DNA from: Hypanus sabinus
Lineage: Eukaryota
DNA: 64,000 nt
Assembly (NCBI RefSeq): GCF_030144855.1
Contig: NC_082736.1
Location: 10,168,001-10,232,000 of the forward strand
Direction: 5' to 3'
Numbering within the stretch: position 1 is the first letter of the stretch; each line of letters opens with the position of its first letter. The notes beneath the pieces are model-generated. The model did not search any database, was not told the DNA's origin, and saw only the letters and a list, made by a program, of their open reading frames with translations. This document shows positions 1-64,000 of this stretch, in pieces. The translations under genes and the position numbers were made by a program.

Positions 1-19
1 CTCTAAATGGAAATAAAAT

Positions 20-490
20 TCAAACATCATTGAAGAGTGCCCAGAGGAGGTTCCTTGGTATGAATTCAGGGGTTAACATATCAGGTGTGTTTGGCAACTC
101 TGGGCCTGTACCCACTGGAATTTAGAAGAATGTGGTGACTCTCATTGAGCCCTATCGAATCTTGAAAGGACTGGATAAGGTGGATATGGAGAAAATGTTT
201 CCTCTAGTGGGGTTATTTTGACTGGGGGCACAGACTTAGAAGTGAGGGGCGAGCGTTTAGAACAAGGTTAAGGAGAATTATGTTTAACCACCGCACGGTG
301 AATCTGTGACTGGCCAAGTCCGTGGTTCTATCGAAAACGGAAAATATGAGTTTCCAAATTGGTCGGGGCATCAAGGGATTTGATGAGAGGGCAGGCGTAT
401 GGGGTTGAATGGGATCCCAGATGAGCCATGATGAAATGACGAAGCGAATTCGATCGGTGACCTAATTCTGTGCCTATGTCATGGGCTTAC
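20..490 (+). mobile_element. CR1-clade LINE 3' fragment (decayed)
   Basis: Decayed C-terminal ORF2 motifs (QRRF..., LGLYPLEFRR, LIEPYRILKGLDKVD) followed by a 3' UTR homologous to the other CR1 copies in the window. Confidence 0.75.
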
Positions 491-804
491 AAGCCGAATA
501 ACTATGGTTGTGATGAGGGGCCTGGAAGTTCAACCTAACATTGGATTGGTCGAAACAACATTTCAGTAATTCTCGAGTTATAGTCGGATGTTTGGATTAA
601 AATGTCTCGATCTGATCAGTTAGTCTTGGCACTACAGGTTTACATGTAGCTGGGAAGGATATCAAAGTTTCTACCTGCCGTGCAAATAATCCTTATTATG
701 CTGGAGAACCGCATGGGTGTCAGGATATGACAGCAAATGATCTTTAGGGACCATTCTGTTTCCTATCCTATCCGTATCAGCCATACGTTCATATAGTACA
801 CAGG

Positions 805-3800
805 AAGCAGGTGAGAACACGGAGATAGGCTACTCGAACACTGCTACTCCCCCTTCCGCAACGCTTACAAAGAGATCCTTCGCCCAACACCCACCCCGTT
901 TGGATAATCAGATCACTCCTCTATTTCCTGGTGCCAAAGTGCAGGCAGAAGCTGAAACACGAGACGGCCATAGTTAGAAGGGCCCACTGTTGATCCGACT
1001 AATTGGCCTCCATGCGGCAGGACTGCTCCGATGACGTCAACTGCAATGTGTTTCCTGATGAGGACATCTCCGAGTTCACGGAAGGGGTCCGGAAGCGCAT
1101 CGAGGATGTTGTTCCCCAGAAATCAGTCAGGCTCTTCCCAAATCAGAAACTTTTGATCAACATTTCCGTGCAAGAACCATTTACAATAGACAATAGACAA
1201 TAGGTGCAGAAGTAGACCATTCAGCCCCTCGAGTCTGCACCGCCATTCTGAGATCATGGCTGATCATTCACTATCAATACCCAGTCCCTGCCTTGTCCCC
1301 AGATCCCTTGATTCCCCTATCCATCAGATATCTATCGAGCTCCTTCTTGAAAGCATCCAGAGAATTGGCCTCCACCGTCTTCCGAGGCAGTACATTCCAC
1401 ACCTCCACAACTCTCTGGGAGAAGAAGCTCTTCCTCTACTCTGTTTGAAATAACTGACCTCTTATTCGCAATCCATGCCCTCTGGTACTGGACTCTCCCA
1501 ACATCTGGAACATATTTCCTGCCTCAATCCTATCAAATCCTTTAATTATCTTAAACGTTTCAATCAGATCCCCTCTCAATCTCCTCAATTCCAGCGTGTA
1601 CAAGCCCAATCTCTCCAATCTCTCTGCGTAAGGCAGCCCTGCCATCCCAGGAATCAACCTAGTGAATCTACGCTGCACTTCCTCAATTGCCAGAATGTCC
1701 TTCCTTAAACCTGGAGACCAAAACTGTACACAATATTCCAGGTGTGGTCTCACCAGGGCCCTGTACAAATGGAAAAGGACATCCTTGCTCTTGTTTTCAA
1801 TTCCCCTTGTAACAAAGGCCAACATTCCATTTGCCCTCTTCACTGCCTGTTGCACTTGCTCATTCACCTTCGTTGACTGGTGAACTAGGACTCCTAGGTC
1901 TCCTTGCATTTCTCCCATACCTAACTCTACACCGTTCAGACAGTACTCTGCCCTCTTGTTCCTGCTTCCAAAGTGGATAACTTCACATTTATTCACTTTG
2001 AATGACATCTGCCAAGTATCTGCCCACTCACCCAGCCTATCCAAGTCTCCCTGTATTCTCCTAACGTCCTCTTCGCATGTCACACTGCCACCCAGTTTAG
2101 TATCGTCAGCAAACTTGCTGATATAGTTTTCAATGCCCTCATCTAAATCATTGACATAAATCGTAAAGAGCTGTGGTCCCAATACAGAGCCCTGTGGTAC
2201 CCCACTAGTCACCTCCAGCCAGTCCGAGAAACACCCATTCACTGCTACCCTTTGCTTTCTATCTGCCAACTAGTTTTTTATCCATGTTGAAACCCTGCCC
2301 CCAATGCCATGAGCTCTGATTTTACTCACCAATCTCCTATGTGGCACCTTATCGAATGCCTTCTGAAAATCTAGGTATACAACATCCACTGGCTTACCCT
2401 CTTCTTACATCCTTGTTACACCCTCAAAAAACTCCAACAGATTAGTCAAGCATGATTTGCCCTTGGTAAATCCATGCTGGCTCGGCCTAATCCTATTTCT
2501 GCCATCAAGATGTGCCAATATTTCGTCCTTAATAATGGACTCAAGCATCTTCCCCACGACTGACGTTAGGCTAACAGGGCGATAGTTCTCCGTTTTCTCC
2601 TTCCCTCCCTTCTTGAAAAGTGGGACAACATTAGCCACTCTCCAATCTTCAGGAATAGAAGGAACATTGGAAAATGATTACCAATGCATCCGCAATTTCC
2701 TGAGCCACCTTATTTAGAACCCTCGGATGCAGACCATCTGGACCCAGGGATTTATTAGCCTTCAGTCCTACCAGTCTACTCATCACAGTTTCTTTCCTAA
2801 TGTCAATCTGTATCAATTCCTCTGATATCTTATGACCCTGGCCCATCCATACATCTGGGAGATTGCTTGTGTCCTCCCTGGTGAAGACAGATCTAAAGTA
2901 CGCATTAAATTCTGTTGCCATTTCCCTGTTTCCCATAACAATTTCTCCCAATTCATTCTTCAAGGGGCCAACATTGTTCTTAACTATCTTCTTTCTCTTC
3001 ACATAACTAAAAAAAGTTTTTGCTATCCCCTTTTATATTCCTGGCTATACTGAGCTCATACCTGTTTTTTTTTTCTCTCCGTATTGCTTTTTTAGTTAAG
3101 ATCTGCTGTTCCTTAAAACTTTCCCAATCATCTGTATTCCCACTCATCTTAGCTCTGTCATACTTCTTTTTCTTTAATGCTATACAATCTCTGACTTCCT
3201 TTGTCAACAACTCTGGTCCCTTCCCTCTCTTTGAATCCTTCCTTCTCATTGGAATGAACTGCTTTTGCATCTTTTGTATTATCCCCAAGAATATCTGCCA
3301 TTGCTGATCCATTATCTTTCCTACCAGGGCATCCGCCCATTTAACTTTGGCCAGCTCTTCCCTCATGGCTCCGTAGTCTCCTTTATTTAATTGCAACACT
3401 GACACCTCTGATCTGCCCTTATCCCTCTCAAATTGTAGATAAAAACTTATCATGTTATGATCACTACTTCCTAATGGCTCATTTACTTCAAGATCACTGA
3501 TCAATTCCTATTCATTACACATCACCAAGTCCAAAATAGCCTCGTTCCTGGTTGGCTCAAGCACAAGCTGTTCCAAAAATACTTCCCTTAGGCACTCCAC
3601 AAACTCCCTATCCTGGGGTCCAGCACCTACCTGATTCTCCCAGTCCACCTGCATGTTGAAATCTCCCATAACGACTGCATTACCTTTAGCACATGCCAAT
3701 GTTAACTCCCTAATCAACTTGTACCCAATATCCACGCTACTGTTTGGGGGCCTGTACACAACACCCATTAGGGTCTTTTTACCCTTACTGTTCCTCAGCT

Positions 3801-4390
3801 CAATCCACATAGACTCTAATTCCCCTGTTCCCAAGTCACCTCTTGCTAAGGACTGAATATCATTCCTCACCAACAGGGCCACCCCACCCTCTCTTTACCG
3901 CGTGAGATGGAGCTTACATTGCCGGTAATCAACAAGAGCTCAGGAAAAGCAGCTTTGATCTGAGCAAAGACATCAACGCAGCGAAATAACGACACGGAGA
4001 CCCGATTCAGATTCAACTTTCCACCATGTGTGATGCCTGTGTGAGAAAACTACAGCTCTTGTTGAATACTACAGTTGAACCTTCCGTGCCATAATTCCCT
4101 CTAGGCTCGACAAGAAGCTCAGAGACCTCAGCCACGGATGTATTTGAACTTGTGTAGCTGGATCCTGGACTTCCTGTCAGGTGGCCGCTAGGTTGTAAGA
4201 GTGGGCTCCCTCACCTCTGTCCCTCTGACTCTCAACATAGATGCCCCTCAGGGCTGTGTACTAAGCTGCCTCCTTTACTTTCTATATACTCATGGGTGTA
4301 TCGCCACCCACAGACCAGCGTGCTAATTAAATTTGCTGCCAACTACACCGATTGGCCTAATCTCAAATAATAATGAGGCAGCCACGAGTT
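805..4390 (+). mobile_element. Rex1/Babar-like LINE remnant, split by a CR1 insertion at 1185-3893
   Basis: Endonuclease C-terminal motifs (HCYSPFRNAY, FG.SDH) at ~830-920. The reading continues after 3894, then RT motifs [14 protein letters not shown] and KFA.. at 4138-4340. Confidence 0.7.
1185..3893 (-). mobile_element. CR1-clade LINE, 5'-truncated, near-complete ORF2 (APE endonuclease + RT) broken by stops and frameshifts
   Basis: ORF pieces 3882-3508 (VYRPP, GDFN, ILDLV), 3504-3007 (LGSSDH), 2638-2405 (NYRPVSLTS, QHGF) and 2269-1436 (SGVPQGSVLGP, KFADDTKL). (CTATTGT)n 3' tail at 1185-1202. TTTAC duplicated at 1180-1184 and 3894-3898. Confidence 0.93.
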
Positions 4391-7300
4391 ATAAGAAGGG
4401 ATGGAAAGAGTGTTCTTTGGAAAGTTATAATGTTGAAATTGGGAGCGTGAATATAGGATTCGCTGATGGAGGGCGAACTTCATCTCAGCCATCCATAAAT
4501 CTGATAATGAAGGAGAACCTTGCAGTCCCATGAACTGATACGCATCGATATTTGTGAGGCTCTGGTCTTACTGAGTTGCAACATTTCTGTCTATTGACTG
4601 GACACGATTTGTGGAGAAGGCAAAGGAGACAATCCATCAATAGGCTAAGCATACGAATGTTATTAAGGCATGCTGATAAAGCAAATGAAATGTTGAGGGT
4701 CTCAGACTAGTGGATTGACTTTTGTAGATGCGGATCAAATGTTCATTACATGAGTGGGTGAGGATACTATCGTATGCTGCGGTAATATCAATTTTATATA
4801 CGATGTGTCTCACCTTAGTCAGCTGAAGGCTGCAGTTGTGCAAAAGGAACAGGCTGTCGGTCGTTTGGCTTGATCAGCGCTTTAAAGAAAACATTATGAT
4901 AATTCAGGTAATCCTTCGAGATCATTTCCAAAAAAAAAAAACGTTTCTTTGATAGAATACAATATCCAGGATTTTGACTATTGTTCACCGCATCTGTTCC
5001 ACGTAATTCAGGGCGGTTGCACATTTGAGAACAAAGAGCCATAAGTTGCCGATTGTCACTTCTTGGGAAGAAGACAGTTAATAAATGTTGGTCTGGGACA
5101 GAGCCGATGAAAAGGTGTTAACATTTAGACACATGACCGACAGCCAATGAAATTCGAAAGGATTATGCGAATTGGACATATCAGCAGAACCTTTTATAAT
5201 ACTGGAGGCGGTAACAATGGAAACGATCAATTATCGCGGATGGGACGTGCACCACGGACACGTAGAGATTCGAATCAGGACTAAAAGAAACATCCAGTCA
5301 GCAGCAGAAGCTGCTCTTTAACTGGTATCACTTTTCTGTGCTTTGAATGTTCATGAATGAACAGAAAAACTTCGTTGATGTGCACACAGTTACTGGTTGT
5401 GTAAGTTCATGTGTTCTACTGTTCAGGCAATAAAGGTACTTGTCGGTAAATACAGATTCTCCTCGTATTCCACTGACAAGGGATTACAAGGGATTATTTT
5501 TGTAATATCACTTTGGAAAACTGAGCTACAAATGGGCTTGTTGTATGAGGCGGACATTGAGGTCAGAGATTTGTTCAGTGATTTCACAGTTTACACCATT
5601 TGGATTCATCATCAACAGGAACAGGGACGAGTGGAGATGAAATGTTCAACGGTTAATCTGAAAACTAAATCGTCAGGCATTCATTGCAATCATAGCATCA
5701 TCGAGAAAATTAAGCCCATCATTGACGCATCATCAAATGTGCATTTACCTTATCACAGGGTTAGAGGATCTGCAGGATTTACCATGTGTAATGCTCGCCC
5801 AATGCGCCAGCTCTACTACAAGGACAATGTCAGTATGTACACGGAATCTTCAGCAACGGACGGTCCCCGTGCCAGTGTCATTCCGTACTGAGATGGAAGT
5901 ATATCATTCGTTCTCCATTGTTCTTCGTTCGAAGTCTTTCCATCCATCGAGGTAAAAAGAAGCTAACCACTACATTCCCATGGATCAGTTTGAGATCGGT
6001 GATAAATGCCACCGAGGTAGCAAAGCGCATAAGCGTAATAAATCAGCAAATAAAACCAAAGGGTCACAAGGAGACTCTTCGGGAGGCCCGAAACGTCGAC
6101 CGTTCTTTTTTTCCATAGATGCTGCCCAGCCTGTTGAGTTTCTCCAGCATTTTGGGTGTGTTGCATCGCTATATAGAGTAGCGTTCTAGGTCGAAGTCTG
6201 AATCCTGCGAAGAACTATGAACTTTACCATCAAGGCATGTCAGATCTTTCGGTGAAATTTCCAGTTGACTTTCGATACGCATGCATTTCATATTACACGT
6301 CAGCAAATCAGAACTCTTGTTTTATATCTGTTTTAATGTCGCTTCAATATCGTCAATAGCGTGTAAACCGTCCGGCATTCTCCGCTGACATATGTTTACA
6401 AGTTTCAATTTTAAAGCTGTGGTTCTAGTTCCCGAACTCTTTATGCTCAAAGGAAATGTCTCCGTGACCATTATGACTGCTCTCTTCACCATTTTCAGCT
6501 CCAATGGCGGGTCAAATGCCGATGACACGAGCAATCACCAGCTCGCTTGTACGTTATAGACTTCGAATACCCCTCAGTAAACTGCTGAAGGGTTTTAGAT
6601 TCAACTGTTCTCCCGGCGGGACTCTGTCTTGCAGAGTGCAGATTCCGGACGAACAGTATCCTGGCACAAAGATTCCAGGGCAGTCATTTTAACATAAAAT
6701 CCGGGGGATGGGACGATTCTCTGAGGTCCAGCGGAGTTATCAAGTCAAACGGATCAGTTTTGGCGCGGACGAAATTGTTTCCATGTCTTTCCGGTTGATT
6801 TAACAGCGATTGTGATCCTGTCTCGGGGAACGCGTGGTCTGAAATGGATCAATGTTACCTGGTGAAAAAAGGTAAAAACTGATCTCATGGGATTTGTCTT
6901 CTTTGCTATTGTGTAGCAGACTAATTACATCTACAATTATTCAAACTCTTGCTCATTATCCGATTTGTCTTCTGAAATGTGGCCCAATGATTGCAATTAT
7001 TGATTTTTCCGTTCAGCAAACAGCGGATTTCAATTTCGACCTCCATATCGCATTTTTTTGTCAAAGGCTGCGGGATCGATACTACACCACGAGAACAGAC
7101 ACTGTGGTTATAGTGACCGGGACTGCCGTGAGCTCCGCGATGAACGGTCCGTTTTACTTTGCCCTGGAACCTGTCGTCAAACTTGACAACGTACAGCGGG
7201 GCTGTTTTCCCAGGGACGATGAATTCCTTTATCAGCGTGTAAAGAACACGAGTGACCAGACAGTATCTTCACTGTCTCCGCCTCTGTATTTCTGCTGTTC

Positions 7301-7659
7301 AATAGGTTTGCAGTCAGATAGAACTTCGCGGCAAAGAAAGTCGAAATGGGGACGTCGAAGCAAAAGTGGAAATCAGAAGGACGAAGAGGTGGTGAGCCCG
7401 AATTTTGTTGTTCGCTGTATCAGTTAATTCCCCTGTTACTCGGGATGACCTGTTGAGTATATTCTATGATCTGGCTTGTGGTCAATTGTTCTACGCAGAC
7501 AGATATTTGAATGTCCTGACATATATCCTGCAGCTGTTCGCGTATATGTTGTCAGTAATGTGTATATGAAGCAACACGTGCATCAATGGACGAACGCAGA
7601 GAATGCTGTGAAAAGAGCTGAAGAATGGATTAACTGTGTGTTTGCATTAAGTCGCCTGA

Positions 7660-8030
7660 AGTGTAGATCCAATCTCCCTAACTGCCAATCGGCTTCCACT
7701 GGTACTCTTCCCCCAACACTTTCTTCAATGGCCTTCTGTGCTATTCAATCAAATTCCTCCTTTTTCAGCATCTTTTTACCAATAGTCTTTCCAGTTATTT
7801 ACTTCAAACAACCCCTACCCTCCAGGTTTCACCTCTCACCGTGTACATCTTCCTCCATTTCCCCATTTAAGCCTTACTTCTAATCTATGTTTTACTGTCC
7901 TGGTGAAGGTTATCGGCCGAAATGTCGACCGCTTCCTCGTTTCCATGGATGCTGCCTGGTCTGCTGAGTTCCTCCAGCATTGTGTGTATTATTTTTATTT
8001 CCAGTATCTGGAGACTCTCTTTTGTTTCTG
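7660..8030 (+). mobile_element. Penelope-like element terminal fragment with decayed hammerhead core
   Basis: Pyrimidine-rich tract, then CTGGTGAAGGTTATCGGCCGAAATGTCGACCG and GATGCTGCCTGGTCTGCTGAGTTCCTCCAGCAT. Same family as 51290-51940. Confidence 0.65.
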
Positions 8031-8985
8031 ATTTGGTCCTGACCACGGTGAGTCCCCTGTCTCCTACCACCTCTTTACTCCTGTCAACCACGTACACTGG
8101 GGTAGTTTCCCGCAGCCAATGGACGCAGCATCCAGCGCGACTTCGGTATGCCGAAGAAAACCGTTTGGATCAAGTTTGATTCTCACCATTCAACAGTTGA
8201 CCTCGCTGCCTGCTGTCCGCCATTTTCAATATCACGGCGCAGCAGTATTTTTCTGAGAGATTCTCAGACGGTCAGCCCGAGTCCACTGCCTCATACCCTA
8301 CCCGATACTGGGAGTTTCATTGTCAAACGAGACAATGAAACCCCGGAAATATTCAGCAGTGAGATAGAAAGCGCGGAACGAAAGGTAAAACAAAACCACA
8401 AGTTGATACTGTGCCTTTAGAGCTTGCCAGTACTGATGTTATTGAATGAGGTTGTGAAACGAAATGATCCATGTCCGACCATAGCAGTGTTCCGGCAGGC
8501 AGGATTCACGGAACGATAACGGTAGGAACTGTTACGGGAGGAATTATGCGAAAGCACAGTGCAACAACGATCAGGGTAAAGGAGCATCACCACAGCTCAG
8601 TTTGTTGTGGAATCGAACAGGCAGAGTCGGGCTTTAAACATAGACGCATTAGAAAGCAGTGAGACGAAATCCGGTGCAGATCGCTCCGGCCACAAACGGT
8701 GGTGGTGGTGTTGAGGATGGGAGAGCAGGTGCTAGATCGGAGCCGATTGCGTTGTGTTGAAAATCGAGGAAAATGCTGCATGGAAATGAGAATAAAAACC
8801 AAAACTGACGAAGTTGGAAGCACACAGAAGAAAAAGAGACTGTCAGTGTCCCGATTGGCAATTCTCCATCTTGATATTACCTTCTTAATTGTGCTTTAAT
8901 CCCGTCGTCTGATTTCCAATCATTCCCAGTTCCGCCAATTACAGCACACCGGGTTCCCTTTAGCGAACATAGGAGAAAACTCGAG

Positions 8986-11446
8986 TGTCACAGCTCTGGT
9001 TTGCCGGTTCGTTGGTTGATTCTGGTGTGAGTAAACCTCGTTTCCTGATTCCTCTGGACTGTCGGTTCTAAGCTCCGCATCATTTCCTGGATATATCGTC
9101 GTAAACCTTGTCTCCGTGTTAAGACTCTCCCGGATACCGGTTCCTCGTTAGCGACGGTGCTAACTCCTCACGTCTCTGCCTTCGCGCCTGTGTCCTGCAC
9201 TTGGGGTCGCCCTCAGCCTCGTCCTTGCAACAGATAGAACTGGCCAAGAGTGAACCCAGCGGACACGGACATCGTGCAACAGGTCCACGCCAGCCAGGGC
9301 TACCTACTGGGAACCCACGACCAACTGCTCAGAGAGGTCACGGAAATACTTCGTGTGTTGTCCACGAAAGTGAGGAAGGTCAGTGAGCAGGTTGAGCGGG
9401 CATCCACTTCCCTTACTCCGTCCCTTCCAACAACCCCGACTGACCAAACCGCACAGCCTGGGATGTTCACGTCTCTTTGGTCGGCAACACAGTCCACTGG
9501 AGAACTGTACATACCCGGGCCGGAATCCTACGCTGGGAACCTAGGGAAATGGCAGGCCTTATATTACAAAGCTCTTTGGTCTTTGAGCAACCCCCACGTC
9601 CGTACACCTCGGACAGATCAAAGATGGTGTACATCGAGAGGAGGTCTGATTCTGATTCAGCTTGGTGCTGCGCAAGCACCGCCGGACAGCTGTTATAATG
9701 CTCAGTCGGTGTGAACGGCCTGAGAGTTATATTGCAAAGTGAGCTTTGTTGACTCGATCCCCTAAATTGATATCATTGAGTCTATCTTTAAAAATAGTCA
9801 TGTCAGAAATACTGCGCAGCTCTGGCGACGGAAGATTCCACTCTCTTCTTGATTTGGGTAGATTTAATCTCACCCATTCACCTCAAGCCACTATAGTTCT
9901 AGGATGTCCCTGGCTGAACCACCATAACTCCTACATCGACTGGTCCAGCGGGAGCCCGTTTAGCCACGCTACCTGTCTACGGTCGGCTCTACCCATTATG
10001 GAGGTTCCCACCACCTCTCCTGTCTTGGAAGTCCTCGCCTTGTCCAGAATCCCCGCAGAATACCATGACCTGGGACAGGTATTCAGCAAACAACGGGTTC
10101 TTTCCATGACCCGCACCTCGCGTATGATTGCGCTATCGACCTTCTCCCCGGAGCCTCGTTGCCCACCAGTCGTCTTTATTACTTATCCCGCCCGGAGAGA
10201 GAAGCCATGGAGAAATATATTAGTGAGTCCTTCGCGGCGCGCATCATTCGACATTCATCCTCCACGGTAGGCGACGGTTTCTTCTTTGTAATGAAGAAGG
10301 ATGGGTCGCTTTGTCCTCGTATTGATGACCGACTAAACAATATAACAGTTAAAAAGAAGTACCCACTACCCCTCATTAACTCTGCATTTGAACCATTTCA
10401 CAGAGCCACCATCTTCTCGGAGTTAGAGATTCGAAGCGCCTGCCATCTAGTCAGGATGAGGGACGGAGTCGAGTGGAAGACGGTTTTTAATACACATTTG
10501 GGCCACTCTGAATACTTCTTCATGCCGTTTCACCTCACCAATGCCCCCACCGTTTTTCAAGCCCTAATGAATCATACACAGAGGGACTTTATTAATCCTT
10601 TCGGGTTCGGCTACCTAGATGATATCTGAATATTGTCTAGCAGCGCCTAGAACTACACTCACCATGACCGTCCAGCCCTCCAGAGACTGTGGGAGAACAA
10701 GTTATTTGTGAAGGCTGAGAAATGTGAGTTCCACGTCCATTCGGTCAGCTTCCTGGGCTACATCATTGAGAGTGGGCAGCTGAGGGCAGACCTCGAGAAG
10801 ATCCGAGCGGTGGAAGAATGGCCCAGGCCCACAACCCCCAAGCACATTCAGCGTTTTTTGGGGGGTTTGCAAACATTTATCGCCGACTTATCAGGGATTA
10901 CACTCGGGTGGCGGCGCCCCTTACCCGACTTTCCTCGCCTACAACACCTTTTTGTTGGGATTCCGAGGCTGATTCGTCATTCACTCACCTGAGGAGGCGG
11001 TTCACAACCGCTCCCATGCTGGTCCCTCCCGTCAGTTCATTGATGAGGTCGACGCCTCCGTCTCCGGGGTAGGGTCAGACCTGTCTCAACGATCAAGTCC
11101 TGACGAGAAGCTGTACCCTTGTGCCTTCTTTTCTCGCCGACAGTCCCCCGCCGAGCGGAATTCCAACGTGGGCAATCGGGAACTACTGGCAATCAAGCTA
11201 ACATTGGAGGCACTGGCTGCAGGGGGGTGGGGGGGCACCCATGCATTGTTTGGACTGATCATAAATTCCTGAGGACTCTCATTTCTAAGCTCCGCATCAT
11301 TTCCTGGATAAATCCTGGTGAAAGTTGTCTCCGTGTAAAGACTCTCCTGGAAACCGGTTCCCCTTTCGCGACTGTGTTAACGCCTCATGACTCTACCTCC
11401 GCGCCTGTGTCCTGCACTTGGGTACGATCTCAGCCTCGTCCTGGAA
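8986..11446 (+). mobile_element. Decayed Ty3/Gypsy (Sushi-ichi-like) LTR retrotransposon
   Basis: Direct repeat ~9067-9232 / ~11283-11446 (LTR 3' halves). Gag start NPAD at ~9250, protease-region LGCPWLNHHN..IDW, RT ([30 protein letters not shown]) and RNase H remnants. Many frameshifts; no integrase seen. Confidence 0.85.
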
Positions 11447-12227
11447 AAGGGAGCATTAGTCTGTTGGTCAGGGTGGATGTAAAATATGAAAGAAAGCGCA
11501 GAACTCGACGGATCAGGGACAGTGGAAGCAGACATATCAATTGTCTTTGTTCCAGCCATGTGATTGGAGATGGAGGCTGACATTTTGTGAAACTGTTTTA
11601 CATTCTCCGTTTTGTGAGATGGAGTTGCTGTGTTTTCTGTATTTTAAAGTAGACACAATGATGTTTCAGGAAATTTAGTGGACGGGAGATCTGTGAGGTG
11701 TCGTTTGATATATCAGAAGATGCGGGTTTGTGGAGATCAGTGGCTGCCTGGAGTGATTCGAGCTGGTTACTGAAGAGAACGAACAACCATAAATTGTAGA
11801 CTATCAGTTGCTGGGAGGAGGGTAATAAATGGATGCTGGCCTGGAGCAGAGCTAATAAAATGGTATAAACGGTTAAGCAAATGACCTACAGCAAGCCAAT
11901 GACACTGGAATGCAATGTTTAGTTGGTAAGGAACAGGGATACATGTGGACACTTCGATTGTGCTGTCAGTGACAACTCCGGAGAATCCCCATCGCGAGGA
12001 AGAACCCACACGCCAGGGGCTGGAGAGGAAATGATCAAATGTTTGGCCCACGAAGATCCCCCTACTCCGGTGCCATAAACTGGACAAGTTGTCTGAGTGA
12101 GTATTGGCACAGAGGGAACAGTAGAATTCACTTTCCAAGTTGTTGGCCCGGAGTCAGCATCGTTTGGCTGTTGTTTGTGCAGAGACAATAAAGCGTGACC
12201 TTCGACTAATTATGAGTTCCGTTAATG

Positions 12228-12500
12228 AACATAGAAATATAGAAACATAGAAAACCTACCCCACAATACCGGCCCTTCAGCCCACAATGCTGTGCCGAAC
12301 ATGTACTTACCTTAGAAATTACCTGGGGATGACCAGAGCCTTCTATATTTCTAAGCCTCATGTATCTACCTTCTTACAAGACCCTATTGTATCTACCTCA
12401 TCCACAGTCGCCGGCAGCCCTTTCCATGCACTCACTACTCGTTGCGCACAAAAATACCTACTCCTGACATCTCCTCTGTACCTACTTCCAAACAGCTTAA
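12228..12500 (-). mobile_element. CR1-related 3' end fragment
   Basis: (AACATAGA)n-type tail and a 3' UTR resembling the other CR1 ends. Confidence 0.6.
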
Positions 12501-13120
12501 ACGGTCAACACTCTAACACTCACAGCAAACTACCCGTGAATTAGTGTGAGTCGACTACATGGCCCGTCGAATTCCGAGCAGATGATGTTCTGTAACAAGT
12601 TATTTCAAGATTGAAGATTGAATTAGCAGGGGAAAAGTAATTAACTGAATAAAAGACCAACAGTCGACGCAAAAGAGAAAAAAATACAAATCATGTAAAC
12701 AATTGAAGCGAACAACAATTTGGATTCGGCCGAAAGTCTCCCTTATCAGTTCATCATATTAGCGGGCACGGTGCACAGCAGCCGAGGGCAGTTTTCTCAG
12801 GCTCAGCGCCATAGAGATGACCATCGCGGAGATAAAGAGAAACCGGCTCTCGTCGCGACCAACAAGAAGTCTTTTCAATCTGTCTGGGCCGGCGTTTAAA
12901 TTGATTCAATGACAGAACTGCACCATGGAGAGAGGAGTAAAGATCGCGGAGAGCGAGGGAAGTCAGCTCACGCCCCCGATCTGGCCGTCGTTTATATAGT
13001 CTAAACGGTGTATGATACCTCACATTAAGACCCGGGCACCGGGCCTAGACCAAGTTGGCTAGCACTTTGTTCTGGGCCCAGATTCCGTCACCAAACGCGA
13101 AGCCGTTTTCATGCATCACA

Positions 13121-13167
13121 GAAACAAGAGAGAATCTGCAGATGCTGGAGTTCCAAGCAATAAACAC

Positions 13168-13199
<32 letters not shown>

Positions 13200-25729: not shown

Positions 25730-28230
25730 TGTCCACCCCTTCACCCGCACGTTATAAACAAATCCACCCTGCTCCTTTCCATTTTGCTGATTCCATGTGG
25801 AACATTAAACATGTAGGAATGTCAAATTCGCAGTCCAAGTCCCTGTAACCATGTCCCTGCAATAGCTGTTAGATAAAGCACTGTACACAATGTGGAACAG
25901 ATGGCAACCTGCCCTTTGGCCCACAATATCTGCACCAATCATAATAATGTACTATATAAAGTACTGGTGCGATCTCAGTGTTGTGAGCTGTTTTGGGTCC
26001 TTTATCTCAGGAAGGATGAGCTGGATGGGTTACAAAGAATGTTCTCGAAAGTGATTCCAGGATTAAACAGCTTGTCATATGAAGAGTGTTTAATGGCTTT
26101 TGGCCTGTCTTCACTGGAATTTAGGAAAATGAGTGTTGACCTAATTGAAATTAAATGGTGAAAGGCCTTGATAAATTGGACGGGCAGAGGATGAGCATCT
26201 ACCTCTTGCCCAACCCTCTCCTGACTGTTACCCACTTACCTGTCTCCCCAGGCCCCAGAGGGACTACCTGCCTATAGCTACTCTCTATCCCTTCCACTCT
26301 TTCCCTGACCAGATGAAAATCATCGAGCTGCATCTCAGGTTCTCTAACACGGTGCATAAGGAGCTGCAGCTCCTGGATTCTTGTTATTTACCTTCTTGAT
26401 CAAAGCTGCAACATTTGCAACACACCAGCACTGTGGGACCTCACATGTTGTGATTGAGGACGCACTATTCCTTGCGAAATCCCAAGCAATCTACTCACTT
26501 GCTTCTTTCACTATTGTAGGATATATTCCTTCAGGTCCTGGAGTCTTTTCCATCTTATTGCTTTTCAGACGTCCCAGCACAACCTCCTCCTTAATCTCAA
26601 CAAGTCTCTGCACATTAGCCTGCTCCACTCTGTTTTCATTGACATTCAATTTCTTCTCCTCGGTAAATATTTACACAACATTCTCATTTAGTACCTCTGC
26701 CACTTGGTCTGACTTCATCCACATCATTCATCCTTTAATCTTGAGTAGACCTTTCCATTCTCTGGTTAGCCTTGTTTTATTAATGCAAATCAAAAGGCCT
26801 TGGGATTATCTTTGATCCTACATTGCAAGTAGAGTTTGTGGTGCCATTTGGCCTTTCCTATCAGCTCCTTTAGCATTTCTCTGCTATCTTTATATTCCGA
26901 AGATTACCAGTCTGATTTTAGCTTCATAAACCTTCCATATCCTTCAATGTAGGATCTTTCCACTCATCTGAAGTTCCCTTACCTTACTATCCTTGTCCTT
27001 GCTCCTTACAGGAACATGCTGATCCTGAACTCTGAGCTGCTGGTATTTAAACAACTCCCACATGTCAGATATGGACTTGTCTGACAGTGGCTGCTCCCAA
27101 TCAATGCCCCTTGACTTCTGTCTTACTCCGTCCTAACTTGCCCTACTGCAATTCAGTACCTTCATACAAGATCTGTTTTTATTCTTACTCATAACCAAAA
27201 AAAAAGTTGCGATTACTGTTCCCAAAATGTTCACTGACACTTAGCGGTCACCAGGCCTTGCTCGTTTCCCTAAACTAATTCCCGTATGTTCTCTTCTCTG
27301 GTTGGGCTCTGTACATAATATTTCAAATACTCTTCGGATTCACTGAAGAAATCTCGTGCATCTAAGTATTGAGAAAGATCTAATTAATTCTATGGAAAAT
27401 AAAGTCCCCCACTAAGACAACCCTGCTTGGCACCTCTCCATAAACATAAACATCTCCGTTCCTGCACCTCCTGGTGGTAATTGGGGGCCAATACGATAAT
27501 CCCATCAATGTAACTGCAGATTGCCTCTGCAGGCAACGGACAATGGTTTTGTTTGGCCACTTGGTCAGCATGGATGTGTTGGGCTGAAGGGCCTGTTTCT
27601 GTGCTACATAACTCAGTGACTACGTCTGCGGCTGTGGCAGAGCGGGACGGACAGTGTCAGTTGTGAGAAGGTTTGGGGGATGTCGACAAGAGAGTGAATG
27701 GTTGAGGATGGGACAGATGGAACAGAATGTGGGGAAATGTGAGATCACCCATTCCCAGGAACAAACTGTAAGAGTTATTTCCACATGGGAATGTTCAGAG
27801 GGACCTGGGTGTCATAAACAAATCACTTGAGTTAACATGCAGATACTACAAGTAATGAGAGAGCAAACATTATTTTGTCCTGTGATCCAGGAGGAGTGGA
27901 GAAGAGGGGTACAGATGTCTCACTGGATTCTATAGGGCCCTGGTGAGAGCACAGCGTGAATGTAGTGTCCGGGTTTGGTCACACTTCCTCAGAAAGGATA
28001 ACCGTGAAATAGAGGGAGCGCAGTGACTGTTCCCCACACTGACTGGGCTGGTTGCAGGGATGGAGGGTTGGTTATGTGGGAGGAGAGTGAGTGGGTTGGG
28101 TCTGTATTCCCTGCAGTCAATGTGAAAATGAGGAAATCCGTTAGATTCTTTCAGGCTGTGACAGACAGTAGGCAAGGGGGATCTTTCCCCTGAATGAGAG
28201 CTCCATAACTGAGGAAAACACCCTCAAAAC

Positions 28231-28472
28231 ACGAGGGAATCTGCTGATGCTGGAAATCCAAAGCAACACACACAAAATGCTGAAGGAACTCAGCAGGACA
28301 GACAGCCTTTATGGAAAAGTGTAAACAGTCGACACTTCGACACTTCGGGCCGAGACCCTTCCATCAGTTCTCATCCTGGTGATGATTCTCAGCCCGAAGC
28401 ATCGGCTCGTTACTCTATTTCATAGATGCTGCCTGGCCTGCTGACTTCCACTAGCATTTTGCGTCTGTTGCT
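28231..28472. repeat. Inverted pair of Penelope terminal repeats (hairpin)
   Basis: AGCAACAC..AAAATGCTG..GAACTCAGCAGG on the left and its reverse complement CCTGCTGAC..AGCATTTT..TGTTGCT on the right. Confidence 0.7.
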
Positions 28473-30029
28473 CAGAATGAGGTGACAAGCATTCGAGGTG
28501 GAAATGAGATGATATTTATTTAAGCTGAGCACAAAGAACTTCTGCATTCCTTATATAAGTAATCTGGAGCCTCAGGTGCTGGACTGAGTCAAAGCTGAGA
28601 TCAACAGTGTCTGGGAGAATTTTAGTCACTAAATGAGTCCATAAGACAATCAGATATAGGAGCAGAATTCGGCCATTTTGCCTGTTGATCCTTCTCTGGC
28701 ATTTCATCATAACTGATCATTTTTTCCTCTTAGTCCCAATCGCCTTCCTTCATTTGTATCCCTTCATTCCCTGATCAATCAAGAATCCATCAATCTCTGC
28801 CTATACCCAGTGATTTTGCTTCCAGAGCTGCCTGTGGCAAAAAATTCCACCGATTCACCACTCTCTGCCTGAAGAAACTCCTCCTCATCTGCATTCTGAA
28901 AGGATGCCGCTCTATTTTGAAGCTGTGTGGTCTGGTTGTAATAAATAAAGACAGGTGTAAATTTAAAGTAGGAAAGTTGAACCTTACTAGGAGGTAAGAC
29001 TCAGAAGATTGTACTACCCAAACGGTCAAAATAAAGCCAAGTAACAAGGTCTAAAATACCCACAACATGCAGGATTACATTCCTCTCATAATCTTGGCCC
29101 ATGGGATAAACACAAGCTGGGCCTGATCAACCCTGCCTGGTTCACCTGGGTGTTGATGTCTCATGCTTAAAGACCGGAAACCGACAATGACCCAGGTTGC
29201 ATTACTAATGATGTGTCCCTTTGCACACCCAGTTCATTAAGCCAAGTGGTGTCGGACCACATTAATGAAAGGCATCGGCTAGATCAAAGTGGCTCCACTA
29301 CACGTCCCGATCCACCATAGCCCCACGTATCTCACCATACTAAACTCCACAGCTTTATCTCTCCCAGCCTCACGCATACATCCACCAGCCCTACCCTGAA
29401 ACCTAATCCTCAGGTCCAAGGGGGCACACACCCCGATTAACCAAACCCCCACAAACCCAATGTGTAAGGAGGAGGAAAATCCAATAAAGGCAAGAGTTGG
29501 TCCTGGTTAGTGAAGGTAGGCGGGATCAAAGTGGCAGTGTTGCGTGACACTTAATCGAGAGTGACGAGATGAAGAAGCACAAGAGGTGTGATTCTCCCAC
29601 TGCCCGCACGGTCTCTTTGTTATTTTAATTTTGATCTGATAGTCCTCTGTCTGTTTGAATATTTTGGTATAATTCATATTTAATTCCAGTTTGTTTTTTG
29701 TCAGTGTTGAGTCTAATGCAATGTGTCTGTGATGCAGCTACAAGTACGTTGTTCCTTTCTCCTGGGCATAAATAAACTCGATTTGAACTTTTCATTGAAA
29801 TGTCCAAACCTCTCCTTCGCTCTCTTGCTGCCCTGTGTCATGAACTAAACGTTTTAGTCTTTAATTTTACTATATTTCATCTGATTTTATTTGCATTCTA
29901 CTTTTGAAATTTGCGTTTCCCTTTTCAATTTTAGCCCGCACCCCCGCCTGTCTCTGCCATTCTGTACTTCCTCCTGCATTAAACAACAGCGGTAACCACC
30001 ACACATTGGCGCCGCCTCCCGTCCCCCGG

Positions 30030-30124
30030 CGTTCCAATTGGTGATTCCTTTCTTCAAACAGCCAATGAAAATGCTCAGCATTCCTATCCTCATTAACATA
30101 CCACTTTGGGCGCTGCCTATTTAA
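30030..30124 (+). promoter_or_regulatory. H2B core promoter
   Basis: CCAAT at ~30034 and 30062, octamer-like ATTAACAT 30092-30099, TATTTAA 30118-30124. Confidence 0.6.
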
Positions 30125-30176
30125 TCCGGGCTCCAAACAGCTTCTGCTTATTATTGTGTTTGAAGCCGACGGGGAA

Positions 30177-30551
30177 ATGCCTGATGCACCGAAACCCGCT
30201 CCCAAGAAGGGCGCCAAGAAAGCTCCGTCCAAACCGACGAGCAAATCTAGCAAGAAGCGCAAGAGGTCGAGGAAGGAGAGTTGCGCCATCTACATCTACA
30301 AAGTGATGAAGCAGGTTCACCCCGACACCGGCATCTCCTCCAAGGCCATGACCGTCATGAATTCATTCGTGAACGATATTTTCGAGCGCATCGCGGGTGA
30401 GGCTTCCCGTCTGGCCCATTACAACAAGCGGTCTACCATCAGCTCCCGGGAGATCCAGACCGCCGTGCGCCTGCTGCTGCCCGGGGAGCTGGCCAAGCAC
30501 GCCGTGTCCGAAGGGACAAAGGCGGTGACCAAGTACACCAGCTCCAAGTAA
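30177..30551 (+). CDS. H2B: Histone H2B (124 aa), replication-dependent type, with atypical substitutions
   Basis: [12 protein letters not shown]...[12 protein letters not shown]...[17 protein letters not shown]. Intronless, ATG at 30177, stem-loop downstream. Confidence 0.95.
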
Positions 30552-30576
30552 AGACAAAACAAACGGGAAAATCAAA

Positions 30577-30616
30577 GGCTCATTTAAGAGCCACTCACGT
30601 TTTCATTAAAAGAGTT
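30577..30616 (+). promoter_or_regulatory. Histone 3' stem-loop (mismatched) + U7 HDE
   Basis: GGCTCATTTAAGAGCC 30577-30592 (top pair A:A instead of T:A), then ACTCA, then AAAAGAGTT 30608-30616. Confidence 0.85.
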
Positions 30617-30806
30617 ATTCAATGTTGAGACATGGATGTGAGGTAAATTTGTAAGTTTCTTGTTGACACGCTCATTCAGAATCTTATTTCCGTTACTCAG
30701 AACTTGCTGTCCACTCTTCAGCGTAATCCCGATTTCTCTGTTAATTCCTGCCCTCTGCACAGACACGGAATCGCTACGCACCCCTTCCCCGTTGTTACTT
30801 CTAGGT

Positions 30807-33394
30807 CAGGAGTCGGCAACCTTTACCACTGAAAGAGCCATTTGGACCCATTTCCCACAGAAAAGAAAACACTGGGAGCCACAAAACCCATTTGATATTT
30901 AAAATGAGATAACACTGCACACAACGCTTTTTTTGTCTTTATGCTATGTATAAACAAACTATAATGTGTTGCATTTATGAAATTGATAAACTCCTGCAGA
31001 GAAAATGAAATTACATTTCTGCATGCAACAAAAACATTTTGAACTCCGAAAAAAAGACGTTGGGTTGAAGGTTACTTTTAAGTAAAATACTCAGTCTATT
31101 TGAGTCCTTCTTGTATTTATGAAAAACGCCGAACTTAAACTGTCCGCCAGCAGCAAACCAAAAATAACGTCAGCCAGCTGTCACCCTGAAAAATAAAAGG
31201 ACTATTTCACTGAACAATGAAAAAATATGAATATACCTAAAATAATAGGCAATTAAAATATTTATCATACTTGGTTAATGGGATTTCTGCTCCTGGACTT
31301 CAGCGCACAGCGTCTGCACATCAGGGCTATATGACGTCACCTTCATCGCAAGCTGTTATCTGTGAGGCGTGCACGATGTTTGTTTTTAATAAAGTTCATG
31401 TTGGAGAACACCTGCTCACATACATATGTGGATCCAAAGATCGACAGGACTCCAAGCGCATACTTCTTAATGTTTACCTAAGTGTCGGGGATAGCATTCC
31501 ATGTTTCGAACACAAGTTTGTCCGATTTGGAGAGGTTTTCAATATCACTCCATTTGTGATTCTGAGCAAGAACGGACTTCTGACGGGCCACATCTTCAAG
31601 GTCTGCTGTCAAGCGTCTAAACTTGGACACCCATATGTCTTTGTCGGCTATGTCGGCCAGTTCCAGCTCAAGATCAGGTTGACTCACACCTGCCAATGCA
31701 GTCGTATTCAGTTGGGATGGATCGATGCTTAGGGGGTGGCCGGGAAGGATAATGTGTTTTTTTCCTCTCTAAACTCACAGAAGTGTTTCCCAAACGATGC
31801 TTGGATTGCGATGATTGCAGAATGTAATACTCCGAATTAATCATGACGTGAGCATGTTTGAACTCTTTCAAATTGGGGAAGTGAGACAATGTGCCTTTCT
31901 GTAAATCTCTGGCAAGCACTGTGAACTTGCGCTCGAATGCCAAAACATCCTCCAACATGTGCAGGGCTGTGCGTCCTTTCCCCTGAAGAGCTGCGTTCAG
32001 TGTGTTCATGTGCGCTGTCATGTCTACCATGAAGTGTAGCTTTTCCAGCCACACTGGCTGTTCCAGCTCAGAAAAGGTGAGCCTTTGCTGCCCAGGAAAG
32101 TTCTCACTTCTTCTGGACACGCAACAAAGCGTTTCAGCACCTCCCCTCTGCACAGCCACCGGACTTTGTTATGCAGCAGGAGATCAGAATATGCGTTTTC
32201 CAGCTCGTCCAGTAACAAACGGAATTGACGGTGATTTAAACTTTTTGCCATTATTTTATTGACAATCTGAATGACAACATCCATTACTTCTGTGCATTCC
32301 GGAGGAAATGTTTGAGCGCACAGTGCCTCTTGGTGCAAGGTGCTGTGAAAAGTCAGCAGCTTTCTGACCAGCGACTTCTGCAGTAAAGCCACAAATCCCT
32401 TGTGCGCTCCTGTCATACTTGGTGCCCCATCAGTAGCTACTGACACCAGGTGGGTGATCTTTATTCCTTTGGCTCTTAAACAATTCAAGACAGCCTCATA
32501 GATGTCTCCCCCCCCCCCCCCCCGTGTATGGCCTTTTAGAGGCGGTATTTGTTCAATGTCTTTAGACTCGTCACAGGCAATTGAGTAGGCCACAGCTGAA
32601 TTGATGTCTTTAATTTGCTTGTCTTCTGCAATTCTTATGGTTCTGTCTTTGACAGTCTTTGCAGAGAGGGGCATATCCCTGATTTTCTGCACAATTTCAC
32701 TCTTGTTTTTAAAGCCCGTGAATAGATGTTCTGAAATCTTAATGAAAGATTCTTTTATATATTTACCATCTGTAAACTGCTTCCCGTGCCTGACTATTTC
32801 CTGAGCGGCAACAAAACTAGCATATGTAGTTGATTTTCCAGACTTCATCCACTTCTTGAAATGATTTTTGCTCAGATCAACCTTACGCATCAGTTCTGAA
32901 ACGGCTTTTTTTCTCTCATCTCCATCCGGATATTTTTGAGCAAAGGCTGCGTGTTTATTCTGGAAATGTCTTGCGACATTTGACTTTTTGTCATTTGCTA
33001 CTTTCTCATTGCATATTAAGTATACCAGTAAACCAGTCTCGTCAGCAGTGAAAGCAAATGAATCTGCCCACGTATCATTAAACATTATGTTTTCTTCAGT
33101 CACTATTCTTTTTTTAGAATTCTCCATAGTTAGCCTACCTTGGATTGAAAAATTAAAAAAAATCGCGCACTGGCGGGTGTCAGGCATTGGCAGTGGTGAC
33201 GTATATTAATAGCGACAAAAAACACGTTTTATTTAGATTGTACAAGATCACGATAATCTTCAAATTTAGAATTACATTTCAAAAACTAACAAACTAACGT
33301 AAGATACATTTTAATTAAATACTCATCATTTATTTTCCAAAGCCACAGGGAGCCGCAGCACAGAGATGAAAGAGCCGTGGGTTGCCGACCCCTG
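30807..33394 (-). mobile_element. hAT transposon, Buster/Charlie type (GTF2IRD2/ZBED-like transposase), full-length but frameshifted
   Basis: TIRs CAGGAGTCGGCAACCT / GGGTTGCCGACCCCTG. 8-bp TSD TTCTAGGT at 30799-30806 and 33395-33402. Transposase ~33127->31275 with CDES, TDGAPSM, HQEALC, VRWL and FGSTYVCEQVFS motifs. Confidence 0.95.
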
Positions 33395-33852
33395 TTCTAG
33401 GTCATCAAATTCCCCTAACGTGACACTAATTGTTTCTGGTTTAGTTACTGCGGGGAATGCGGTTCATTAAGTTTTGTCCCATTTTGTTTACTTCTCTTAA
33501 CTACATTCCAACGCGAGTGCCGAACACTGTCACGGTTCGTTCAGAATATTTCTGAAGCCCACTTTCTGAAGGGCGACCCGATGCTAAACTGACTTTAGTC
33601 TACACAATGACCGACCGCGAACAGACGCTGACAAACGGTTTTATTCGAATCATTTATCAATTGATGGAAGTCGGTGAACTAAATTACCAGACACCATCAC
33701 AATATTAACTATACTTGGTTTAAATATTTTGGACTTCAGTAACGTGGGTAAAGGGTCGACAAACAAACCTGTTGTGGTTTAATTTTAGCAACAAAGGCGT
33801 TTTTGGTGTTTTGCAATTTTGAGTTTATTTCGGCGGTTAGACGGTTATTTTT

Positions 33853-33993
33853 TGCGCTTCAGTCGTTGCTGTCTCTTGACTGGTGAAGAAAGCAGCTCCC
33901 TAATTGGAATATTTGTTCTTTCCAATCAGATCAGTCACAGATTCACCAATCATTAACATCCCAGTACATTCCCCCAGACTCCATAAGAAGGGC
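33853..33993 (+). promoter_or_regulatory. Orphan H2A-type promoter (gene lost)
   Basis: Colinear similarity to 43427-43570 upstream of H2A: GA(C/T)TGGTGA..GCAG..ATTGG..CACCAATCA..AACATC..ATAA(G/A)AAGGGC. No H2A CDS follows. Confidence 0.6.
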
Positions 33994-34009
33994 ACTTTCC
34001 GGAAGCCTG

Positions 34010-35548
34010 ATTTTCAATAGTCAAGACCTCAAGTTAATTTCTGAAAAAAAAAATCTATCTGCTGTTGTATGTATTCAGGGAACCTGGTTGCTACCACATT
34101 TAAGTTCTTCTTTCCGAGATTATATTGTAATTGGGCGTTGTGTTGCAAGTTTCATAACGAGAGGGCTTAACGTTTTGGATATAAATGAAATGTATGAGGC
34201 ATTTGAAGACATATGTTCTTCCACAGGTAGGGGCTTTAAAGTGGTATATTATTATAACCATTGTGGAAAGTTTTTGATTGATTTGTTGGAGAGTATACGT
34301 TGGAGTCCCTTAGCTCACTAAGGGTTGTATGGTGTGGGGATTTTAACACATAGTTAGTAAACTGTGGGTTTGTTCTCAGAATGATGGATGGTTTGATTGT
34401 AGAGGAGTTTTAGATATTTCACATCTTGTGTGTTTTAATGGTGGGAGAGGAACAAGATTTAATGTGCACAATAGTTAGGAAACTACTGTAAATGCAACTT
34501 TAGTTTTGAACATTGGAGTGAGTCGTGAGATGTCATGGGTGATGAAGCATTGGGAAGTGACAATTTCCCTGTATTTGTAAGCTTGGGTATGGATTTATAT
34601 CAGGGACAGGAGGCCACTTTTAGGAGGTGGAACTTTAGTAAAGCAAATTGGGAGAAGTTTTAATGATTTATGTGGTGAGCATCTGTATGAGCTGAATGGT
34701 GAGTATGATGTGGTTTTCTGCAAAGAAACATCACATTATTCATCAAACTGGGGTGGATGAGATTCATATTAAAAAGTGCATTAATAGCAGAAAGGCTGTA
34801 CCCTGGGGGTCGGAGGAGTGTGCAGAGACAATTATTGAGAGAAAGTTAAGAAGTACTGTATCACTCACTGAGTGATCATATTAAGTGTAGCAGGTCACAG
34901 GCCGTGGTGAGGAAAGTAACGAAGGTTGTGAAAAAGATTTAATGGAGGTCATATTGTGATAGTATTGGAAGGACTATTAAACTTGGAGATGTTTGGGGAA
35001 TGATTAACAAAATGGGGGTGCGGGATTCACAGTGTTCCCAGTATTGATTGAAAAAGTTAATACAATTGTTCCTGAAAGAGAGAAGGTTGAGTACTGGCTC
35101 GGTCATTTGCTGCAATTCATAATCAAAATTGTTTAAGAGACTAAAGAATGTAGGGATAAGCTTTTAAGAGAATACTTTAATATATTGGAAACCAGCTGTA
35201 GCAATGATAGTGATGTAGAGTTTCCTTTGTGTGAATTGAAGGAAGCTATTAATAGTACAGGTCAGATGACTCCAGGAATGGATGATACATGTTATTGCAT
35301 GTTTAAATGTATGGCCAACAACTCTTTTGAGATAATATTGCACTTTTTGAATCATACTTGGACTTCCAGGCCATCTTCCCTCCTCATGGAAAATGGCAAT
35401 TGTAGTGTCTTTTCTAAAACCTGGGAAACCCCTGTTGGATACTTCTAGTTATCACTGATGTCCCATTTGTGTAAAGTTATGGAATTTATGGTGATAGAAT
35501 GGTTGAGTAATATTTTGGAAAAGAGAGGTAATGTGCTTTTGTTAATAT
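34010..35548 (+). mobile_element. I/Nimb-clade LINE ORF2 remnant (endonuclease to start of RT)
   Basis: Decayed motifs VVCIQ.TWL, GDFN, GSD.FP, WNFSKANWEKF, TPG.DD.CY.MFK, WKMAIVVSFLKPGK. Confidence 0.7.
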
Positions 35549-36389
35549 TGTTACGTATTCAGGCAACAATAAATATATGAGTTCGGCAAGGGTTTCATAA
35601 CAAACAACACGTTTATTAAACACAGAAAACAAACCCCCCAAAAGTAAACAAACACTACCGTAACCGGAAACAGCTGCTGAGCGGCTGTTCAAACAGTTCG
35701 TAAAGTGATATTCCAAAAACAGTTCTTTAAAGTGGTATTGCCAAAAGTTCGATATGCTCACAGTCCATTTAAAAGGAGAGACTTTATAAGACGATTTAGG
35801 TTCTCTTTCACGTCGCTTGCTTCGATCCCCGACGTCGAACTTCCCACGAAGAATTCACGAAACAGAACGGCTTAAAGGCACTGACCTTTCCTTCTCCACT
35901 ACCTTCAATCCTTTCTAGTTAAACCTAGGGATTAACACGAAGATAGTCAACAAAATCCTTCCAAATAAGGATCAAACAAATGTCGCCCCTGTTTCACCGT
36001 AGGAAGCGATTTTCCTCGATCTTTAACTTCCAACTTCGAATCTTCACTCTCCACTAATTTCGAACTAACAGAATCATAAAGAACCTGCTGGCAATGACCT
36101 CTTAAACTTTAGGCATTAAATAAAAACTTCATCCTTCAGCTAAACTGCGTCATCACTTCAAACACGCAGTGGCATGGAGTCAACCTGGCAAATCCAGCCA
36201 CGAACTGTCCCTCCTCACAGGGTGGGGTCTACCTTTTATAACCTGTAAAAAAAAAAACCCGTCACATGATCTCTACTGGTGGGAAAATGACGGCACCACC
36301 ATCACAAGACCATCACCTCAAGTCCAGTACAGCTTCAACCCCAGTCACATGACAAGGGCACCACTGTCATGTGTCACGAGTACGTAACA
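35549..36389 (-). mobile_element. Solo LTR (Gypsy-type), 841 bp
   Basis: Termini TGTTACGTA...TACGTAACA. 4-bp TSD ATAT (35545-35548 / 36390-36393). No ORF. Orientation inferred from TTTATT near the left end. Confidence 0.85.
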
Positions 36390-36499
36390 ATATTCTGGAT
36401 TAATTTGAGGGGCAAATGCTGGTTCAATGCCACATGTCCCAAAAGCTGTCAATATTTTTATGCAGAAAACTCAGCATCTACTTCAACACAGCAAGCTTC

Positions 36500-36975
36500 C
36501 ACAAAAAATATAATCAATGAAAATGTCAATCCATGGCCTCCTATACTGTCCCAATGAGGCCACACTCAGGTAGGAGGAACAACACCTTGTATTCTGCCTG
36601 GGTAGCCTCCAATCTGATTGAATGAACATTGATTTCTTCATCTTCTGGCCATGCCTCCCCTCCATCGTCATTCCCCGTCCCCTTTTCACTTTTGTTACCT
36701 GCCCATCACCTCCCTCGAGTGTTCCTCCTCAATCTTCTTTCTTCCATGGCCTTCTGTTCTCTTTATCAGACTCCACCTTCTCCAGCCCTGTATCTCTTTC
36801 ACCACTCAACTTCCCAGCTCTGGACTTCATCTGTCCCCCCCCCCCCCCTCCCAGTTCCACCTATCACTTTGTGTTTCTCGCTCCCCTCCCCACCTTTAAA
36901 ATTTACTCCTCATTGTTTTTCAGCATTTTGTGTGTGTATTCCTTGGATTTCGAGCATCTGCAGATTTTCTCCTGT
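36500..36975 (+). mobile_element. Penelope-like 3' fragment
   Basis: EEQHLVFCLGSLQSD.MNIDF followed by a pyrimidine tract and CAGCATTTTGTGTGT...AGCATCTGCAGATTTTCTC. Confidence 0.75.
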
Positions 36976-38164
36976 TACTCAATGACAACGGGCATTTTGT
37001 ATGACAACTGTCAAAGTCCCACTCACTGAGAAATGTAGAACCCAAGGTTCAGCAGATGCTGAGAATAAACTGCAAAGTACCACACACAAAGTACTGCAGG
37101 AACTCAGCAGGACAGGCAGCATCTAAGCAAAGGAATAAACAGTCTAGATAGGATGAAGTGTCTTGGCCCATAATATTCATTATTTATTCCTTTCCATAGA
37201 TGCTGCCTGGGCTACTGAGTCCCCCCAGCATTTTGCAAACATAAACCTCCTTTTTCAGTCAATCAGTTGCCAAATGTTTCTGAACTTTCATTTGTAGCCT
37301 CATCCTCCTGGTCTGAATCCTTCCTTCTACACCCTGTAAACTTGAGGCTCCATCACGTCTGGAGTCCCAAAGCCCTCATTAGTGTAGAGCCCTCTTGTTT
37401 CTGCTCCATCGAATATTTAACCACCATTCTGCTCATATTTCAGAGGATAGCATTGTATTGCAACAGCCCGGCTGTGTAAGGCACAGCCCTTCAAAATCTG
37501 TGAAAATGACCCAAAACAATGAATAGAGCAGAACACGAAGATTTTAACCACACAAGACGTCATCCTTGGTCCAGAGCTGTGAGGAATGAAGACTATTTGG
37601 GGCAAAACCCTAGTGAATTCATCTTCTGCAGTTTCCAGAAAGTTATGGATTTAATTCAAAGTAAACCTCTGCAGTCACAGGCTGAGCAGTTGCAAAATGT
37701 ATATTTTAGGGTGAGTGACAGGTGAACAGCAGTGATGGATTTGAAAGCTCTGGTGTAGAATAGGAACGTGAGCTGGTACTAGATGAACTGAGTGGCCTCT
37801 CTACTATACATTAGCTGTGTGACAGGCAGGAAGCTCCTGAGACACAAGATTTGAAATAGAGCTGATTAATTTGTCACAGATCTACAACATTAATGCCAGA
37901 GTATTTTCAGACTAACATCAGCAGAACAAACACTCCAATGCTCTGGGTCCAGGGTTCAGTCACAATATCTGCAGAATCTGATATTGACAGTCTCACATGA
38001 ACTTCCAAATAGATTCAGTCATCATGATGGTTAAAATGTTCATCTAGAGCTTTATTAAACTTCTTCCCTGATGTCAAGTTGCCAGTGTTTCTGCAGGTGG
38101 GATTACTGAGTAAATTTCTTTGCTGACACAAGACCGAAGTGTGTCCTCTATGTATTTTAAACTC

Positions 38165-38642
38165 ACTGGAGCCTCACAAAATGGCTGAACCGATTGAATC
38201 TCCTCCCACACTTGGAACAGGTGAGAGACAGAGACAACTGAGCCAAGTCTAGCTGCTCACCGGTGTGACCCGGCTGATGGCGTAAGAGCCATGTGACTGA
38301 ATGAATCCTCTCCCACACACGGAGCAGGTGAATGGCCTCTCCCCCTGTGAGCTGGCTGGTGTATCTGCAGGTTCAGTGGCCTGGTGAATCCCTTGCAAAA
38401 TGAGAGGAAGTGAATGTCAGCTCAGTGGTATCAACTCTGTGGCCATTTATCAGGTCAGATCAAGGACATGTCAGTGTATTGGGGTTCTCCTTGCTCAGAC
38501 TGGTATGCTGTCCTCTCAACCATCTCCTCCTTCACATTCAATGATTAGTAGTATTCGAATGTCGGGGAACTGATAAACACATGAGAATAGACACACTGTT
38601 GTGTTTGTGATTCTCAGACATAAATTCTTTGCCTTTTCTGCC
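38165..38642 (-). pseudogene. C2H2 (Kruppel-linker) zinc-finger pseudogene exon
   Basis: Minus strand reads CKGFTRPLNLQIHQPAH / GERPFTCSVCGRGFIQS / RHQPGHTGEQL / TCSKCGRRFNRFSH with frameshifts. Acceptor-like TTTGCAAACATTTTACAG at ~38643-38660. Confidence 0.75.
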
Positions 38643-39553
38643 CTGTAAAATGTTTGCAAAGAAGACCAATAGGTGAAAGACAACATTTCAGCTGAGATTA
38701 TTTAGTTTTTTCATTGATGTCTGATGTCACACTGTTACAGAGAGGCTGAACACAATTTGGTGGTTCAACACTTCTAACTGGGAATAGTTCAGGCATAAGG
38801 ACACGACATCAGATTCTCTGTATTCCTCTCTGCCCTTCATCAAGCTGTGACTTGGCTCAGTTTGTCTCTCTCCATTAGTACAGCTTCACATTCCGGGTAT
38901 CTCCCACAGACCTACTAAGAACACGCATTTGTTGGCATTTGTCAGTGGTAAAGTCAGAGTCAGCAATGCCATTGAACCTGAAGAGAATGTGATCAGGCTT
39001 TCTCGTTGCAGACTGACACTGCGGTATTCTTGTGGTGTGAATGCTACTGGTACCCAGTATGTTATTGTGGATTTTTACAATTAAAATGGCATGGGGCATT
39101 TTATGTTTAGGGACAACTGTAACAACTCATTTATTATCCTCCAAACACAGAAACAAAGCACGGTTTAAAATTAAATGACATAAATACATCATAACATCTG
39201 TCCAGGCTTTTAAAGAGAAACACAACTCAATGTTGGTGGTTGTTAATTCTGCATGTTTCCACCCATTACATTAATCTACACAGACACCCCTCCCCCCCAG
39301 TCCTCTCACTGCTCCCCCTCTGTGATCGTTATAGCAGTTTATTTCCTTTCAATGTCAGTTCTGTCCGTTTGACAACCTTCCTCACCACCCACAACTGCAC
39401 CAACATTCATATCATCAGTGATCTGATCAGCCCGTGTGTATTTTAATCAGATCATACAGAGGCCCCATCACTGATCACTGTGGACACACTGGTTACATAG
39501 CTACAGTCAAAATCATTTTCAATTCCATCAGTCCGAATGTTGCTACATGATAC

Positions 39554-40542
39554 TGTTACGTACCCCGAAACTGGGTATCTTACCAGCAAAGAGAGAAGTG
39601 TCCGTTTGAGTCTGGTGATACTATTTTCAACAATATTTATTAGCAAAAATATACAAAATAATATCAATGCGAATATACGTTAACAATACTAAACCTAAAA
39701 GTGCAGGTAGAATAATAATCACTAGTGAAACAAGCTCCATCGTTGTCTAGGGGATAATGAATTGTCAGATGGATATATAAAGTTCCGTTCAGTTCATGCA
39801 GGTTGCGGTAGTTGTTTGTCGCGGTGTTTCAATTGTTGAGACAGAGAGAGAAAACGTGGGAACAGTAACAGCTATTATCTTGCCAACCTTCCTTTATCAT
39901 TTTGACCCGTCGATACATTGTGGTTGTGGCCATTCACGTATGACCCCTCCGTCCTTCAGCTAGTCCATTCTTCCGTGGTGGACTCGTCACCCAGGCAAGG
40001 GTGGACAACACACAAGCCCCCACCAGTCTCGCTACAAAACACTGTGAGTTAAAAGTTACCAACCCTTCGTTTGGTCTCCGGTATCCCACCCTGTCTCGTG
40101 AGGTTCTGATGCTCACTAGCGTTTCTGCTGGTGTGTCTGAGGGGTGTTACCCCAGACCTCACTTTTATCCCCACTCACGGGGTTTCAGGTGTCAGTCAGG
40201 TTGGGATGATGTAACCCATCAAACCAGCCCACTCTGGTTGCCCCCTGAGGGGTTTCAATGAATAGAAATGTACCAAGTAAACAATCCTTCTCCACAAGAC
40301 AATAGCAGTAAATCAATGGCTTTTGTCAGTAGGAGACGTTCCATCTCAGCTGTGTCTCTCTCTCATTCTCTTTCATGAGCTGTTATCAATAACAACTGCT
40401 CTGGCAACTTTCCTTTATCTCTCTTACTTCCTTGATAACAGCATTGAAATAGTAGTGATCTGCGATTCTCCAAAAGGCGGGGGGGGGGGCATGGGCGATA
40501 TTGCACCCTTCTGCTCATCAGAGTTGTTCGTCCTTCGTAACA
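39554..40542 (-). mobile_element. Solo LTR (Gypsy-type), 989 bp
   Basis: Termini TGTTACG...CGTAACA. 4-bp TSD ATAC (39550-39553 / 40543-40546). Orientation inferred. Confidence 0.85.
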
Positions 40543-40724
40543 ATACAGATCATTCAAACCCTCCCACACAGAGACTCAAGGGAAGTTACATATTTATCAC
40601 AAGCCCAGAATTGGATTCAATGGTCTGGTATTGTTGCTCTGGATGCTCTGCTGCAAAGTCCATTCAGAGTAGTTCAATGTAACCAGGTACATCATCCCTG
40701 AGATACCAATATACAACATTGTGT

Positions 40725-41182
40725 CACAAACAAGAGAAAATCTGCAGTTGCTAGAAATCCAAGCAACACACACAAAATGCTGAAGGAACTCAGCAGGCCA
40801 GGCAGCATCTGTAGGACAAAAAAATACAGTCAATGTTTCAGTCCAAAAACATTCGGCAAGACTGGAGACAAAAAAGATGAGGAGCAGAGTTAAAAGGTGG
40901 GGATAAGGGAGAGAGAAAACAAGGTGATGGGTGAATCTTGAAAGCGAGGAATGAAGTAAAGAGCTGGGAAGATTGCTGAAAGAGAGAGAAGGCCATGGAA
41001 GAAAGAAAAGAGGGGAGGAGCACACGGCAGAGGTGATGGGTGGGCAATGTGAGAGAAGAAAAAGGGGAGGGGAACTGGTGAGGGGGGCATTACCAGACAT
41101 TCAAGAATTTGACGTTCATGCTATCAGTTTGGAAGCTACCCAGATAGAAAATGTTGTACTTCCAAGCTAAGTGTGGCCTCAT
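40725..41182 (-). mobile_element. Penelope-like 3' fragment
   Basis: Reverse complement of the GIY-YIG C-terminus (FYLGSFQTDSMNV.F) plus the terminal repeat. Confidence 0.75.
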
Positions 41183-41313
41183 TGCATTGTATGATTTTTA
41201 TTTAAGAAGCAAACTTGATCTAATCAGAGTTCTATAGTAAGACTGAATCTGAAAGAACTTAATACATTTACACTGCATGAGAAATTGGATGATACAGTGT
41301 GAAGTCCAACTGC

Positions 41314-41480
41314 CACACTGTACCAGACAGTGACGGGTACAGAATGAATCCCGCACTCTCACACTGTACTAGAGAGTGACAGGTACTGAATGAACCCCAC
41401 ACTCTCACACTGTACCAGAGACTGACAGATACGGAATGAACCCCCACTTTCACACTCTACCAGAGACAGACGGGTAAAGA
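41314..41480. repeat. 46-bp minisatellite, ~3.6 copies
   Basis: Unit CACACTGTACCAGAGAGTGACGGGTACAGAATGAACCCCACACTCT, tandem with no spacers. Confidence 0.85.
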
Positions 41481-41978
41481 CATTCTGTTGTTTAACAAAC
41501 ATGGACAACCCTCATTACCACCTCAGTAGCACCACTTTGACCACTTCATAATGCAATGGGCTCTTGTTGAAATTCTGCTACCTCTTTATAATTCTGTAGA
41601 GTATGTTTTTATTTTGTAAATGTTGTGTCTCCAATACTGTGTGTCTTTGAATCTGCTGTAAGCCAGTTGTATATAACAATAAACAACTTTCACCCTCACT
41701 CTAAAATGGGTCTCTCATGATGACTTTCGATCTCCTGCTGCCATGTTTCATTACATAAATGTTTCATACTTTCAAGTGTGTGTTTTTCTCATACCTTCTG
41801 CTTTTCTATCAGATACGATAGGTTGAATGGCCGAATACTGCGCCTGTACTTTATGATCCATTTTGTATTTTCGATTTCCTTCCTGCCGAATTACCCAACA
41901 GCGGCAACTCCCAGCGATCAGCGCCAGTTCCCAGTCCACGGTGTTACCCAAAGCGACAATGGGCAGTGGAGAGAGACA

Positions 41979-42221
41979 AAGCAGGTTCACCCCGATACTG
42001 GCATCTCCTCCAAGGCCATGAGCATCATGAACTCGCTCGTGAACAATATCTTCGAGCGTATCGCGGGTGAGGCTTCCCGCCTGGCCCATTACAACAAGTG
42101 GTCAACCATCACTTCCCGGGAGATCCAGACCGCCGTGCACCTGCTGCTGCCCGGGGAGCTGGCCAAGCACGCCGTGTCCGAAGGGACAAAGGCGGTGACC
42201 AAGTACACCAGCTCCAAGTGA
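41979..42221 (+). pseudogene. H2B: Histone H2B pseudogene, 5'-truncated (promoter and first ~44 codons missing)
   Basis: Homology starts abruptly at KQVHPDTG. Substitutions F>L, D>N, R>W, R>H. Confidence 0.9.
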
Positions 42222-42252
42222 AGCTCCCCAGTGAGATGATCGAAAACACAAT

Positions 42253-42292
42253 GGCTCTTTTAAGAGCCACTCACAATTTCAATGAGAGAGTT
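42253..42292 (+). promoter_or_regulatory. Histone 3' stem-loop + HDE
   Basis: Perfect GGCTCTTTTAAGAGCC 42253-42268, then ACTCA and GAGAGAGTT. Confidence 0.9.
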
Positions 42293-42691
42293 GTACTACC
42301 ATTTAGGTAATAAATTATACATATTTTATGTCTGGTGACTTTTACAAGAGCTAAGTCACAGTTGGAATAAACTCCCACTGCACTGAAAAGGAATCGTTAC
42401 CTCCCCCTCCCCATCAGTCCGTCCCACTCTGTATCCACACCACGCAGAGGATTGCTACCATTGTTGTTTTATTTCTGGCTTCAGGAGTTTATTGGTTGCA
42501 GTTGGGTAACACCCGAATCTAATTTTAACACAAGCCTAAAAGATCTCATGACTCTTTCATAGAAAAACTTTTTAAAATTGCAGACTAGACGCTGGTCACA
42601 ATTTGAGAAGCGCCATTTGTCTATAACCTGATAATGTTCACACAGTGACCGACTGTGGGCAGAAGCTGAGGGTCAGTTTTTTTTCGGTTCA

Positions 42692-43230
42692 TGGAAACAT
42701 AGAAAATAGGTGCAGGAGTAGGCCATTCGGCCCTTGAGCCTGTACTGCCATTCAATATGATCATAGCTGATCATCCAACTCAGAACACCGTACCTGCTTT
42801 CTCTCCATATCTCCTGATCCCTTTACCCACAAGGGCCATATCTAACTCCCTCTGAAAGATAGCCAATAAACCAGCCTCAACTGTTTCCTGTGGTAGAGAA
42901 TTGCACAGAACCACCACTCTCTGTTTGAAGAAGTTTCTCCTCATCTCGGTCCTAAAAGGCTTCCTCTTTATTCATAAACCCTGACCCCTTGTTCTGTACT
43001 TCCCCAACACCGGGAACCATCTTCCTGTCCAATCCCTTTAGAATTTTATACGTTTCAATAAGATCCCCCCTCAATCTTCTAAATTCCAGCGAGTATAAGC
43101 CCAGTCGATCCAGTCTTCCTTCAAATGAAAGTCCTGCCATCCCAGGAATCAATCTGGTGAACCTTCTTTGTACTCCCTCTAGGGCAAGAATGTCTTTCCT
43201 CAGATTAGGGGACCAAAACTGCACACAGTT
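42692..43230 (-). mobile_element. CR1 3' fragment inserted in the H2B-H2A spacer
   Basis: QFWSPNLRKDILALEGVQRRFTRLIPGM...; tail AACATAGAAAATAGG. Confidence 0.88.
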
Positions 43231-43426
43231 TTGAAAGGGTTGAAAGGAATTAGAGAATTGAGTTCCCAGACACTTGGGTCCTGTTTCAGTAACAGAGGGA
43301 AATGCGAAATCCCAATCTTAAAACCGGTCTGGAATTATTTCATTTCAAATTATATTTAAATAATAGTTTGATTTTTGGCGGGCTTTTTCCAAATTTCAGT
43401 GCACTTTGGGGAGGAGACGTTTCCTA

Positions 43427-43570
43427 TGCGCGCTTCTGCTTTTAAAGACTGCTGATTGGTGATTAAGGCAGTTCTTCGATTGGGACGTTTCTCTTTACTA
43501 ATGAGAATAAGCAGGATCACACCAATCACAAACATCAGATTCTATTCTCAAAGAAGGTATAAAAAGGGCG
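43427..43570 (+). promoter_or_regulatory. H2A promoter
   Basis: ATTGG x2, CCAAT ~43522, TATAAAA 43558-43564. Confidence 0.7.
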
Positions 43571-43586
43571 AGTTGGGGTGGGGTGA

Positions 43587-44018
<432 letters not shown>

Positions 44019-44048
44019 AGCGACGTAAGCTGAACCTGTTTACCCAAA

Positions 44049-44089
44049 GGATCTTTTCAGAGCCGCTCACAATGTCCATGAAAGGGCTG
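44049..44089 (+). promoter_or_regulatory. Histone 3' stem-loop (mismatched) + HDE
   Basis: GGATCTTTTCAGAGCC 44049-44064 (A:G mismatch at stem position 3), GCTCA instead of ACCCA, then GAAAGGGCTG. Confidence 0.8.
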
Positions 44090-44849
44090 AGCAGCGGGTG
44101 ATTTCCATCCGTTTGATATTCTGTATCTGTCACAGCCTCGACATGTTTCTTCCGGAAGGTAAACCGATATAAGTCTGCACAGAAACTGGTTCGCTTCAGT
44201 CCCGACTCATTTTCTCCCCTCAGCCGGCTGAATGGAGTTCACTCCCTTTGCAGAGTGTCAGCGGATCACTGGGCGCAGGGTCGTGAAATAACCTTTCGGA
44301 GTCAGCCCCGGGAGGGTGAATTTAATCTCCGACCTCTGAACGACTCCGCTCTTGATCACCTAAAACCGCGTTATCTGGGTTCCACATTACGGTTTTACCC
44401 CGGACCGTTCCGGTTTGCAGCGGGTGGGAACATCGCCTGTTTGTTGCTTCATGAGCGATTCCCATCGCCTCACTGAACAATATTTGCGACTTTCATTTCA
44501 AAATCAGGTTTATCACCGGCATGTGACGCGAAATTTGTTAACTTAGCAGCAGCAGTTCAATGCAATTCATAATCTAGTAGAGAGAGAAAAACTAATAGTA
44601 AATAAAACATAAATACACATGTATATTGAATAGATTTTTTTTAATGTGCAAACACAGAAATACTGCAAATTAATGAACGCTGCGTTTATGTGACTCCGCT
44701 CCCTACAGATGTCCTGGGTACTATCAGCAGCTTCTTTCCGTCCTGTGCAGTAGTCCCTCCATACCAGACAGAGATGCAGCCTGTCAGAATGTTCTCCGCG
44801 GTCCGGCTATGGAGTCTACAAAGGCACATTTACCCTGTGAAACTGACGG

Positions 44850-45519
44850 TGTAACGTTCTCCTTTGCGTGTACTAATAACGCCGAATTCAACGTCGAGAT
44901 AAACCAGTCAATGAGACCAGATCGCAGTAAGAATAACCATTTACTGTTCACTCTTCACATTAACATATGGTGAAAACTGTTGATAAACAATACAAGATTG
45001 ATACAGTATTTGTTCCTTCCTTAATATCACATTTCAATTGTAAATACTTGTAAAGGTGGCTATAACTACATTACACTAAGGTGCAGTATACAGGGAGAGT
45101 TTACCTGCTCCATTGACTACTTTAAATACACTTCCATGCAATCTATCCGCAACTCTTTAACTAACGAAAGCATAAACATTATCGACCGTCGTTACTTCTA
45201 ACAGGATCGGCATTAACATCTTAGTTCAATTTATCGATTATCTATTAACTTACAGCGTTGCTCTCACTGTGATTTCTCATGTCTGCAAAGCAACTTCTGC
45301 TCAGGTGTGCCTTGTGGTGAGCCCCCACCCTCGCGCTAATTTCAAACCGGTACTTTCCCACAAGACGCGGCGAAACCGGATGTGACGTCATCGCATGCCG
45401 ATATATTTTACATGCAATGAATATACTTTAAACACTTCTAATTCTAACTAGAAAATACTATCGAATGAATTACTAAGCAAAAATATTATAAACTAAATAA
45501 CTGTCGTAAAGACAGCACA
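44850..45519 (-). repeat. 3' LTR of BEL element (670 bp)
   Basis: TGTAAC...GCACA; direct repeat of 48751-49421, about 14 differences by eye. Confidence 0.95.
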
Positions 45520-45577
45520 CTCCCCGCTTGACCTTCGTAAGGTCACAATGAGCAGAGTACAAAACTTAGTCTCTTAA

Positions 45578-48500
45578 TCAGTCATTGGGTAGAAGTAGAA
45601 TAACTTCTGTAACTGGCCTTTGGTAAATTTTCACATCGCCTTGGTCGGTAGTCTTCAATTCGATCTTCCTGACATGTCCATCCCCACTAGGGAATGTAGC
45701 AGTGATTCTGGCCGTTGGCCAGCTGTTGCGGGCGATTTGCTTGTCCCTGAGCAGGACTAAGTCTCCAACTTGAAGATTCCTGCGGGGTTCTGTCCACTTT
45801 TGTCTCTGTTGCAACAAAGGTAGATATTTTTGTCTCCAGCGAGACCAGAGCTGATTTGCCAGAGCCTGGACTTGTCTCCATTGCTTTGTGTACAAATCCT
45901 TGTCTGAGAAGTCTCCTGGTGGAGGAGGTGTTCCTGCCTTCTGTGTAGGGAGCATTGATGGCGAAAGTATGAAGGGGTTTTCTGGGTCAGAAGGCACAGG
46001 TAGGAGTGGTTGTGCGTTTATAATGGCTGTGACCTCTGCCATTAGGGTGCACAGTACCTCGTGGGTCAATCGGGTGCGTTGCTGCATCTCAGGTTTCCTT
46101 TTCCGGGTTTTCCGTAAGGACGTGAACCATTTGACTGCCTGCTCTTTGTTATCTGGTGAGCACTGGCGTGGTTCTCTGAAAGGCAATGGGGCAAACCCAT
46201 TATTTGCTTCATCTCTGAAGACCTTGGGGTCCTTTGTTTTTAAAGAAATGGCATCTTGAGCTGATTGTGCAAGTTTATTTCCGTGCTCGGTTTGAACGAA
46301 AACTGACTGACCTAGCGTCTCGTCGGTTACTTTACGATTGTTAACGTCTTGTTGTGCTTCCTTGATATACATGGAACTTGTGCAGAGTTGAAAAATCGAA
46401 TGGCGGCCACTCTCGAGCACATTGGTCTTGAGTGTGTCAACCGTCGGTTTGTGTAAGTCACCGGGGCACACCTCTCCTATCACCACCCAGCCCAGATCCA
46501 GACGTTGCGCGAAGGGGGCGTCGAGTGGTCCATTGACCTGCTGCCTAACCTTGTGTACCTGGATAACATCTCTTCCTAATAGCAGGAGTATTTCCGCTTT
46601 TGGATCCAGTTCTGGGATGTGTTTGGCGATGTGGTGGAGATGTGGCTGGTGTAGCACCGTACTTGGTGTCGGGATCCCAGTGCGGTTATTCATGATTCCA
46701 TCGCACTCTAAGAGTGGAGGGAGACAGATGATGACTTTACCATCCAGGGACTCGATCTGGATGCCCTCTGCCTTCCTTCCTTGGGTTTCCATGTTGCCTG
46801 AGCAAGTTTTGAGGTAGTATGGGAACCGCTCACTCTCAATGTTGAACAATTTAAAGAACTCTGGACTGACTAGTGAGCGATTGCTCTGATCGTCCAGAAT
46901 CACATAGGCTTTGATGGCCTTGTCTTTGGCTCCTTTAGGGTACACCTTAGTGAGGCAGATCTTGGAACAAGAACGGCTTGACTGAGCTTGACCGCAAACT
47001 TCTGTACAGTTCGAGCTGACAATTGTTGTCCTGGAGTGAGCCTCTCCCTCCCTGCCGTCCTGTTGTGGGGGTGAAGGAGCGTTGTCGGTTTGCGGTGGAC
47101 AATCCTTGCTAGGGTCGTTGCTAGTTGTAAGGGCTTCGGTCTTGAGCACTGAGATGGGTTTATCAATGTTGAAAACATTCGAAGAGGATCTACTTGGCTT
47201 GGTGTAAATTGTACTGCTTCCTGGACCCGCGAGGCTAGGGTCGTTTTGCTTCTTCACCTCTCTGCACACAAACCTAGCGAGGAGCTCAAAGGGAGGAAAT
47301 TGATCATCGTGCTCTTCCTTGTAATCTAAAGCAATGGACAGCCACCTGTCCTGCAGCCCAAAAGGAAGTTTGTCCACGACTTGTCTAATCCCGAATGAAG
47401 TATCTAGGTATACTAGACCAGCTGAGTAGCCATCTTCTTTGGTGCCTTGGATCTCCATGAGTACATTTCCGAATTCTCTTAACTTAATGTGATCTTTGGC
47501 TGACACCTTAGGAAAGTTTTCCAGACGTCGATATAGCGCCACTTCAATAGTTTCGGGGGACCCATAGTCCTCCCGAATTCTCTCCCACGCTTTGCTTAAG
47601 GCTAGTTCGGGTTTGTTGATGTACACTGAACGTATGCGTCTCACCTGGTCGCGTGATTCTTTCCCCAGCCATTTCGCCATAAGGTCCAACCTTTGGGTTG
47701 CACTGAGCTGGACTCCGTCGATCGCGTTGGTGAATGTGGAGTACCATGCACGGTAATTTTCAGGTTTATCGTCAAACTGGTACAGTCCCAAAGTGACGAG
47801 ATCCCGTCGTGCTAAATACTGCATCATGGGATCGGCTGTAAGCGGCATGCGGGCTGGAGAAGTACGTTGGCGTCTATATGACTGAGAGCGTACGTTTCTC
47901 ATGGAATTTGCCATCCTGGATTCGACCTCCGCGTCTCTTCGCATCAAACTTTGTAAGTTTGGTGTCAAGAAGTATCGGTTGTCAGCTCTTTCATTCTTGA
48001 ATTCATCACGGAGTCGCGAGGGTAAATTTTCTTCCTCGTATGGATGTGATGCAATCGTGTCTCTCTGAGGTTCCTCGTAGCTGGGGAAGTTATCGAATAT
48101 GTATGGAGAGGGGAGACGAGCCTGCCTGTCTATTTGAGATTGTACATAGTCGCTTGTGCGTTCCAGTCTGGTCCTTTCTAAAGTAGATCTTACTTCGGTC
48201 AGATCACGCGACCCTTCAGCTTCTTCTATGTACTCTGCTTCCGCCATGGCAGCTTCTTCTTCTCTTTCTAGCTGCAGCACTTGCAACTCTGTCAATATTT
48301 TTGCCATTTCCAACAGGGTTTCGGCTTCTCTGGCGGCCTCTGCTCTTTGTCTGGCGGCCCTTTCGGCTTCTCTGTCGGCCTCTGCTCTTTGTCTGGCGGC
48401 CCTTTCGGCTTCTCTGGCAGCCTTTTCTTTCTGGATTTTGGCTTCTCTGGTGGCCTGTTTCAGTTTCAAAACTGCTTCTTGTCTGGCGTAACGCAGTCGC

Positions 48501-48712
48501 ACCTTGGCGGCTTCTGCCTTGGCTCTTGCCTGGGTGGACTTACTTGATGTCGCTCTACTGCCCTTGTCGCTGGGCGCCATCGACTTGATCCCGGATCGAG
48601 CTGACATTGCAGCACTTGGAACACCTGATAACGCCTGGGTGGGCTTACTTGATGTCGGTTTACTGCCCTTGTCGCTGGGCGGCGTCGACTTGATCCCGGA
48701 TCGAGCTGACAT
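45578..48712 (-). CDS. BEL/Pao Gag-protease-integrase C-terminal fusion polyprotein (no RT/RNase H)
   Basis: Coiled-coil N-terminus; Gag core FDDKPENYRAW; protease AYVILDDQSNRSL...LLLGRD; APLPFR; then directly LTHEVLCTLMAEVTAIINAQPL and a DUF5641-like WRQVQ...VGDLVLL...DGHVRK...RPVTEV. Confidence 0.9.
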   Translation of the reverse strand: MSARSGIKSTPPSDKGSKPTSSKPTQALSGVPSAAMSARSGIKSMAPSDKGSRATSSKSTQARAKAEAAKVRLRYARQEAVLKLKQATREAKIQKEKAAREAERAARQRAEADREAERAARQRAEAAREAETLLEMAKILTELQVLQLEREEEAAMAEAEYIEEAEGSRDLTEVRSTLERTRLERTSDYVQSQIDRQARLPSPYIFDNFPSYEEPQRDTIASHPYEEENLPSRLRDEFKNERADNRYFLTPNLQSLMRRDAEVESRMANSMRNVRSQSYRRQRTSPARMPLTADPMMQYLARRDLVTLGLYQFDDKPENYRAWYSTFTNAIDGVQLSATQRLDLMAKWLGKESRDQVRRIRSVYINKPELALSKAWERIREDYGSPETIEVALYRRLENFPKVSAKDHIKLREFGNVLMEIQGTKEDGYSAGLVYLDTSFGIRQVVDKLPFGLQDRWLSIALDYKEEHDDQFPPFELLARFVCREVKKQNDPSLAGPGSSTIYTKPSRSSSNVFNIDKPISVLKTEALTTSNDPSKDCPPQTDNAPSPPQQDGREGEAHSRTTIVSSNCTEVCGQAQSSRSCSKICLTKVYPKGAKDKAIKAYVILDDQSNRSLVSPEFFKLFNIESERFPYYLKTCSGNMETQGRKAEGIQIESLDGKVIICLPPLLECDGIMNNRTGIPTPSTVLHQPHLHHIAKHIPELDPKAEILLLLGRDVIQVHKVRQQVNGPLDAPFAQRLDLGWVVIGEVCPGDLHKPTVDTLKTNVLESGRHSIFQLCTSSMYIKEAQQDVNNRKVTDETLGQSVFVQTEHGNKLAQSAQDAISLKTKDPKVFRDEANNGFAPLPFREPRQCSPDNKEQAVKWFTSLRKTRKRKPEMQQRTRLTHEVLCTLMAEVTAIINAQPLLPVPSDPENPFILSPSMLPTQKAGTPPPPGDFSDKDLYTKQWRQVQALANQLWSRWRQKYLPLLQQRQKWTEPRRNLQVGDLVLLRDKQIARNSWPTARITATFPSGDGHVRKIELKTTDQGDVKIYQRPVTEVILLLPND

Positions 48713-48750
48713 TGCAGCACTTGAAACACCTGATAATGCCGCTTTTTCAC

Positions 48751-49421
48751 TGTAACGTTCTCCTTCGCGTGTACTAATAACGCCAAATTCAACGTCGAGA
48801 TAAACCAGTCAATGAGACCAGATCGCAGTAAGAATAACCATTTACTGTTCACTCTTCACATTAACATATGGTGAAAACTGTTGATAAAACAATACAAGAT
48901 TGATACAGTATTTGTTCCTTCCTTAATATCACATTTCAATTGTAAATACTTGTAAAGGTGACTATAACTACATTACACTAAGGTGCAGTATACAGGGAGA
49001 GTTTACCTGCTCCATTGACTACTTTAAATACACTTCCATGCAAACTATCCGCAACTCTTTAACTAACGAAAGCATAAACATTATCGACCGTCGTTACTTC
49101 TAACAGGATCGGCATTAACATCTTAGTTCAATATATCGATTATCTATTAACTTACAGCGTTGCTCTCACTGTGATTTCTCATGCCTGCAAAACAACTTCT
49201 GCTCAGGTGTGCCTCGTGGTGAGCCCCCACCCTCGCGTTAATTTCAAACCGGTACTTTCCCACAAGACGCGGCGAAACCGGATGTGATGTAATCGCATGC
49301 CGATATATTTTACATGCAATGAATATACTTTAAACACTTCTAATTCTAACTAGAAAATACTATCGAATGAATTACTAAGCAAAAATATTATAAACTAAAT
49401 GACTGTCGTAAAGACAGCAAA
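48751..49421 (-). repeat. 5' LTR of BEL element (671 bp)
   Basis: Direct repeat of 44850-45519; terminal C>A change at 49420. Confidence 0.95.
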
Positions 49422-51289
49422 AACGGTATCAATTGAAAAAAAAACTCGTCCTCCACAGCCTCTGAATATAAATGAACAGTTTGCGAAAGCAACGGTCAGT
49501 TTGGTCAGATCTCCCGAGAGGCTCCTTGTGTGAGGACGTCTGAGATCAGACTTTGGTTTGTGCAGGGTGGGTGGATCCAGTTCTTCAGCACCGTAGTACC
49601 AGTCACTTCTCTACAAATTCCTGAGTCTGTCTAATACTTCCCTGAATACCCCTGTGCTCTCTGCCTCTGCCACCACACCTGACAGTGCAATCCAAATCCC
49701 CACCACTGCTTTCTTCACATTCTTCCTCCGATCTTAAATACATGTTTTCTTCTAGAAGACATTTCACCCCTGCGAAAAATATTAGACTGTCCTTGTAAAT
49801 GTCACCTCTGGAGCAGAAGAGGTTCCAATGATCCAGAATCCTGAAACACTTTCCCTGCACCAGCTCCTCAGTCACTCACCAGCACTCCAGCCGTCCCAGT
49901 CAACATGATGTAATTTGTAATGACCCTCTATTACAACCCTATTGAGTCCTCTAATTCCTGCTGACTGTTTGATGTCCTATAATACAATCCATGAGAGAAT
50001 TCATTCCCCTGTGCTCTCTGCCACCACCCCTGACAGTGCATTCTGTCCCCATTTCTCTCTTTCCTTCACTTTCTTCCTCTGACCTTAAACACATGCCTTC
50101 TAGTAGAAGACATTTCACTCCTGTGAAAAATATTACTGGCTGTCTACACTAACTATGACAAGCAGGCTTTTATAATCTTCTATAAAATTTCTTCTGAGCC
50201 AATGCCATCAGATGAAAAGGTTCCAGCATGTCCACCCTCTCCTCACCACACACCTCCTCCAGACATCCTGGTAAACCCTGTCTGCCCCTGCTCCTGAACC
50301 TCCACATGCTTCCACATACAGTGTTCAGTACACTGTACTCTCACTGTGGCCTAGCCAGCATTTTGTAAACCTGTAACATTATATCCTGGTGTTTGAACTC
50401 AATGCCTTGTCTGATGAAGGCAAACATGCCGTACACCGACTTTTCCTCCCTGTCAACCTGTGCTCACAGTCAATCTCAACATCCTTCTCTTTGCCAATAC
50501 TATTCATGTTCCTACAATTAACTGTGTACCCACCCTTAATGTTGGATCTCCCAAAATGCACCCCTGGGCATCCTTTTCAGCAGAATGAATGTCAGAATGC
50601 AATGGGATTATCATTAATTCTACTCGCCAGAGATTTTTCATCATTGTTTCTAGCTCTCGAAATGTTCTTGAGTTCCCTTCTGTTTTTTAAATATAGTCCT
50701 CAAACACCCTGGTTGATTCCAGCTTCCTAAGCCTTACATATGCTTCTCACTCTTCACTGACAAAATGTGCTTCCTCTCTCATCATCCAAGGTTCCTGAAC
50801 CTTGTCATCCTTGACCCTCCCTCTTACTGGAACAAACTGGCCCTGAAACACTGTGCAGCTGATCTTTAAACAAAATCATGTCAGATGTGTATTTGTCTCA
50901 AAATCAATCCTTACAGTGCTAAGCATTAAATTTAGCTTCAATCTCTCCATTCAGTGACTGGTGTTCTGGTTCACATCCCCGTCAATCTAATTTCAACCCT
51001 CTCAGGGAGCAGCAATAAACCTCATGATACAGACCCCCCTCCAGTGAAGGTGCAAGCCATCCCTCTTGTAAATGTCACCTCTGCACCAGAAGAGGTTCCA
51101 ATGTTCTGGAATCCTGAAACCCTGTCCCTGGACCAGCACCTCAGCCACACATTCATCTGCTCTAACTTTCTGTCCCTAACACCACTACCACACAGCATGG
51201 GGAGTAACCGGGTGATTACAACCTTTCAGGTCCTGCCCGTCAACTTGTTCCCTGACTCTCTATATTCACTGTAGGATCTCATCCCTTTT

Positions 51290-51940
51290 CAGGGCCCCAG
51301 ATAGTCCTTCCAGGTGAGGAAAACGCTTCACCTGCGAGTCTGCTGGAGTTGTCTATTGCATCCGGTGCTCCCGGTGCAGCCTCGTCTACATCGGCGACAC
51401 CCAACGCAGATTGGGGAACAGCTTCGTCGAACAGATCAGCTCCACCCATCACAATAGACAGGACCTCCCGATTGCCACCCACTTCAACTCTGCCTCTCAT
51501 TCACATCTAGATATGTCCATACATGGCCTCCGCTACTATCATGATGAGGCCCAACTCAGGTTGGAGGACCAACACCTTATCTAACTGTCTGGGTAGCCTC
51601 CAGCCTGGTGGTATGAACATTGAATTCTCCAATTTCCGGTAATTCCCTCCCCCTCCCCCTATCCCAGGTCGCTCTCTGCCTCTCTCCCCTTTCTACTTTC
51701 TGCTCCTTTATCTCTACTTTCTGCTTTATACATTCCTTTCTGCTTATCCCCTCCCCCCTTTATCTTTCCTCTGATTGGTTTTCCTCCTGGCTCCTCTGGG
51801 TCCTAACCCCTCCCCTATCTCTATTACTGGGCTTCGGCCCTCTCTTCCCCCCATTCCTGATGAAGGGTTTCGGCCCGAAATGTTGGCTACTCTTTTCTCA
51901 CAGATGCTGCCTGACCTGCTGAGTTATTCCAGCGTTGTGT
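51290..51940 (+). mobile_element. Penelope-like element 3' fragment (GIY-YIG endonuclease + terminal repeat)
   Basis: FTCESAGVVYCIRCSRCSLVYIGDTQRRLG, RLEDQHLI..LGSLQPGGMNIEFSNF. Confidence 0.85.
51852..51889 (+). ncRNA. Minimal type I hammerhead ribozyme motif (Penelope-associated, partly decayed)
   Basis: CTGATGA-A-GGG(TTTCGG)CCC-GAAA-TGTT; conserved core boxes and stem II intact. Confidence 0.6.
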
Positions 51941-52089
51941 ACATATTCTCTCATCCCTTTTCTACCTGTCCACTGGTACCGACGTGAACCACCACCTCTG
52001 GCTGAATGAACATTGCTCAGCAGCTGCTCTGAGACGTCCCTGACACTCAGTTATACAATTTACAAAACTTTTTGAAACCATCTATAAAA

Positions 52090-53735
52090 GTGTTTAGGAG
52101 AGGAAAAAGATCAAACAAGAAGGTAAGCTAGCCATTAATATTAAAGAGGATACCAAAAGTTACTTCAGATATACAAAGTGTAAATGAGAGGCAAAAGTCA
52201 ATATTAGTACTTTCGAAGATGATGCTGAAGAGGTAGTAATGGGGTACAGGGCAGTGGCAAAGAAGCTGAATAAGTATTGTGCTTCAATCTTCACTGGAGA
52301 AGACAATAGCAGTCTGCTGGAAATTCAGGAGAATCAGGGGGCAGAAATGAGTGAATTAGCCTTTACTGAAATATCTGAAGGTAGATAAATCAGCTGGACC
52401 AGATTTTCTACACCAATGCTATGAAAGAGGTGACTGATGAGATTAGTAATAATCTTTCCATAATCCCTGGATTCTGGCGTGGTTTCGGAGAACAGGAAAA
52501 TTGCAAACATCATTCTACTCTTGAAGAAGGGAGGAGGGCAGAAGAAAGGAGGCCAGTTAGTATGACGTCAGTGGTTGAGAAGATGATGGACTCAATTGTT
52601 AAGGATGTATTTTCGGGCTACTTGGCAACACATGATAAAATAGGACAAAGTCAGCATGGGTTCCTTTAGGGGATATCCTGCTTCTTGAGTGTGTTGAAAT
52701 TCCTTGAAGAAATAAGCAGGATAGACAAAGAGAATCAATGGATGGGTGTGTGTTATGCAATTGGATTTTTAGAAGGCCTTTGACAAGGTGCCACACATGA
52801 GGCTGCTAAAATTAAGAGCCTATGACACAGGAAAGATATGAGCATGGATTAAGACTTGGCTGATTGGCAGGAAGCAAAGAGTGGCATAAAGGAAGACTTT
52901 TCTGGTTGACTACAATGACTAATGGCATTTTTTTGGGATCACTTCTTTTAAAGTTACAGTATATATCAATGATTTGGATGACAGAAATGATGGCTTTCTG
53001 ACCATTTGTATATTAAAATAGGTAGCAGGAAGCAGAAAGGCTACAGAGAGGCTTAGACAGATTGTGAGAATGGGCAAACATATGGCAGGTGGAATAACAT
53101 GTCGAGAAGTTTATGGTCAAGGACACTGGTAGAAAAATTGAAAGAATAGACAATTGCTCTAAAAGGAGAGAAACATCAAAATCTGACATGTAAAGGAACT
53201 TTGGAGTAGAGGAGGTTCCTGAAGGTTCATTTGTACTGTGAGCAATTCTGGGCCACTTATCGAAGAAAGGTGTACTGACATTGGAGAGGGTTCAGAGGAG
53301 ATTCACGAGAATGATTCCAAGATTGAAAGTTTATCATATGACGACCATTTGATTGTGCAGGGCCAGACTGACTGGAATTCATGAGAATGAGAGGGGATTT
53401 CATTGAAACCTACCGAATGTTGAAAGGACTCGGTAGAGTGGATAGGGAGAGGATAGAGGGGGAATCCAGGAACAGAGGGCACAGCCTCTGAGTCTAAATG
53501 GAGATGAGGAGGAATTTGTTTAGCCAGACTGTGGCTCAACCATGGAATTTATTGCCAGAGGCCATCATTGGGTATAATTAAGGTAGAGGTTGATACATTC
53601 TTGATTTGTCAGGGCATGGTGGGTTAAGGGGAGGTCAGGATATTGGGGCTGAGAGGGAAATGGATCAGCCATGATAAAGTAAAAGAGCAGACACAATGGG
53701 CCAAAGGGCCTAACTCTGCTCCTATATTTAATGGT
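52090..53735 (+). mobile_element. CR1 LINE, decayed ORF2 to 3' UTR
   Basis: RPVSMTSVVEKMMDSIVKD, QSQHGFL, LDF.KAFDKVPH, LERVQRRFTRMIP; 3' UTR. Confidence 0.85.
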
Positions 53736-54209
53736 TTTACAACAAAAAGGCTCCATCCCGGACAAAATCTTGGTAAACCTGCTCTACAGTGTTCCTGCTT
53801 CCTGCAATTGACATGGGATGGGGACCAGAGACCCAGTTCACTCATTACAGTCATCATGTTCTTTCTGCAGTGTGTCGACCAGACCTGCAGACAGGACTCC
53901 AGCAGTGTGGGAACCCACATGTTATCAACCTGGTGCCTAAAACCTCTTTGTTAATCTATTATCTCTTTATTTTCTGCCATTAACACCCGCACCATCCCCA
54001 AAACTCACTGTGGTTTACAGATGTAGTTTCACTTCACAGCAATAAGTCTGTTCATATTAAATATCTCAGTGTTAGTTGTCAAATCTCTCTAGCTTTATAT
54101 TTCACAAATTGCTGGAGGAATCAGCAGGTCAGGTAGCATCTATGGGGAAAAGAGTACAGTCGACTTTTCGAGCCAAGACCCTTCAGCAGTCCTGCTTTTC
54201 TTTCCCATA

Positions 54210-54908
54210 CATCGTGACCCCTGTTTCCATCCAAGGGGTCAGTGTGGACATGGTGGAGGATTACAAATACTTGGGGATATGAATTGACAATAAACTGGAC
54301 TGGTCAAAGAACACTGAGGTTGTCTACAAGAAGGGTCAGAGCTGTCTCTACTTCCTGAGGAGACCGAGGTCCTTTAACATCTACCAGATGATGCTGAAGA
54401 TGTTCTACAAGTCTGTGGTGGCCCGTGCAATCATGTTTGCTGTTGTGTGCTGGGGCAGCAGGCTGAGGGTAGCAGACACCAACAAAATTAACAAACTCAT
54501 TCGTATGGCAAGTGATGTTGTGGGGGGTGCAACTGGACTTTCTGACAGTGGTGTCTGAAAAGAGGATGCTGTCCAAGTTGCATGCCATCTTGAACAAAGT
54601 CTCCCATCCACTTCATAATGTACTGGTTAGGCACAGGAGTACGTTCAGCCAGAGACTCATTCCACCAAGATGCAACACTGAGCATCATAGGAAGTCATTC
54701 CTGCCTGTGGCCATCAAACTTTACAACTCCTGCCTTGGAGTGTCAGACACCCTGAGCCAATTGGCTGGTCGTCGACTTATTTCCACTTGGAATAATTTAC
54801 TTATTATTATTTAATTATGGTTTTATATTGCTATATTTCTACACTATTCTTGGTTGTTGCGACTGTAAGGAAACCCAATTTGCCTCGGGATCGATGAAGT
54901 ATGTCTGT
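54210..54908 (+). mobile_element. Rex1/L2-like LINE 3' fragment
   Basis: VEDYKYLGI.IDNKLDW, KKGQSCLYFLRR, SHPLH, RKSFLPVAIKLYN. Confidence 0.8.
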
Positions 54909-55125
54909 CTGCCTGGCCTGCTGAGTTCCTCCAGCATTTTCTGTGTGTAGTTTGGATTTCCAGCATCTGCAGACTCTCTCTTGTTTGTAGCTTTATATCT
55001 CGCTCTCTTTCTTTTTTCGTACATCTTTATTGTTTTCCTTTACAGTAAGTTCTTTTCCCCTTTCCCAGTTATAGATTTAACACTGAAATGTCTCGCCGTG
55101 CAGTCACTGTCCGCTGTTGCTCCTA

Positions 55126-55468
55126 TGATTGACAAGTACATTGCTCCTCCTCCCGGGCTGCGGCCAAGATATCATGTGATGAGCATCCCTTTCGCTGCCC
55201 TGATGTCGCAGAGTCAGAAAGCCTCCGGAACGTCGTTGCCTTAGCAACAGACCCAAGTCTCCACGTAGAAGGATCCTGGGTTGGAAGTGCAGAAAAGGCT
55301 TCCCCCCGACGGGCCTTTTTCATGAAGGGCTCAGTGATTTATTTGCAATATTTGCGGGTGACCGGCGGCTTCTCTGATTGACAGCACGCACCCCCCCCCC
55401 CCCTTCGGGCCGCAGCCTCCTGCCTCGTTGCTGTGATGTCACAGTGACGCACCTGTTTCCAAGGCAGC
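55126..55468 (+). promoter_or_regulatory. Two further, CpG-decayed copies of the 20160 promoter module
   Basis: Copy 2: TGATTGACAA 55126, TCATGTGA 55172, TGATGTCG 55201, GTTGCCTTAGCAAC 55235-55248. Copy 3: TGATTGACAG 55375, TGATGTCA 55434, GTTTCCAAGGCAGC 55455-55468. Confidence 0.5.
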
Positions 55469-55609
55469 GGGCGCGGGAATGTGGCAAGGCCCCGCGGACG
55501 GGGGAGGGGGAGCGCCTTGGTCCCGGGGATCTGTGCTTGTTCAACCTCGCCTTATAACTGAAACTGTCCTTCCTGTGATGTGGCAACCGGCTCTGATCGC
55601 AAGATTTTA

Positions 55610-58600
55610 AAATGTTTCTAATGTGTCCGCCACAATCACTGGCAGTTTATTCAAAATACCCACCACCCTCTGCCCATTATGTCTGATCTGAAATACCTGC
55701 CTTGTTTTTATCAGCCATTTCCTGTGAAAAAGACTACGTGCTTTTACCCTGTCTATGCTCCTCATAATCTACAGACCTCTACTAGGATCATCTCTGAATC
55801 TGCTCTGCTCCAGGGAATAAAATACTAGTCTATACAACCTCTCTTTGTAACTCAGACTCCCCAGGACAAAGCAAATATCTGCTATTTTTCTTTCTCCCTG
55901 CACTCTCTCTAGTTTCAGAACAGTTTCCTACCAACACTATACACAATATCCCCCGTCAGTCCTCACCAAAGACTTTTATATTTACAGCATATTTTCTCAA
56001 ATCAAAGAAAAACCTTCTCATCTCTGCAATGACTGAAGAAGGCCAGCAGGTCAAACACCATATCTAACTGAGATGTCACTTTCAGTGAACTATGCATTCA
56101 CATGGACATTGTTTCTATAAATTACTAACAAAAAGATCCCAGCACCTAGAGGCGCACAACTAGACAGAGACCTCCAGTTTGAGGCACAGCCCTCAACCGT
56201 CAGCCTCTGCTTCCTGTCACTGAGGCAATTATGAAACCAATCAACTATCTCCCGTGGATTCCATCTCTCAGATCTAACCTCCCAGACCAGAGTCAAAGGC
56301 CTGTCTCCTGTCCATTTAGACAACATCCACAACTAACCTCATCTACGCACTTGTGAAACTCCTCAAAGAGCTGCAAGATAATTGTCAGACATGATTTCCC
56401 TTGCACACAACTGTGCTGTCTGTCTTGAATCAGACCAAATGTTGGTAGATCCTGTTTCTCAAAACCTCCTCCAATAAATTACCCAACACTGATATCAGAC
56501 TGATGGGCCAGTAGTTTCCTGACTAGTTTCCTGGCACTGCATTAAAACAAAAGACCTTAAGTTATTGGAGCAGGATTGGGTCTTTTGGCTCATCCAGTCT
56601 GTTCCATCATTCCATCATGCCTGATTTATTATTCATCCCAACACCATTCTCTGCCCTTTTCCCCTTAAACTTTGATGCCCTTAATAATAATTAAATCATC
56701 CTAACCTCTGTTTTAAATAGACCTACTGACTGCCTTCATGGCCGCCTGTGCCAATGAAATGTATCGATTGATCACCTTCTGAATACAGAAATTACTCATC
56801 TCTATTCTAGAAGGGCATCTTTGTATTGAGGGTGTAGTCTGGTTCTAGACTCTTCTATTATTGGAAACATCATCTCATATCAACGCTACCTACGCCTTTC
56901 AACATTCAATATGTTTCTATATGATGCTCCCTCATTCTTCTAGACTCCAGTGACTACAGGCCCAGATCTTCAAATGATCGTTATATCCTAACTGTTTCAG
57001 ACTTGGGATCATTCTCGTGAATTTCCCCTGTAAACTCTGCAATGTCAGCACAGCCTTTCTTAGAAAAGTGACCCAAACCTGCTCATGATACTCCAAATAA
57101 GTTCTGGCTAAAGCTTCAGCTTTTATATTCTAGTTCTTTTGGAATGAATGCAAATATTGCATTTGCCTTCCTTACTAGCATCTAAATGTGCACATTAACC
57201 TTTAGGGAATCCTGCATTAGGAGCCGCAAAGTCCCTTTACATATCTGATTTCTGTTCTTTCCCTGATTAGATGGAGTCTATGCCTTTATTCCTCCTCCCA
57301 GTGTTCATGACCACACACTTCCTTACACTGTATATTGTCTGGAACTTCTCTGTCCATTCTCTAAATCTGTCCAAGTGCTACTGCAGACTCCCTGCATCCA
57401 TAACACTGCCTGCCTCTCTGTCTATTTTTGATTCATCCACAGACTTGGCCTCAAAACTGCAAATTCCACGTTAGTCACTCTCCAATCATGTCTAACCTCA
57501 ACTGATGCCTGTGGTGAAGCAACAATCTCTCCCGTGGCCTCTACAGTGTATTCTCTAACTTCTCACAAAATACAAGAATGTACCTGAAAGGCCCGGTAGG
57601 TTTAACAACCTTAAAGCATCTTATGGCCTCCAATATAGATCCCTGCTAACTTGAATGTGGTCGAAGATATCACATCTGATTCATGCCATTTCCGTAACTC
57701 CATCACTTTCCATAATTTTCTCAATGGTGATATAACTGTCAAAAATATTCATGGAAAGCCTCTCCCATATCCTTCAGTTCCACACACAGATGGCCATCCT
57801 CATCTCCAAGTGGATCAATTCTGTCCAAATTCCCTTTTCCTCTGAATGTACCGAGAGAATCTCAGGGGATTTTGCTCAATTTTCCTTCCAAATCCTGATC
57901 TTCTCCTATTGTAGTCCTAACTTTTATGAGAGATGCTATGTCTAATAATATTCTTGAACAATTCCCCTGGCATTGATCCAGGTCTCACCATTTCATAATT
58001 TCCTGGGTTGACTCTGTTGCCGGAGGAACAACATGCCCTGGAATTTCAGCATTCCCTTCTCTGATCTCACTATCCTCCAGGACCACATTGATGAATACTA
58101 ATATGAAGTAGTGGTTTAGTCCCTCACCCACTTCAGAAGTAAACTTTCTCCTTTGTCCTTGTTTTGTTGTACCCTCTCCATAGTGCCCCTTCTCCCCAAA
58201 GTTATTTCCTGTCCCCGTTTGACACGTCTGATTCTCTGTTTAACTTCTCTCTTGCTTGCTTCATATTGCCAGAGGCCTTCTCCAATTTATACATCTGAAA
58301 CATTCCTTATCTTTCATTTTCTATCAGATTGAATTCATAACATCTCCTACCCCTGTGCCAGACTTTACCAACCTTGTCTTTCTTCCACATAGAAACAGTC
58401 TGAATTCTGACCTTTAACCACTAGTCACATGTCAAATGTGGATGGACAAAACACAGCTGCACCCATTCCCCTCACCTCAGTTCCTGTCCAACACAGTTTC
58501 CCTTAGTTATATACCGATTAACCACATTACCTCTATGACGAGTCCTGTGCTTACTTACTGCTCTCAGAATGAAATTTCTATCTGTTGCCAGGCTCATTTT

Positions 58601-59060
58601 CCAATACAATGCCTTCTGTAACCCACTTCCCTGGTTAGACTACCCACTTCTATGTTAAGAAACATCCCAGTATTCTTCTAACATACACAATGATATCTAA
58701 GCCCCTGAGTCTAAGGGAGTCCCAGTCAACTGGGGAAATTATTCACCCACTGCAACGACCCTGTTGCTTTTACATCTTTCATGCCCTGCTACATTTCAGT
58801 TTCTTTACCTCCTGCTGGCATTTGGGAGGCCAGTAGCACAACTCCATTGGTGAATGCACCTCTCTTATCCTGAGCTCTATTCACACTGGATAAACCCTCC
58901 AGTGTGTTCTCTCTTAGTCCCTCACCCACAATTCCATATAAAGGCTGATCTGCCATCAGCCTCTTCTTGTATGTTGATCCCACTTCCCTGATTTTATAAA
59001 CACTTATCTTGCTCCACGTTAAATCTTTATGGTCATCCAGCGTCTCCACTCCTCTCAGTT
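55610..59060 (-). mobile_element. Mosaic of old CR1 fragments
   Basis: Decayed RT and 3' UTR motifs on the minus strand (e.g. RKQRLTVEG..SNWRSL). Boundaries approximate. Confidence 0.6.
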
Positions 59061-59369
59061 AGGGGATTCTAGTGTTTGTTATACAGTGTTTTGTTTGTTT
59101 TATCATGTCTGGTCTTGTCAAACAGTGCAGGCATGTTCTTTGGTTTCCTGCAGTTCACAATTTTGTGCACCACAGTCACAAACAGTCATATGATTATGTA
59201 GACAGAGAGGGAGTTTAAATGAAGTGAACATGGGCAGTTGGCATATTTTGCATGTTATCGTTCCAAGGGAATCGTTTGATTGTGCATATTTAGGCACTTA
59301 TCAAGATCCAATAAAAAGAAGTTAGATTTAAAGAGAGCAGTCATTGTATGAGTGGGCCAAAATTGGAGT

Positions 59370-61420
59370 GGGGAGATGAGGCTTTGGCACATCTGAGAGG
59401 TGTAGGCAAGAAAGATAAGTTTTTCTTTATTCCTTACTTCTTCTGTATTACTCATTTGAAGCAGAAAGGATGCCAGACAAGATACTGCCTAATATCAGCG
59501 TCACAAAATTGGGTTGATAGAAGGTGACAGAGGGTGGTTGTGTCAGCTTATCATTCAGGTTGGAGGCCTCTGACCAGTGACGTTCACAGGGATCGGTTCT
59601 GGTACTGTCATTTGTCATCGATGTGAACACTTTCTCTGACATTGTTGTGAACGTGATTAGTGAGTTTGCAGATGACAGCGATGCTGTTGGTAGAGTGGGA
59701 TCCCGAATGGGATGGGGACGAACTGGGGAAGTTGGCCAAAGAATGGCAGATGGATGTTGATGTGGACAAGTATGAACTCTTGCATTTTGAGAAGTCCAAG
59801 GGAAGGACCTGCACAGTAAATTCTGTTCCTTGGAGAGTATTGCAGACAGAGTGTCCATGGAATACAGGAACATCATTCACTGAAAGTGACAACACAGGTA
59901 GTCAGGATGGTGAAGATGATGTTTGCCCTATTTGTCTTCATTGGTCAGGGAAATGAGTTACAGGATTTGGGATGTCATATGACAACTGTAATCGTCGAAG
60001 TGAGATTGCACTGTAATGTGCACAGTTCTAGTCACCCAGCTACAGGAAGGATGTCATGAAGCTGGAAAGTGTGGAGGGAGGTTTGAGGAGGGTGTTACTG
60101 ACACTGGAGGATTTGAATTATTTGCAGAAGTTTGGACAGACTGGGACTCTCTTTCTCAACTGAGAGATTAAGGAGCTGACCAGTGACCATCCAAAGCTTT
60201 ACAAAATCAGTACGCGATAACTGTTTGTGTCAGGGCAGGGAAGTATAAATTTATAGGACAATTGTTTAAGGTGTAGGGGAAACATTTAAAGGCTACCTGA
60301 CTGGTGGGGGGATGCTGCATGTTTGATGAAGGAGACCAACACTGCAGTAATGTGACGGATTTGATGAGATTTTCTAAGTAAAGGATTCAAATAAAATGAT
60401 GAATGTTGATTTTGATGGGATTACACTGCTGGCCTCCCAATAGGCTGAGATATTGTGGAGCAGACATGTTGGTAAATCACACAGAGGTGTAATGGGAACA
60501 GGCTTACAGCAGTCGGGCATATTGACATCCCCAGCATTAACCAGATTGCCTTTGTATGAAAAGCTTCAGTTTCCAGGAGTAATTTGGCAGATGCAGGATC
60601 AGTTCATCCCTCAGCAGGAACAATATATGAAAGGGAGAATGAGGCAATCATCACCAACAATAGAAGACAAAAGCAGCATAAAATAACATGAGAGAGCAGA
60701 GAATATCACAAAAGTTAGTGGGAAGCTAAAGGATTAGGGAACTTAAAAAGAACAGAAGGTAACTAAAATTGTAATTTGGAGAGAACAGATGAATTATTAA
60801 AGTAACTGGCCAATAGTATAAAGGAGAATACAAGATTTTTTTCAGACATTTAAAGAGTAAAAGAGAGGCAAGACTGGATCAGGATTCAGGTTTCCCATTC
60901 TCACCTTCAGAATCACATCCCTCCCTGATCTTCTTTTACACTGTTTAGTTTATTCAGTATTTCTTATTTAACCTGGCAATCTTGATCATTTAGTGAAGAG
61001 GGCCACAGCGTGGCAAATGCATTTCAATACAGATAAATGTGATGCAGTGCACATTGCAAAGTCAATCCAGTGTAGAACTTACACTATGAATGGTCGGTCA
61101 TTAGGGAGTGTATTGGGCTGGAGAGATTTAGGGGTAAATCTCTCACACACAGTTCATTGAAAGTGGTGTCACTGGTAGACAGGGTGGTGAAGAACTGGGT
61201 TTAACATGCTGGTCTTCATTAGTCAGGGGATTGAGTATATCAGTTGGGACATTATGTTACAGTTGTGTAAGTGACTGGAGGTCACACTTATCGTTTTGTG
61301 TACAGCTCTTGTCACCATTTTAGGAAAGGTGGTTAAACTGGGGAGAGTGTAGAGAAGACTTCCAAGGATGTTTCCGGGATCTGAGATTCTCAGTTACACA
61401 GAGATGTTGGTCGGACAATG
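59370..61420 (+). mobile_element. Mosaic of old CR1 fragments
   Basis: QGSVLVL, KFADDS-like, WQM.F..DKC and 3' ORF2 motifs. Boundaries approximate. Confidence 0.6.
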
Positions 61421-61752
61421 TCCGTTGTTCTTTATTCTTTGGTATCAGAATCATTTACCACCGTGTTACATGACAAGGAATCTGTCTTTTTATTTTGACG
61501 GCAGTACAATGCGATGAAGGTGCAGATGTGAACATTGTATCGGCATAACGCCAAGAGATTCTGGGAATCGTGAACAACGCGGACAAAATGCTGGGGGAAC
61601 CCAGCAAGTCAGGCAGCATCTCCCACCAGAGTCTTGATGGCTGTTTATTCCCACCATTGATGCTGCCTGACTTGCTGATTTCCGCCAGCATTGAGTGTGT
61701 ACTGTGTCAGAGAGAGTGAGTTAAAGGAGCGGGCGGCTTAGAACAGTGTCCC

Positions 61753-62180
61753 TGTGTTTGTGAGTCCGAACACATCGTAGGATTCCTCAGCGCCTCCTGT
61801 AGAAAATGAAAAGATGTTTTTTTGATACGGAAGCACCCACTCCCCGGCTCGGTCTCGAAGAGGGAATTAACTGCAAAGTTTTAATTAGTTTAAATAATTC
61901 AGCCAAAAAGCAGAGAACAGGTCTACGATCGGGAGAGAGAACGCGGGCAATGAAGTAACGAAACGGGTTAAAATAGAAAGCGCTGCCTTTAATCCCGATT
62001 AAACTTCTTTCCAGCGAACATTCTGGCCTCAGAGACAGACAGGGACTAGTCCGAGTCTCCGCAGCGTCCGATTTGAATTGGAATCGGCGAGTTTTTGAGG
62101 AGAGAGAAGCACAGAAAAATGAAGCTGCCTGGAGCAGAAAGCAGGATGTCTCCGCCCAGTCCGCTCGCTGCCTTTAAATT
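61753..62180 (+). promoter_or_regulatory. H1 promoter: TG-box, H1/AC-box variant, GC box, TATA-like
   Basis: TGTGTTT 61753-61759; TTTTTGAGG..AAGCACA 62107-62113; CCGCCC ~62152; TTTAAAT ~62173. Confidence 0.65.
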
Positions 62181-62254
62181 GCTCTGCGCCGCCGCCTTTC
62201 GCTTCATTTCTCATTCAGTTCTGATTGTGAGAAGGATTTATCAGAGTCGCCGAC

Positions 62255-62917
62255 ATGACCGAGACAGCACCCGCCGAAACGGCTCCTCCAGCCGCACCCG
62301 CCGCCGCAAAGAAGACTCCCAAGAAGAAGGCGGCTGCCCGGAGCAAACCAACCGGTCCCTCGCTGGGCGAACAGATCGATAAGATCGTGGCGGGTTGTCA
62401 CGATAGGAAGGGTATGTCCGGTGCGGCCATCATGAAGGCTCTGGTTGACAGCGGTGTCGATGTGGTGAAACGTCGCCCCCAGATCAAGATGAGCATCAAG
62501 AGGAAAGTGGAAAGCGGCTCCTTGGTTCAGATGAAGGGTTCTGGTCTTTCGGGATCCTTTAAATCCGGTAAAGGGAAAAGTGCCGTGAAGGTGGTGAAGA
62601 AAGCGAAGAAGCCATCGGCAAAGAAATCTCCAAACAAGAAATCTCCCAGCAAGAAGCCTGGCGCCAAGAAACCAGCGGCTAAAAAAGCGGGAGGTAAGAA
62701 ACCAGCGACTAAGAAAGCGGCAGCAAATAAACCCGCGGCTAAGAAAGCGGCAGCTAAGAAACCCGCGGCTAAGAAAGCGGCAGCTAAGAAACCAGCGGCT
62801 AAGAAAGCGGCGCCGAAGCCCAAGAGCCCCAAGAAAGCTGCAGCCCCGAAGACGAAGGCGGCCAAGAAGCCGAAGTCGAAATCCGCGAAACCCAAGAAGA
62901 CAGCAGTCAAAAAGTGA
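62255..62917 (+). CDS. H1: Histone H1 (220 aa), replication-dependent linker histone
   Basis: MTETAPAE..; winged-helix globular domain ending GSLVQMKGSGLSGSFK; K/A/P-rich tail with (S/T)PxK motifs; perfect stem-loop downstream. Confidence 0.95.
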   Translation: MTETAPAETAPPAAPAAAKKTPKKKAAARSKPTGPSLGEQIDKIVAGCHDRKGMSGAAIMKALVDSGVDVVKRRPQIKMSIKRKVESGSLVQMKGSGLSGSFKSGKGKSAVKVVKKAKKPSAKKSPNKKSPSKKPGAKKPAAKKAGGKKPATKKAAANKPAAKKAAAKKPAAKKAAAKKPAAKKAAPKPKSPKKAAAPKTKAAKKPKSKSAKPKKTAVKK

Positions 62918-62954
62918 ATTGAGAATCCACCATATGTAACTATCTGAACCCAAC

Positions 62955-62992
62955 GGCTCTTCTCAGAGCCACCCACATCTCAGAAAAGAGCT
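62955..62992 (+). promoter_or_regulatory. Histone 3' stem-loop + HDE of H1
   Basis: GGCTCTTCTCAGAGCC 62955-62970, ACCCA, AAAAGAGCT. Confidence 0.93.
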
Positions 62993-63659
62993 GATTCAAA
63001 GTGTTGTGATTCCCGTCCCGGGTCTGACTGAGCTTTCCGGGGGAACTTCTCACATAGAACCGGAGATTGACGGTACCTGACATATGGTGCGGCCGTGCCG
63101 AATCAGTGTCTGAAATGAGACACGGATGCCCGAGCTGAGATTGGGAGATAAGGGATGTGGGCAGTTTTTGGCCCAATTCCTTCTCCGATGCCGGGAGAGA
63201 GTGACTGAGACATTGACAGCAGCGGAGATTCAGCTGAGTTGATTGGGAACTGCTGAAACCTACGCGAGAGGGGAGGGGGCGTGTTGAGAGAGGGATCCGT
63301 CTCTGGGACGGACTGCAGCGAGAGGATATATGATAAACTACCCGGTGGCATTGCCGACTGACCTTCATGCAGGCCCCAGCTACAAAACTACATTGTTAAT
63401 TTACACAAAACACCAATAACAAAAATGTACAAGAGAATGAAATCTAATTTAAAAAATCACTATTTCCTGGTAGTCACCGCCCCCCCCCGAAATCCCTCAC
63501 TATACCCCTCGCGTCGGCATGCTCCACTCCAAGCACAGCGGAGACGAACGTATCCCCATGTCCAAAGCAAACAAAACGGTAACAGCCGCACCAGCTGTAC
63601 ATGACAGGTTTGTGGGAGAAGTGAAGGGCCAGATGAGACCCTGACAGGGAGGGAAGCGC

Positions 63660-63838
63660 GTTAATCTCTGGATGCATTCAAGAGAGAGTGAGATAGAGCT
63701 CTTAAAGATAGCGGGGTCAAGGGAGAGGGCAGGAATCGGGTACGGATTGTATATGATCAGCCATGATCACAGCGTATGGCGGTTCTGGCTAGAAGGGCCG
63801 AATGGTCTAATCCTGCACCTACTGTCCATTGTCTATTA
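63660..63838 (+). mobile_element. CR1 3' UTR/tail
   Basis: GATCAGCCATGATC...GAAGGGCCGAATGGTCTA..CTGCACCTACTGTCCATTGTCTATT. Confidence 0.75.
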
Positions 63839-63950
63839 CTTCCTATCCCTCGCCGAATTACCCTGTCTGCACAGAACTGATGCTCGAGGTCAATTAGTGC
63901 AAAATCGATCGGCAGGGCAGATCGCTACTACAATAATGATGAGCAAGCTA

Positions 63951-63991
63951 CAGCCCTTCCCTTTGCCGTGGTAGTGGCTCTTAAAAGAGCC
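63951..63991 (-). promoter_or_regulatory. 3' stem-loop + HDE of a minus-strand histone gene lying beyond the window
   Basis: Reverse complement GGCTCTTTTAAGAGCC (63976-63991), then ACTAC, then AAAGGGAAGGGCTG. Confidence 0.88.
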
Positions 63992-64000
63992 TTTTCTGGT

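What the first reader, a model, noticed from the sequence alone, without database searches (positions are those of the whole stretch)
44850..49421. Young BEL/Pao element with a streamlined, still-open Gag-PR-IN(C-terminal) ORF: a possible capsid-providing parasite lineage
Seen: LTRs are ~98% identical and one uninterrupted 1044-codon ORF fills almost the whole 3.2-kb interior. Known: BEL/Pao polyproteins run Gag(CCHC knuckles)-PR-RT-RH-IN. Here the protein jumps from the pre-RT region (KPEMQQ) straight to the end of the integrase core (RTRLTHEVL, junction ~46077-46085). The Gag knuckles also look excised (DPSKDCP|PQTD, ~47096-47101); no CCHC motif remains. Both losses keep the frame. Inference: the source element was under selection to keep making Gag+PR while borrowing RT/IN in trans. 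Domestication is less likely. An open ORF at ~1% post-insertion divergence is not itself proof of selection on this copy.
Basis: partly seen in the sequence, partly recalled or inferred. Interest (0 to 1): 0.72.

Follow-up and report, generated by a model that had tools for sequence, protein, structure and literature searches.

The report
Stingray BEL/Pao element lacking RT and integrase
This is one decaying copy of a stingray family of BEL/Pao retrotransposons that lost reverse transcriptase, RNase H and the integrase core in a single old in-frame deletion and must be copied by a complete relative; the extra loss of the zinc knuckles was found only in this copy.

Summary
Two LTRs (44850-45517, 48751-49419) differ by 12 substitutions and 1 indel. 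They flank one 1044-codon minus-strand ORF (45578-48712).

**What the ORF keeps:** a helical N-terminus, a capsid-fold Gag core, a retropepsin-fold protease, the pre-RT linker and the integrase C-terminal domain (DUF5641).

**What it lacks:** RT, RNase H, the integrase core and both zinc knuckles.

**The RT-to-integrase deletion is not private.** 61 predicted proteins of two stingrays (Hypanus sabinus, Hemitrygon akajei) carry the same junction, and a single origin is not rejected.

**Selection acts on the lineage, not this copy.** Differences between its old sub-lineages avoid sites invariant in autonomous relatives (rate ratio 0.35). Changes private to single copies, this one included, do not (0.85; window 1.2).

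**The knuckle deletion is private.** No other protein has it.

**Gag and protease are dispensable in cis.** Abundant H. sabinus forms also lack the Gag core, and many lack the protease too, yet stay in frame. "Selected to make Gag+PR" is therefore only partly supported.

**Limits:** the tool that fetches DNA of other copies was closed. I could not compare LTRs with a partner or compute dN/dS.

**Verdict:** a new animal member of the known semi-autonomous LTR-element kind.

The parts
44840..44849 (.). Left flank AAACTGACGG. It may be an imperfect target-site duplication.
   Evidence: The right flank reads AAAACGG, the same string but for a 3-nt CTG indel. No clean 4-6 bp duplication.
44850..45517 (-). 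3' LTR of the minus-strand element (668 nt)
   Evidence: Differs from the other LTR by 12 substitutions and 1 indel. TG...CA ends.
45518..45530 (-). Putative polypurine tract next to the 3' LTR (minus strand ...AAGCGGGGAGTG)
   Evidence: Inferred from position and composition only.
45581..46078 (-). Integrase C-terminal remnant (aa 879-1044): last helices of the core plus DUF5641. The stop codon is at 45578-45580.
   Evidence: Pfam DUF5641 at aa 943-1040, E 1.9e-26. Aligns to the C-terminus of full-length relatives. No solved structure matches by sequence.
46076..46084 (-). Junction 1 (Q877 Q878 | R879): the site of the RT / RNase H / integrase-core deletion (about 870 aa)
   Evidence: Full-length relatives read ...PEMQQQY... 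and ...FLQQRTRL..., so Gln-Gln stands at both edges. The junction is shared by 61 stingray proteins.
46079..46465 (-). Pre-RT linker (aa 750-878). It carries W839G, the one change shared by the whole deleted lineage.
46466..46978 (-). Retropepsin-fold protease (aa 579-749). The motifs LDDQS (D607) and LLGRD (711-715) are invariant in 62 relatives.
   Evidence: AlphaFold2 core pLDDT above 90. All 50 listed PDB matches are retroviral proteases, E from 2e-3, probability 1.00. Invariant columns. Not found by Pfam.
46955..47008 (-). Conserved four-cysteine cluster C569, C573, C582, C586 (CX3CX8CX3C) upstream of the protease
   Evidence: C569, C573 and C582 are invariant and C586 nearly so (90% or more) in 62 sequences. 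Function unknown.
47093..47098 (-). Junction 2 (P539 | P540): the site of the 70-aa in-frame deletion that removes both zinc knuckles
   Evidence: Seen in no other protein.
47246..47830 (-). Gag capsid-like core (aa 295-489), eleven helices
   Evidence: AlphaFold2 mean pLDDT 86. Best PDB matches are PNMA2 capsids 8uyo and 8rb3, probability 1.00 and 0.99. Arc, copia, BLV, MLV, Ty1 and HIV capsids come lower. Pfam DUF1759 scores 19.1 bits, below its 25.4-bit cut-off.
47993..48712 (-). Gag N-terminus (aa 1-240): Ser/Lys-rich start, then an Ala/Glu/Arg-rich helical region with 21/42-nt repeats (48319-48427)
   Evidence: Also present in teleost full-length relatives. The coiled coil is inferred from composition only.
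48528..48740 (-). 105-nt tandem duplication that repeats the start codon, giving two in-frame ATGs (M1 and M36)
   Evidence: H. sabinus proteins share it; Hemitrygon proteins do not.
48713..48750 (-). 38-nt leader between the 5' LTR and the ATG, where a primer-binding site would be expected
   Evidence: No TGG-type site. No match to the window's tRNA-Asp. No self-complement longer than 8 nt in the LTR.
48751..49419 (-). 5' LTR of the minus-strand element (669 nt)
49420..49426 (.). Right flank AAAACGG

Best explanation
The window holds one insertion of a non-autonomous (semi-autonomous) BEL/Pao LTR retrotransposon family of dasyatid stingrays.

Origin. A complete stingray BEL/Pao element lost RT, RNase H and the integrase core (zinc finger and DDE) in one in-frame deletion between two Gln-Gln sites. 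The autonomous H. sabinus protein P0054 resembles that parent. The deleted lineage then spread and diversified in Hypanus and Hemitrygon.

How it works. Its RNA, made from the 5' LTR, encodes a fusion of Gag, protease, pre-RT linker and the integrase C-terminal domain. It can be reverse-transcribed and integrated only by enzymes supplied in trans by a complete relative (inferred).

Selection. Along the lineage the remaining ORF evolved under purifying selection (shown at protein level). So the product, or the ability to be translated to the native stop, mattered for spread. After insertion, copies decay neutrally.

This copy. The window copy carries a further 70-residue in-frame deletion that removes both zinc knuckles. 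That deletion was found nowhere else. The copy's private changes look neutral. It is most likely a dead-end copy whose ORF is still open because the copy is fairly young.
For: - Anatomy.
- Relatives: the nearest are ~1050-1130 aa H. sabinus and H. akajei proteins with Pfam DUF5641 only, in clusters of 47 and 32 members.
- Shared junction: the alignment shows junction 1 in all of them, and full-length relatives fill the gap with RT, RNase H and integrase. In a motif census, 61 stingray proteins carry junction 1 and none of them has an RT or integrase-core motif.
- Single origin: the stingray sequences form one clade (support 100/99). The AU test does not reject one clade for all 32 junction-1 rows; the constrained tree scores 5.2 log-likelihood units better, p-AU 0.58. 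One shared change, W839G, marks the lineage.
- Age: H. sabinus also holds a member (P0022) of the Hemitrygon-type sub-lineage.
- Constraint: fixed differences between the two old sub-lineages number 22 at outgroup-invariant sites and 146 at variable sites, rate ratio 0.35, p 1.7e-6. Private changes number 46 and 124, ratio 0.85, not significant. Variants shared by several copies give 0.44-0.6; singletons give about 0.8-1.0.
- Window copy: 11 private changes at invariant sites and 21 at variable sites, ratio 1.2. The chance of no stop codon arising from neutral substitutions at the LTR-derived divergence is 0.31.
- Folds: retropepsin and capsid.
Against: - There is no codon-level dN/dS, no LTR/PBS comparison with a partner and no copy census in the source genome.
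- The constraint test is at protein level. Recombination with autonomous elements could import already-selected variation.
- In the unconstrained tree P0054 nests among the junction-1 sequences (support 93/81).
- Forms lacking the Gag core, and forms also lacking the protease, spread too. The selected feature may therefore not be Gag or protease activity.
- The protease has DDQ where retropepsins have D[ST]G. This is normal for the whole clade, autonomous members included, and activity is untested.
- There is no clean target-site duplication and no recognisable primer-binding site.
- Only one autonomous stingray protein was found, and it is N-terminally truncated.
Confidence: 0.75

Rival explanations
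1. Loss of RT/integrase and loss of the zinc knuckles are both adaptive streamlining of a lineage selected to supply capsid and protease while borrowing the enzymes.
For: Both deletions are in frame. Capsid and protease folds are retained. There is lineage-level constraint.
Against: - The knuckle deletion is absent from all 75 related stingray proteins.
- The window copy shows no constraint.
- Sister forms lacking the Gag core and the protease are at least as numerous among annotated H. sabinus proteins.
- A Gag without knuckles would be expected to package RNA poorly (established knowledge of retroelement nucleocapsids).
Confidence: 0.12
2. The ORF is kept open by youth and by repeated recombination with autonomous elements, or by selection only for translation through to the native stop (for example to avoid nonsense-mediated decay). 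It is not kept open by any activity of the Gag-PR-integrase-tail protein itself.
For: - Forms with and without the Gag core intermingle in the protease-to-C-terminus tree, for example P0014 with P0226 at 100/99 support. This fits frequent recombination.
- Every lineage-defining deletion seen is in frame: junction 1, KNER|TDNAP, VYPK|EAQQ and a 31-aa Hemitrygon deletion.
- All forms keep only the two ends in common.
- The chance of an open frame under neutral substitutions is 0.31.
Against: - Depletion of changes at conserved residues (0.35) is seen inside Gag, the protease and the integrase tail alike. Selection for read-through alone does not predict that.
- Finding copies through predicted proteins favours in-frame forms.
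Confidence: 0.25
3. Private random decay or assembly collapse of an ordinary complete BEL/Pao copy.
For: The knuckle deletion is unique so far. The flanks lack a clean duplication.
Against: Junction 1 recurs in 61 proteins from two independently assembled genomes. The deleted stretch is not repetitive. The ORF reads straight through both junctions.
Confidence: 0.03
4. A domesticated Gag-derived host gene, like PNMA or Arc.
For: The best fold match of the Gag core is the PNMA2 capsid. The ORF is open.
Against: Both LTRs are intact. There are dozens of paralogous copies on many chromosomes. Change after insertion looks neutral.
Confidence: 0.02

Closest known systems
BEL/Pao (Belpaoviridae) LTR retrotransposons of fishes, for example the full-length 1.9-kaa polyproteins of catfish and zebrafish (P0121, P0122) and H. 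sabinus P0054
   Same: LTRs with TG...CA ends. The same Gag N-terminus, capsid core, four-cysteine cluster, LDDQS/LLGRD protease, pre-RT linker and DUF5641 tail. Shared parts are 56-87% identical.
   Different: RT, RNase H, the integrase zinc finger and the DDE core are missing. In this copy the zinc knuckles are missing too. It cannot copy itself.
TR-GAG and GAG/PROT-only non-autonomous ('semi-autonomous') LTR retrotransposons of plants (PMC13570524 and the work it cites)
   Same: LTR elements that keep a gag ORF, or gag plus protease, sometimes with decayed pieces of integrase. They lack the enzymes and depend on complete elements.
   Different: Those belong to Ty1/copia and Ty3/gypsy in plants. 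This one is BEL/Pao in a cartilaginous fish. It keeps the integrase C-terminal domain fused in frame, and it has a nested series of further in-frame deletion forms.
Defective-interfering-type deletion derivatives of viruses and retroviruses
   Same: Nested internal deletions that keep both ends of the genome, arise at short sequence matches and spread with a helper.
   Different: These are germ-line copies that persist across genera. Interference with the helper is untested.
Domesticated capsid genes (PNMA2, Arc)
   Same: The Gag core has a two-lobed all-helical capsid fold.
   Different: Here the LTRs are intact, there are many copies, and change after insertion is neutral. It is not a host gene.

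Membership tests
BEL/Pao LTR retrotransposon | Two long terminal repeats with TG...CA ends around one coding interior | tested here: met
BEL/Pao LTR retrotransposon | Polyprotein homologous to BEL/Pao Gag-Pol; nearest full-length relatives carry Peptidase_A17 (PF05380), rve and DUF5641 | tested here: met
   Placed inside a clade of such proteins with support 100/99.
BEL/Pao LTR retrotransposon | C-terminal DUF5641 domain of the integrase | tested here: met
   E 1.9e-26, 92.6 bits against a 23.1-bit cut-off
BEL/Pao LTR retrotransposon | Gag with DUF1759-type capsid region | tested here: inconclusive
   Pfam gives 19.1 bits, below the 25.4-bit cut-off. The fold is capsid-like: PNMA2 probability 1.00, E 0.03.
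BEL/Pao LTR retrotransposon | CCHC-type zinc knuckles in Gag | tested here: not met
   No motif is left. Relatives have two in the 70 residues missing here.
BEL/Pao LTR retrotransposon | Aspartic protease | tested here: met
   Retropepsin fold. Invariant D607 and LLGRD. The motif is DDQ rather than D[ST]G throughout the clade. Activity is not testable here.
BEL/Pao LTR retrotransposon | Reverse transcriptase, RNase H and integrase catalytic core in the order PR-RT-RH-IN | tested here: not met
   No RVT, rve or PF05380 match. About 870 aligned residues are absent. No other long frame in the interior. So it is a derivative, not a complete member.
BEL/Pao LTR retrotransposon | Short target-site duplication and a tRNA primer-binding site | tested here: inconclusive
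   The flanks match only across a 3-nt indel. No TGG-type site in the 38-nt leader.
Semi-autonomous (TR-GAG-like) non-autonomous LTR retrotransposon | Keeps a gag ORF but lacks the replication enzymes | tested here: met
Semi-autonomous (TR-GAG-like) non-autonomous LTR retrotransposon | The deletion is shared by many copies, showing the deleted form itself spreads | tested here: met
   Junction 1 is in 61 proteins of two species, and one origin is not rejected. Junction 2 is not shared by any.
Semi-autonomous (TR-GAG-like) non-autonomous LTR retrotransposon | A complete partner with matching LTR, PBS and PPT in the same genome | not testable with these tools
Only a protein-level candidate exists: P0054, 92% identical in the integrase tail and 76% in the pre-RT linker.
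Semi-autonomous (TR-GAG-like) non-autonomous LTR retrotransposon | Purifying selection on the retained ORF | tested here: inconclusive
   The protein-level proxy is positive for the lineage (0.35, p 1.7e-6) and negative for this copy. Codon-level dN/dS was not possible.
Domesticated Gag gene (PNMA/Arc type) | LTRs lost, single orthologous locus, constraint on the copy itself | tested here: not met
   LTRs intact. Dozens of copies. Private changes look neutral.

The most novel reading that the evidence does not exclude
The junction-1 lineage may be a long-lived, selection-maintained parasite of a complete BEL/Pao element. Its successive forms lost the zinc knuckles, then the Gag core, then the protease, always in frame. 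That pattern would show that spread depends on translating a minimal protein, the helical Gag N-terminus fused to the integrase C-terminal domain, through to the native stop. The reason could be that this protein acts in cis on its own RNA or on the helper's integration complex, or that read-through protects the RNA from decay. The lineage may also descend from an element that entered rays from teleosts by horizontal transfer.
Probability: 0.2. Interest if true: 0.65.

Novelty: new member of a known kind. Interest (0 to 1): 0.4.

Why it matters
Non-autonomous LTR elements that keep gag, or gag plus protease, are documented mainly in plants. I found no paper describing one for BEL/Pao or for cartilaginous fishes.

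Two annotated stingray genomes list dozens of these copies as "uncharacterized", "plectin-like" or "myosin-9-like" genes. Recognising the family would clean up those annotations.

The nested in-frame series offers a natural deletion map of what a BEL/Pao RNA needs in cis and what it can borrow.

For this single copy, the practical message is that it is an ordinary decaying insertion.

Tried and rejected
This ruled out DNA of other copies, LTR comparison with a partner, junction microhomology at DNA level in undeleted relatives, and dN/dS.
- Scans of viral contigs and metagenome contigs with the ORF found no relative. The one JGI member of a related cluster (P0257) is an unrelated 46-aa peptide.
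- Pfam gave no protease family even at E up to 1, so the protease was tested by fold instead.
- I considered that the KNER|TDNAP and VYPK|EAQQ "deletions" in H. sabinus proteins are introns in gene models. The equivalent window sites have no GT...AG, so I treat them as real deletions, with that caveat.
- Exact look-up of the window's H1 histone and of the ORF found neither in the protein collection.
- The search for a primer-binding site, self-priming complement, TATA box or AATAAA in the LTR and leader found nothing clear.
- A sequence search of solved structures with the integrase tail found nothing.
- I did not use the large representative protein search or the third word search, because the protein was not left open.
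The consensus lines that the alignment tools print were not used. Nothing in the window looked human.

Full report
**Observation**

The repeat finder, a pairwise alignment and a self-BLAST all show two direct repeats, at 44850-45517 and 48751-49419. They differ by 12 substitutions (9 transitions, 3 transversions) and one single-base indel, giving 98.06% identity and a K2P distance of 0.0182. They begin with TG and end with CA. No other copy lies in the window.

Between the repeats runs one minus-strand ORF, 45578-48712, of 1044 codons. No other long frame exists in the interior.

- A purine-rich run abuts the 3' LTR.
- The leader between the 5' LTR and the ATG is only 38 nt and has no recognisable tRNA primer site.
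- The flanks read AAACTGACGG on the left and AAAACGG on the right. These are the same string apart from a 3-nt indel, so there is no clean target-site duplication.

**What the ORF contains**

Pfam reports only DUF5641 (aa 943-1040, E 1.9e-26) and a sub-threshold DUF1759 match (aa 314-418). It reports no RT, RNase H, integrase core, protease or zinc-knuckle family.

I aligned the ORF with full-length relatives: teleost polyproteins of 1.6-1.9 kaa and the H. sabinus protein P0054. The ORF matches them from the Gag N-terminus to ...KPEMQQ. It then resumes at RTRLTHEVL, where the relatives read ...FLQQRTRLTHEVL. About 870 residues are skipped: RT, RNase H, the integrase zinc finger and the DDE core. 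Gln-Gln stands at both edges in the full-length proteins. This points to a deletion at a short sequence match, though that is inferred from protein only.

A second gap of 70 residues (DCP|PQTD) removes two knuckles, CX2CX5HX4C and CX2CX4HX4H, which all aligned relatives that span this region keep. Both gaps are in frame.

Two folds were tested.

- **Protease (aa 560-800).** The model is confident, with core pLDDT above 90. All 50 listed PDB matches are retroviral proteases (HIV-1, HIV-2, XMRV, HTLV), with E from 2e-3 and probability 1.00. The motifs LDDQS (D607 invariant) and LLGRD are conserved in 62 relatives, complete ones included. DDQ in place of D[ST]G is therefore normal for this clade and not decay.
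- **Gag core (aa 285-540).** The model is an eleven-helix domain with mean pLDDT 86. Its best matches are PNMA2 capsids (probability 1.00 and 0.99, E 0.03-0.1). Arc, copia, BLV, MLV, Ty1 and HIV capsids come further down. This is modest but coherent support for a capsid.

**Relatives and the two deletions**

The word search found its best matches in two stingrays. They include many ~1050-1130 aa proteins that carry DUF5641 only, in 90%-identity clusters of 47 members (Hypanus sabinus) and 32 members (Hemitrygon akajei).

A motif census of 75 stingray proteins gave these results:

- 61 carry junction 1.
- None of those 61 has an RT or integrase-core motif.
- Only P0054 has RT and integrase.
- None has junction 2.

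A second search with P0054 returned no other stingray protein among the 120 best hits.

So the RT-to-integrase deletion defines a multi-copy lineage in at least two genera. The knuckle deletion is private to the window copy as far as the data reach. Unannotated copies, and proteins shorter than 574 aa, would have been missed.

The census also revealed further forms in H. sabinus. Nine proteins have junction 1 plus a deletion KNER|TDNAP that removes the whole Gag core and the knuckles. Twenty-one more lack the protease as well (VYPK|EAQQ). All keep the frame. These forms are known only from gene models. The equivalent window sites lack GT...AG, so I take them as real deletions, with that caveat.

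**Phylogeny**

I built a maximum-likelihood tree on the 404 columns shared with P0054 (protease C-terminal part, pre-RT linker and integrase tail).

- All stingray sequences form one clade (support 100/99).
- That clade nests inside teleost elements. It is sister to a carp/catfish plus medaka/killifish group, with tuna, cod, sturgeon and a starfish element outside.
- In the free tree P0054 sits among the junction-1 sequences (93/81).
- The AU test does not reject one clade for all 32 junction-1 rows. The constrained tree is in fact 5.2 log-likelihood units better (p-AU 0.58).
- One change, W839G, is shared by the junction-1 lineage (at least 90% of its rows). Tryptophan stands at that site in 13 of 13 outgroups and in P0054.
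- An H. sabinus fragment (P0022) groups with the Hemitrygon sub-lineage. The sub-lineages therefore predate, or have crossed, the species split.
- The window copy's nearest relative in this region is P0009 (93%), a form without the Gag core.
- Region by region, no annotated protein is more than about 96% identical to the window copy, and its Gag core is at best 89.6% identical to any.
- The window's H1 histone is not in the protein collection either. The source is probably an unannotated ray close to Hypanus.

**Selection**

Without DNA of other copies I used a protein-level proxy. Sites were classed by 13 complete non-stingray relatives as invariant (247 sites) or variable (567 sites).

| Class of change | At invariant sites | At variable sites | Rate ratio |
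|---|---|---|---|
| Private to single junction-1 copies | 46 | 124 | 0.85 (not different from 1) |
| Fixed between the Hemitrygon-type and Hypanus-type sub-lineages | 22 | 146 | 0.35 (p 1.7e-6 against site numbers; p 0.0017 against private changes) |

Depletion at invariant sites was seen in Gag, in the protease/linker and in the integrase tail. Variants shared by several copies gave ratios of 0.44-0.6, against about 0.8-1.0 for singletons in most subsets.

This is the pattern expected if the propagating lineage is under purifying selection and inserted copies then decay neutrally.

The window copy itself has 11 private changes at invariant sites and 21 at variable sites, a ratio of 1.2. Under neutral substitutions at half the LTR distance, the ORF would escape a stop codon with probability 0.31. 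Indels would lower this further.

Two caveats apply to the proxy. Recombination with complete elements could import selected variation. And copies found through predicted proteins are biased towards open frames.

**Mechanism**

The following is shown:

- The element is a BEL/Pao derivative that lacks every enzyme needed for reverse transcription and integration.
- It keeps a capsid-fold Gag core, a retropepsin-fold protease and the integrase C-terminal domain in one frame.
- The main deletion is old and lineage-wide.

The following is inferred:

- Its RNA is packaged, copied and integrated by proteins of a complete relative of the P0054 type.
- Its own polyprotein, or the act of translating it to the native stop, contributes to spread.

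Forms lacking the Gag core, the knuckles and the protease have also multiplied. Gag and protease are therefore not needed in cis. What all forms share is only the first ~240 and last ~300 codons, the region where cis-acting RNA signals would also lie.

The knuckle-less window copy would be expected to bind RNA poorly. It is best read as one more deletion derivative, and possibly a dead end.

Dating depends on an assumed rate. At 1 to 2.5 × 10^-9 substitutions per site per year, a K2P distance of 0.018 means roughly 4-9 million years. That is an inference, not a measurement.

**Comparison with known kinds**

The element is a BEL/Pao derivative but fails the RT, RNase H and integrase-core features of a complete member.

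It works like the semi-autonomous TR-GAG and GAG/PROT-only non-autonomous LTR families described in plants. [quoted passage not shown]

I found no description of such a BEL/Pao family, or of one in rays, in the held literature. The large BEL/Pao survey (PMC3118150) does not mention non-autonomous forms.

It is not a domesticated gene.

**Limits**

- A bench mobilisation test is referred.

**Verdict**

The element is a new animal member of a known kind. Interest is moderate, and rests mainly on the family and its nested in-frame series rather than on this copy.

Noticed in passing
Proteins P0054, P0121, P0122: The one complete-type stingray protein (H. sabinus P0054) is 79% identical over 1273 aa to a catfish element and 78% to a zebrafish one. 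The stingray clade nests inside teleost elements (100/99), and a starfish element is 64% identical. Average similarity within BEL/Pao superfamilies is 37-64% (PMC3118150). This suggests horizontal transfer between bony fishes and rays (context: PMC7070016).
   Followed up: partly
H. sabinus proteins P0008-P0015 and P0019-P0042: There are nested further deletion forms of the same family. KNER|TDNAP removes the Gag core and knuckles; VYPK|EAQQ also removes the protease. All are in frame. NCBI names many of them plectin-like, myosin-9-like, intersectin-like or GYF-like because of the helical N-terminus. Forms with and without the Gag core intermingle in the tree, which suggests recombination.
   Followed up: partly
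window 48528-48740 and 48319-48427: A 105-nt tandem duplication repeats the start codon, giving M1 and M36. H. sabinus copies share it; Hemitrygon copies do not. 21/42-nt repeats expand the Ala/Glu/Arg-rich helical region, and their number varies widely among copies.
   Followed up: partly
window 46955-47008 (aa 569-586): A CX3CX8CX3C cysteine cluster lies just upstream of the protease. It is conserved in all 62 relatives aligned (three cysteines invariant, the fourth in at least 90%). It survives although the classical knuckles are gone. Its function is unknown.
   Followed up: no
window 46892-46906 (aa 603-607 region, LDDQS): The whole fish/ray BEL/Pao clade, complete members included, has D-D-Q where retropepsins have D-S/T-G.
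   Followed up: partly
window 62255-62917 (+) and 62950-62993: An intact linker histone H1 gene (220 aa) with a histone 3' stem-loop. A 30-nt tandem repeat (62666-62844) encodes its Lys/Ala-rich tail. The exact protein is not in the protein collection.
   Followed up: partly
window 41778-42293 (+): Only the C-terminal half of a core histone (H2B-like) is readable, followed by a histone 3' stem-loop at 42248-42293. It is probably a truncated pseudogene. A 46-nt tandem repeat lies upstream (41314-41480). The BEL/Pao copy therefore sits inside a histone gene cluster.
   Followed up: partly
window 18996-19069 (+): tRNA-Asp (GTC), found by both ARAGORN and Rfam.
   Followed up: no
window 1436-2269 (-) and 15299-16201 (-): Fragments of non-LTR (LINE-type) reverse transcriptase ORFs (RVT_1, with an ALKBH8_N-type segment).
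   Followed up: no
window 32024-33187 (-): A 387-aa ATG ORF whose only Pfam match is a weak one to the Spin-doc zinc finger (E 0.0034). Its nature is unknown.
   Followed up: no
window 49710-50135: Two 75-nt copies, 85% alike and 351 nt apart, lie just outside the element's right flank.
   Followed up: no
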